A stretch of 63,984 bases of DNA, the filler included, from Hyphochytrium catenoides (Eukaryota > Protista > Hyphochytriomycota), in the NCBI GenBank assembly GCA_900088475.1. It is 11 parts of 11 records of this genome, joined end to end, with 100 filler letters (N's around TTAATTAATTAA, not from the genome) between each part and the next. Parts side by side here need not be neighbours in the genome. Positions count along the whole stretch, not along the records: positions 1 to 28,402 come from FLMG01000561.1; 10 more parts are not named here. One strand, written 5' to 3'. A model generated the notes under the pieces. That model saw only the letters and a program-made list of their open reading frames with translations. It ran no database searches and was not told the origin of the DNA. The position numbers and the translations under genes are program-made. Positions 1 through 63,984 of this stretch are shown here, one piece after another (the first letter of the stretch is position 1; each line of letters starts with the position of its first letter).

Positions 1-339
1 CCCAAATGGTGCGCACAAAGTGTTCGCAGACGAGATTGCAGGTTCTGTCGGTGGCTGTTCGGTCGCAAGTCGAAAGACGAATCTTTGTCCGTTATCACCG
101 GCATCACACAATCCGCTAGACAGAGGGCTGACGATGTGTGAGGCCTTCAGCTAAAATGATGGGGTAGAGGGCCAGAGTATACGAGACAGAGAGATGACAA
201 AATAGGAGGTAACTACTTTGGGGAGAGGGAGCGCAGTGGCAACTGTACAGTTCATTCTTTCGAGTCCAGGAGGAAGACTGAAGAGGAAGCAACAACGAGT
301 TTGTTTTTATAATAATTTGGTACTTGTATCAGCAGTTCT

Positions 340-586
340 TTCTTTCTCTTCTCTCTCTCTCTCTCACACATTCTCTCTCTCTCTTCCCTCTCTCTCCCTC
401 TCTCTCTCTTTCTCTCTCATTCTCTATCTTCCCTCTCTCTCTCTCTCTCTCTCTCTCCCTCTCTCACACATTCTCTATCTTCCCTCTCTCTCTCCTCCCT
501 CTCTTCTCTCTCGCCTGTCGCTCCCTCTCTCTCTCCTCCCTCTCTTCCCTCTCTCTGTCTCTGTCTCTCCCTCTCCCTCTCCCTCT
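340..586. repeat. (CT)n/(GA)n microsatellite; representative of many tracts (e.g. 9120-9350, 19980-20120, 36684-36804, 40780-40984, 54940-55040, 61810-62150)
   Basis: Long imperfect CT/GA dinucleotide runs; many N gaps start or end in them. Confidence 0.95.
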
Positions 587-1167
587 TGCAAGCGGACTTT
601 TCCTTCACGCAACGTCACCTTCGGAGAGCCGACTAGGAACTACCCTCATCCCTCACTCACAAAAAGCTGGAAGGTTGAAGGAAGCCCGACCTGGGTATTA
701 TGGCGTGTAATTGTCTGCTCATAAATCGGGGGTTGAGCTTCTAGCAGATCCGAGGCTCTATCCAGGCATGTATCTAGGCATGGTGAGTGACGGTTCAGCC
801 TCAAGTTCCTACTCGTAGCGAGGTAAGAAGGATCGAGGACATCGAGGTCCAAAGTCTATTGCTTCATGTGGGATCCAAGCTAAATTAAGTGTCCTTCTCA
901 CATACCCCAACCTCTTTAATTGAGCTGATCAAGGGCGGAAGAGACTCTAAGTAACCTTCTCATTGCCATAGCAGTGCTTCTTGCAACTGTTGATGATTCC
1001 GCCGACCCACGACGAGAAGCTTGTTAGCAGCATCGATGGTGATACTTGTTTGTCTGACTAATGATGACTTTTTGGCAAATAGAAGTTTCTATTATAAAAT
1101 AGTGCAATTTTTAGTAGCACACAGACAAAAAAAGGATGGATGACACGATGAGGGCAGGTCTCAGCAC

Positions 1168-3809
1168 CTAGGCTCTGAGAAGTCTAACCCTTCTCTTGGG
1201 GGGAGCTGCCGCAGAAGTAGAAGGCACGCCGCTGTAGACTGTGACATCTGTAAATCTGAAGACCCCTGTCACTCCTGGACGCGTCAACAAGTGGAGGTTC
1301 ATACTCTTCGGAACCTTACATGGCTCATTGACTGTGAGACTAACTCCTGTCCAGCCGTACGAACCGGTAGGGAACGCCTTGGTTGGCACTGACACAGAAC
1401 CATCCGCCCATGTGACCTCCACATAGAATCCAGCAGTAGCAGCGGGTGATGGAAGAGAAAGGTTATCAGCACTGATGTTTGCTGTGATTGTAAAGACGCC
1501 GCTGCTCACGACATTGCCAAAATCCACTGCCTGGAAAGCTCCTGCTAGATCCCCGCTTTGTCCCTCAACTCTTCCGTAGGTCTTGTTCTGGCCGGTCTCG
1601 TCCTTGCCAAGGGTGTAGCCCTTGCCATCAGACCACCAGTAGGCCATAGTCTCCACCTGAGGGTTTTTGATTAAGGTGGTCGCAGTATAGGTTGGTGGAG
1701 CGGGAGCACTTGCTTCAGTCGTCTTCCACTGGAAGGAAACTCCAAGCTCAATGTTAGCGTTAGGCGCCGCAATAATCCATGTGCGCGTTTCACCAGCGTT
1801 AGCCTCAGGTGTCCTGCCGCNNNNNNNNNNNNNNNNNNNNNNNNNNNNNNNNNNNNNNNNNNNNNNNNNNNNNNNNNNNNGGTGGCAGTGTGGCCGCAAT
1901 TATCTAGCGCCATACGAGCCAAGTAGGCTTCATGCAGGTCCTGCTGCTTAAGAGTCTGCACGGGAAGCTTCAGGTAGCGCATTACTTTCTCCAGCGTCTG
2001 CTCAATCCAGAGCGTTACAAGGCTTTGACGAGAGAACTTGGTAAGGCTGGGCACGCCTGCTGGCGCTGGATGCATGACAAGGTTCGCTTGGTGGGTCATG
2101 TAGGGGTCGTGCTGTAAGGCCAGTAGCTGACTCGCACAGCGCCAGGACTCTCTTTCGTAGAAAGTCTTGAGATCAGTCATGCCTAGAGTCTGATTGTAGA
2201 AGATGTTGTATAGCTGTAGGTTCTTCTCGAAGTCTTGCATATGGAAGTATACGTTTAGTGCGTAGCGTGGGATAATGAACATCCCATCATATCCGTTCCT
2301 CGTGCTGTTGGTTGTCCAGCCGTGATAACGGTTGCCCTTCCAAGGCAGTAGCTGTGAATAGCTGTTGTCTCCAACGATGGACGTGATCCCATGGTCAGCT
2401 AACATCTTCAGGGCGTCTCCATTGAAAAGTCCGCTAATTCTAGGGGTTACCATGGCAGCGGGAGAGTTCCAGGCCTTTCCTTCCAGTCCAAGGATCTTTG
2501 CAAAGTACTCGTTAGCCTTCAGCTCCACATCAGCATCGAACGAGGTAATGTTAAAGAAGGCCAGATGCGTGTAAGTGTGAGTTAGCCAGAAGAACTCCTT
2601 CTGCACATTCTGGTCTCTAGACTTTACGAACAACGGGTCCTTAGCAGCCCATTGAGTAACCTCTGCGGCAGTGAAGTCTGGAAATTTATTTCCGGGAAGC
2701 ATGTCCCATACGCGAGTGCCACTGCCAAGAGGCTTCTGCCATCCAAAGGGAGACTCCTCCAAGTACTGAAGAACTATGGGGTTGTTCCAAGGATCTTGTT
2801 CGCTCCTGGTCTCCTTAGCCACTCCCATGCCATTGTACGCCATCTCTAATTTGACGTTAGAGCCTGCTGGAAGGACTTTGTTCAGCTCTCTTTGCCATTG
2901 TATCAATTCATCTACATCTTTTGGTGAGACTCTGCCCGTTGTCTTTTCATTCAGGTCAGGGTTGGCGTCCCAAAGTTCTGTTGGCAGGAAGTAGTCGTCC
3001 ACCTGAGTGCTTAAGAGTATTCTTCTAGAACCCACGAATAGACCCTTCGTCACCCACTCAGACCAGATGTATGAGAGGGCAACAGAGTTGGAGTCTGGAC
3101 TCCTGGTGGAAACGAAGAGATGCAGTCGCTCCCAGGTATTTGTGCAGTCTTTCTCTACGAGCATGCCCAACAGAGGGGTGCCGGCAGGAGAAGCCTTGTT
3201 CAATACCAGCAAAGGTGTCAGAGAAGGGGATGGAGTCTTGATGTATGAGCCGATGGTGTATACTCCAAACTGGTAAGGCGATTGACTGAGGTCAAATACT
3301 GCTGTGGGCCTAACAATGGAAGAAGGTACCGCCTGCTTCCAAGCGTCAGTGAGAGTGGCAGAGGTTCCAGCCGGTGGTAACCCATTTGACGTGAAACCAT
3401 CTAAGTGGGCCAAGCCAGGGACAGCGTCCGGGTTGGACTCTAATACGACTCTTCGCACCCCGTATTTGACTTCGTAAGCTTGCAGAGCTGCGTACTGGCT
3501 GGCAGTCATCGCATCGACCCAATAGTCCCCCCCTTGGTCGTAGGACGTTGGGCCCTTAACAATGCACGAGTATTTGCCGTGTCCTTCCCCCTGCTCCAGC
3601 TGGAGGTCTCCTTGAAGACCACTCGGAGGGATGATAATCTCATCGAACGGGATAGATGCACTTTGGAATGTTCTTCCGGCATCGCTATTTGCATTTGCGA
3701 ACGCTTCATTGACAATAACAGCGCATTTTAGATCAACCTGAAGCGCCGCAGCGAGCTCGGCAACCGCCGCCAATGCCGCAGCAAGAGCAGCAAACCTGAG
3801 CCCTGTCAT
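1168..3809 (-). CDS. agd3: Secreted Agd3-like polysaccharide (galactosaminogalactan-type) deacetylase: signal peptide + CBM87-like domain + CE18 catalytic domain + extra C-terminal CBM-like domain; interrupted by an N gap at 1821-1880
   Basis: Hydrophobic N-terminus MTGLRFAALAAALAAVAELAAA. Agd3-type motifs: SIPFDEIIIP..., QYAALQAYEVKYGVR, LSTQVDDYFL, FWLTHTYTH, TPRISGLFNGDAL, IIPRYALNVY, HDPYMTHQANL, YLARMALDNC. ORF 1671..3809 and ORF 1168..1899 join across the estimated-size gap; stop at 1168. No introns needed in the sequenced part. Confidence 0.85.
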
Positions 3810-5930
3810 GTTGTATGGGAAGTATTCTGCCAGGCGTGTCCTCCAGGTCAGAAATATGAAAGTGATAGCAGATGAGATATGGGCCTACGGGACTGGTCCT
3901 GAACGCGGGTGCAATCATCGATCACAATGAAGAGGAGAGGGTCGGACCAGAAGTGTCTGCTCTGATGGAGAAGAAGTGGACGTGGAGTGTGAAAGATCTT
4001 CTAACTCTTAATTAATGGAGACAGCTGTCCCTACCACTCTCTCTCTTGCTGACTAGCCGCTCGCTTCCCTGCTGCTTCTTCCAAGCTTGTCATCATCACG
4101 TCCTCCCTCCTCCTCCCCCTCTGTCCCCGCTCTCTCTGCCTCTCGCTCTGTCTCTCAGTCCTCCCTCTGATCATTGTTCTCTCTTTCTCTGTGATGCTCA
4201 CATCATCAGAGATCTTCAGGTTCTGTACACTGTCAGACCAAAAGCGCAATGAATCAGCATCATGGTCTCTGATCTACAGAGAGAGAGAGGAGGAGGGAAG
4301 ACAGTGGGTTGATGAGGGGGCAAAGTGGCGAAAAGGCAGGTCAATCCGTTGTGGAAATTTAGGGCAAAAGGAAGCACAGATTGTGGCGAGAGAGAGATAA
4401 TGCTCAGAGAGAGAGACACCGACCTGCGACAAGGATTAGGGGTTACTACATAGTATCAGGAAACGTAGGTGTCAGACAGAGTGTATATAACAGGGGAGAC
4501 AGAGTGGGATGCCTGTTTAAACCCTTTGGTGCTTGCGCATGCTGGCTCTCTTATGAAAAGCCCGTAAAGTCTCACGCTTTCCCTACTGATAATGCATTGA
4601 CTGACAAAACCTGATTTTCAAGGTTATTTTGTCTCAGATGGCTAAGTGCGCCCACCCATGCCCTAGTTACAAGACCCAGCATCACTTGTCGACCACCCAC
4701 CTTGACTTCAGTTTCCTAGTAAGGTCAATCCCTAGATAGGTCAGAATGTATCTTTCCAATAGTTCATATCTTTCCTTCATCATTTGTTTGCCCATGGCTA
4801 CAATCTCAAGCTGCCTCCATACTTTCACTGTTTTCTTTCGTGTTAAATAGATTTCATAATAGTTTCCTTTATATGGTGTAGAGACCTAAACTGGTTCTCA
4901 ATCAGGATGGCGGTCGTGTGACCAGAAGTTGCCCTGTCTCAATTTTTTGAGCCCTTTCCACATTCAGCCGAACCCGACACTCTTAATACTAACTATGGGA
5001 TATTCCTACCTGTCTAAATTTCTAATGTGAATGGCGTCAAAATGATGGTCTTTCCTATGGATGATCAGCCATCTTAGACCTTATCTTCTATCTTTGGACC
5101 AACCCAGTTTTGATGGCCCTAAATGTAGCCGTTGCCGGTCAGAGCCCCGGCAGTGTAGGTGTTAGGTTTCAGGCCTTTTACTGGTGTGAAGATGCTGAGG
5201 AGGAGGAAGGTGGATCTCTATTATTTTATTAGCGCTTTGAAAGGCAGCTGCTTGCTCTCCCAAGCTGTAGCTTCAAGATCCCTGTTTCGGACACCAAGCC
5301 CGCTGCCAACGCTGTCATGGCTCCACAAAGAAGAAGATTGCAAGAGGTGATGAGCATTCTTCGATTGAAGAGCGGATGAGGAAGAACGAGAGGTAGATAA
5401 TGATACAAGTCCTTTATACGGAATAGAACAAAGACCAGGGAGTGAGCGCCGCGTCATAGAATCGAAGCAAAAGAGAAGATCGAGCTGATGTGTACCTCCA
5501 CACCTCCACTGACGACAGAGTCATCTTGTAACCAGTAGCAAATGGCGTCGATGGCCGCTACTTAGCAAATGAATGGAGCAGCAGTAAGAGTTTACATAGA
5601 GAAGGGACTCATCACTATGCAGACAAAGATGGGCCTTACTATGTGATGGATATTGGACATGCAATGCTTCTGATGATAGAGCGCCTCATACCTGCTGTTC
5701 ACAAATACACGGGGACTGCTTTGTCCAGATGTCTCTTCTTCTTTTATAGAGAAGCACGTGTTGCTCTACTGCAAAGTGATGGACAGTCAGTTGTTGTGGA
5801 TGATGAAGACGGATACGATGACCTGATGATGGTACAGATCGTCGGTGGATGGAGTTATAAATATCTGATTCCCTTATGAGTAGTCGATAGTAAGGTTCAC
5901 CCGCAGCTTTATAATAGATGTGCGTCTATC

Positions 5931-6018
5931 CTTGGCGTTATCTTTGCCCTATCAGAAAAGCATAAGGCTGTGTGCTTGGAGTTATCTTTGTCCCATCAGA
6001 AAAGCATAAGGCTGTGTG
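5931..6018 (+). repeat. 44-bp tandem duplication
   Basis: cttggMgttatctttgYccYatcagaaaagcataaggctgtgtg x2. Confidence 0.85.
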
Positions 6019-6779
6019 CAGCAACTTTTAAGTCCCAGAACAGAACAACGCCCCAAACTGGTACAAAGTCGTGCAGATTTTGAGCTTAGGCGGAGATCTG
6101 GCTGCCGCCACTAGTTAGCTTCCATGATTGTCAATAATGCTTATCTATGGCGACGTTTACCATTGTTGGTTGTGGTGGCTGCTGGCGTATTGACTTTTTT
6201 TGCTTAGGGTCGGTCAGTCTCTCCATGTCAAAAGTCATTAGTGCTTCTATCATCATGGCGGCACGAGGTGAGTGGCAATGGACGGGTTTTGGCTTGCAGG
6301 ATGAAGGCACTTCTAGATCCATCGGGTCATCATGGTGTTGACCGACTAACTTTAGTTATCCGAAGAACAATGAAGGCGAGTGAGCGTGAAACGCAGACTT
6401 TCCTATGGGATAATCTGTGTGCAGGTTATTGGAGATGACTTCTAAGAGAGCAGACTCTGAAGTACTTATAACTTGTTTCAGAAGAGACGAAATCTTCAGC
6501 CGTACACTCCCCTTTCTCTAGCAGCGGAAGCCATCACAAGCTATAGAAATATCCCTCCTCTTCCTATAGCGTGAAAGGAAGAAGTAAGGAGTAAGACGAG
6601 GAGTTGAGAGGCCTAGACTATTATCCTGCTCCGTGCTGGGCCAGCTGTAGGATGTCACCACTTCACGTCCTCGCGATGGTAAAGATCTTAATATTTCATT
6701 AGCTTCAACTCTCACTCTACCTCCTTCTGCCGCTGCTGGTGTCTGTGGAGGTACTTGCGGCAGAGGAGAAGGAGGGGAA

Positions 6780-7278
6780 ATTATGTTTGCTCGATAAGAA
6801 GATTCCGATATCTGTGAACCCGAACACTCCTGTTACTCCTGGACGACTCGAGATATGCAGGTACTCTACAGGGCTCACTTACCATGAGACTAACCTCTCT
6901 CCAGCCGTAGGAGCCTGTAGGGAAAGCCTTAGCCTGATGGGTCATATAGGGGTCGTACTGTAAGGCCAGTAGCTGGTTAGCCACCGCCAAGACTCTCGCT
7001 TATATTTTCTTGAGGTCAGTCACACCAACGTTGCGTTGTAGAAGGAATTGTGCAGCTGCAGGTTCGTCTCAAAGTCCTGCATGTGGAAGTAGATATTCAG
7101 CCGCCCATAGTGCGGGATAATAAACAACCCATCATATCCGTTCCTGGTGCTATTGGTCGTCCAGCGGTGATAGCGGTTCCCCTTTCAAGGCAGCAGCAGC
7201 CTGATAAGTGTTATCGTCTGAGGAGGGCGTCTCCATTTAAAAATCCGCTGATCACAGATGTAACCATCGCTGCCAGAG
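6780..7278 (-). pseudogene. Decayed, internally deleted tandem paralog of the Agd3-like gene
   Basis: Direct nucleotide similarity to the intact copy: 7222 gagggcgtctccatttaaaaatccgct ~ 2410 agggcgtctccattgaaaagtccgct; 6935-6975 ~ 2086-2130; 6805-6930 ~ 1243-1380. It translates as QLLALQYDPYMTHQA fused to KAFPTGSYGW, with indels elsewhere. Confidence 0.85.
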
Positions 7279-9123
7279 TTGTTGCCCCAACAAGCCTGGC
7301 AGGCTAGCTCTCAATTCTGAGTGATCGGTGGTGATGTTTATCGTCGAGCTTCGTCGTCGTCATCTATTGACCAGCTAAAGGACATTGATTGTTGACACTT
7401 TATTATTGAAGAGACAGGAGAAGAGAGAGTCTAACGACATAGCAAAATATAACGTACAGTATGTACCGAGCAGGAGAAAGGCATGAGGCGTTGTCAAACG
7501 AGGAAGAAGAGACTTAAGGCTATCATACGGCAGATAGAAGAAGAGGAGACAGCAGCAGGACCATGATGAAGTCGCCTACTACTGTTTCTGCTGCTCGCTC
7601 AACTATTATGGTCGTCCACGAAAAGGGTGGTGAAGAAGGGTGAAGAAGGTGGATCTCGTTGTTGGAGCAACACCGTGCTGGGAGGCAGAAATTGCCAGCG
7701 CGAAGCACTTATTGTTGAAGTGGCCCATTCTTCTTCCTCCTATCTACTATCATGGGTGGTATCGTTGCTTCAGCCCACCGACTTGATGATAAAAATAAGA
7801 GCGGTCCACAGTTGTTGTCGTCTTTTTATGCAGAGAATGTGACGGAGCAAAGAAGTAGTAGCAAGGGACATGAATGAAGTGATGGTGTTGGTGAGGAGGA
7901 AGAAGGAGGTCATCATCATGATCGCTACTGACTTTGCTCCCCGCAGCACGCACAACAAGAAGATGTAACAAGGTGGCCTCCTTTCTCTTTTTTGTCCTTC
8001 CTTTGTTCGTCACCCACATGTGTTTCTGTTGACTGCCCTTTTTTACTTATGACTAAGGAGGATGGAAAGCCATCATTAGTCCGCGGACCACTCTACGGGA
8101 AGGCCCTAGCTGCTCAACTGTAGTAAACTTAGAGAGGAAGAGCTTCATGATCAGTAAGTATGATAGTTATTATAGCAGTAGTCATCCTCGTGGTAGGAGG
8201 AGGAAGGAAGAAGGAACTTCTTGTTGTTGACAGCATTGGTGGACGAGAATAACACCATCCGATGACGCTCTCCTTTTCCTAGAATGAACCATTCTCTCGG
8301 TTCTCATGGTCGTCCTTTCCTGGAATGAACATTATGCAGTAAAATTCATCATCATGATGTGACGCACCGCCGGTGCCAGCTGCTCCTCCAGACTGAGGAG
8401 GAGGTGGAGGCGACAACAACAAACGACGAATTGTTTGTTTATTGGGCGGATGATGGCGGACGTAGCGAGCGTACCGTAGGCAGTCGTCGAACGAACCTGG
8501 CTCCCTCTTCATCTCGTCGCTAACCAAGAAGAAGAAAGAAGCATCATCCATCAACAATCAGCACCACTACTACTACTGCTGCTGCTGATGCCTCCTCCTC
8601 CACCTCCAGGTGGTGCTTGTCGCTGCTGCTGCTGCTGGCGGCGGAGCGGGGCTGCCGCTGCTGCTGCTGCTGCTTGCGCTGCTATGCACATGATTGCTGA
8701 TGTTGATGATGAGATGATGGGTGACTTCCGTCATCTGACCGTTAGCGTCTCCCCTTCCAGAAGAACATCTCTTCCATCTCCAACAGAGAAAGGAGGTCAA
8801 GAACAAGATGGCAGCCTATCGCTCAGGTTCCCCTAACTTTGTCAAGGGAACAGTTACATTTAGAAGCCGCCTGAAATTTATCTGACTCTAAGGGAAACTA
8901 TCCCCATCTTTCATTTACATCCAGATTGCCTAGAAGCCTACCCCGGCAGATTCCCATTTAGTCTCTACCAAAAGGGCCTAAAGGCCAGTTCTAATGTTGA
9001 AGTTCCAAAACGAAGGGTCAACCTCCTCCTCCCTCAGTAGTGAGAGTGGCAGACAGGGAAGGGAGGGGAAGCAGCTGGAATAGGAAGAGAAAGCAGAGAG
9101 GGAGAGAGAACCATAACCAGACG

Positions 9124-9181
<58 letters not shown>

Positions 9182-9580
9182 AGAAAGAGAGAGAGAGAGA
9201 AAAGTAAGAGAGAGAGAGAGTGAGAGGGAACAAAGAGAGAGAGAGAGAGAGAGGGAAGAAAGAGAGAGAGAGAGAAGAAACAGAGAGAGAGAGAGAGAAA
9301 GAGAGAAAAAAAAGAAAGAGAGAGAGAGAACGGGGAAGAGAAAGAGGGAGAAACTAGTCCAGCTGTAGATAAGTGGGGCGAGGACTCAGACGGGACTCCA
9401 GACTATCCTCGGAGCTTGGAAGCAGTCGCCATCGAGGTCTTCAGATCTCTGAACTCCATCCATAAAAGGCTTGCAGCTCCAAGTCTCTCAGATCGTGTCG
9501 TTTCGGCAAAGTTCCGCTTTTCAATCTGTCCACCTAAAGCCTCGTGCCCAAGTAAGGCCAGCTCCAAAGCCAGCACCACC

Positions 9581-12500
9581 ATGGGAGATTTCTGGAAGAA
9601 GGTGAACGCCTTCTTTGGCTCTGAGCTTGAGGAGACAGCGGAAGAGAAAATCCAGAAGGAGGCTCGGCGGCAGCAAAGAAAGATGTCATGTGAGATTGAG
9701 AGAAGGAAGCTGTTGGATGAGCTTCAGGAAAGCTTGGTCCAGGTCATGGCCCTGGTGTCAGAAGAGAGCAGGAGGGCGGAGACCCAAGGAGCTACCATGG
9801 TACTCCTCGCTTCTTATCCTTACGCATGCCCGTATTGCGATCTTCTGACATTCCTGACTCTCGGAATCACTCTCTCGACCTCTCTCTCTCTCACATAGCT
9901 TTCTCCACTCACTCTTCCAACGTCGTGTTCGCATCATGCTGGTCGCCTTCCTAGCACTCCGACATTCACATAGTTCTGCCTTGACTAAGCCACCTTGGTT
10001 CGTATGTTTAGGAAAGCACCGATGATAAAAAGTCTCTCCTGCTAAACGATGATATAGCGGCTGTGACTGCTCTTTGTTCATCAATCGATCGCTGCTGCTC
10101 TCATGGCCTGAAAGCTGTGGAAGGAGAAGAGAACTGCTATGTAAAGTTCTATGGGCTTCTTAAATGGACATGCTCCAGAATTCAGATGATCAACTTGCAT
10201 TACCCAGGAGCGGAAGATCCTACAGGTTAACAGCGGCACGGCATTCGTCTCTTCCACATTGATTCCCTGCGCTCTCCCTCTCTCACTCACAAGGGAGATA
10301 GTCCGACTTAGATCTGTCCACCCAAGTTCATGGTCGTCCCGCTCTGGCTGAGTAAGCCTTCTGTTCTATGTCAATACGCCTGGATGTTGCTTCCTTGGCG
10401 CTCACTAGTTTGACCTGCACACTGTCATTTTGACTCTGCTAGCTCTGGATGATGCCAAGTCTGCTAGAGTCATGGCGACGTCTGCGGTGCCTGGCGCTTC
10501 AGAGCTCGGGCGAGAGATCCGCGGCTTCGTGACTGCCATTAGGACCGTCAACTCGCTATCCAACGTTCACCTGGACGAAGGAAGAGCCAGAGCCTTCATT
10601 AGACAGGTCAGTTAGCGATGTCGACGTCTGCCAGGTGGAGGGAAAAAATGCTGTGGCACCCTGGGATGCTGAAAGCAGAGGCTATGTCGGAATAGCGATA
10701 AATTCGCAGAGAGTGGCAGTGCGTGTCGAACGTAGGACACTGTATGAGAAGGCTAGAAGAGGTTAGGGCAAACCAAGACGGAAAGATTTACCTTCTCTCC
10801 CCAGGCGCTGAACACCCATATCCTGCTACGAGTCCTGCAGTATGTCGCTGATCCCCGCAATCGCGATCTCCTTCAGACTTACTACACAGAGTTCGCCCTT
10901 ATGAGGGAGGAGGTAACCTACAGCAACGCATGGCCTAGATCTTCTCTCCCTCTTACGCTTTAACCTCTTTGAATTCCTAATTAGGAATGTACCGCGGATA
11001 TGATCAAGATGCTCACAGGTACTCTTCACCTTATCTGTCAAGAATGAGCTGCAGAGACCCATTCCCTTGCTAAGTCTTAGATGCTTCTAAATAATTTCTC
11101 CCTTCTGACATTCACCTCATGCTTGTAGGCTTGGACGGACTCAACTTCGCATTCCTCATCAACGACCCTCGTCTTGATAAACCTCCTGAGACTCTCCCCT
11201 TCTCGAAACCCCTACCGCGTCTTCTTCCCAAGAGAGTTCAGAAGCCTAAACTGGAGCTGATTGACCCAGACGATATGGTAGAGGGTAGAGTCCGGCTCTG
11301 TGAGGAGGTACACTATTTACAAGCCTCAAGACTCACAGGAACTGTTTTATCGTGTTTCGCTCCCTTCGCTTTGTTAAAGGCACAAGTTCTTCTTGTCCCT
11401 TCGTTCATTGCTCACTGATAGGCCTCTTTTGAAAACTCTCTCAATCGATATGTACCTAGGATGAGAGTGTCGATCTTCTGGCGGAGAAACTCGTGAGTCA
11501 CCGTCATTTGGGAGAAAAGTTTGACAAAAAGGAAGGAGGCAACCCATTGGCAGATCTGCTCAAGCTCAAGTCCGCATCGGACATGGTGGGCGATGCAGCC
11601 AATGCTGTCATGAAGTTTATGGAACTCGGATCACCAGTAAGCTCGTTTTGCTTCTCCTTTTCTGAGATTTGGCCTTCTCTAGGACGGAACCCTCTTGGCC
11701 TATCTTATTCTCACCTCAACTCCAGTGTGGTTGGTTCTTAGCTCGCAACCTTAGCCTCTATCCGCTCAACTGTGTACACTATCACGATTACCTCCCTGAG
11801 AAACAGGAGAGCGTCCAGTGGTTGTTCCGCTTCTTCGGTTCCCTTAATCACACCCTCGCGGGCTCTTACGTCACAGTTGCTAAGAGACTCCATACGTTCA
11901 TTTACTCTGGTTCATAGGAGTATGAGGTTTTTGGATCTCCATTAGCCAAGGTAGTCTGCAACCCTTTCCTCTGTGGACTGGCCCGCTTTGACCCTGCCAT
12001 GGGGGTACCCGACATCGCTGAGGCTTGCATCTCCTATCTTCATAGAAAACTATCCACGCCTGGGCTATTTCAGGTAATAGTTTCAGTTTCCTACTGTTTG
12101 GCTCTCTTGGCATAGCTCAGGGCCGCCCTAGAGCAGGGCCGCCCTAGAGCAATGGTAACAGTACCAGCACTTCTCCATGGTCCAATATCCCCGGCTCATC
12201 AGTCTAATCGGCCTCACTTTAAACTAGGTGCATTTATCGTCTGAGCATATCATTGACCTTCGCGATGCGATTGAAGAGATTGGAGGCTTCCACAAACAGA
12301 TGGCAATAGATCCACACGAAGTTGTCTCTGTCCTACTGCAGTTCTTATGGGAGCTTCCGGATCCACTTTTTACAGACGAGAGGTAACGGGTGGAGAGGAT
12401 TAGGAGAGAGATAACGTGCTGCCGCTGAAGAGACACAATTCCAGGCCTGCTTAAGTCCAATTCTCCCTATGTCAAACGTAGACTCCTTCAAGCTGAAGCA

Positions 12501-15500
12501 CCTGCTTCATGTTCGGTTCATCCTGTTAGCGGTTGTGCAATGTTCGAGGTTGCTGACCTAACTACATTTGTTCAACTCTCGCACGCTTGCTCGCTCGAAT
12601 GTAAAGGATGGAGAGTTTCTTGCAATGCGCCAGAACCGAAGATAGAGATGAGCGAAAGCGTTCTCTGAGCTTTCTTATCAATGACCTGCCTTGGACTCAT
12701 AAGCCCCTTATGGAGAAGCTTTTCCATCTATTAGCCAGGTAAATCCCACAGCCAAGTCGCTCTTTCCTCCACCTAACTACTCTTTAAGAATCATTCGTTT
12801 CATTTCCTCACTTTGCTTCCGCAGTCCTTCCTCTTGACTTGTCCTACCAAGATTGCAGGATTCAGTTGGTGTATCTACCTGTATCTGACTATCACACCAT
12901 CGTTCATACTCCAATAGGGCACTTCAGCCAGAACTCTCACAGAAAAGCGGTGTCACCGTCGACCACCTGGCTTCCATGCTCGCCCCTGTAGTTCTTAGAC
13001 CCAAGCGGATGTTCCACTACAATGAGTTCGATGACCCATCTCTCAGGAGGTAAGCCGCAAAAAGGCTAGATAGAGCCGATTGCTCCTCTTTGTCTCGTGG
13101 CTACAACTCCCTCCTTGTCCGTTCTCTTGTTTACTAAGTGCTTTACCGTGTCCCTCTCTGGCTGCATACCCGTATTCCTTCGTCCCTCTCTTTTCGTTCC
13201 CCATTTCTCCATACCTCAAGAACTCGAAGAGCTATTCTTAAGAGGTTATTTGACTCTTTAGGTTCCCTGTCGCTGGGAATGGCCCCATCAGAGAGAGACT
13301 GAGAGCAGAGATGGCTAGAGCCCACCGAGGAGGATACGGTACTCCCCTACTCCTCAATTTCCCTCCTCTTGTCATCCGTTGTTCTGGTCTATACCTTCAC
13401 TGTTCTCTTTCTTTGTTCACTAAGCTTCAGATGTTTATCTGTCTATCTCTTACGCCGGAACAAACTGTGTCCCCATCCGTAAAAAATGATATCATGTCTT
13501 CCATAGGTTACGATGCTGATCGGTTATATTCAGAGGTCCGTTCATTGAGGGCCAACCAGCGCCAGGTGGAAATGGGTGCAAAGCTAGTAAAGGCAGTCCT
13601 TCTGGACCAAGCAGAGGTACGGGAAGCACACAATAACAGAAGCAGGAGAGAATGCATACGGAGGAAAGAGTAGAGGTGGCAGGTTACGCAGCTAGGAGGA
13701 ACTTCCTAGAAATTGGAAGGCAACATTGCTGCTAGCATAAGGTCCTGGTGTTGCATGATCCCTTACCTCGGTGTGTCGAATGACTCCACAACGGCATTGG
13801 GGCCGTCCTAATCTGACATTCTCATACTTGGTTTCTCTGCTTCTCTGTCTTTCCTCTGCTTCTTCGGGACTGCAGATCTTCGCTGACTTCCGAGTTGAGC
13901 TTGAAAAGCGTCGGAAACTTCTGGAGCTAAAGGTCAACCGCCTGGAACTCATTCCAGAAGATCAAAGCAAATCAATAGATCTCAGCGATGCCGAGGTAGG
14001 TTCGAGGTCTAGGCTTGGATTGTGGACACAGGAAGCAAGAGTCTCCAAAGCGCATGGAGCCATACGTAGGCAGGCAGTAAGCAAAATAGGGAGATGGAGA
14101 ATAGAGGAAAAGCAAAAACAGAGAGAGCAACGGACAAGACAGAGAGTGTTGAGAAACAGGAGACATCCTGTAAAGTGATTGTCATAGACTGACCTTCACA
14201 CTTGGGCACTCGTCTAGCACGTTTCGCTTTTGAAGCAGCTCTGGGACCTCTTGCTTCAGCCAGGAGAGAGTGAGGCGGACGCAGAATTGAAGGAGGCAGA
14301 TTATCTCGCAGAAAGCCAGCTGGCACTCCTTATCAACGCTGCGACCTCACTTCAGGGTATAGGCCTTTGTTAATGTTGTAGCTACATTGGCTTGACGGCT
14401 TAACCTATTCCGTAACAGATGGTCAGCAGCCTTCTCCATCAGATGTGGGTCTGATTCTTCGGAGCCGGAGGTGGAAGACGAGCGGGTGGCACACGGAGGA
14501 TCCCATGGGAGGCTTTCGAGGAGGGGGACTTCTATCTCTTAAGGTAAGACCTCTTTTCTGCTGTGAGGATATGGGGGAAGTGGGACGTGCTTGAGGGCAG
14601 TAAACTGCTGCAGTGGCCGAGTCAAGTAAGAGGAGGATCTCACCAAGTTGATATTTTCATAGTGCATGGTCTACTTCCTCCGGGAGTATCCTGAGAAGGC
14701 AAAACAGATGATGCAGCGCAACGCCGTACCTGGAGGCACGCGCTACCCATTCCCTGTCGCTGCCATCAATGTGATGAGGATGCTCTCCAAGTTGCTGCTG
14801 CTCGACCAAGTAATGTCACTAGTACCATCTCCTGTACCATCTCTTTTTCATCTCTGTCATCCTTGATTTTCGAGCCTACAAATGTTCCTGAATCCTCCGC
14901 TCATGGAAGTTGCTTAACAATCCATCAGCGCACCGAAGCCTTGACAATCCACTCGCTCAATCTTCATCTCTTTTTTAAGTGTGCTGGCCTACGCGCAGTT
15001 GCTTGAGAAATATCGCTAAATTTACATCTACTTCCCCAGAACCCTAGCTCCCCAGCTTCGCGTCTGCTGCTTCATAGTGAAGGCGGATCTTCCGTTATTC
15101 TCGAGCTCCGTGCAGCAGAGGCAGCGTCCCGCGCACCGTTCTGGCGGCTTCTTGATGACTCCGCAGCTTTTGAAAAGCTGTTTTGCATGGCTTTTATGAT
15201 CCTGGATCTACATTGGGTGAGTCACACCTCTTCCGAGTCTATGCTAATCCCAAAGAAGGAAGACGATTTGTTTCTTGTTTAGCGCAGCCCTTGGTGTCTA
15301 AGCTAATCTTACGTTGCCGTCATGGCCAATTCGACGAATATGCAGGTCCAGAGTGGGGCCACACAGATGGGTTTTGCTCCAGTTTTGGACTCGACTCGGC
15401 GGCAGTTGGGTTGGCTGTTGGAGAGATGCCCAAAGACAGTCGATGAGTGCTGGGAGGATTGGATGAAGGTAGGACAAATGCCTTCTCCTCCTCCATGCTC

Positions 15501-16233
15501 TTATCTTCTCTCTGTCTAGGGCACTTCTTACGTTTGTCTCTCTCTGATGGACTCACAGTCTCGTTGAAGTGTCTTTCTTTCTTACACCTCATTCTTATAC
15601 TCAGCAAACTTTGGCCATGTCATCATAAAAAATAACGTCATGAGGCTATGAACTTCTGTTTGAGCCACAATTTTCTCCCTGCGGCGGCCGAGTCTTCTCA
15701 CTTCCACTGCTATTGCATGTGTCCCACCTCCCTGACCTTTCCTTTTCTCTCAAGTCCATAAAGAAATTCTCTTCATGGTCCTAAGCTTGCGGAACTCTTT
15801 CAGCTTGCTGCTGCTGCTTCCTCCTAATCCACCGCTATCTTCTTCCCTTAACCCTCTTTAACTGCTATCAGGTGCGAGAAAGGGCTCTCAGCGGTGGTCA
15901 GCTGTCCGCTGAGGTGTTGAAAGGGAAGCCAAAGACTCTAGAGCCAGCGGCCATTGACGAAGACTTGTTAGCAACTGTTCTCCAACAAAGGTCTCAAGAA
16001 GAGCTTGAGCGAGACGAAAAGAACCAAGAGGAAGATCTACAGGCTGAGGACCTCACACGTAAGAGAGTGCTAGTAGTAGAAGGCCCACGTTGATTGCGGA
16101 CCAATAGCTAACTCCCTTCCCGGTTCTTTTTGGCTATCTAGCCGTGGCAGACAAGGTCTCTGGAGGACCATTGGCCTCAGATGGCAGCTTCATCATCGAC
16201 GGCACCCTAAGAGTAGCCGCCGCAAGCTCATAG
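9581..16233 (+). CDS. Multi-exon RUN + RhoGAP-like + ELMO/CED-12 domain protein
   Basis: ATG in caccATGG context at 9581. RUN: ALCSSIDRCCSHGLK, EGRARAFIRQALN, YYTEFALM, GLDGLNFAF. RhoGAP: VFGSPL..GVPDIAEACISYL..PGLFQ, DPHEVVSVLLQFLWELPDPLFT, HLASMLAPVVLRP. ELMO: WKTSGWHTEDPMGGFRGGGLLSL, YPFPVAAINV, FEKLFC, GATQMGF. GT-AG boundaries keep frame where checked; stop TAG at 16231-16233. Confidence 0.8.
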
Positions 16234-16790
16234 TCAGCTTCACCTTTGAGATCCATGTCGAGACCAGCCACCGCCCTCCTTGCCTTTCCCCTCCATTATT
16301 GTCCGTCTGTCTACATTTTTCCATAGCTGGCAAGCTCCAGCTCCATAGCAGTTCTATCCTATCGATTGCCATTGGCCAAGAGTGACACATGGCTGTCAGT
16401 AAATAAAATCTGTTGGTGCTCCCAGCGCTGATATTCCAATTGTTAGCGACATGAAGGATATGTTTGAGCCTCTTGCTGAACGTAAATTTCTCTCTTTACT
16501 CCTCTCCCTAAGCGCACGTTACCGATTCTTTGGTCTGCTGTGCTCCCTTTATTGACATGCTAGTATTCTGGTCATCTGATGCCCCGTTCACATTCTGCCT
16601 CCTATGAAAAGAGGGATCGTTTGATCCATAATGACAAGAAGGAGCAGCGCTGACAGTTGATGGCATTGGTCTCTATCACAATAAATATCAAAAGTTATCT
16701 TGTCTCTTCTCCCGTCTACGATATCTCCTCCCCACAGTTCCAATGGCTGTACACCTCTCTCTCTCTCTCCCTACTCCGCTAGCTCCCTTT

Positions 16791-19427
16791 CTAACCCATC
16801 GCAGCTCGATTCTCCATCACTTGCACCTGAGTCTGCTTACAGACAGAAAGCAGGCGAGAGAGCTGTGTTCTTGGGCTAACAGCAGCAACCTGCTTATCAA
16901 TCACAGGCTCTCCTCTCCATGGCTCCCTCCTTCTACCTAATTCCTCTCTTCTTGGCTTCTTTGCCTCTACAATCGCCCCGGGAAAGGCTCTGTAAGGTGT
17001 CCTAAGAAAGACTTGCGAGTCGACCTTATAGGAAAAGTGAGAGGGCGAGAGATTGATGGACGGCGGAATGATAAGTGAAGGAGGCGTAGGAGAGAGGTTG
17101 AAGCCATTGTACGGGGATAGAGCTGTTTCGTCTTCATCAGAAATAGGAGAGTGACCTATAGGAGAGGAAAAGAGCTTAACTCCTTCCTTCTCCTGCTCTC
17201 TTTTCTTAGACGACGACGAGGACGACTGTTGAGCTTCCCTGGCACTGTTTCTCTCTTCTATCGCCACATTTGCCAGAGTGGAAAGATGTCCCATGATCTT
17301 CAGGCTGTCCTGGTCTATTGACCTCCGAGCAAGTCCATCAAATACACAGATTGCTCCAATTATCTCTCCATTCCTCTTTCCCGAAATGTCTTCTACCAGG
17401 TGAGTTCCCGCTAGGAACCGGATAGAGTAAGGTGGCCGTGAGAGACCTGAAGATCTTGTCCTCTTGTCTTGGAGAGTATCAAAAATGATGACCCCCTGTC
17501 CATCCGCACCTTCTCTCTCACTCCCTGCGCTTGCTCCGCGAGCCTCTCTCCCTCTTCCAGCTCTGATAATAGAACCAAGCATCTCTCGCACTAAGGCTTT
17601 AAAGGCTCTGTCTTCCTGCCACTGTTCTCCCGCTAGTGGCGTCTGACCCTGCTTTCCTGCTTTGATCCATAGCTCAGACAGCTCTGGCTGAGCCCAAACT
17701 GACTCATTCCCGAGGGAGACTCTACCAAGAGAAGAAGGCCGAAGAAGAAGAACTGCCGCAAAGTCACAGTGCAAGACTTCAGCTGCCAGGTCACAGAGGA
17801 GCTCGTAGATGTGCTCCTTCTTCTGCGTTTTCCTCCGATCTTTTCTCTCTCGGAAAACATCGGCAAGTGCAGTATCGACCAGAGTGGAGGGTGTCGCGTT
17901 CTTCTTCTCCCCATACCCACTTTGTCGTCGCGCTCTTTGGCTTGCGCTGTTGAAAGCGTGTCCGCTCTGATTGTCGCTATCTTCAGTTTTCTCCGGGATC
18001 GTTTGAGGCCCGCCAGCGCGGCTTGTAGCTGTGGCAAGGGAATGACCTATTCTTCCTCCCATAGAGTAGAGTCTCTCATCTTTCTTCGAACTTCCTTGAT
18101 ACTGCAGAGACACCGATCTCCAACCTCTTCGTCTGTCTCTCTTGCGATCTGCACCGTCTAAATCTCCTTCCTCCCGCTGAGTACAGCGAAGGCAGAGACG
18201 AAAGGGAGATGGGGACATTTTTGGCGGGACAATGGCTTCCAGGAACCTGGAGCACTTGGCGCAGATCACTTCTCCACATATTCTGCAGTGGTGCTTCCTT
18301 CTCAGAGAAGAGAACTTCCTGAGGCAGAGGTAGCAGCAAATCCTTTCTCCATCACTTACCCAGGCGGAGGGAGATGACAGTCTCTCACTGACTCTTCCAA
18401 TGCGAAGTGCACTCTGGAGGCAACCCATGGCACTTGCAAGGGTAGAAAGGCCCTCAGACTGCACTCCTGCCAAATGCGTGCCTTCTACTGTCCCCACAAA
18501 GTCTACCCTGATGATCCTCTTCTTGTTCTCCTCTCTACCCTGGGGTGAATCTACGGTGTCATAGACAAAGTAACCGCTCTTCTTCAGGTCTAGTCTTGCT
18601 TGTCCGGCCCCTCTTCTTCCCGGTACTCCTAGAACATCAATAGGACCGTCCAACGATTGCACGATCCTCACAGCTGACAGCCAGTAAGGTGCGTCCTTAA
18701 GATGTGCAAGTACGCTTTGCATGTAGTCTGGGGGAGGAAAGCGGAGAGTGTACTCTAGCGTGGCCAGCTCATAAGTCCCTCCTCTGCCTTGGAAGAGATT
18801 ATAATAGATACCAACACTCTCTTCTCTGTCCGTCAGCCTCTCGTGGACCGCCTCTTCTCTATGAACCAAATTGGGACTTCTGCCGAGTGTCAGATCTCTT
18901 AGAAGAGTCCCATACACGTGGCTGCTGCCGTACAAAGCTTTCATTCTCAGGTTTAGCTCCTCAGAGGTGTTTGGGCCGAGGAATTGGATCACTTCCTCAG
19001 CAGAGAATGCGGAAAGAGAGGTTGAGGCCTTGAGACAACCTGCCTTGTAACGCCTTTGTCCTGGTTCTTTGACCTGCAATTGCCATAATGTATGATGAGA
19101 GTGAATTTTGTTTAAGGCCCAATGATTGTTAGCGTTGTGATATTCTTGTTCCTGGACAAATGCCATCGCGAGCCTTCTCGCGCCTTGTAGCAGAGTTTCA
19201 TCCGAGTCTAGCGTACTCAGCAATGAGCCCGAGCCATCGTCGCCAAGCCCTGACCTTGGAATGGAGGGATTATTGGGGGACGACGATCCGTGCCTAGAAG
19301 CCGTGTCTGGATTCGGCTTGAGTTGGCTTGGCGAGAAGAGAGTTAGGTTAACTCTCGTTGGCCCTGTCATTGTTAGATCAAAGCTACCGCAGCCAGCGGA
19401 TTGAGTCCTAGCTGGTTGATCTTGCAA
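16791..19427 (-). CDS. Single-exon FYVE zinc finger + GAF domain protein (possible START-like N-terminal region)
   Basis: 878-aa ORF. FYVE signature WVSD..CYLCLRKFSSLRRKHHCRICGEVICAKCS..RLCLRC. GAF-type segment IIFDTLQDKR..PPYSIRFLAGTHL..IIGAICVFD. The exact start is uncertain (TTG at 19427 or a downstream ATG, MTGPT). Confidence 0.85.
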   Translation of the reverse strand: MQDQPARTQSAGCGSFDLTMTGPTRVNLTLFSPSQLKPNPDTASRHGSSSPNNPSIPRSGLGDDGSGSLLSTLDSDETLLQGARRLAMAFVQEQEYHNANNHWALNKIHSHHTLWQLQVKEPGQRRYKAGCLKASTSLSAFSAEEVIQFLGPNTSEELNLRMKALYGSSHVYGTLLRDLTLGRSPNLVHREEAVHERLTDREESVGIYYNLFQGRGGTYELATLEYTLRFPPPDYMQSVLAHLKDAPYWLSAVRIVQSLDGPIDVLGVPGRRGAGQARLDLKKSGYFVYDTVDSPQGREENKKRIIRVDFVGTVEGTHLAGVQSEGLSTLASAMGCLQSALRIGRVSERLSSPSAWVSDGERICCYLCLRKFSSLRRKHHCRICGEVICAKCSRFLEAIVPPKMSPSPFRLCLRCTQREEGDLDGADRKRDRRRGWRSVSLQYQGSSKKDERLYSMGGRIGHSLATATSRAGGPQTIPEKTEDSDNQSGHAFNSASQRARRQSGYGEKKNATPSTLVDTALADVFRERKDRRKTQKKEHIYELLCDLAAEVLHCDFAAVLLLRPSSLGRVSLGNESVWAQPELSELWIKAGKQGQTPLAGEQWQEDRAFKALVREMLGSIIRAGRGREARGASAGSEREGADGQGVIIFDTLQDKRTRSSGLSRPPYSIRFLAGTHLVEDISGKRNGEIIGAICVFDGLARRSIDQDSLKIMGHLSTLANVAIEERNSAREAQQSSSSSSKKREQEKEGVKLFSSPIGHSPISDEDETALSPYNGFNLSPTPPSLIIPPSINLSPSHFSYKVDSQVFLRTPYRAFPGAIVEAKKPRREELGRRREPWRGEPVIDKQVAAVSPRTQLSRLLSVCKQTQVQVMENRAAMG

Positions 19428-20018
19428 TGCCGTCGGGTTCCTTAGCGGTAGACTGAAGCGATGTAGACACTCAGAGCTTCATCTGAGAGTTTCTGAAGAG
19501 CAGAAACTACTGGGAGAGAAATCACGAAGAAAAATATAGCCGGAGATTCCGCCGTGCAAGGATTATAGCGGCAGAGATGGCGGGAGTGGGCTTGAGACTC
19601 AGAGGCACTGATCGACAAATGAAGAGAAAGCACTGCAACAGAGCTGCGGCCCCAAGGTTGCCCTCTCTTTTTTCTAGAGCTTCTTGCTCTTCCCAGATCC
19701 CCCAACTTTTTAGATCCAAACCGAGCAAGCGACAGGTCACGTCAACTGTGGAGCCAGAGAGGATAGAGACACCGATGACGGTAGAGACATAATGTCGGAA
19801 TTGAAGACAGAGAGAGATGAGAGAGACCTCAGGCCGTGCCCGATCACGGTCAATGTAAAAACTTCTAGCTTCAGACGTCGCTGTCCGCCACAGCGGCGGC
19901 TGGGCAGTGAGGGAGGAGGTGGTGGTGATGTCGGAAGGGAAGAGAAGCCGAAGAGGGAGGGGAGCGTTGCAGAGGGAAAGAGAGAGACAGATAGAACGAC
20001 TACAGAGGCAGAGAGGAC

Positions 20019-20078
<60 letters not shown>

Positions 20079-21949
20079 CAGAGGCAGAGAGGACCACAGA
20101 GAGAGAGAGAGAGAGAAAGAAGAGAAGAGTTTTATTCGGGCTGGAGAGTTAGTAACAGAGCACGAGAGAAAGAGCTGGAACAGAGATATAAAAGCGATAG
20201 CTTATTGCGTTATCATTGCCGAGACAGAGCAAAAAGGAGATGGCAATAATGCTATAACTGCTTGAGAAGCATGAGTCTAGGCGGCGAAACCTCAGGTCAT
20301 AGCAGTTGTGGAAAGGCATTCTTTTCGGTCTAGTATCAGGTAGGTATCGCATCATTTAGCCCTTTCCTTATAGTAATACGGATTATGTTTAGGTAAAGAG
20401 GCTTCCATTAAAATGCTGTAAAAGTGTTGCTCCATGGCGGTCACGGTAAGCAGAAGAAGAGTGGACGAATGTATCCGTGGACTTTGTGAGTGATGGAGGA
20501 ATAGGATAGAGTTCCGTCTTGTTGTGCCGCCATACTCGAAGCAAATTTGGTACTCTTTATTCTGAACCCTCATTAACAATGCTGCGTTCATTCGGAATCC
20601 CTGATATTGAGGTTTAGGATGCAGCAAAAAGCCGTTACAGTGTGATGATGCAATGCCGCAGGGAGAGAACGAGAGAGAGAGAGAGGGGGAGAGAGAGAGA
20701 GAGANNNNNNNNNNNNNNNNNNNNNNNNNNNNNNNNNAGAGAGAGAGAGAGAGGCACGGAGAGGGGAGAGGAAGGGAGAGAAGAGACAATGAGCACTGTG
20801 AAGCGACGGTCTGAAAGGGCAGAAGTTCTGAATGTTCGCAGCCTCTTTTCCTGTCACCAAGCAGTTCATCCCTCGTCCTGCCCTCTCCGTCACTGCCAGC
20901 CTCCTTCCTCCTGTGGCCCTTGTCGGCCTGTCTTCATCTGCCCTTAACCGCCACCCTAGGGAAGTCGAGGGTTGTACGGGGCGTGGGGGGACCAAGAAAT
21001 GGCAACAGACAGGAAAGAGATGGAAGAGGTGTGAAAAGAATCTGGCTGTTGAGGGAGGAAAGGGACAGTTTTTAGAGAAAAGTACTTTTGAGCCAGCGAG
21101 GTGTCCTCTCACCTTTCTTCAGCATCACCTGATGTCATAGGGTAGTTGATGGGCCAGTTGCTGACCGTCTACCCAGATGATCTAGTAAAGAGTATCGGCA
21201 GCAGATTGAAGTCAGTACCTTGATCAGTACTCGACTGTGCGTCTCCAACGACGACTCTCCTCTCCCACGGAAAGGTTTGTTTCCTTTTTATAAAGTGCCT
21301 TGACATCCTTGCCTTGACAGTCAGAGGCGAAAGCCATCCATGTTGTTACCGGCCGCCGCGGAGGATTCACTCGACAACCGACAAGAAACAAGGTTTTGGA
21401 AACTGCAGTCTTTTTGAGTTTGAATCTGTGCTGATGGTTTGTCCTAACCTGCCTAGTAGAGCGTTTCTCTTTTCAGTTGGTCGTCTCTGACCAGTGGCAT
21501 AGAGGTCTTCTCCCTGCTTGCACGCACTCAATAAGTGGATCAGAGCGTCTTGATGCCTGTGCAAGTAATTGATAATCCAAATGTATGTACTACCGAGGGC
21601 AGTGTGCGACTTCGCACCATGGCCAGATGGTAACGGAACAAGTAAAATTATCTTGTGCGGCATTGAATGTAGTATACGACCATGGACTGTTAAGGCGAAT
21701 GTTACCATCTCGATGGGCAGTGTGGTCGGGAAACCGCTATCGCCATCCAGGAGGCACAGAAGGTAAAGGGCTGACTCCAATTTTGAGAGTCGCAGCCTCC
21801 CAGCATCCTTGTCCTCGGTTCAGAATGAAGAGATCAGCCAGTTTAGGGGGAGGTTGAACAATGCTCGTCTTCCAGGTACTCCACTAGCGAGCCCATTAAC
21901 TGTCCGCTCTCTACTTCAGTGTCATAAGAAGCATATATATCGTATGACA

Positions 21950-23899
21950 TTAGCTATGCTGCCCTAGAAGTCGATTTGCTGCGCTCTCTACATCATTCCT
22001 AGTTGCGCGAAGTGCCCGGATGGCGCTGTCTCTATCAAAGCCCATAGCCTACACATGCCTTCGTGTCAGAAACATCCTTCCATGTGGGTGTGGGATATGT
22101 CATTCCTCTTTTTCGGCTTACCATCAGACTTTGAATGGCTTCCTCAGAAGGAGGAGGTGGAGGCGCTTGCGCCTGCTGGACGCGCTATGTAAAACGTCAG
22201 TGGCTGCAATCCCAATAATGAACAGGCCATCACATTACCTGATGTGTCCCGAAGCCTGCCATCTGTGCCTGAATATCTGGGGGGATCTGTAAAAGATAGA
22301 GTCATACACAAACAAAAGAAATGTACATCAACACGCCACGACAGGAAGACGGACACTCGTTAGGCACAAAGTATAAGTAGCGTAGGACGACTCAGATCCA
22401 GAAGCTCCACCTGGCCTAGGGTGGCAGCCTGCATTCTCTGCTGTTGAAGCTGCTGGAGTTGAATCTGACGCCGGCGTTGATTTTGTCTCTGCACGACACT
22501 ATACGGGGTCACTGCAAGGAGCCCATGGAATAGCTAAGAAGGCCCTTAGTCCCAGTTGCGTGATAGTAGCATCAGAGAGAACCTACCCCGAAAAAGGCGA
22601 TAATGAATCCAGGAAGACGGAAGCTCTGAAGGGGTAATACATCTGAGAGATAAACTTCACCAGCAATGAAGCCCGCAATACTTGGCACTGCTGATTGATA
22701 CCCATTAATGTAGACTAGCTATAAATAGAAGGACACACGGGATCGGCGTAACGTTAAATTGATGCTTAATGGACATAAAGCCACAAGCTCAGAGCCAACG
22801 AAGCGACTGTCTCGTACCCGAGGTGAGGATGGGAGATCGAAAAGTGAGAGATGAACCTAAGTTATCAAACGGCAAGCAAGAAGCTTCCAATGGCGCGGAC
22901 TAGGCAGTATTAATAGATCTAGAGGTAAAGATTGAGAGAGAGACTTACCATGACAGCGGTAAAGTACGTGCTGCTTTTCTCCGAAAAGTTGACCCCAGCT
23001 ACTGAAAATCGCGTAGGATGGAGCTGCGGTACTTTGGCTATGAAGGATCTAAAGTTAGCAATGCGCAATCCACCTAAAGTAAAGGAAAGGAGACTGATGT
23101 GTGCAGAGAAGAGGGCAATCGCACTAAATGTCTGCTCAGAATGCGATGGCTAGGCATCAGGCGGACAGAGAATCCATCCAAATTGCATTGAGGTTCCCAC
23201 AGAAAGTAGCTACTACCATGGAAGACCGCGAGCATGGCGAATATAAATGGCAGTGGACCGCTCTCAAGTTCCTTAACCCTTGGCACCGTGACCATGGTCC
23301 CAATCTCAAGGCTAAGGCTCAGCAGCCATGCCAAGAACAAAAACGCTCCAAACTTCTTGGATCCCATCTGATCCGAGCACATAGGCAGGCACAGTGTGTT
23401 AGCCAAGACAGGCGCGGTCTCTAGGACATAGAAGCCAGTCTCAACATTGCGTACCATTCTTTCGACAAATCTGAACTGGTAGAGCAGCAGAGTGCCAAAC
23501 ACCATGGTCCCTGGGCTTATGATAGAAACAAATGAGACCAAACAAGTGACTGCAGCCATAACGACCCCGCCCTATACTCACTGTTCGAAGACCAAGAAAC
23601 TGGTGACTAACTTCCATGCCTGAACTCTGAGCACTGAATCCAGTGCTAAGATTGGCCGTCAGTATAATATTTGTCATAAATGCTGATCTAAACGAGGAGG
23701 AACACCTACATAATCCCATAGATGTAATTGCGCTATCACTTTTCAGAGCCATCGCCGCAATAGAACCACCGACAGTGAGATACGTCAGCCCTAAACTCAC
23801 TGGAGCATTGTCTGACAGTACACAGAAGGGTCAGCCTCCTAAAGGTAAAAGGAAGCGATGCAAAAACGTACAATAACCCTGTAGATCAGGATGGCTCAT
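21950..23899 (-). CDS. UBAC2/Dsc2-like rhomboid-superfamily pseudoprotease with C-terminal UBA domain (multi-exon)
   Basis: Spliced reading: MSHPDLQGY|YNAPVSLGL; LLLYQFRFVERM|MGSKKFGAF; SGPLPFIFAM; GVNFSEKSSTY; PPPSEEAIQSLM|AMGFDRDSAIRALRATRNDVESAANRLL-stop (UBA with MGF motif). Stop at 21950-21952. Confidence 0.8.
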
Positions 23900-24064
23900 C
23901 TTGCCGTATGGTTGTCTTTCCCCTGTGTGAAACGAACCAGAATGTCCCCGAACGGAAGAGGTGACGCAACAGCGCGGAGGGTGAGAGCAGGAGGAGCTAA
24001 GCCCTCTCAGTCCATGTCCTGCCAAGCCCCGTCGGTTGGCCAAGTCTCAAGCTCTGTCGTCTAC

Positions 24065-24072
24065 AAACCCTA
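24065..24072 (+). promoter_or_regulatory. Telo-box-like motif AAACCCTA in the divergent intergenic region between the UBAC2-like and DCAF15-like genes
   Basis: acAAACCCTAgc, 166 bp from the minus-strand ATG at 23899; a single short motif. Confidence 0.3.
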
Positions 24073-24695
24073 GCTCGCGTCAAAACATCCGGCATCCAAT
24101 TACAGATCCAATCTCCTTCTTCCTCTTGGCAACTTTTCCGTCGCTCCCTTCAAACAGCTCCAAGGATCACCTGCAAAGATCACCTGCGACCTCGACGCAA
24201 GAGAGAGAGGAAGAGCTTTTCTCCGCCTTGGCCGCCAGATCTCTCCTGTTTTTATCGGCTTTTCTCTTCTCATCAAAGTCAAGCGTCAAGCCTCATCCTC
24301 TCGAGACAGAAAAAGATCTGGAAAAAGATCTATCGGTGAGAACAGATCAGTTATCTTGGCCCTCCGTCCAATTCCTGATTCTGTGCTGCGGATTCCGGAT
24401 CTCATAAGAAGCGGTATTTGTGCAATGCTTGGAATTTTTTGGCGCCAGATTCTGAAGCGCTGCGGGCGAAGCACACAGTTCTGTATTTATGAAGCTCTGA
24501 AGCTCTAAAGCGTCTTCGTCTCCTGCGTAAAGAAGACGTCTGCAGCTTACTTACTACCGGTGGATTATTAGGGAACGTGTGGCGCCGTATCTGCCCTTCA
24601 ATCCAACACCTTGCACTTAAACCAGGGCTTGAACATTCTTCTTTTTTGATGCCATCGGGGCCTTTGGAATAGGTCGAACTAAGCGCTCGATCAGA

Positions 24696-27261
24696 ATGAA
24701 CCGGGCCTTGTCTGGACACAAGAGGAAGCGACCTGGCGACGACGGAAGCAATCATTCCATTCTGCGGAGTTTTTTCACAAGAGAGGTGTTAGGGAATCCT
24801 TGCAGAAACAGAATATTTTCCTGTTTACCAAGGAGGCAGATACCCTTACGTGCCGTCATTCCCTGGGATCGGCGTCATGATGCAGTTCTTCTAGGCTTCT
24901 CCCATGACGGCTTTTTTAGTGGTCAGTGCAGCACAATGGCTTCGACCCCTTTAGCTTAGGACAGTGAACTGCCTCGCGATTATCTCTTACTATGAATGTA
25001 CCTAGTTTTATACACCGTAAATGACGAGCTCGTCTTCCATATTGTTTGGGAGCCATTGGACTTTGCCGCTCTTAAAGCCCGGTCGGATAAGAAGGAGAAG
25101 ACCGCTGTTGGGAGTCAACGAAATCCTAGGTTTCGGGAGATCAAGCTCTTTCAGGATGAGCTCCAAGAGTTTCATACGGGCTTTCCTGACGCTCTACTCT
25201 CGCCAACAAGCAGAGCAGGTGCTTTCGGGTCTCATTCTCGTCGATAGTGGATGATACCGATGAAGTCCTTCTGTCCTCTCTACATTTGTACAGAACGATG
25301 GCGCTCTTTCTATCATTCCTCCTCTCCGTGGTCAATGTCATAGCTGACGTTCCGGGTATCTCCTTTAGGCGCCCACAAAATTCTTGTCTGGGTTACATCG
25401 GATAATCTCTCTTGCGTTGTATTTGGTGCTCCCACTAGCGAGGACGGGTCAGAGGGACCACGCAGATATCGAGTCACGATAGCTCCATCGGGATTAGGTA
25501 TGTGAATTGCAGGGGCGAACATCCTTTGCTGCACTGGGATAGGGTGAAAGGGAAGAGGTAGTCGTTGAGTCCAATGCGAGACTGTACGAGATGTAATGGG
25601 CACTGCACTAGTGAAATCGACGAAAGAACCTTATGTACTGTGGCCAGGAAGCTGGATAGAGAAGCAAATGGAAAAAAACAGAGCAAGAAGGCTCACCATA
25701 TCTGTCTGTCTTGTTGCTCAGGAGGCGCTTCTTACAGCAGAGTACTGAGGATATCCTTACCCACCCTCAGACCCTCCATCCTTTCTCTCTGTCTTTGTGG
25801 GTCCAGATGGAGATGAAGCTTGAGCCCTACTATTCCATGCGCTGTTACCGTACGTCTTGACGCCTTAACTCCGTCCCTACGCAGCACACTTTTCCTACTT
25901 TGCTGCAGAACCCTTCCCGGCGCCGCACAATCGCAACCTCTTACAGATCGAGCAGCAACGCTATCTCCTTCTTCTCAATAGTGGAGACAATATCCATTTC
26001 GTCTTTTTCACGCACTACGAGAAGCAGATGGCAGAATCCCGTAAAGCTCTCAGCAATGAAGGTCAGACTCAATAAGCAGCAGCCACGTGGCCGTCTAGAA
26101 AAACATAGGATGGAGTAACGCTGATGAAAGTAGAGGTCTGGTCGGGCCAAGGAGAGAGCTTCCTTTCCTCCTTTAACCGTTGGATGCAGAGGCTTCTGCT
26201 CCTCTCAATTACTCTTGGCTTATTCCTCCGACTCTCTCCTCCCTCCCGATTACTTTCCCACCATATGCTCTCACAGACGAGGAGTCTTCTTCATCTAGGA
26301 GGCACGAAAGGAATGAAAATGTAAGATACACATTGGTTCCATTCTCAACTGTGCCTTACGCACGTGTTGACAGGCAGCAGAATGGTGGTGTTCAGCTACC
26401 ACGGACGACCCTATCAACTACACGATGGAGAATCTCTCGAGAGGAGGCGACAAGGAGAGTGGAGTCATGGTGAGAAAAGCGCTGGGAAGTGCATGTATGC
26501 CTAAGTCCCTCCTATTCTTGCCTTGTTTAGCCTATCCTTTCTCAGCTCATACTTGACCGCTTTGCTATGGCCTCCTAGGTAACAAAGTATTACATAATGA
26601 AGGCCGAGGTGTACATCAGCAAGATTTTGCAGGCGAAGTTGGATAAGTTCCATCTTTGGAACTATGAGCTTGAAATTGTCACGGTGAGGTCACCCTCATA
26701 GACTGGTACTTGCTTTCTTTTCTCTATTTTGTTTTAATGAATTCTTCGACTATTTCTCTTATCGAGTGATCGTTGTTTGCTTAATGACAGCTTGGCCCCT
26801 GGGCTCTATCCTTCTTACCGCTCTTAACGTGATCTTGCCGCTGCGAGAACTTGATAGAGCTGGTCGACAGAATGTTCTCACACGGAGTTTTTCCGTTATA
26901 GGAGCTATCTCCTCCCTCAGTCATTGTCCTTTGCAGTCTGCTGGTTCTGGTACCCAAACATCGATCACGATCATCAAATGCCGCTATCGTGGCGATTAGC
27001 TTCGTCATAGATGCTGAAAGTGATGATGGACTTGTAGACCTGCTTGAGGTACCTCATGTGCAGGGTCGTTATGATCCTGTCTGGCATTTCTCTTTAGCTC
27101 TTCGTATAGATGTGTGCATATGTCCGACCCCTTACAGCATGTCAGTCTTCGTACCTTGCCATCCTGCCTCCCCCAACTTGCTCCTTCACTACCTGTGGTG
27201 CTTATACCGATATCGTAGATGCGCCATGTAGGTAATCGACCCCTGGGCCCCAATGGGCTGA
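24696..27261 (+). CDS. DCAF15-like (DDB1/CUL4-associated factor 15) protein, multi-exon; boundaries approximate
   Basis: Exon peptides IPLRAVIP..VLLGFSHDGFFSVLYT, REIKLFQDE, CVVFG..YRVTIAP and AEVYISKIL..LWNYELEIV. These resemble DCAF15 segments as I recall them (FLGFSKCGRYVLSYT, VRLFQDE, VIVFG, FEYVI..SDYDIVI). Confidence 0.45.
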
Positions 27262-27498
27262 GTCTGACAAGGGAAGTCCGGCAGTACGCGGAAGCTCTTA
27301 GGAGGAAGCTGCGGCCCAGCCCATGCCGTTCTGGAGCTTACCAGTTGACGAATGAGCCTGTGCTTGCTGGTAGGGACCTCCGCCACTAACTTTTTTTTAC
27401 TTTGCTCTATGCGTAGCTTCTAAAGCCAAGCTGTCATCGTTAGCATAAGCTCTATGTCAAAAGGCGGCCTCCGCTAGTAGTCTTTAAGTGGAGTCCAT

Positions 27499-27618
27499 TG
27501 GGACCAAGGATTCTCATGGCCTTGCCTCTCTATTTATCTTCTTTATGAACCCCCCTGGGACCAAGGATTCTCATGGCCTTTGCCTCTCTATTTATCTTCT
27601 TTATGAACACCCCCCCCC
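27499..27618 (+). repeat. About 58-bp tandem duplication
   Basis: tgggaccaaggattctcatggcct(t)tgcctctctatttatcttctttatgaac + C-run, x2. Confidence 0.85.
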
Positions 27619-28402
27619 TTCCTCTTCTCTCCAGTGACATAGCTTACCCTGAATGCCTCTGATGACGTCCCTAGCGTTCAAATTCTTTATCTATGGGCCA
27701 CTAAGCCTGTCAGATGTGCTACTCTGACTGCTTTTAGCTGGGTATTCGATCTTATTTCTCATGGTACATGACTTTAGGAGCTTCGTTGGCTAGGGCTCGC
27801 AACCCAATGTTCCCAATTGATATCGTCGCTGATCAGCGCTGAGTTGGCATGGTTAACGCTTCCGAGCCTGGAATGTCTAAGAGGCAAATCCTTCGATGTC
27901 GTCTTTCGCAAAAGACATTCCATTGGGTGCTCCTGCATTGGCACTTCTTGACTACGCCAGCTGCAGCGGTGCAAGGAGGAAAGGGTCCTCTACACCTAAT
28001 GTCCCAAGCTACATACTCTTGTCCCAGAGCTACTCAGAATGCGATGGGTAGGCTCTGTCGGCACTCTCAACTATAGGACTAGTCGGTGGAGCAAGCTTAA
28101 GCTAGTAATTATAATTATACGGCTGATGGATCTGCTTTCCATCTATCTATTATTGCCACCAACCACTAAAAAGCAAAGTATACACTATGCCAAATAACCA
28201 TCCAGAGGTAGAAAGAGAGCTAATCTTCGCAAGGAATCGGCATGGACAGCTAGACGAGGGTGTGCTTCTTCTCTCTTCTTCTAATTCTTCTATCGCCCTC
28301 TCTTACTGTGGGCTTTGTCCCTTTTTCAATCCGCCATCCTCCCAACTCCCAACGCTTAGACGGGCCAGTCTCTTCTATTGGTCTGTCTCGCTCTTTCTAA
28401 AG

Positions 28403-28502
28403 NNNNNNNNNNNNNNNNNNNNNNNNNNNNNNNNNNNNNNNNNNNNTTAATTAATTAANNNNNNNNNNNNNNNNNNNNNNNNNNNNNNNNNNNNNNNNNN
28501 NN
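28403..28502. other. Artificial contig spacer 44N-TTAATTAATTAA-44N (also at 31498, 35211, 40985, 42841, 53190, 55317, 60039, 61287, 62873)
   Basis: The same 100-nt structure occurs ten times; the 12-mer gives stop codons in all six frames. Confidence 0.95.
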
Positions 28503-29069
28503 TCAGACTTTTTCAGACAAATTAAGACAAAAACGAAGTCACAGTGTAGTAGAAAAGCCTGTTGCCACTATCTACTACTCTTGCATCATGTTACTCTTTT
28601 ATCTTTGCATTCCCAGGTAGACTGACTCTCTCTCAAGAGAGACTCCCTCTTCCCCTCTATCTATAGCATCTCAGTCTAATAAACTTCTTTCTGAAGTAGA
28701 AGGTTGCTACCTTGCGTGTGTTCCCGTGAAGTCTTCCTCTGCGTGGTGCTTGTCTGAACTGAGGCCTGGCCAGCCAAGGTACAGACAGAGCACCTCCTCA
28801 CTCTCTCACTCTCTCGAGACCTGCAGCAGTCTCACATATTACAGTAGATAGGAAATCGTCACTCAAAGCCTAGATCGTCGGCCAGAAGTAGGGCAATGAA
28901 GGAGAAATTTCCTTGTCAGGGCCGAACAAACAATGTGATGACGGATAGCGATGTGCTTTGTTGTTTGGTGAAAGACAGAATTGGAGAGGTCACAGCTAAG
29001 CACTCCCATGCATTGAGTGTGCAATGTCCGGCCTTGTAACAGTCACAGTGGTGCAAATGAGTCCTCAAC

Positions 29070-29516
29070 CGCGCTCTATCGATCTTGGAAAGCAAGAAGC
29101 AACCAACTAGAGCTCTGTCAGGAACCACGGAAACTGAGTACATGTCTCCTGCAACAGCAGTACGGGAAGCTACTTGGCTTCCTTAAGTTGTTGGATGATC
29201 TAGGCTTTCTTTGAGCAGCAGCGCTCTCCTCCTCCTACAACTCTGATGGAAGACAATCGTGGCGCTATCAAGTTAGTGAAAAATTCTGTCTTTCACCAAG
29301 GAACAAACCACATCGCTATTCGTTGTTATCACTTTGTTCGGATCCGACAAGATAATAAAGATCTCCATCTACATTGCCCTACTACTAATTAATAAGGACA
29401 TAAGCAGATCTTCCCACCAAGTTCGGCCTTCGAAAACCTTGGAGCTCGGTCACTTTGGCCGTTTGCCCTGCAGCGAGCGAGTAGCATGGCCTGAAACAGC
29501 ATGGCCTGAGTGGGAG
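29070..29516 (+). mobile_element. Degenerate Ty1/copia retrotransposon RNase H coding remnant with polypurine tract
   Basis: Frameshifted reading SW/SKKQPTRALSGTTETEY..AVREATWL/KLLDDLG/PPTTLMEDNRGAIKLVKNSVFHQGTNHIAIRCYHFVR matches the copia RNase H pattern. PPT gagtgggag sits immediately before TGTTG. Confidence 0.85.
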
Positions 29517-29688
29517 TGTTGAAAGTTGGCTCGTCCAGTCCACGCTGACCCTTCTTGGCTCTTGTCTGAATATTTTTCTATTGGGCTTGTCGCCAGACTT
29601 TGCCTTCGAACATTCTCTATGGCCAAGAGTCAGCGGCAAGCCACTAAAATATGAAAGCACACACAACTCTTTATCTGAGTCTTCAACA
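29517..29688 (+). mobile_element. 3' LTR (172 bp) of the copia remnant
   Basis: Begins TGTTGAA directly after the PPT and ends TTCAACA (7-bp terminal inverted repeat). No matching 5' LTR seen in the window. Confidence 0.7.
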
Positions 29689-32600
29689 TCGAATCTTCTT
29701 CCTCGCTCCCACCCCTAACAAAGAATCAGGATCTTTTTTCCAACACATGCTCCTCCTCCATCTCATCCTCCGTACTTCTTTGTCTACTAAACCTATCCTC
29801 TCTGCTTTTTTAGCTACCTATTTGCTTTACCCATGCATCATCGGATCCACCACGCCGCTTAGCTCCAACTCTATTCTTCTTCTTCTATGACTTCATTATC
29901 TTCTAATTGTAATGAGCTCCTACTACCCGTTATCCAGCGCCAGGAGCGCAGCGACCATCAGAGGAGGTAAGCTTGATGTTGAAAAGTTGCCTCTCCTTTC
30001 CTTCCTGCACCAGCTCCTCATCATCATACATATATATAGTAGCACCAGAAAGAAGAGAAGAAGAAGACTTAGCTGCCCTACTTGTGACATAGCTTTCCTC
30101 ACGAGACTAACAACGTTAGCGATAGCTCATAGTTTCTTCCTCAAGAATAAAAAGCTTCAAAATAGTTCCATGAGCTCAAGAAGCACTTCAGTAAGCATAT
30201 TATCATTACTTCTTCTCCACTCGCAAAGCAACAAAGCACAACCAGTGCCAACAACAACAATGAGTTCGATTACGACCTATAAAAAAGTTCGTCAGAGACT
30301 GCTTTAATTCTAGCACTCAGCAATCAAGTCTACCTCTCCTTCTATAATTAGTTCATGATGATGTCCTTCCTGATCGGTGGGTGATGGTAAGTTGTACCAG
30401 GCAGCAGCAGCAGCAACTCTCGCTCTTTTTATAAAAAAAGAACCACAAGTATCAAATTCTGACCTTCATTCTATACTATCAGGCCATAAGAAGGTAGTAG
30501 TGGTACGTACACACGAAAAACGAAGAGTGTCGCTCCTGCCGCGTTAAGATTGCCCTTCTTTGTGTTGCCTTCTTTCGCCGCTCATCACCTCATCATGGGT
30601 AAAGAATAGAGGAAAGAATGGGCTTGACAAAGCTATAACATAATAGTGCAGCCGGCGGATCGTGATGCTGCCTCCCAACCAGTAGTTATTAGTAGTCGGA
30701 TTATCGCTGTTGTTGCCGGTTGTTGCTGCACTCTCTAGTACTAGCTGGCGGCAGTGATCGCTGGGGCGGAAGGCTCCTGATGAGGTACGTCAGTCAGTCT
30801 TCAAGGAGCAACAACAATAACAGTACGAGCGCCCTGCTGCTGCATCATGATGCTACTAGTCGTATCTCTCTACTAATCATCATCATTCCTATGATGATGA
30901 TGATGATGGCTGCTGCTGTTCCTCTTCTTTCTTGTCCCCCTTCCTCCTCCGTCATGTCCTCCTACCGCCAACCAGGCTGTCAGTCGCGTGTGATGCTGCT
31001 TCTTAAGGGTGGAGGGGCTTTTTCTTCCTTCCTTCTCCCTCTTCGATTGGTACAAACTGCCGCCTGCTGTTCTTCTTCTTCTGGATGATGGAGGAGGAAG
31101 CGCTCCAGCAGCAGCAGCAGCACAAGTGATAAAGAAGTAATGACGGCCATTAATAAATAATAAAAAAAAAGGAGCAAGCCCCTCGTCTCTTGCTGACCCT
31201 GCTTACACAATGCCATTTCCAGGTAACTTCACACAATTACTACTCTTACTCCAGGGGTATAATCTAATGGGAAATCCATTCAAGAAGAGTTATTACTTTG
31301 TGAAGTTGTGTAATCGTTTACCAAGAAGGGGGTTGGGGGGGGGTCTCCTCCTCTACTTGTGGCCTTGTGTATACTACTTGTACTTTTATTTACTTACTAG
31401 TTGGAGAAACTAATAAGCGGAGAAACTACATACGAGACGTTATGCATCGCCTACGAGTACTGTCGTCTCTTCCACCTCCACACTCCACCACACCACCNNN
31501 NNNNNNNNNNNNNNNNNNNNNNNNNNNNNNNNNNNNNNNNNTTAATTAATTAANNNNNNNNNNNNNNNNNNNNNNNNNNNNNNNNNNNNNNNNNNNNGTT
31601 TATGCACTAAGCTGAATACTGTACCCGAAGATACTTCAACAGGCGTCTCGTCTCACAAACAACAGGGACCGGCCAGTCATGTTCCCAAGAGAAGTCCTCT
31701 TAGACTGTCCAAGAGAGCAGAGACCAAATGACGGCTCACCACATGGAATTGTCGTAACCGGACGGAACAAGTTCCCTCGGAACAAGAGCTTAGGGTTACG
31801 ACAATACTTTAGGGGAAGGAGGGGCTCCTAACATTTCGTAGGAAACGAGGGATGTCGATGACTGCGCTCCATCATCATCCCCCATCTTAAAGCGGAAGGA
31901 GTATGTCTCAGCTCGTGATATGCAAGATAAGAAACTATACCAGCAGGAGAGAGCAAGATGGGAAAGTTATTCATTTCCTCAAAAACGGTCATGCAGGCTC
32001 AGCATTCGGCAACTGGATAGTGTGCGTCGTACGGAGGGCTATAAGAGGTAAAGAGAAGATTGATGATCATGGGTGAAAACAGGTACATATAGTAGATACA
32101 AGACCAAAGAGAGCAGAGACAGACCAGCTTAACCAAATAAAGATGGAGGGCAGAGTACGTCTAGAAACAAAAAATACAGTCCATTCAGAGCTATACAAGG
32201 GGGTCGGGAAGTTTAAGATAACAGGAGGAGTCTGCAGGAGATGCGGAAGCAATGCAGTCCGGCGAGAGTAGTGTCCTACCAGCAAAGGAGGCTCGCAAGG
32301 AGCTTCTTTGAGAGATGAAAGATAATAGTCTAGGAGAGTAGTAGTTTGCAGCCTTTTGGTCACAGTTAATGGAAAGAATCTTTGATACCGCCTCGCTCCA
32401 AGATGAGGGAGTCACAAGGAGGATGACGAGCGATTTGACAAAGACCAATGATGACAACGCAGTCAGGAGTATTAAACTTGTAGGAGAAGCGATGATAGTG
32501 ACGCGCAGCAGCGACGGTACGGCTATGCTGCGGCGGCGAAGAAGATTCCTAGGAAGTGAATGGTGATGATGAGAATAACTGATGGTCGCAAGAAGAGGAG

Positions 32601-35600
32601 GTGACGAGCTCTTAAGGTGACAGACAGATGAGAAGCTTCCATACTGTGCCGCTGTGCCCAGTTTGATTATCAAGACGATGCTATAAATCCACATTGACCA
32701 GAATGACAGTATTAGCAGAGGTGACATTGATACTTCATCTGCTCCCCTTCTTTATTATCGCAGCGGCTGCTAAGTAGCCACCATTAGGGTCTACAAGATC
32801 GTCTTCTTAACAATGGGTTAGACAGCTGCTGTCAGATGAAGTAAGAAAGCAGGCCAATCCATTGTCTAGAACGATGGGCATAACACTATATTGATCTTAG
32901 GCCCAAGGATGGTGTGCTTGGCACACTAAAAAATATTTTCCTGCAGTGATCAGTGCTTCCGTGGCCCAGACAGTGCTCTCCATCATCAGGCGGCCAAAGA
33001 ACTGGATTTGGCACTCCCTGGTACACTGATGTACCATCATCCCATCATCCGCGACGAGCCTAATAGTCAGTCTACTTCTTCTCTCTCTTCCTCCTGTGTC
33101 AATCAGTTGGGGTAGGAGGTTTGACTGAGCTCCAAAAGTTGGGCGTCTTTTTGAAAGAACGAAGTCGCCCTCTCTGAAATAGCGTTGGGCAAAAAAGTGT
33201 TGGCTAATAAGTAAAAGATTGCGTAGGAGCGGTCTTCCTTGTACGAAGCAGATGATGATGTTGACGCGTTATTCCTAGTTGCCTCTCGCTGCGGCTTTCG
33301 CTTCTCCTCTCCTGATTTTCACTATCCCGTCCTGGTCTCTCTGATCTCTGAATAGAGGTTCTATTTATCCGTTCTCAAAATCATCCTGCCCTATGCTCCT
33401 CTCCCATTCTCTCCCCTGCACCTTCCTTTGCTTTGTTGCTGCTATGCTCAGTCCTCAAACAGCAATGATTGGTGGGACACGACATAGTACGCCTGTTCTG
33501 CTCTCTTTCTTTGGTCCTCTCCCCTCCCTCCCTTGCTCTTTGGCACGCTCTCTCGTCGTTCTGTCCAGCAGAGACTCTCTTCTTCTGCACCTGTTCTCTC
33601 TCTTCTCACTCTCCTTCATAGAGTTCTAAAGGCTCCGTTCTTCTTCTGCTTCTCTCTCCCACTCCCATCTCTCCCAGAGCGCCCTCTTTGGTTCTTAGGG
33701 GCGAAGGCCGAACCAGCGTCAGAGAGAATTCATTTTCAGGGAAAGTCGGTGCGGATTTGGCCTTTTGGATATTTTTAGTTTGGTTAAAGAGCATTACAAG
33801 GTCATAGAGAGCAATGCGCGCACGATAGGCGTCATAGAAATACAGAATACGAGGTCGGATCTTTGTTCTTTGTTGTAGAGGGACTGGCAAGAAGGAGACC
33901 CAATGTTGATGAATTTAGAAGCAAGAGTGACGAGCACGCAGGAGTTGGCTGCGGATTGATGGCACGCTGCGGCGGACTCCTGCTGAGTGAATGTTGATGA
34001 GGAGGATATCTGATGATGATGACGACGACGATCGCTGCTGCCAAGGAGGCTGCTTGTAGGCCAAGGCTGATTGTAGGCCAAGGCTGGAGCTGCCTCACAC
34101 ATCATGGTGGATCTTCAGACAGGACTACGGGGCTGGGCCACAGCTGGGAATATGCCTGCGTCCTCCATCACTGCCCAGGGTCGACAATGGGCGTGGGTGA
34201 CTCTGATTACCTAATGTGCATCCCTTCCTATCATTTTTAGCTGCAAAAGTAGCCACCCATAATAGCTTGAGCACTCTTTTCAGCTGCCCCAGGATAGTCG
34301 CTTATGCCCATGGCAGACGAAACCGTTAAGTCGAAGAAAGGGGGCGGAGCTCCTGCAGTAGCGCTCAATGTCGGCAGATACGCATCGACAATCTAGGAGC
34401 TTCAGGTAAGAAATACAAAGGATTCTTCTGCTGCAAGTTCGCTACAACAGCCCAGAACAGCCTCCCAGCATCTCAGACCTCTCTCCCACTGGCCGCTGCT
34501 GCCCTGGCATGTTCCTGTCATTTCCTCCTCCTCCTCCTTCCCTTCTGGGGTGCGCTGCTGTTTCCTGCCGGCCGCCGCTCGTTGGGCCAGAAAAAGCGCT
34601 CAAGCCTCTCTCCTAATAATCTTCCAATACTCGCCTGTCCTTAGAGGAGTAGACGAGGGTTATACTTCACTCATCGCTCTGCCTGCTGCCGACGTAAAGT
34701 AAACAATGAAGCTTGTCCAACGCACGCGTACTGTCGAAGTTGCTCCTATTTATTACGAGCTAAATGCTTACCAAGCTGCTGGTGGTGACCAGGGCAATCC
34801 ACAGGCCGTTAGGATCACTTCTGAGTAGCATCAAAGAAAGAGGCGTTCTCCCGCTGCTGCTCTGAGTTTTCCTTCATCCTTGATCTCTTTTGCACAAGCC
34901 GCTTATGCCATATGACTGTTGGTTCGATCTTCCGTACTAGATGCAGCAATGTTTAGACTGTAGAAGTTTGCTCGTCGGCCATTGAGAGTATTGTTGTCTT
35001 GATGTCCGGAAGTTGTGCGGCGGCGTCCTCATACATGCGCCTTACCCCTACGACTAGTGCTAATCAATCCTCAGTAGATTACTGAACATCCTTCGGAGAC
35101 GCTCATTCACTCTTCTATTGATGGAACTGTTGAATATTCTAGTTCTTGCACTGCATGGATCATCCATAGTGCACGTCCTGGAACCTCTTGAACTCTCTCT
35201 CCCCAAGTACNNNNNNNNNNNNNNNNNNNNNNNNNNNNNNNNNNNNNNNNNNNNTTAATTAATTAANNNNNNNNNNNNNNNNNNNNNNNNNNNNNNNNNN
35301 NNNNNNNNNNGGGAAGACAGAGAGTAGCAAAACCACTATTAGAACTATCGATATGTAAGGCCTTAGCTGCTTGTTGTCAGCAGACTCGCTCTGGGTCAAA
35401 TATTTTGTTGATGAGAGCATAAAGTACGATGCCGGGCAAACATTTTTTTGTGAGTTATTATGTATGAGGTTTCCATTTGTTCTAAATCGTAGCAGGTATA
35501 TAGCCAAGTGTATTAGACTTTAGAACAATATGTGGGCGAGCCAACATTTCTGATCGTAACCACATTTTTCTTCAGAGAATTTTTGATTCTTACGCATTTT

Positions 35601-35703
35601 GCCGATATACGGAATAGGTAACCAATTAAGCAGAATAAAAGAAGCAATATTCTCAATATTTTGGCGCGAAACGACGATTTTCGCGCCAAAGCCTCTTGTT
35701 TAG

Positions 35704-35925
35704 GTTCATCCGATTTGCCTTTCTAGTCGGGGTGGGTATGCAAATCGGACGGATACCCACCATTTCATCCGGAACTAGCAAATTTCCGAACGAACGAGAA
35801 ATCGGATGAAAATCGGATGAAATGGGTGTGACGCGAAATGACGTCAGTGGCCGTTGCAGGCTCCATTTTTAAAAATCTCAAAAGTTCATCCGTCCGATTT
35901 TCGTCCATCCGATTTGGGAGTGCTT
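35704..35925. mobile_element. Probable truncated MITE built from inverted AAATCGGAYG/CATCCGATTT motifs
   Basis: About 7 copies of the motif in both orientations; hairpin ggtgggtat/atacccacc. The right end gggagtgctt reads AAGCACTCCC on the minus strand, resembling the neighbouring MITE terminus. Confidence 0.5.
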
Positions 35926-36169
35926 GCAGAATGTCGCTATTTTTCCCTTCAGTTCAGTCTACAAGTACCATAATCGTTGATGTATGAAATTATTCTAACC
36001 TGAAAAATTTGAGATTGTAAAATATTCCGCCCTAACCGCCTATTCCCTATGATGCCCACAATCTGTGGCACCTGAAACCACCAGTGTATAACGTATAACT
36101 GAAGCGGAAAGCTTCCTTGCGCTTTCACTTGAAACATTTCGCTGCGTCGTACCTCCTTTATTCCACTAA

Positions 36170-36574
36170 GAGCACTTCCACCGGCGTACGCTAAACGATA
36201 CGCTATCAGCAAATTGCTGTAATCTCGATCCACCGGGGTACGCGAAATGATACGCTATCTCAAATTTGGCGTACGCTATACTCGTACGCTATAGCAAATC
36301 AGGTCTCCCCTCTGACTTCAAATGCACAAAATGCACTACCACTTTGGAGTTCCGCGTGCTCCCCCAGAAGTAGGGAGAAAACAATTCATTGATATAACAG
36401 TGCANNNNNNNNNNNNNNNNNNNNNNNNNNNNNNNNNNNNNNNNNNTGGATGGAGTGACTTTCGTACGCCAAACTAAACTTCGTCAACAGATTCCGCGTA
36501 TCACTTTTCAGCCAATCAGAGGCCGAGAATTTTGCTGATAGCGTATCGTTTAGCGTACGCCGGTGGAAGTGCTC
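36170..36574. mobile_element. PIF/Harbinger (Tourist-like) MITE with 44-bp perfect terminal inverted repeats
   Basis: GAGCACTTCCACCGGCGTACGCTAAACGATACGCTATCAGCAAA (36170-36213) and its exact reverse complement (36531-36574). Flanks TAA / TGA; internal repeats of cgtacgct/atacgctat; N gap inside. Confidence 0.85.
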
Positions 36575-36721
36575 TGAGTTAGGAAAGCTCTTCCTACAAA
36601 TAGTATCTGAGCGTCGCTGACTTGCGGGGCTTCCTTTCTTCCTCTTTCCTTTGGTTCATGTCCTTGACCTTGATGGTCCAGTTCTCTCTCTCTCTCTCTG
36701 TTTCTCTCTGTTTCTCTCTCT

Positions 36722-36776
<55 letters not shown>

Positions 36777-39700
36777 CTCTCTCACTCTCTCTCTCTCTCT
36801 CTCTCACCCCCTCTCTGCTTGAAGTAATAATGAGGCCAGCACAAGCGCCCAAGAGACGGCATGGGGAGCAATTCAGTCACTTAAGAGAAGGCCATTCGTG
36901 AGACAGAATCTAAAAAGGAACGAACCAGACTCGAAGACAGATTGAGTTAAAACCTTAGCGAAGACTATAGTGATGGCTCTCAAAGAGGTAGAGAAAAAAA
37001 CAGCAAGAGATAGATGAGGAGGGAGACAGAAATACGAGGAAAGGAAAGGAAGGAGCCGCAGTAGGAGAGAAGCCACACCACAGCCCAGACACCAGAGCTA
37101 CTACTGGGGAAGTTCTGAAGCCAGCGTTTTTATGTGGTGTTTTATCCAAGTTTTTGCAGTTGATTCATTCGAACAAAGGGAAAACAACATTACGACATAA
37201 GTTTCAATATGATTATCAGAATAGTGATTTGAGGATCACTGGGGAATCTGCCCAACGATCTGATAACTGCGCAGACATTACGAAGAAATTTCTGCCAGCT
37301 GAAGATGCAAGATTTGCTGGGTTATTGGTCTTCCGGACATCCATGTTCCGTCTTTCTTTATAATGCGCGGCGCTATTAGCTAGCGGATGATGCTCCTACC
37401 GCGGCCGACAGCTGGTGATGTGCCGCCGGTCCGATGTGGCCATCTTGCTGCTATAGCTAGCTGTCGAACAAGACTCTTTGTTGGCTCTTCCAACAGAGAA
37501 GACGAGAAGGTTCCGACTTCTTTGTCAGCATAGACGACACTAACTGCGGCTAGTAGAACCTGAAGCTTTGTTTGTTCTCACGGATGACCGTGCTGACCTA
37601 TTTCGTTTTTAGAGACCGATGGCTGATGTTGTCATCTTAGCAGGAGCATGATGAAGGTGCGTGACGATGATAGTGGTAAGCAGGGTGGTTGTTGTCCGCT
37701 TATGATGAGCTCGTCGTTTATCGATAGAACCCATAATAAACAATGTCATCACCCGGCTTATTATGTTTTAGCACTATAACACAATGCTACGCCGCTTCTC
37801 CTCAAGGCCAAACCCAAGGCAACAGGAGGGGGAAGCAGCTTGCTGCTATAATATCGGTCACAGACAATTGGAGACCCACCAGTCCTTGTAGCATCATCAG
37901 TAGTCTTGGTAATGTCCTCTCCTCGCCCTCCTCTGTGCGATCCTGCTGTTGCTGTATGTCGATAATAACAAGTGAGCCTAAGAAACAATAGAAGAATGGG
38001 AACTCCTGCTGCTCCTGTTTGTTATGCGACTGCTACGACGATGATGGACGATTGACCGCCATTGTCGTTGATGCGGCGCACAACAAGCACCACGATCTCC
38101 TTCTCTTTGCCTGCCGATATTTTCCCTTTCCGTGCTCGGTTTTCCTGTCTCTGCATTGCTGCTTCCCTTCTTTCTGCTCCTATCAATCCTCCTCTCCTTC
38201 TCCAACCATCGATAGTGCTGTTGTTCAGACCATTGTCTTTATTATGTCTTTATTGGTAGGCAGGGAAGGGAAGAAGAAGAGAAGACAAAGTTTAATAAGG
38301 ACAGGAATGGCTCCAGCACTTTCTCCATGTAGTAAGGATTGGCGGATTGGCGGCCGTGGCCTTTGCTATAATATCTGATTATCACGGGCAATACGACGTA
38401 GTGGCAACAACCAAACAAGAGAAGATGGAGAAAGGCAGTCAATCCCAGAGAGGATAAGAATGCCGAGCAGGGAGGACGACAGCTTTCATCAGCAAGGACA
38501 GGCCAAGGCGTCCATGAACAAAAAGGCAGTGCTAGCCATCATGAGAGAGAGAGAGGGCCATTAAGAGCGACGGCAAGAGCAAAGAGGAACTCTACAAGGG
38601 ACGGTGCTCACCGTCATTGTCTTTCTGACAGGATCTCCTTTATTACGGGAGGAACACTGATTCATTGACCGAAGAAATAAAAGCAACAACGGCCTGTCAG
38701 TCTCTTAGGAGCCTGTCCTCGCTCCTCCTTCTCCCTTCACCTCATGCTCGGGAAAGGATGGGAAAGTTGCTGTGAGCCTCTACGTCGTATTGCCACTGGA
38801 AGTCTCCCTTTTGAGGTGATTAAGGGAAGTAGCCGACCGCCCCCTTTCTGATTCATCGCTAAAAACGAAATCATCGGAAAGCCCCTCCCCGGCACCCGGT
38901 CACGTTTGGGAGATGTAGAACGTAGTAGCGTCCGCAGGAAGGAATATAAGGGACGATGAGAAGGAAGAAGAGGAATCCAGATAGGACACACTGGGCATAG
39001 GAAGGGAGAAATGAGGAAGAAGAGGAATGAAACAAGTCAGGGAGGAACGCCTACAAGTCAGGGAGGAACGCCTAGCACCTTCAGCTCTGAACAACTTCCT
39101 TGGCACGTGCAAGACACCACTATTCAGCCGCACCAGCTCCTTCAGTGTATGTGGACTGACATAACCCGGTCAATTGCTTGTGCAGGTTACAGCAGGAAAG
39201 GTTTGCAGGGAGGCAAATAGAGCCACAGGCACTCGCAGAGAGGTCAAGGCAGGCCCTATGATGAGGGCAATGGCAATAGAGAGGGCACAACGTGGTGTGA
39301 CGTCGATGCGGCTTGCAGTGAGATATCAGGTAAAGGTACAATTGAATTCAATGAGAAAGATGCCGCTAGAGCGCAGATATCCACATCTTTCTCGCCTTAT
39401 GCACAAAGGGCAAGTATTCAAGCTAGCTGGATCTTCCTCAGGTCGTGCAGCTCGCTTCACTATCTCTCTTATTGCGCTCTGAAGCGTTTTAACTAGAAAG
39501 TAAGCAGGAGAGACCGATAGGAAAGTGAGCAGATAGTAGTGAAAGTTCCACAGCAGCTGCAGCTAATTTTTAAGTCAAGAAGGAGAGAAGATGGCGTGGC
39601 CTAGCCACCCCGACAGAGACAACTGCCACTCTGGTCAAACGTCATTTGCAATCAAACGGCCCTGTTATACTTATGCTTCTCAGCATCACACGACAAAAAA

Positions 39701-41464
39701 AGCAGAAAGGAGCAAGCAGAGATGTGCAAGAGAAAGAAGACGTCAGAGATTTTAAAAGTAGTTCCCTGTGAGGAACAGAAGACTGAGAGCATCATCACTA
39801 GTAGTTGAATGATGAGGGCTACTGAGCTCCTTCTCTCCTCGCAAGTAAAAGTACCGGCCGAGGGCCTTCCCCAAGTGGAAGGTTCTTGAATAAGGCCCTA
39901 TACCAAGTAAAGAGTTAACTCTTCTCAGAGAACCTAGGTCTTTCAATTTCCAGATGGAAAGAACTACCCGACTCCCCTGCCTGCGGGGAGAACTGAAGAG
40001 GAGAGATACTTCTTGTTGCAGACCAAGAAAAGAAGAGAGAAGGGCTGTCGTCTCAGGAAGAAACTATGGAAGAAAATAGAAAAGTGATGACGAGCGAGAA
40101 CTGGGAGGAAGAATGAAGCGGGGAGAACTGCAGCAGCCAGCGGACAGCAGACGGGCTGGTAACGGAAGTAATATCCATCATCAGCCTTTCTTTTCCTGTT
40201 GCTCCGTATTCCTGCTAGTTCCCTGCTTTGCTTCTCTTAGATTGTTGACTCGAAGTCGTCCTTCATCTAGAAAGGGAATATGTAAGGAAGACCGACGGAC
40301 GATGATGAAGTACAAGCGGACTGACTGCTGGGCGGGAAGTGCGGGGTTGTTTGCATAGAAGAGCATGAGAGGGAAGACATTCCGATTGATCGGCCAGCTG
40401 CGGTCAACAAGCTTCCTGGCAGAAGTGGAGACAGCGGGAACGTAGACGACAGGCAGAGAAGGGACTACCTTGACCTCTCAGGAAACTAATGGCCCAGAAA
40501 AGCAGGGGCAGAAGGGGGAGCCAGAGATGATGAAGGGTTAAGGACAAAGAGAGCCAGAAAGATGGAAGATTGGCGGACATAGACACTGGGGAAGAGAGAG
40601 ACAGAGCGAAGCAGAGAGAGGACGGCCAGGCACAATGATGATGGTGCCACGTAACCGACGAGATGACAGCAGAAGAGCGAAGGCCATGGTCAGCTAACTT
40701 TGCACCAGCACCACGTCCATGCATGAAACAAGGGGAACGGAGGCAGAGCTACCCAGAGAGAGATCATCAAACAGAGAGTAGAAGAAAAGATAACAAGAGA
40801 AAGACAAAGAGAAAGGAGAGATAAGGGGAAAGAATGAGAGAAAGGAGAGGGAAGGGATAGAGAGAGAGAGGAAAAGAGAGACGAAGAGAGAGCGAGAGAG
40901 AGGGAGAGAGAGGGAGAGAGAGAGGAGAGGGAGAAGAAAGAGAGAGAGAGAGAGAGAGAGGAAGAGAGGGAGAAGAGAGAGAGANNNNNNNNNNNNNNNN
41001 NNNNNNNNNNNNNNNNNNNNNNNNNNNNTTAATTAATTAANNNNNNNNNNNNNNNNNNNNNNNNNNNNNNNNNNNNNNNNNNNNGAAGACCATCAAAGAA
41101 CAGCAAAGGAAGAAAGAGCGCGTGGCGAAAACAGACAGAGAGGGAGAGAGAAAAGACAAAGAGAAAGAGAGACAGTAAAGAAAGAAAGAAAAAAAATAGA
41201 AAGAGGAAGAGCGAGATGGAAACAGAGGAGAGAGAAAGGGAGTGGTAGCGAGGAAGAAAAGAAGGAGAGAGAGAGCGAGCACGAGAAAGAAGAAGCAAAG
41301 ACAAAGACAAGAGAGAAAGAAAGAGAGCGAGAGAAGACACAGAAAAAATGGGAGTCAGCGGAACTACATCACCAGAGCAAGGACAAAAATTATATAAAAA
41401 AAGAGAGAGAGCAAGGACAGAGGAAGAAGCTCTCATAGACAGATAAAAAGATGGAGAGAGGGAA

Positions 41465-41510
<46 letters not shown>

Positions 41511-41522
41511 AGAGAGAATTAC

Positions 41523-42457
41523 CTATCCTCGTACTCTATTCCACGGACTCTCCGTGTCTTTTGCAGTTTCTTGGGGACAGGGATAGAGTTGGACTGTGGC
41601 GCATCCCCAGGAGTCTTTCTCTTCTTGGAGAGAGTCCCATTCTCTCCTGCTTTCTGCTGTGTCTCTCCTTTCCTCGTCTCTCCTTTCTCTTCTTTCCCCT
41701 TGTCCAAGACTTTCTCTTCCTTAGCCTTCGACCCCTGGATTTTCTTCTTTTCTACTTTTGGTGCCGTCTCCCTCTCTCTCTCCTCTTTGGCCTTCTTCTC
41801 TTTCTGTCCTTTAGCCTCTGAGGCTTGGCTTTTCTCTCTCTTTTCCTGATTCTCTCTTTCGTTTTCTCTCTGTCCGTCAAGTCCTTTCTTCTTGGAGAGA
41901 GAGGCAGGCGGTGCTCTTTCTTGTTCCTCTTTCTCTTCTTCGGACTCTTCTTCTTCGGAGTCTTCGTCTTCCTCGGAGTCTTCTTCCGATTCTGAGTCTC
42001 TCTCTTCTCCCTGACGAGACGCTAGAAACTCTTCCTCTTCTCCGGAGAGAGAGCTGTCCTCTCTCTCTTCGTCGTTTTCATCTTCGTCTCTCTCTCTCTC
42101 TCCGTCGAGCAGGTCATTTGCCTCAAAGGACGCCACAACGTGCACTGTCTGGCTCCCTAAAGTACTGAAATCTACCAGAAGATCCTCCTCTAGCGCAGGG
42201 AACTCTAGGGTCAGAGGGAGAGACAGAGACAGAGAGAGAGAGAGCGCGCAAACGAGATGTTTGACCTCTTGCTCCGTCTCTCCTTGAGGAGGGAGAGAGA
42301 CGTAGAGATAAGTGACTCTCTCCTCTTCTCTCTCTTTCTCTCTCTCCGGACCTAGCGTGGCAGACTTTAAATGTAAGACCGTGCCTTCAGGGACAATGAC
42401 GCGCTGAGGTTGGGAAGGGAGAAGAGAGAAGCCATGGAAGAAAGGATACTCGGCCAT
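41523..42457 (-). CDS. Nucleoplasmin-like (NPL) histone chaperone, probably NPL-FKBP (Fpr3/Fpr4/FKBP53 class); first exon, 3' part uncertain beyond an intron and a spacer
   Basis: MAEYPFFHGFSL..VLHLKSATLG..LYVSL..HLVCAL..LTLEF..FSTLGSQTVHVVASF fits the NPL pattern. It is followed by a long Asp/Glu tract, a Lys-rich region, then RGIEYED (typical FKBP domain start) and a GT donor at 41522. Confidence 0.7.
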
Positions 42458-43449
42458 GGGAACAAGAGGAGGCGGAGAGACTTTCTTTCTCTCTTTCTCT
42501 TCTCTCCTGAGCCCATTCTTCTCCCCTTTTCTGCCTCTCTGAGCCTTCATCTTCCTCTCTGCAAGGGTTGGAGGACTGAGAAGAGTCTCTACTAGGGGCC
42601 TCAGGGATCTGGTTGTTCTTTAAACGGGAGAGAGAGAAAGCCGATTGTGACGGATGTAAGCGGCTCTCCTGGCAAAGGAAAGGAAGGGTTAGGCAACAAA
42701 GAGGCAAATAGCTTCCAGAACCACTTGAGGTGAAAAGGAAGCACCAGGAGGAGGAGACAGGACGAGAGAGGAAGAGAGAGAGGGAGGGGAGCGGGGGGAG
42801 GAGAGAGAGAGAGAGAGAGGGAGAGAGAGAGAGAGAGAGANNNNNNNNNNNNNNNNNNNNNNNNNNNNNNNNNNNNNNNNNNNNTTAATTAATTAANNNN
42901 NNNNNNNNNNNNNNNNNNNNNNNNNNNNNNNNNNNNNNNNTCTCCTACTACTTCGCCTTCTATCTATCTTGGAACCTTGCTGGCTTCTCCACCGCCGGAC
43001 GCGCGGCCCGGTGACTGTGGAGGAGAAGGCGAAGCGGTCATCAGCACTCTTTCCTCTCTGGCTTCTCTGGTCGTCTGGCCTCGCTCTCCTTCCTCTCATG
43101 AGTCATGAGGCTTCCTTCTTCTGAAGAATGAAGCAACGAAGCGTCAAAGTCTGAAGCTTTCAGGTGAAGAATACTTCTTTACTGAAATCAAAGATTAGTT
43201 TTATTTCGGTACAAATTAAATATTTCATGGCGCAGAGTTTCAGTCAATGTTGAAACGTTCAAAGGATAACCTGAAGTTCCGAGGGGACATCTGGTACTTC
43301 CTGTCCCTTGCAGAAGAGGACCATGTCCCCGACCTCAGAGTTTATTCCCTGTACAAGAGCTGACGGTCCGGTTGCACAGGTCTGGATGATGTTCCCACCA
43401 CTTCTTCCCGCCAAAAACAGAGGGAGGAGAGGGAGAGAGAGATGACCAG

Positions 43450-43493
<44 letters not shown>

Positions 43494-43781
43494 CCAAGGC
43501 AGGAGAGAAAGAGGAAGAGCCCGAGAGAGAGCGAGAAAGAGAAAGGGACGAGGGGAAGAGTGATGGTGTCGATGTCTCCCCTTCAGTGTAGTTGCATGTA
43601 AGGCACTCCCTCGCCAAGGCTGTCCCATCGGTGCGCCATCGTCCAACCCTCAGAACTGCAGCTCAATTCCCACGCCGCACGCTGCTGCTTCATCTCTTTC
43701 TTTGACAGCCATCACCGGCTCATATCTCCTTCCACGCTCTCGATGCCCTGAGAGACATTAGAACTTTAGATCGCTGTGCGG

Positions 43782-46700
43782 ATGCTGCCGCGCCTCCTGC
43801 GCGTCGGTGGTCCCGAGCTTCGAGCACGCAAGCACGTTACTTTCATCATCACATTGCGACCGCTAGGAGGACCTCTCCTGCCAAGAAGAGCCATGGCCTC
43901 AAGTGAGACAGACTTACGAAATCCTCCCCTCCCTCACCAAAGACTGACCGCTACACTCCCCCTCCTCCATTCTTGGTCCTGTGTAGAGACGAAGAAGCCA
44001 AAGGTCACTAATAATCAGACCACCATCGGGTAAGGGAAAGAGGTAATAGCTTACGGTCAGGGGCTACCGAAGGATGAGCAGGTGCAGATAGAACAGAGAA
44101 AGACGGTGGAGAGAATGACCTGCTATTTAAATGCTTGCCAGTATAAGGTGCTAACTTGAGGGCGTCACAGTGCTTTCTTCAAGCCTAAGAATGGGACCCT
44201 CAAAGAAACAGAATCTCTCAGCGCGGCAGCTGCGACTTCACGGTCAGCTGACGCTCTTGAACCGTGAGACCGCTCCCTAATCTCCCTGTCCGTTCTGCTT
44301 TCACAACTCTTTCCTTCTTTACTTTTTTATTCTGGTGGCTTCTTCTCCTGCTATTTCTGTTCTCTCCTCTTAACTCTTCCTTATCCGCTTCTGACTTCTC
44401 TCTGCCCTTTTTTAGTCCTGACTCTGTTCTATTTGTTTCCTCTCCGGCTTACTCTTGCATTGCCCAGGGCCATTGAAGAGGCATTATTTGTCCCAGAGAA
44501 GAGAAGTCCAGAGGATGACGAGCAGAGCTCTAGCGAGGAGCCGGACGCAGAGATAGTCACCAAAGGTGAGACGCTGCGCAGGAGGAAAAGAGACGACAAG
44601 GAGAAGATTATAGACACTATGAGAGAGCTATCAGACCAAGAGAGAGTGGGAGGTGGAGACTAGTAAGAGCCGCATCTCTCCATTAAGAAAAGGACAAAGA
44701 AAACAAGAGAATGAGGTGGGAGCTTGGTCTTGGTGTCCTGTCCTGGACTCACATTAGGCGTGCCTTAGGCCGGAAGAGGCTACGGAAAGGCGCGAGTAAG
44801 CAGTCAGATAGCGAGACCGCCGGCGCACTCTCTACAACGAATGTGACAGTGACAGAAGAGACAGAGTGAGTATTGAAAATTGGCCATTCCAAGATCACGA
44901 TTGTGCTTCGCCTTAAACGGAGGAAGAAAAATCGGGCTTTTGATTCTTTATTACTTCTGCATTTGGTTAAGAGATCACGGATGTGTCTCTCATCTAGCTT
45001 ACCCTCTCAGGAGGAAGGAGGACGCTGGCGAAGTGACAGAGACAAAGACTACGGAGGTAGAAGTGGAAACGCCCAGGTAAACAGCCAAAACGTTGCTAAG
45101 CGGAACTATCAGAGAAAGGACGGCAAACCGAGAGAGACGGAGAAAGAACCAAACGCCCGCAGCCTCTCTTATTTCCTTTTCCATCATTTTGCAGTGGATT
45201 CTTCAGCCAGACGAAGAAGGAGAAAAAAGTGACAGATGCTGAGGAGAAGCTGATGTCCGAAGCGGCTTGGAAAGAGGGTGAGCGGTAAGCCATTTCTATC
45301 TTCCTATCTCCGTAGTGGAAAGAGTGGAAGGGAGAGTAACATAAAGGCCAAGAAATTCTGACTGCGGCATGCACTCATTTCGACAGGGTTCCCTACGCGG
45401 CAGTGGCGCAGGTCTTCAGCAGAATCGAAGTCATCACTGGCCGGTAGGATGTCTCTCAGCATTACCATGCTCTATATGCCAAGTCACCTCGCATCCTTTG
45501 CCGTGCGCATCTCTAGTCCTCCTCCTTCTTCGGGAGGACTGCATACCTTCGTTTGCTGGGATCTCTTCATTCTTTGATTGTCTTTCTTCAGTGGACGTTA
45601 CTGATCCGTACCCATCGTCCCATTATTCACCGACTCAGCCTCGAGATCCAGAGCATTGTCACCAACTTCTTTAGGCAAGTGATCCGCCTCTCTCCGGACG
45701 ATCTGTTGCCTGCCGTCTATCTCTGCTGCAACAAGGTGAGCCTACCTTTTCCAGCTCCCCGGCCATCTTTGCTTCCTTGGCAATGTATCTATGCTACTAG
45801 TACTCACAACTTCTGCCAGAAGGACGGTCTTTCTGGGCTTCTCCTTTTCCCGTTCGGCGTATCTCTTTGTCAATTGATGTTTGAGTGGCGATTGTATGCT
45901 GCAAGTTCTTCCGTACCCACATGTCTCTGTCTGTTGCCATGCGCTCGCGCGATTATTGCCTGACGCTGGACTCTAGTTTGCTCCCGCTTGCGAGGGAGTG
46001 GAGATTGGAATTGGGGACTCGTTGCTCATCAAAGCCATAGGTAAAAAAGAACAAGCCTCTTCTTTTTCCCTTCGCTCAGCATTCATAACCAGCAATAGCA
46101 GGATTAATGTTCTCTCTCTTCTCTCCCTCTCTCTCCCCCCTCCTCCCCACTGGCGTCATCTAGTCGAGTCAGCTGGTAAGTCGGCGGCAATAGTCAAGCA
46201 GGAGTACGAAGAGGTGGGAGACTTGGGCATCGTCGCGGAGCGGGCAAAGAAGAAACAGGTAAAGCTTGTCTCCTGCTCCGGCCTTTGGCAGCACCGTTTT
46301 CCCAGTTTGTCTTACATTGTCATGTGTGGAGGTCCATCGCTTTAAATTTTCGTACTGCTTGGAGATCGGTCCCTCCCTTTACTCTTCAGGCTCCTATGTA
46401 GTCGCGTTTTCGTAAGCCGCGGTCTCATCTTTTCGTTAATTCTTCCCATAGACGACTCTCTTCAACTTTAAGCCCGCCCCGTTGACGATGAGGAAGGTCT
46501 GGGAGACCCTGCTCGCCATCGCAAAAGAGACAGGAGGACAGAGTCAAGCAAGGAAGGTTGGGATCATAAAGCAGCTGCTTGTCGCTGCGGAAGGGCCGGA
46601 GGCTAGGTATATCGTCCGGGCGTTACAGGTGAGGCAGAGACGGAGAGAAGAAGGGTTCCTCATGAGAGGGCGATGGCTCGTGATAACAGCAGGAGACAGG

Positions 46701-49700
46701 GCAAAAGTACTTAGCACCAAGAAGTGGCGGACTAGGGAGATACAAGAGACGAGTCTTTCTCTAACCGATTCCACTTGTCTTTCTTTGGGTGCCCTCTCCT
46801 CCTTCCTATTCAAGGGAAAGCTTCGCATTGGGCTGGCTGAGCAGTCGGTGTTGACGTCCCTCGCCCATGCCTTCGTACTCAAGGACAACAAGAAGAAGCT
46901 CCCGGAGGGAGAGATGCAAAAGCTTCTCAGTGCCGCTGAAGGAACGGTAAAGCAAGTATACAGCGAGTGTCCTAACTATGCAGAGCTCGTTCCAGCGCTG
47001 CTTGAGCTCGGGTTGGATCGGGTGCATGAAAGATGTCACCTCAAAGCAGGTTCGACGGAACTATGTACTTCTCTTCTGCTTAAGGTCTCGCCATCGTCGG
47101 TTCAACGACCGTGATGGATTCCAAGTCTCTGTAAACGAGAGTTTCTCCTCTCACCTTTCTTTTTAAAACGACACGTTTTTCTAATACTGCCCGTTCTTGT
47201 CTTCTAATGATGCTAAAAGAAAGTCTGCCCTTATTCATCTCCTTCTTACTAGTCTTCGGACTTGAGGTCAATTCGCTCTGCTGGTGCTTCTGGGCTCTTG
47301 TTCCCTCGTTTAATGAAGAGCTATGTGTATAGGGTCCCCTGTCCAGCCGATGCTTGCCAAGCCTACAAAGGGCATCTCTGCCATCCTCGACCGCTTCCAG
47401 GGTCTTGCCTTCACATCTGAATATAAATATGACGGAGAAAGAGCACAGGTGAGCTCCTGTCTCTATACGTGCCTTGGCCAGAGTCATTGCCAGATTCCCT
47501 AAGGCCTCTGTTCCTTATAGATCCATATAACGGATGACGGAACAGTCAAGATTTACAGCCGGAACATGGAGGACCACACTGGGAAATATCCCGACCTGAT
47601 CAACTATATGACGCAGGTGAGATCTAAGGGACATGGGGCGGGGCACTCTGCGGAAGACCGCCGCTTCTATTTAGCGGGAACAGTCCGACGGGGTGAGAGA
47701 CGATAGATGTTGCTCGCCTGGTAGGGAAGCGGGCACGGCGGAAATTTATCATCGTCAGCATCCGCTTTACGATTCCTCATGCTCCATTCGTACTGAGAAT
47801 GACAGGCTTCTATAGTAGAGGACAGTAACAGAAACTTCGAAGTGAGAGAGAAAGGACAAGAGACAGGAGTAAGAGAGAAGTCGGTAGCAAGTATTTGCAC
47901 CATGGCTGTGGCGACGCTTGTGGTGGCGCGTGCGAGCAGTCCAGAGGAGCTCAGGGGAAGAGTTCGGTGGAGGTCGACGACTAACCTTTTCAACTGCTCT
48001 ATTTATAGCACAAGTGGGAAAAGGTGAAGTCAGCGGTGGTGGACTGCGAGGTAGTCGCCTTCGACCGAGAGCAACAAAAGCTTCTTCCCTTCCAGGTGCT
48101 AAGTACTCGAAGCAGGAAGGTGAGAGAAACAACGTGTCTCGCTTTCTATCTCCGCCTTCCCTCTTCTCCTCCTAACGAAAACGATCATCGTTCAGTCCTC
48201 TCTCCATGGACCTCTCTCGCTCTCGTAACTCAAGGCTCATCACATCTCTCTCTTCAAACCCAAGGACGTCACTCAGGAGAATATCAAGGTTCAGGTCATA
48301 CTCTTCGCCTTCGACCTGCTTTATCTTAATGGCGAGGTACGTTTCATCCTGCCCCCACGTCCTTAAGGATTTTCTCTCTCATTGTGCCACTCGGATCTCT
48401 TCTTCCGCGATCTCTCTCTTTCTCTCTCACACACCGTTGCTCATTTCGACTGTTTATCAGTCTCTCCTACGGAAAACGTTCCGCGAGCGCCGTTCGCTGC
48501 TGCAGTCAAACCTTTCAGAAGAAGAGGGAAAGTTCCAATTCGCTACGGGTCAGGACGCGACAGAGATTGATAGCATCCAAAGTTTCTTAGAGCAGTCGAT
48601 CAAGGATAACTGCGAGGGGCTGATGCTTAAGACTCTGGACAAGGACGCTTTCTACACGCCTTCCAGGAGGACTTTCAGCTGGCTAAAGGTAGGGAGCAAA
48701 CGACCTCATAGGATATGGATAACGAAAGCAAAGGCAAGAGGGATGACCTGGAAGAGGGCGGAGAGGCACGCCGGTAGTGAGAGTTGTGAAAGAAAAGTGC
48801 GGAGACCTTGACAGAGGTTAGAGGACGCTCCTATCATCCTGAACTAGTGAGAGAGGCGATTGAATATACTCGTGACTTGGGTTGAGTTGACAGGAGCATG
48901 AACACATAGCGAGGAAATGAGGGCGGAAAGGACCTACGAACAGAGGCAAGACTTCCAAGGCTGACAACCCAAACCGCCTGATATCCTCTTTCTCTCTCTC
49001 TATCAGCTCAAGAAGGACTATTTGGATGGATTTGGGGATTCCCTGGACTTAGTGCCCATCGGCGCTTACCATGGAAGAGGAAAGAGGACGGGAACGTATG
49101 GCGCGTATCTGCTGGCGTGTTATAATGAAGCTGCTGAGGAATATCAGACCGTGTGCAAGGTGAGCGAGGATATGTGTCTATAGGGTGCAGCTGAAAATGG
49201 GGTGCTTTGGGGGTCTGCCGAGGCTTTGTCCTTCTCTATAATCTCTCTCGCTGTCTTTTTCTCCCATTTCCTCTATGTGTGCCTCTCTTTCCGGCGTTGA
49301 TAAGACTTCCACCTCACGCATGGACCATCGTCATCAATCTCCGAAGCGACCCCGACTCTGTATTAGCTGAATATTCTTTCTCCCAGCGCCCTAATTGACA
49401 TCCCACAAACGGCATTGCGCTAATACCTTCTTTCTCTCACCATTCTCTCACTTGTTGCCTCGATATCCTTCTCTGCCTCACTCACGGCATCTCCTCGCTT
49501 CCTGATTCTGATCAGATTGGCACGGGGCTCTCGGACGTACAGTTAAAGGAGTTCTCAGACCTTCTGCGAGACCAGGTGGCTCCGGCTCCGCCCAGTTACT
49601 ATTCGTTCTCAGAGGCGCTACAGCCGGACGTGTGGTTCATGCCCAACCAAGTCTGGGAGATAAAGTGCGCAGACCTCTCCATCTCTCCCAACCACACCGC

Positions 49701-50254
49701 AGCAATGGGCATTGTAAGGACCTGCTAGGGCATATAGAGAACATATAGGATGACGTCTAACTCACCTTCTCCTTTTCTCTCCTCTTTCTTTTCTCCCTGG
49801 CTTCCTACTTTTGACGCTGCCTTCGTCTACCTCTATGATCACGTACTGCTTTTCTTCGTCGCCCCTTGGGGATCCCTCTTCTTCTATTGGCGTGTGTCTG
49901 CCTGCACCCTCGCGCTCCTCATTTGTCTCTTTTTCCGAAGTTGGCACCCGATAAGGGCATAGCACTTAGATTTCCTAGGTTTTTGCGAATTAGAGAAGAC
50001 AAGAAGCCGGAAGAAGCAACCACTGGCACACAGGTAAAGAGGGCTCTCTTCCCGCGCTGTCTCCCATTGTCAATGCACATGCTTTCCCTTCTACTCTGCC
50101 GAGATCCTCTTACGCGCCCAGTTCTTTCCCCTCTCCTGCTTCGTCCCCTGTCTCCCACTCATGGCCAAATGAATGAATGTAGGTGGCCGAGTTTTATCGC
50201 GCTCAAGGGCTGCACCAGCAGAACCAACAAGACGATGCAAACGATGAGCTCTAG
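43782..50254 (+). CDS. LIG1: DNA ligase I (ATP-dependent), about 22 exons
   Basis: PIP box QTTIGAFF; [61 protein letters not shown]; active-site [12 protein letters not shown]; [27 protein letters not shown]; stop TAG at 50252-50254. Confidence 0.95.
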
Positions 50255-50586
50255 GAGACTATTCCCATCTTTTCAATATATCATAACCACCGACCCCTGA
50301 GGGTGAACAGTCGGCGTTCCTGATGAGAGGAAAGCGATAGACGCTATAATAGCACAACCCTGCAGTCTGCTTGGCTCCGTAAGTGTCGGCTGGACGTGCT
50401 CTACTCATCTCCCTCATCAGACATCACTTGCACGCCCTCACTTTGTATTAACCCTGCTGGGTGCCTGTTCATCATGTCTGGATAGTCTACAGCAGGGAGG
50501 GAAGAGATGGTCGAGGGATAGAGATAGATACTAGGAGGCTTGGCTCTCAAAGCAGAAACGACACAAGAGAGAGAAAGGAGAGAAAG

Positions 50587-50635
<49 letters not shown>

Positions 50636-50883
50636 AAAGGGAGAAAGTCAACAAATCTTTGACTAAATGATACTTTCCGCAATGTATGTGGTCACGCAAG
50701 GTTTGAAATATACCCAGCTTAGAGTTTATAAGACTGATGAGGGGACTGTAACAATTACATTGTTGAATCTTTCAATTGGATGTGAAGCTGGGTTTGCGTT
50801 CTGACAGCGGAGGATGATGTGGCGAGAGCGAGCGAGGGAGAGACATGGACGCTGCTTTTGGGCATTGGATGACGCGGTAAAAA

Positions 50884-50919
<36 letters not shown>

Positions 50920-51146
50920 CTTTGCCTCTCACCTCAAGATGTCCGAGTAATAGATCACTTCCGCCCTCTCTCTCCACTTACTGCTGTCTCTCCTGCTGGG
51001 GCTTTGACTGTCGTGGGGCCCATAAAGTTTACTGCAGCAGAGCAGTCAAAGCTTTTATCTCCAAGGGTCAAAGAGGCCAGACACTCTCAGGGCAAGCGCT
51101 GTGGATACGCTTTAGACAGACACTTCTTACTTCAGCCTTAGACACG

Positions 51147-52568
51147 ATGGCAGCCAACACCTCAGCAACAGACAAGCAGAAGGAAGTCCAAGACTTCCTA
51201 CAAGTCTTCGAGGAGCTGAAAGTGGAGCTGCTGCGCGAGCTGGCCCCGGAGTACGAGGTGCCAGAGGAGTCGACCCAATGGATTGAGGAGATGATCACGT
51301 ACAATGTTAAGGGTGGCAAGCTAGTTAGAGGCCTCACCGTCCTGCATGGAGCTCGTGCAATCGCGAAGGCTACAGGCAAGACTTTGACAGCTGAGGAGGT
51401 AAGACAAGACGAGAGGGAACAGAGCAGAGAGGAGCATGAAGTAGAGTAGCGATGGAAGAGAGTGTATGAAGCCGCTGCCGCGCTGTTGAGTGCTCTCTCT
51501 GATCCCTGTCGCTGCAAAAGTCCCTTCTCTGTCTTTTTCGTTCTATTGTCTAGCGTGTCGTGGTCTCCTTGCCTCTCTCGTGTTCCTCTTAGGTCCAAGG
51601 GCTCCTCTTCTTCCGTCATTTGTCGTCGTTCTTCCCCAGGCCACGGCTCTCTCATTATGAGCTATCTCTCTTGCTCCCCTCTTTCCTTTTACCTCGCCCG
51701 CATACTTACCAAGCCTCTATCTGCTTCCTTGTGTTATAACAAACTGCAGACAAAGTTGGCCAGCATACTGGGCTGGTGCATTGAGTGGCTTCAGGCGTTC
51801 TTCCTTGTCGCTGATGATGTCATGGACTCGAGCATCACTCGCCGCGGCCAGCCTTGCTGGTACAAGCTCCCGAAGGTGGGCTTGGTGGCGATCAATGACT
51901 CTTTCCTCCTGGAGTCACAGATCTATCGGATTCTTCGGAGGTACTTCCGGTCTCAGCCTTATTACGTGGAGCTCCTTGAGCTCTTCCATGAGACCGCGTA
52001 CCAGACAGAGATCGGACAGCTGCTAGACACGACGGCCCAGCCTTTAGACCAGGCACCGGACCTCACGCGCTTCACTCTTGATCGGCACCATCGCATCGTG
52101 AAGTATAAGACGTCTTTCTACTCCTTCTACCTGCCGGTGGCATGCGCGATGACTGTATCTGGTTTCACGGATGAGAAGAGCTTCAAGACCGCGCGGGACA
52201 TCTGTGTGAAGATGGGTGTATACTTTCAGATTCAGGACGATTACCTAGATTGCTATGCAGACCCTGAGGTGCTTGGCAAGATCGGCACAGATATTCAGGA
52301 CAATAAGTGCAGCTGGCTCATCGCACAGGCTCTGACCCGTGCGTCTGAAGAGCAGAAAGCCATTCTATTGGCACATTATGGAAAGAACCAGCCGGAGCAC
52401 ATTGAATCTGTGAAGAGAGTTTACAGGGAGTTGGATCTGGAGGGCGTCTTCAAAGAGTATGAAGCCACCAGCTACAAGGAGCTCAAGGCAATGATCGATA
52501 GCGTCGAGGGCATTCCTAAGGAAGTGTTCCTGGACCTACTGGCGAAGATTTACAAGCGCTCCAAGTGA
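51147..52568 (+). CDS. FPS: Farnesyl diphosphate synthase (2 exons: 51147-51398, 51750-52568; about 356 aa)
   Basis: YNVKGGKLVRGL; FARM AFFLVADDVMD followed by RRGQPCWY; IVKYKTSFYSFYLP; SARM FQIQDDYLD; GKIGTDIQDNKCSW; C-terminus KIYKRSK. Phase-0 GT-AG intron. Confidence 0.95.
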
Positions 52569-52722
52569 GGCACAGACCGTGATCGGTAGGATTTTTAGGG
52601 TTTAGTGCAGAAGCACTATCAGGGCCCTAGGGAGCTGAGAGCATCCCTCACCTTATCGAAAGGAAACATATATTAAATTTATCCAGCAAGGAAGTCATAT
52701 TGATTGATGGCAGAGCAGGGTT

Positions 52723-52781
<59 letters not shown>

Positions 52782-53533
52782 GCCTCTCTCTCACACAAAG
52801 ACTTCGTACACCACATCCAACATATCGCCCTTTGCATGATCAGAATCTTTGATATAGCTACCGAACTATATAACTTAGAGGTCCGATGACCGAATGTGTA
52901 CTCCAGTCTCTGGAACCCCATCCGTCAGCCATCCGTCCTCCGATAGCGCTCACTCCAGATGGTGACTCGGAATGAGCAACAAGATAACTCGCGTCTCGTT
53001 TAACCACGCAATCCTCCGTTGGTTTACACGCAGCTCTCTATCTGCAGCTTCTTCATCTTCAGCGGGAGTGCAGGAAGTAAGGAGGAGGCAGACGCAGGAT
53101 TCTTCATGGCCGTGACGATTAACTTCATAACAATAAAAGAGCAGAAATGTTGAGCATATTGCAGACCTTCTCTCTCTCTCTCTCTCTCTNNNNNNNNNNN
53201 NNNNNNNNNNNNNNNNNNNNNNNNNNNNNNNNNTTAATTAATTAANNNNNNNNNNNNNNNNNNNNNNNNNNNNNNNNNNNNNNNNNNNNACCTTTTCTCT
53301 CTCACAGTCTTTCCTATTTTCCTCTTTCTCTCCTCCTTCCCTTTCTCTCCCTGACTCCACATGATGGGTGGTGGTGAGCGTACGTCGAGCAGACTGCCTT
53401 TCTTACGCAGGGTTAAGATCTCGGCGACGACAGCTCTAAGTCAAGCGATCCATCAGGTTGTACGGCGAGAGAAAGACCCGGATAAGGAGACAGAAGGCTA
53501 TAGTAAGCATAAGAGAAGGAAGTCTCTCTCAAT

Positions 53534-53580
<47 letters not shown>

Positions 53581-53950
53581 CTCTCAGGTTGTCTGTCTCT
53601 TGGACTCTCTCTCTCCCCTAACTCTGGCTCGTGCAGATGCTCTAAGCGGGGCGCCGGTGAATGTCAGTGGCCGGGACGACGCGTGCCTGTACGGCTTGGA
53701 CATGAGCTGCTCTGGCGTGCTGCGAGGCTTCCGCTGACGACGGAAGAGAGCTCTCAATCACATCGCGGCCGATGAAAATGAAAGAGGCATTGAGACAGAG
53801 AAAGAGAGGAAAGTGGGAGATGATGGTAGAAGTGTTAGGGAAAGAAAGAGGGAAACAAGAGAGAGAGAGAGAAAGAGAGAGAGAGAAGAGGAACGGAGGC
53901 GTACAAGGAGAAGGAATAGACGAAGCAGACCGGGCAAGAGGTAGAGAGAG

Positions 53951-54189
53951 AGAGAGAAGAGGCAGACATGGAGAGAGACAGACAAGGTGGACACTTTACA
54001 GTCGTACTCACTCAAAGCGCGCGAGAGAGAGAGCAAGAGAGAGAAGAGAGAGAGAGCAAGAGAGAGAAGAGAGAGAGAGCAAGAGAGAGAAGAGAGAGAA
54101 GAGAGAGAGCAAGAGAGAGAGGGGAGAGAGAAGAGGCAGACAGGAAGAGAGACAGACGCGGTGGACACTTTACAGTCGTACTCACTCAA

Positions 54190-54193
<4 letters not shown>
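53951..54193 (+). repeat. Direct repeat (period 174 bp) embedded in GA microsatellite
   Basis: Identical 34-mer ggtggacactttacagtcgtactcactcaaagcg at 53986 and 54160, with similar upstream flanks. Confidence 0.8.
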
Positions 54194-54224
<31 letters not shown>

Positions 54225-54941
54225 GCAAGAGAGAGAAGAGAGAGAGATTAAGAGANNNNNNNNNNNNNNNNNNNNNNNNNNNNNNNNNNNNNNNNNNNNN
54301 NNNNNNNNNNNNNNNNNNNNNNNNNNNNNNNNNNNNNNGGCTCTGTGGACTCACTGAGTGCGTGCGAGCGTGGCTGCGTGATATGCATGCGGGGACCTAG
54401 AGGGTGTCAGACCAGAGCCAGAGGCAGACGTAGCACAAGACAGAGAGAGGAATAGAGAACGTATTTGCGTAGGAAAATGAGTATGGAGAAGGGAGACAGA
54501 GGAGGTACTAGCGACAGACAGAGTTTGGAGAAAGAGAAAGAGCCTACTGTCATGGGTGACTCTTCCTTAGCATGGCCTTTCAGAGGGTGTGCTGATCGAG
54601 ACAGAGCTTGGATAGTAAATGAGATGGAGTCACCACAAGCCTAAGGATAAAACCTAAACACATGGAGGTATAGCGACGATATGCTAGACCAAGAGATTTG
54701 TGTTGACAAGTTTGACTGGAGCAGAACGACCGCATCGAGACCTCCTCCAGGAGTGACGCCCACTCCTTTGACCAGTTAACAGATGTCAGCCAATCAGAAT
54801 AGAGTAAAGATCAATATGCAACCAATCAGACGAGAGATTCTGCCATCCACCGGCCAATGAGAGTGAAGCTAAGAGTCTGGCTATCCAGTCAGCGGCCGCC
54901 ATCACCCTGGCGTGCCAACCTGTATACCCCTCACTTTCATC

Positions 54942-55029
<88 letters not shown>

Positions 55030-55285
55030 CTTTCTCTCTCTTCCTCTTCACTTTAGTTTTCTCTTGTTCCCCCCACTTTCTTTCTCTCTATCTCACCCTT
55101 TGGCGCAGTTTCAACATCATTCTTTCCACCATCTGCCTGCTCGCAGCAACGCAGACTGGCTTCAACATTATCGCCTGTCTACTAGAAGCTGTACGAAGGG
55201 AAGACAAAAGAAGAAATAGAGTGGGGAGAGAAAGGAGACAAACAAAGAGCTGAACGTACAGATCAAAGGGGATGACGCAAGAATG

Positions 55286-55316
<31 letters not shown>

Positions 55317-55889
55317 NNNNNNNNNNNNNNNNNNNNNNNNNNNNNNNNNNNNNNNNNNNNTTAATTAATTAANNNNNNNNNNNNNNNNNNNNNNNNNNNN
55401 NNNNNNNNNNNNNNNNGGACTAGACTCTCTTTCTCTTCCTCTCTTTCTCTCTCTCGCTGCCGGTCTGCCTTCCACTGCAGTGAGCATCAAGAGATGAGGA
55501 AGAAGTGGTTAGAGTAGACGAAGCTAGCATCAGCATTCGTAGCGATGCCTTTACTCACTCTTTCCCTCAGCCCTTTCATTATGATTAGCCCGTAACAGAA
55601 GTAAAGATTCAGAAAGATCACACCATGCATTCTACCTTCTACCCCGCTGCATCTACGATGCCTTTCTCCTTTCTCCTCTCTTCGACAGCTGTTCATCCGA
55701 GGGCCAGACGTCCGGTTCTTGAAGAGCTTCTTGAAGTGTGAAGAGAGGTTGGTGGTTTACTACTCTCTGCTCTCTTCTCAATCTCTCTCTCCTTTTGTGT
55801 CTGCCTCTCCATCTCTCTCAAACGACTCTCTCTCTCTCTCTAATGTCTGTCTCTCTCTCTCCATATCTCTCTCTCAAACGACTCTCTTT

Positions 55890-55922
<33 letters not shown>

Positions 55923-56027
55923 CCTCCACGGTTCCATCCACATCAAAGCAGCGTTTTCTTGGTGTCATTTATACCACACTTGGCCGGTATAAAGCCGGTA
56001 TAAAATGGGAAAAAGGGGGAATAATCC

Positions 56028-56122
56028 TAGGGTTAGGGTTAGGGTTCGTAGGTTAGGGTTAGGGTTAGAGCTGGTCTGGTCGCTAACCGCTAGGATCAAA
56101 GTTAGGGTTAGGGTTAGGTTAG
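56028..56122 (+). repeat. Interstitial telomere-like (TTAGGG)n tract, interrupted
   Basis: tagggttagggttagggttcgtaggttagggttagggttagag ... gttagggttagggttaggttag. Confidence 0.85.
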
Positions 56123-58735
56123 TCCTCTCTCTTTCTCTCTCTGTTTGGCTTCCTTTGTTCTTCTCTCTCTCTCACTACTTCTTCCAGTCTTGGCTGCTCT
56201 AGGAGAGAAGAAAGTTCTTTCTCTTCTCCTCTGCTTTTTATCTCTATGTTTCTCCCTTTCTTCTTCCTCTATTTTTTACTTTCTCTTCTCCTTCTCTCTC
56301 ACTCTTCCTGTCCAGTCTCCCCTCTCCTCTCCTCCTCTTCGTCTTTCTTTCTTCTCCTTTGATGATGATGAAAAAAAATATGTAGGCCCAAAGGGGAGAG
56401 AAATAATAAAAAAGCTGATGAGCAATAATCTTGTCGTCGTCTTCTTCTGCAGCAGACAGTTTCTTCTTCTCAAAGAATCAAGGAGGGAGGAAAGACAAGA
56501 CCGTCATCGTCAGCCTCTTCCTCTCTCTTTTCGATCGTACGTAGTGCTCTTCTGTTATGCTGATTAAAGAAGAAGAAGAGAGTATTTGGAAGCAAGAAGA
56601 GCAAGAGGCGGAAGAAAGAGAGAGATTGTGGCTCCAAAAGGCAGCCGTCATCAGTCATTACTATAGCTCTATTATTGAGGCATCAGAAGCTCAGCCCGGT
56701 TTCTATGATTAATTCTTCCTTTATTTCTTCTAATAAGTGAACTAACGAACCGCTGAGCAAGGCCAAGAAGAAGAATTTAAAAGTTGATCATCCACAAAGA
56801 AGTTAGAAGGGCAAATCAAAGAAGAAGAAGAGAGAATAAAGAAGGTAGGGATACCAAAAAAAGAAGGAGAGAGAGAGACAACATGGAAGAAGAGGAGAAG
56901 TAAGAGAGAGAGAACGATAGAGAGGAGAAAGAGAGACCGCGATGCTAGGGAGGAGAAAGAAAGAGATACGAGAGAGAGAGGAGAGAGAGAGGAAACCATA
57001 AGAAAGAGCGGCAACGGACAGAAGATAAATAAGGTGCTACGCTGGTTCAAAAATAAGACGCACTAGCTCTCCTCCTCCTGCTGCTGTCCTTTCTCTGTCT
57101 GGCATTTCCCCACGTTATAACTCAACGTCATCATCGTCATCATCTTTGTCATTCAGTCCCTTCGACCTTTCGCGTACTGCTTTCTATATTAGCAGCCGTC
57201 TCTCCTCCCTCGCCCCCATGGTTCCTAAAGGCTCTTGGATAATAAGGATGATCCTTCTCTTCTAACGAGGCGAAAGTGCGGATTGTGAGCTGGATGAAGC
57301 TGTTCCCTCTCCTATAAGCTTCATTATTATTAGGGGGAGCACTGTTGTTCGTACTGCAGCCCTTTCATAGTTTAACCGCTAGCGGTCGCAGTAGCAGCAG
57401 TAGCAGCAGTAGCACATTCATAGAGCTCTCAGAACAGAGAAAGTCTGACGGGAGGAATGAGAGAGAGACAGCAAGAGAGAGATGCTCTAACGGCAGCAAT
57501 GATTCCTTCTTGCTGCCGGTGCAACTTCAAAGTGTAAGGTGATGCTTGTCGCATCACAAAGGCCAAGAGGACACAGAGCCAAATAGCTCGATACCGCTGA
57601 CGACAGTCTCTGGAATAGAGGGGTACAAGGTAGCAAAAGAGGCCAAGAAAAAAAAATAGTGGCAGAGGAGGAGAGTCAGAGCCTCGGAGTCTCTTGTGCC
57701 ACATTCTCCACTCTCCTGCATCCCGAAGTTTGGACTGATGATAGGACCTCGCATCACATCAGCAAGTGAACGAAGAGACCAACAGAGATAAGACAGGGAA
57801 AGCTGCCTTCTCTCGTAAGAGGAATCTAGCATCTCTCTCTCTCTCTTTTAGAAAAATCTCTGTTTGCGGCAGAGATGTGGCGTTGGCAGCGTCGGAAAGT
57901 GACCTCAAAAGACCCAGAAAAAAGTGACCCAAGAAAGACCAAAGACGAAGCTGAGTGTAGATGTGACCCCGTTCTCGCAGTCAATGGCTTGGTAGGAAAG
58001 AAACGAAGACGCTTTCTCTCTCTTTCTCTCTTCAACCTTTCTTTCCCGTCATCATCTCCAGAGTTCTCTTATCAAGAGCACTCTTCCTATGATAAGCTCC
58101 TCTCCCATTATGGATTATGGGCTTCAAGCGTCAAGCCCCTCATCAACCGTCTTTCCTACTGTCACATTATTGGTCTTGGCAGCTGCATGTGGAAGTTTGC
58201 CTTAGACCATTCTTCCCCCTACATTTTTCAAGAGAGAGAAAGAGAGAGAAATGCAGAATGAAGAGAGAAGCCTCGCCTATGATGGACCAACTGAGAATTT
58301 TGATGTATGGATAAGAGATTTCTCATCTCTGTGGCTCAGCCAACATTGTAAGCGAACCTGCACCATGACGCTCAAGACAAGCCGACCAACAGCTTCTCTC
58401 TCTCTTTCTCCCTTTCTCTCTCTCGCACCACTACTAGTTAGTGTTTACGGGGGAGAAAGAATATTGGGACTCTGTCTGCTTCTCTCTCCTGCTTGTAATG
58501 CTTGTGAAAAGAGAAGGCTAGCGTTGTTGTTGCAGCAGCATCAAGGTACTCGCCTTTCCTGCTAACTTCTTCCTTCTTTTCAGTCTTCTGGCGGCGGCTG
58601 ATCGAAAAGCTGGCAGACATCAATGACTCCCAACGGCAGGAAGGAGGAAGAGAGCATGAAAGATCAGCAGAGTCCACCACGATTACTATGATTACCTAGA
58701 AATAAAAAGGAGAGAGAGAGAAGGGAGAGAGAGAG

Positions 58736-58773
<38 letters not shown>

Positions 58774-59130
58774 TGAGAGAGAAAGAGATGAAGGAAGAGG
58801 AGGCAGATCCTAAAGGAGCTATATGTATGACGTGCCTATCACTTCTTGCTTTGGCCGATATGTTGTCCGCCCTTCTTTGCCCCGCCAGTCAAAGAGTACT
58901 CGTAGCCGACCACAGGCCCGTGACGGAAGACACTGACAAGAGAGAGAGAAAAAGAGTAGGAGAGAGACGAAGAAAAGGACAGAGAGAAAGAGAGACAAGC
59001 AGGGCTGATGAGGTTCTTATTCATTTTTTACTTTTTTTCTATGAAATGAGAGCGCAGAAGACGCCAAACAAAGAGGAGAGAGAGCCAAATGATACTATCC
59101 AGCTCTCAGAACCCTCACGATCGGCAGGAA

Positions 59131-59163
<33 letters not shown>

Positions 59164-59710
59164 CTGATCGAGCGGGTTCATGACTCGCGAAGCATAGGAC
59201 GTGACTGATAGGAAAAGTAGGGAATGGAGGAGCCATCATCACTGATCATCTTCATCATCACTTTGACATGTCAAGAGTTGTCCAAAGAGATAAAAATTCT
59301 CTCTCCTAATCGCCAGTTCTCTCTCTCCTCTCTTGTTGCGTGTGAGTCTCTCTCTCTTGTCAAGTGTGAGTCCCTCTCTCTCTCTCTGTCTCTTTCTCTG
59401 TTTCTGCAATGCCGCCGTTGCGTGTGTCCGACCGACGCCACAGAAAGATTTGCAGCTTATTTGCACGACAGTGGAGGTCAAAGCTCAAGGGCAAGAGGGG
59501 GAGAATGGGAAGAGACAAAGAAGAAGAGAGAGACAACGACAACTGATGAAAGGGGGACTGAAGAATGATGAAAAGAAGAGAGAAAGAGGAAGAAGAGATC
59601 ATTCAGAAATGTGTAGAAGAAGAGGAGGAAGATAGATGCCTGGTCATGCAGGTGGAAAGAAAAGGCGCAGAAAGAGGGAGAGAGAGAGACGGGGAAAGAG
59701 TCGGTATGAA

Positions 59711-59765
<55 letters not shown>

Positions 59766-60854
59766 CTTTTGATGCTTTCCTACCTTGAGGTAGAATGTTA
59801 CTGCATTTTGAGGGCACCCGAAAGAACAACTCTTTTCTCTCTCTTTCACTCTGTCTCCCTCCTTTCAATTTCACAAGTACTGTCTAATATACCACATTTG
59901 TGAGATTATATGTAGATCTCTTGCACACTCTTTCTCGGTGATTTGAAGTATCTTACCTCCCTGGCTCCTATCTCTTTCTCTTTTATGTCAGGTCTAACCC
60001 TACAAGGACGAATCGCCGAAACAAATGAAAGGGGAAAANNNNNNNNNNNNNNNNNNNNNNNNNNNNNNNNNNNNNNNNNNNNTTAATTAATTAANNNNNN
60101 NNNNNNNNNNNNNNNNNNNNNNNNNNNNNNNNNNNNNNGGTCCTGTCTCTCGCTGAGCCGCAGCTCCCGTCTGCGGCTCTCGATATTCCCCATCTGCAGG
60201 TGCAAGCAGAGAGTGCTACCACCTTAGATCCCTGCTACCGAAGAAGCACAGCAATCTTGAGAAATTGGAGATGATTACTCTGCACGTCCGTGCTGATGGC
60301 GCATGCTATCTGCACTCCCATCTCGTCGTGACTCCTATGACCAGTAGTGTCACCAACTTAGGGCTGTTTGTGCGTTAAGACAGCTGTATGGCATGCGAGC
60401 CTTGGTATGACATGCGAGTCTTGGCTCAGGGCTACCCTATCCCTACATATCTGGCGACACATTGCCCTCGAAAAATGACCACAGCTTCAAGGTCGCCAAT
60501 GCGCGATCTCCGTCTGCATCTGCATCTGGAGATCATCGCGAAAACAGATTTTCGGCATCCCTTCAACACCGCTTAGGCCGTTTCGGGCGTGAAGTGAAGG
60601 TCTTTAAGCAAATTGAGAACCAGTCGCTCTAGTCTATGAATTGGATGGTGGCAGTAGCTTAAAGGCTCTTGTCATCCGTGATTACCTATTTTGGGATAAC
60701 TGTAGTTGTGGTTTTTCGTGGTGGGTCTTTAAGATTCGTTTATTACAGTGAGGGGCGATGGGTGAGAAAACTCTTAAAGGTCCATAATGGGTTAGAATCT
60801 GGTGATCTTTCTCTGTGTGTCTCTCTCTCTCTCTTCTTCTTTGTGCTCTCTCTC

Positions 60855-60885
<31 letters not shown>

Positions 60886-62111
60886 NNNNNNNNNNNNNNN
60901 NNNNNNNNNNNNNNNNNNNNCTCTCTCTCTCTCTCTCTCTCCCTCTCTCTCTCTCTAAATTTGTCATTAAACCTCTGTGTTTTCGTACAGTGTAGCACTA
61001 ACGAGCAAGAGGAAGAGTGCGCGACCTGAGATGAAGAGAGACTGGAGCTCTGTTGGTTCAAAGAAGAGAGCGAGCGCGTTCCGGACAAAGGTAGTCTCGA
61101 GTCAAAGAGAGGGAGACATAGAACTTGACATACATAGCCGGTCGTAAGGTGACACACGGAAGGAAAGAGAAAGAGAAAGCAGGAGAGAAGGAAAAACAAA
61201 GGAGAGAGAGAGAGAAAAGAAAGTCATAGAGACGAGCGACGGCGAGCAAGAGAGAAAGAGAGGGCGAGAGAAAGGAGAGGGAGATAAGGGGAGAGGGAGA
61301 GAGGAGNNNNNNNNNNNNNNNNNNNNNNNNNNNNNNNNNNNNNNNNNNNNTTAATTAATTAANNNNNNNNNNNNNNNNNNNNNNNNNNNNNNNNNNNNNN
61401 NNNNNNCTCTCTCTCCTTTCTCAATGTTGTGCGGCAATCTTCATGGGTCTTCCTTTAGAGTGCGTTAGTGCTATACACTCAGTCAGCTTAAAGACACGGG
61501 ACCAACGAGAGAGCAAGAGAAAGAGAGAGAGAAAGCGGCGCGTGCTGCTGCTACTCCTCATCTTCTGGCTTTAGAGCTCTCCGACCGGCCAAGAAGGTCA
61601 GACAAGCAACAGACCATCGCTAACGTTATCCGAGGAAAGCCCTTGACGCGTTCTCAGCTCATTGATCTTCAATGAAGGGCCAGCATCGAGCACTGAGAGG
61701 CCATTATATCGCAAGTTGGACATGCCAAAAAAGAGGGACCACGGATTTGAGCTTGAAAGTGACGGAGCTGTTCACGAGAAGCAGTGAGAAAAGAGAAGAA
61801 CTAAGATGATAGAGAGAGAGAGAGGAAGAAAGAGAGAGGAGAGAGAGAGAGAGAGACATGAGATGGAGGGAGAGACATGAGATGGAGAGCGAGAGAGAGA
61901 CCGGGAGAGCGAGAGTTAGAAGGGTAGAGCGAGAGAGAGAGAGGGAACGCGAAAGAGCGAGAGAGAGAGAGAACGCGGGAGAAGAGAGAGAGAGAGGGAG
62001 AAGAGAGAGCGAGAGAGCGAGAGAGCGAGAGAGCGACAGAGAGAGGAGCGAGAGAGAGAGAGAGAGNNNNNNNNNNNNNNNNNNNNNNNNNNNNNNNNNN
62101 NNNNNNNNNNN

Positions 62112-62143
<32 letters not shown>

Positions 62144-62530
62144 GAGAGAGATGACCTGTTGGCTGCCGTGTACATTGGTTAGAACTAGTTAGTTCTTTGT
62201 TGAGAGCAAGTGCCGTTACTGAGCCCCACTGCCCTTTCGATTCACGAAATATAACATTCAATGAATCCTTCCACTGAGTATTGTCAGTATTCCCCTGCTA
62301 TAATATTCCCCAAGGAAGCTTTCATTATTGCAAACAATCTAGGTTTCCGGCTTTCCATGCCGTTAGCGGTACATTGAATCAATGGTGTTCTGATCAGAGA
62401 GAGAGAAGGAACTTCAAGAGAGAGAAAGAGCGTTGCTGCCTGCAGTGGGACAGAGATTGATATGAGAGAGAGAGCGAGAGAGAGAGAGTGTGAGAGAGAG
62501 AGTGAGAGAGAGAGTGAGAGAGAGAGCGTC

Positions 62531-62769
62531 ATGCAAAGTACCGATCCTTTCAACGCCACGACGCCTGCATCCAGCTGCGGAGCACGCTTGAAGAAGGAGA
62601 GATCAAAAGAGAAGGAGAGCTATCAAGGCACCAACTGGTTAGGGGAAGATATGGAGCACGCGGAAGCGGTCGCAGGGGCCGCGGAGGGCAATGTCGCTGC
62701 TCCTCCGGAGCTGAAGAGACCCTCGCCTGAGTTTGTTCGAGAAGCAGGAGTGGCACCCGTGAAGCCTGA
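62531..62769 (+). CDS. First exon of a possible tRNA-dihydrouridine synthase DUS3-like gene (partial)
   Basis: Open frame ending PEFVREAGVAPVKPE at a GTAAG donor, resembling the G-x-A-P-(I/V)-K-x-E N-terminal motif of DUS3 proteins. The contig ends soon after. Confidence 0.3.
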
Positions 62770-62972
62770 GTAAGCCTGTAGACCCTGCCCTAGGGATCTT
62801 CTATCTCCTTAACGTTTCAGTTACCCCTCTCTCCCTTTCCTCCCTCATTATCTCTCTTTCTCTCTCTCTGTCNNNNNNNNNNNNNNNNNNNNNNNNNNNN
62901 NNNNNNNNNNNNNNNNTTAATTAATTAANNNNNNNNNNNNNNNNNNNNNNNNNNNNNNNNNNNNNNNNNNNN

Positions 62973-63744
62973 GCTTCCTCTCAAGAAGAAGAATAGGCGG
63001 ACCGAGAGAAGGAGGACGTTGTACTCCAAGTTCCTCTATCACACTCTGGGACAGGGTGAACCATCAAATTCGGCTTCTTCTCCCTCCGCGTGCGCCTCTC
63101 CCTCGTCCGCTCTCCCTCTCTCTCAGATCTCGGAGGATCCTCGCGGCTTGACTGGAGACATTGTGGCCTTAGAACGTGAGTGGGTCGAAGAGTGGAGTAA
63201 GGCTGGAGAGGCGGGATTGTTAAGATATGGAGACAAGGAGAGAGAGCGGTGACCGTAGGAATATCTATCCAGGGTAGGAGATTTCCCAAATGATGGAGGG
63301 GTCACCGCACTGAAGGAGATAAAAGGGAGAAGGGAAGAGAGAAGAGGAAGAAAGGCGGAACTTGAGATAGACAGACTCCAAGCCAAAGGTTGGATTGGTA
63401 CGGAAAGTACTAGATGGAACGAAGCGAGACAGAGAGAGAGAGAGAGAAAGAGAGCTGCAGCTGTGTTCCAGAGCTATCAGTCTGACTCGCTATCTCCTCT
63501 TCGATTCGCTTGCCCTTGCTCCCACTTGTTTGTATGCAACCTCTAGGCCACGATCAGCTCTCTCCATTCTCTCCACGCCGGAAAGCCGCGATGGAGATTC
63601 AACCAACGTCCTCATCCTCCTTTCAGCGCGTTCTCCGTTGGCAGCTAAGCGATTTGTCTCTTCTGCTGGGCAGCGACTCCGTGGTGTTCCAGCCCCAGGG
63701 CGGAGGAGGACCCATTAGCATTGCTCTCCATGATGTCAACGAAG
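62973..63744 (+). CDS. Internal exons of an EDRF1-like protein (partial)
   Basis: TLYSKFLYHTLG and FQRVLRWQLSDLSLLLGSDSVVF..PISIALHD, resembling EDRF1-family segments (LSKFLYYS; FLRVLFWQF..MLLGSD..VSLHLWD). Acceptor AG ends at 63546; donor GT at 63745. Confidence 0.55.
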
Positions 63745-63984
63745 GTACGGGAAAGAAGCTATTGTTGCTATCACTGATGATCAGAAGTGAGGAGGCTGGA
63801 TGGGTAACAAGAAGACAAAAATTAACGTTCTGGAAGAGGGTGCGACATGTCTAGGACGGTCAGAGACGGCAGCCAGAGAGCCACAGAAAGAGTTCGTTAG
63901 AGTAACTTATGCTTTTGACTCCTTTACTCTCTCCCTCAAACTTATCCTCCTCCCTGTCCCCTTTTGCTCTCTCTCTCTCTCTCT

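What the first reader, a model, noticed from the sequence alone, without database searches (positions are those of the whole stretch)
1168..3809. Secreted Agd3/CE18 exopolysaccharide deacetylase in an apparently non-fungal, intron-rich genome, without its fungal GAG cluster
Seen: a signal peptide, a CBM87-like N-terminal region and all CE18 catalytic/metal motifs (QVDD, HTYTH, PRY, MTHQ) intact, with no introns although neighbouring housekeeping genes carry about 20. Established: Aspergillus Agd3 deacetylates alpha-1,4-GalNAc in galactosaminogalactan, making it cationic and adhesive, and lies in a cluster with gtb3, ega3, sph3 and uge3. None of these are recognisable in this window, although the gene sits near the window edge. 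Inference: the host looks like a stramenopile/protist, so this may mark an undescribed GAG/Pel-like cationic adhesive or wall polymer pathway, possibly acquired horizontally, or an enzyme acting on the polymer of another organism.
Basis: partly seen in the sequence, partly recalled or inferred. Interest (0 to 1): 0.8.

Follow-up and report, generated by a model that had tools for sequence, protein, structure and literature searches.

The report
Agd3-type sugar deacetylase in protist
An intron-rich eukaryote of unknown identity carries an apparently intact, intronless gene for a secreted Agd3-type (CE18) polysaccharide deacetylase; it is a real and divergent member of a known enzyme family that public data already show in several non-fungal protists.

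Summary
On the minus strand, 3809..1881 encodes 643 residues: a signal-peptide-like start, a CBM87 module and a CE18 (Agd3) deacetylase domain. All four catalytic motifs are intact and there are no introns.

An assembly gap (1821-1880) interrupts the gene. The 216 residues after it (1818..1171) align with the C-terminus of the closest homologue, so both pieces belong to one gene. About 31-34 codons are hidden, and the frame across the gap cannot be read.

The C-terminal part looks like an extra CBM4_9-like beta module that A. fumigatus Agd3 lacks.

The gene is resident, not a contaminant:
- It is contiguous with intron-split ELMO and RhoGAP genes.
- Its codon usage matches a neighbouring gene.
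- The same DNA runs hold it and its neighbours.
- A decayed partial copy lies 3 kb away.

No Gtb3, Uge3, Ega3 or Sph3 homologue is in the 28.4 kb piece. Chytrid homologues also lack such a cluster.

In a tree the protein pairs with one environmental contig (57% identity). It falls in the fungal plus Corallochytrium half but outside the fungal clade.

Homologues also exist in Corallochytrium, Amoebidium and Pygsuia, and one hit shares a sequence cluster with an MMETSP (marine-protist) transcript. I could not identify the host.

Verdict: a new member of a known kind, of moderate interest.

The parts
3741..3809 (-). Start codon and signal-peptide-like N-terminus (about residues 1-23: short basic start, then an Ala/Leu-rich hydrophobic stretch)
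   Evidence: This is the first start codon after an upstream stop. In the AF2 model residues 2-16 form a lone helix with low pLDDT. No signal-peptide predictor was available, so secretion is inferred.
3090..3737 (-). CBM87-like carbohydrate-binding module (about residues 25-240)
   Evidence: Pfam PF25116 at 4.8e-14, 53.1 bits against a cut-off of 27.6, matching residues 38-137 only. The whole region superposes on 6nwz in the fold search (627 aligned columns, TM 0.83).
1887..3014 (-). CE18 / Agd3 deacetylase domain (residues 266-641) with motifs QVDD (2994-3005), HTYTH (2565-2579), PRY (2262-2270) and MTHQ (2088-2099)
   Evidence: Pfam PF25115 at 5e-80. PDB 6nwz at E 1.1e-53. Residue conservation in a 38-sequence alignment. 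Fold match.
1821..1880 (.). Assembly gap inside the gene, not flanked by simple repeats. It probably hides about 31-34 codons, which is where an Agd3_C-type domain would lie.
   Evidence: Searches show the gap. Searches align both flanks to P0007 (N-piece ends at P0007 residue 259; C-piece starts at about residue 291).
1168..1818 (-). C-terminal piece of the same gene (216 residues plus stop at 1168-1170). It holds a Thr/Ser/Ala/Pro linker, an all-beta CBM4_9-like module (about 1219-1686), and a short tail ending in a VRLLR-type motif shared with L001.
   Evidence: 39% identity to P0007 residues 324-500, E 5e-31; alignment. ESM Atlas features score 0.97 to CBM_4_9 clusters. The AF2 model is all-beta but poor, pLDDT 47. 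No Pfam or PDB sequence hit.
6798..7273 (-). Decayed partial copy of the same gene. It has in-frame stops and frame changes, PRY is changed to PHY, and an internal deletion joins the MTHQ motif region directly to the C-terminal module.
   Evidence: tblastn and blastn of the gene against the window give 74% amino-acid and 71-78% DNA identity. One short ORF there matches Agd3_CE in the Pfam scan.

Best explanation
The locus is one resident, intronless gene of an intron-rich eukaryote.

Product: a secreted, metal-dependent polysaccharide de-N-acetylase of family CE18 (Agd3 type). The domain order is signal peptide, CBM87, CE18 catalytic domain, a short region hidden by the assembly gap, a Thr/Ser/Pro-rich linker, and an extra CBM4_9-like beta module.

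Inferred mechanism, by analogy with Agd3:
- Asp272, His411 and His415 would hold the metal.
- Asp271 would act as the base and His573 as the acid.
- The enzyme would strip acetyl groups from an alpha-1,4-GalNAc-rich (GAG- or Pel-like) extracellular polymer and so make it cationic and adhesive.

Shown: the fold and the residues. Inferred: the substrate, and whether the polymer is the organism's own.

Evolution: the gene belongs to the eukaryote-dominated branch of the family that also holds the fungal and Corallochytrium enzymes. It lies outside the fungal clade and has been in this genome long enough to take on local codon usage and to leave a decayed duplicate.
For: - Family and fold: Pfam hits, PDB sequence hit, AF2 model with pLDDT 88.8 and TM 0.83 to 6nwz, and conserved catalytic residues. 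Their roles follow Bamford et al. 2020 (PMC7229062: D377 base, H668 acid, R613 and M666 essential).
- One gene across the gap: one search aligns the downstream piece to the C-terminus of P0007. One search places the two flanks. The decayed copy carries parts of both pieces.
- Residency: there is no N between 1881 and 20704, so the gene is contiguous with the ELMO, RhoGAP and FYVE-GAF genes.
- Residency: RSCU r = 0.72 with the FYVE gene, against 0.32 with the closest homologue.
- Residency: the same three DNA runs, from two samples, hold the gene (0.82-0.87 of words) and the neighbours (0.59-0.84).
- Phylogeny: a careful tree gives a 99/98 split that puts the query with fungi and Corallochytrium. 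A 99/98 fungal clade (which also holds P0008 and unnamed metagenome rows) excludes the query. The query pairs with L001 at 100/100.
- Expression: four soil metatranscriptome runs hold 15-21% of the gene's words.
Against: - The gap hides about 30 codons, so an inactivating lesion there cannot be excluded.
- Substrate specificity is inferred at only 26-33% identity to the characterised enzyme, and the fold is also shared with heparan-sulfate N-deacetylases.
- No synthase, epimerase or hydrolase partner is in the piece.
- The CBM4_9 assignment rests on language-model features and a poor model only. Pfam finds nothing there.
- No signal-peptide predictor was run.
- No RNA run of the organism itself was shown to hold the gene.
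Confidence: 0.75

Rival explanations
1. The enzyme is secreted to act on another organism's polymer, such as fungal GAG or bacterial Pel in soil biofilms. That would be part of feeding, antagonism or parasitism rather than maturation of a self-made polymer.
For: - No biosynthetic partner gene is in 28.4 kb.
- An extra C-terminal carbohydrate-binding-like module is typical of secreted polysaccharide-degrading enzymes.
- Near-identical fragments occur in soil metatranscriptomes, where such substrates abound.
Against: - A deacetylase alone degrades nothing.
- Chytrid homologues also lack clustering, so missing neighbours say little.
- Only 1.1 kb of left flank is available.
Confidence: 0.2
2. It is a CE18-fold deacetylase whose substrate is not an alpha-1,4-GalNAc polymer. 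Candidates are a GlcNAc-containing (chitin- or heparosan-like) glycan or another wall polymer.
For: - Only 26% identity to Agd3 in the structural alignment.
- Human NDST1, a GlcNAc N-deacetylase, is the next-best fold match (E 4e-21).
- The query branch is long and separate from the characterised enzymes.
Against: - All four Agd3 motifs, including CM3 Arg and CM4 Met-x-His, are kept.
- The substrate-aligning CBM87 is present.
- The CE18 enzymes discussed in the papers I found (Agd3; Pel deacetylases by their abstracts) act on GalNAc polymers.
Confidence: 0.2
3. The gene is a recent horizontal acquisition or an assembly contaminant from a fungus or bacterium.
For: - It is intronless among intron-split neighbours.
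- Its nearest named relatives are chytrid fungi.
- It sits 1.1 kb from the scaffold edge, with a gap inside it.
Against: - No hit exceeds 59% identity among 1.84 billion representatives, and no named hit exceeds 37%.
- Codon usage and GC match the neighbour.
- It is physically contiguous with intron-bearing genes.
- The same runs from two samples hold both the gene and its neighbours.
- A decayed duplicate lies nearby.
- The neighbouring FYVE-GAF ORF is also intronless.
Confidence: 0.05
4. The gene is itself a pseudogene, with a disabling lesion hidden in the 1821-1880 gap.
For: The two readable pieces are out of frame at the nominal gap length. A decayed copy nearby shows that this family does decay in this genome.
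Against: - Both readable pieces (643 and 216 codons) are free of stops and keep every catalytic residue.
- The gap length is only an estimate.
- The about 31-34 codons missing by comparison with L001 fit a gap somewhat longer than 60 nt.
- Soil RNA runs hold parts of the gene.
Confidence: 0.07

Closest known systems
Aspergillus fumigatus Agd3 (PDB 6nwz), founding member of CE18 and CBM87
   Same: Same CBM87 plus CE18 two-domain core. All four catalytic motifs are kept. The predicted fold superposes at TM 0.83. Both have a secretory-type N-terminus.
   Different: - Only about 26-31% identical.
- No Ser-rich N-terminal region.
- An extra CBM4_9-like C-terminal module.
- The Agd3_C region cannot be read because of the gap.
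- Not next to gtb3, uge3, sph3 or ega3 in the available 28 kb.
- Host genome is intron-rich and unidentified.
L001, a Logan contig from run SRR12417984 (proteins P0001 and P0007)
   Same: Closest relative, at 55-59% identity. Same architecture, including the linker, the C-terminal beta module and the VR(L/V)LR tail.
   Different: Very different composition (GC3 0.85-0.89 against 0.53-0.58). It is read as two overlapping ORFs, which suggests a frameshift or assembly error. Source organism unknown.
Chytrid and Corallochytrium Agd3 homologues (Gonapodya, Cladochytrium, Nowakowskiella, Phlyctochytrium, Rhizophlyctis; Corallochytrium P0036 and P0027)
   Same: Same half of the family tree (99/98 split). 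Where context could be seen (Gonapodya, Cladochytrium) the genes are likewise unclustered.
   Different: Only 29-37% identical. The fungal sequences form their own 99/98 clade that excludes the query. Grouping with Corallochytrium P0036 and P0053 is only moderate (93/66).
Bacterial Pel deacetylases (PelA, B. cereus PelA_DA) and human NDST1 N-deacetylase domain
   Same: Related deacetylase fold. NDST1 is the second-best PDB fold match and PelA the seventh. All are polysaccharide de-N-acetylases.
   Different: Much lower similarity (TM 0.25-0.55, 10-16% identity) and different accessory domains.

Membership tests
CE18 (Agd3-type carbohydrate esterase) | Match to the Agd3_CE profile above the curated threshold | tested here: met
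   PF25115 at 269.7 bits against a cut-off of 27.6, covering profile positions 1-364 of 366.
CE18 (Agd3-type carbohydrate esterase) | Catalytic motifs CM1-CM4: Asp-Asp (base and metal ligand), His-x3-His (metal ligands), Arg of CM3, Met-x-His of CM4 (acid) | tested here: met
   QVDD, HTYTH, PRY and MTHQ are read in the sequence. H411, H415, R515 and H573 are invariant, and D271, D272 and M571 nearly invariant, in 38 homologues. Roles follow PMC7229062.
CE18 (Agd3-type carbohydrate esterase) | Agd3-like three-dimensional fold | tested here: met
   The AF2 model (pLDDT 88.8, pTM 0.90) matches 6nwz at E 1.9e-47, TM 0.83/0.80 over 627 columns. This is a predicted model, not a solved structure.
CE18 (Agd3-type carbohydrate esterase) | Metal-dependent de-N-acetylation of alpha-1,4-GalNAc polymer | not testable with these tools
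   Needs recombinant enzyme and substrate.
CBM87 | N-terminal Agd3 CBM87 module preceding the catalytic domain | tested here: met
   PF25116 at 53.1 bits against a cut-off of 27.6, but covering only profile positions 12-111 of 214. The rest of the module aligns structurally to 6nwz. Conservation of its binding aromatics was not checked.
Agd3 three-domain architecture | C-terminal Agd3_C beta domain after the catalytic domain | tested here: inconclusive
   The position where it would lie falls in the 1821-1880 gap. No PF25117 match in the readable C-piece or in P0007 residues 250-532.
Fungal GAG biosynthetic gene cluster | Adjacency to a Gtb3-type GT4 synthase, Uge3 epimerase, Sph3 (GH135) and Ega3 (GH114) | tested here: not met
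   The Podospora control locus shows the cluster. tblastx of it against the window matches only the Agd3 gene. Pfam scans of the window's ORFs find none of these families. Only 1.1 kb is available on the left side.
CBM4_9 (C-terminal module) | Match to the CBM_4_9 profile or a confident jelly-roll model | tested here: inconclusive
   No Pfam hit at E up to 1 and no PDB sequence hit. ESM Atlas features score 0.97 with 184 of 256 shared to CBM_4_9 clusters. The AF2 model is all-beta with pLDDT 47.

The most novel reading that the evidence does not exclude
The host is a non-fungal protist that makes its own cationic poly-galactosamine wall or adhesive through an unclustered GAG-like pathway, and this gene is its deacetylase.

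A galactosamine wall of this kind was reported for spores and spherules of the slime mould Physarum. I know that work from the title of McCormick et al. 1970, seen, and otherwise from memory. From memory too, the GH135 'spherulin 4' family is named after a Physarum protein.

If true, the GAG/Pel type of polymer chemistry would be an old eukaryotic wall-building module rather than a fungal speciality.
Probability: 0.2. Interest if true: 0.65.

Novelty: new member of a known kind. Interest (0 to 1): 0.38.

Why it matters
Agd3-type deacetylation turns a neutral GalNAc polymer into a sticky cationic one. In Aspergillus this underlies biofilm formation and virulence (PMC7229062). The papers I found treat the enzyme as fungal and bacterial.

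This locus, together with unremarked homologues in Corallochytrium, Amoebidium, Pygsuia and an MMETSP-linked cluster, suggests the family is scattered much more widely among eukaryotes, usually without the ascomycete gene cluster.

If the host proves to be a non-fungal soil protist with GalN in its wall or matrix, this gene is the obvious handle for finding that pathway. On its own, it is a well-supported annotation of a divergent family member.

Tried and rejected
Tools that gave nothing:
- The search of earlier findings was not open.
- The word-indexed protein search found only 4 Agd3 hits, and almost nothing for the FYVE-GAF neighbour. The exhaustive search found 888 Agd3 hits, so the negatives from the word-indexed tool mean little.
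- An exact look-up of the FYVE protein found nothing.
- Metagenome scans found only distant relatives, 29-32% identity.
- Viral-contig scans found nothing.
- Rfam and tRNA scans of the piece were empty.

Host identity:
- Run and organism names are coded, and AlphaFold DB organism names are masked.
- I considered Physarum or another myxomycete. In favour: pyrimidine-rich repeats flanking a gap, a fragmented 454-era assembly, many introns (PMC4758236), and its galactosamine wall.
- I do not adopt it. The evidence is circumstantial, and runs of only 50-102 million letters hold 59-87% of the locus's words. That suggests a far smaller genome than Physarum's 250 Mb, if those runs are shotgun reads.
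- I considered an oomycete because of the FYVE+GAF architecture. I judge it unlikely, because the piece has few long ORFs and its genes have short exons.

Other checks:
- A giant-virus insertion as the origin of the intronless gene was considered, because P0008 lies in a virus-like contig. Nothing virus-like flanks the gene in the window.
- The AF2 model of the C-terminal piece was too poor to use in a fold search.
Full report
**1. What is at the coordinates**

On the minus strand an ORF starts at the first ATG after a stop (3809) and runs 643 codons to the edge of an assembly gap at 1881.
- Pfam gives Agd3_CE at 5e-80 (residues 266-641, nearly the whole profile) and CBM87_Agd3 at 4.8e-14 (residues 38-137).
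- The only solved structure matched by sequence is A. fumigatus Agd3, 6nwz, at E 1.1e-53, collinear over residues 35-640.
- The four CE18 motifs are read directly: QVDD (2994-3005), HTYTH (2565-2579), PRY (2262-2270) and MTHQ (2088-2099).
- In an alignment with 37 homologues, H411, H415, R515 and H573 are invariant, and D271, D272 and M571 nearly so.
- These correspond to the residues that Bamford et al. 2020 showed or proposed to be base, metal ligands, CM3 Arg, CM4 Met and acid (PMC7229062).
- An AF2 model built on that alignment is confident (pLDDT 88.8, pTM 0.90). Its best PDB match is 6nwz (E 1.9e-47, TM 0.83/0.80, 627 columns), followed by human NDST1 and, far behind, PelA.

The N-terminus is a short basic stretch followed by an Ala/Leu-rich hydrophobic segment, as in a signal peptide. 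I had no predictor for this, so secretion is an inference.

**2. The gap**

At the nominal 60 N the two sides are out of frame. The upstream frame then runs into unrelated sequence and stops at 1671, while a different frame is open from the gap to the stop at 1168-1170. The gap length is only an estimate, so this says nothing about the real frame.

The 216 residues downstream align to residues 324-500 of P0007 (39% identity, E 5e-31). P0007 is the C-terminal half of the closest homologue. The upstream piece ends at P0007 residue 259.

The two flanks are therefore collinear parts of one gene, in the right order and on the right strand. About 31-34 codons (roughly 100 nt) are hidden. Whether the hidden part is intact is unknown.

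**3. The C-terminal part**

After a Thr/Ser/Ala/Pro-rich linker comes a module of about 150 residues.
- It has no Pfam or PDB sequence match.
- AF2 predicts it as all-beta, but poorly (pLDDT 47).
- Its language-model features are closest to CBM_4_9 clusters (score 0.97).

I treat 'CBM4_9-like' as a lead only. Among the 153 homologues I compared (the 150 best hits of the exhaustive search plus three from the word-indexed search), this module and a short VR(L/V)LR-type tail are shared only with L001.

**4. Is it resident?**

Four observations say yes.
- There is no N between 1881 and 20704. The catalytic part of the gene is therefore contiguous with the other genes in the piece:
  - a plus-strand ELMO-domain gene, whose exons of about 125-150 nt are separated by GT-AG introns of 118 and 229 nt;
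  - RhoGAP exons and a weak RUN match;
  - an uninterrupted 878-aa FYVE+GAF ORF at 16791-19427.
- GC and codon usage match that neighbour. GC3 is 0.58 against 0.50, and RSCU r = 0.72. Against the closest homologue, whose GC3 is 0.85-0.89, r is only 0.32.
- The same three DNA runs of 'organism A', from two samples (2011 and 2017), hold the gene (0.82-0.87 of sampled words) and the ELMO/FYVE stretch (0.59-0.84).
- A decayed partial copy lies at 6798-7273 on the same strand. It has 74% amino-acid identity, in-frame stops, three frames, PRY changed to PHY, and a deletion joining the MTHQ region directly to the C-terminal module.

Contamination or very recent transfer is therefore unlikely. Four soil metatranscriptome runs from three studies hold 15-21% of the gene's words. 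That suggests transcription by this organism or a near relative in soil.

**5. Relatives and phylogeny**

An exhaustive HMMER search of 1.84 billion representatives gave 888 hits.
- The two best full-architecture matches are P0001 and P0007 (55-59% identity). They are the two halves of one gene on a 4.9 kb Logan contig, L001, from an unknown GC-rich organism.
- Every other listed hit of more than 400 aa is at most 38% identical, and every named one at most 37%.
- Named hits:
  - chytrids: Phlyctochytrium, a Chytridiales sp., Cladochytrium, Gonapodya, Nowakowskiella and Rhizophlyctis;
  - ascomycetes: Dactylellina and Podospora;
  - non-fungal eukaryotes: Corallochytrium, Amoebidium and Pygsuia, plus one hit whose cluster includes an MMETSP transcript;
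  - a bacterium: Anaerolineae.

A careful ML tree of 50 sequences gave the following.
- A 99/98 bipartition separates two halves. One holds the query, L001, both Corallochytrium proteins, P0053, P0008 and all named fungal sequences.
- The other half holds the one named bacterium together with Amoebidium, Pygsuia and the MMETSP-linked cluster. Most of its rows are unnamed.
- Within the first half, the fungal sequences plus P0008 and some unnamed metagenome rows form a 99/98 clade that excludes the query.
- Query and L001 pair at 100/100.
- They join Corallochytrium P0036 and P0053 with only moderate support (93/66).

The tree is unrooted, several branches are long, the bootstrap had not fully settled, and most rows are unlabelled. 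I claim only this: the gene belongs to the fungal plus Corallochytrium branch, is not nested within fungi, and is not close to the bacterium I could name.

**6. The cluster question**

A positive control shows the canonical arrangement. The Podospora homologue sits next to a 2,834-aa GT4 protein, an epimerase and a GH114+Spherulin4 protein. tblastx of that locus against the window matches only the Agd3 gene, and two Pfam sweeps of the window's ORFs found none of these families.

The Gonapodya and Cladochytrium homologues have no such neighbours within 10 kb either. Gonapodya instead has a tandem pair. Missing neighbours are therefore ordinary outside Ascomycota. In addition, only 1.1 kb of left flank exists here.

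**7. The host**

I could not identify it. The piece shows an intron-rich eukaryote with about 49% GC and long (CT)n/(GA)n tracts, one of which flanks a second gap. The FYVE+GAF architecture has ESM Atlas look-alikes only in oomycete clusters. That atlas lists only large clusters, so this is weak evidence.

Sequence searches for the FYVE protein gave nothing close, but that tool is insensitive. A myxomycete such as Physarum was considered and not adopted; see 'tried and rejected'.

**8. Mechanism and rivals**

Best reading (0.75 for gene, family and enzyme class): a secreted CE18 de-N-acetylase that makes a GalNAc-rich extracellular polymer cationic.

Whether the polymer is self-made (about 0.5) or foreign (about 0.2), and whether the sugar is GalNAc at all (a rival at about 0.2), cannot be settled from this piece.

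**9. Novelty**

The family, fold and chemistry are known. Bamford et al. 2020 already report homologues in chytrids and bacteria. Homologues in several non-fungal protists exist in public data, although I found no paper that discusses them.

This is a divergent new member with an unusual C-terminal module, in an unidentified intron-rich host. Interest is moderate.

Noticed in passing
window 6798-7273 (-): A decayed partial duplicate of the Agd3-like gene. It has stops, frameshifts, the catalytic Arg changed to His, and an internal deletion that joins the CM4 region to the C-terminal module.
   Followed up: yes
window 16791-19427 (-): An uninterrupted 878-aa ORF with a FYVE finger (3.5e-14) and a weak GAF match. 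Its ESM Atlas look-alikes are FYVE+GAF clusters recorded almost only from Oomycota. It is intronless like the Agd3 gene.
   Followed up: partly
window 13300-16400 (+): An ELMO/CED-12 domain gene split into short exons with GT-AG introns of 118 and 229 nt. Two RhoGAP-matching short ORFs and a weak RUN match lie elsewhere in the piece; I did not locate them.
   Followed up: partly
window 336-556, 9123-9330, 20024-20129, 20671-20786; gap 20705-20737: Long pure pyrimidine or purine (CT/GA) tracts of 29-82 nt. The second assembly gap is flanked by GA repeats on both sides. The gap inside the Agd3 gene is not flanked by repeats.
   Followed up: partly
L003 (GCA_013565615.1, contig JACCDO010083003.1), genes at 7213-7947 and 8001-10037: An Agd3 homologue (P0008, 34% identity) and an adjacent CBM87-only gene lie in a 28% GC contig. 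Its genes are tightly packed and mostly on one strand. They include YqaJ, an ATP-dependent DNA ligase, a polysaccharide pyruvyl transferase and a cyclin-like protein. This looks like a giant-virus or virus-derived region. Scans of viral contigs found no match.
   Followed up: partly
P0005 (2398 aa, Phlyctochytrium), P0006 (1926 aa, Chytridiales sp.), P0064 (2173 aa, Pygsuia): Very long proteins with 4-5 separate matches to the Agd3 query. They may carry several Agd3-type modules in tandem.
   Followed up: no
L001 858-3654: The closest homologue is read as two overlapping ORFs (858-2075 and 2056-3654). This could be a frameshift, an assembly error or a short intron in an otherwise intact gene. 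GC3 is 0.85-0.89.
   Followed up: partly
L008 5745-13827 (Gonapodya prolifera): Two Agd3 homologues in tandem, with no GT4, GH114 or GH135 neighbour within 10 kb.
   Followed up: no
runs X1-X3: DNA runs of only 50-102 million letters hold 59-87% of the sampled words of two separate stretches of the piece. If they are shotgun reads, this implies a small genome (tens of Mb). That sits oddly with how few recognisable genes the 28 kb contains.
   Followed up: no
fold search of the model in AlphaFold DB clusters: Structural relatives include entries annotated as 'Agd3 deacetylase domain-containing protein' and a 'WSC domain-containing protein'. By my recollection of accession prefixes, some are algal (green and brown). 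Organism names were masked, so this is unverified.
   Followed up: no
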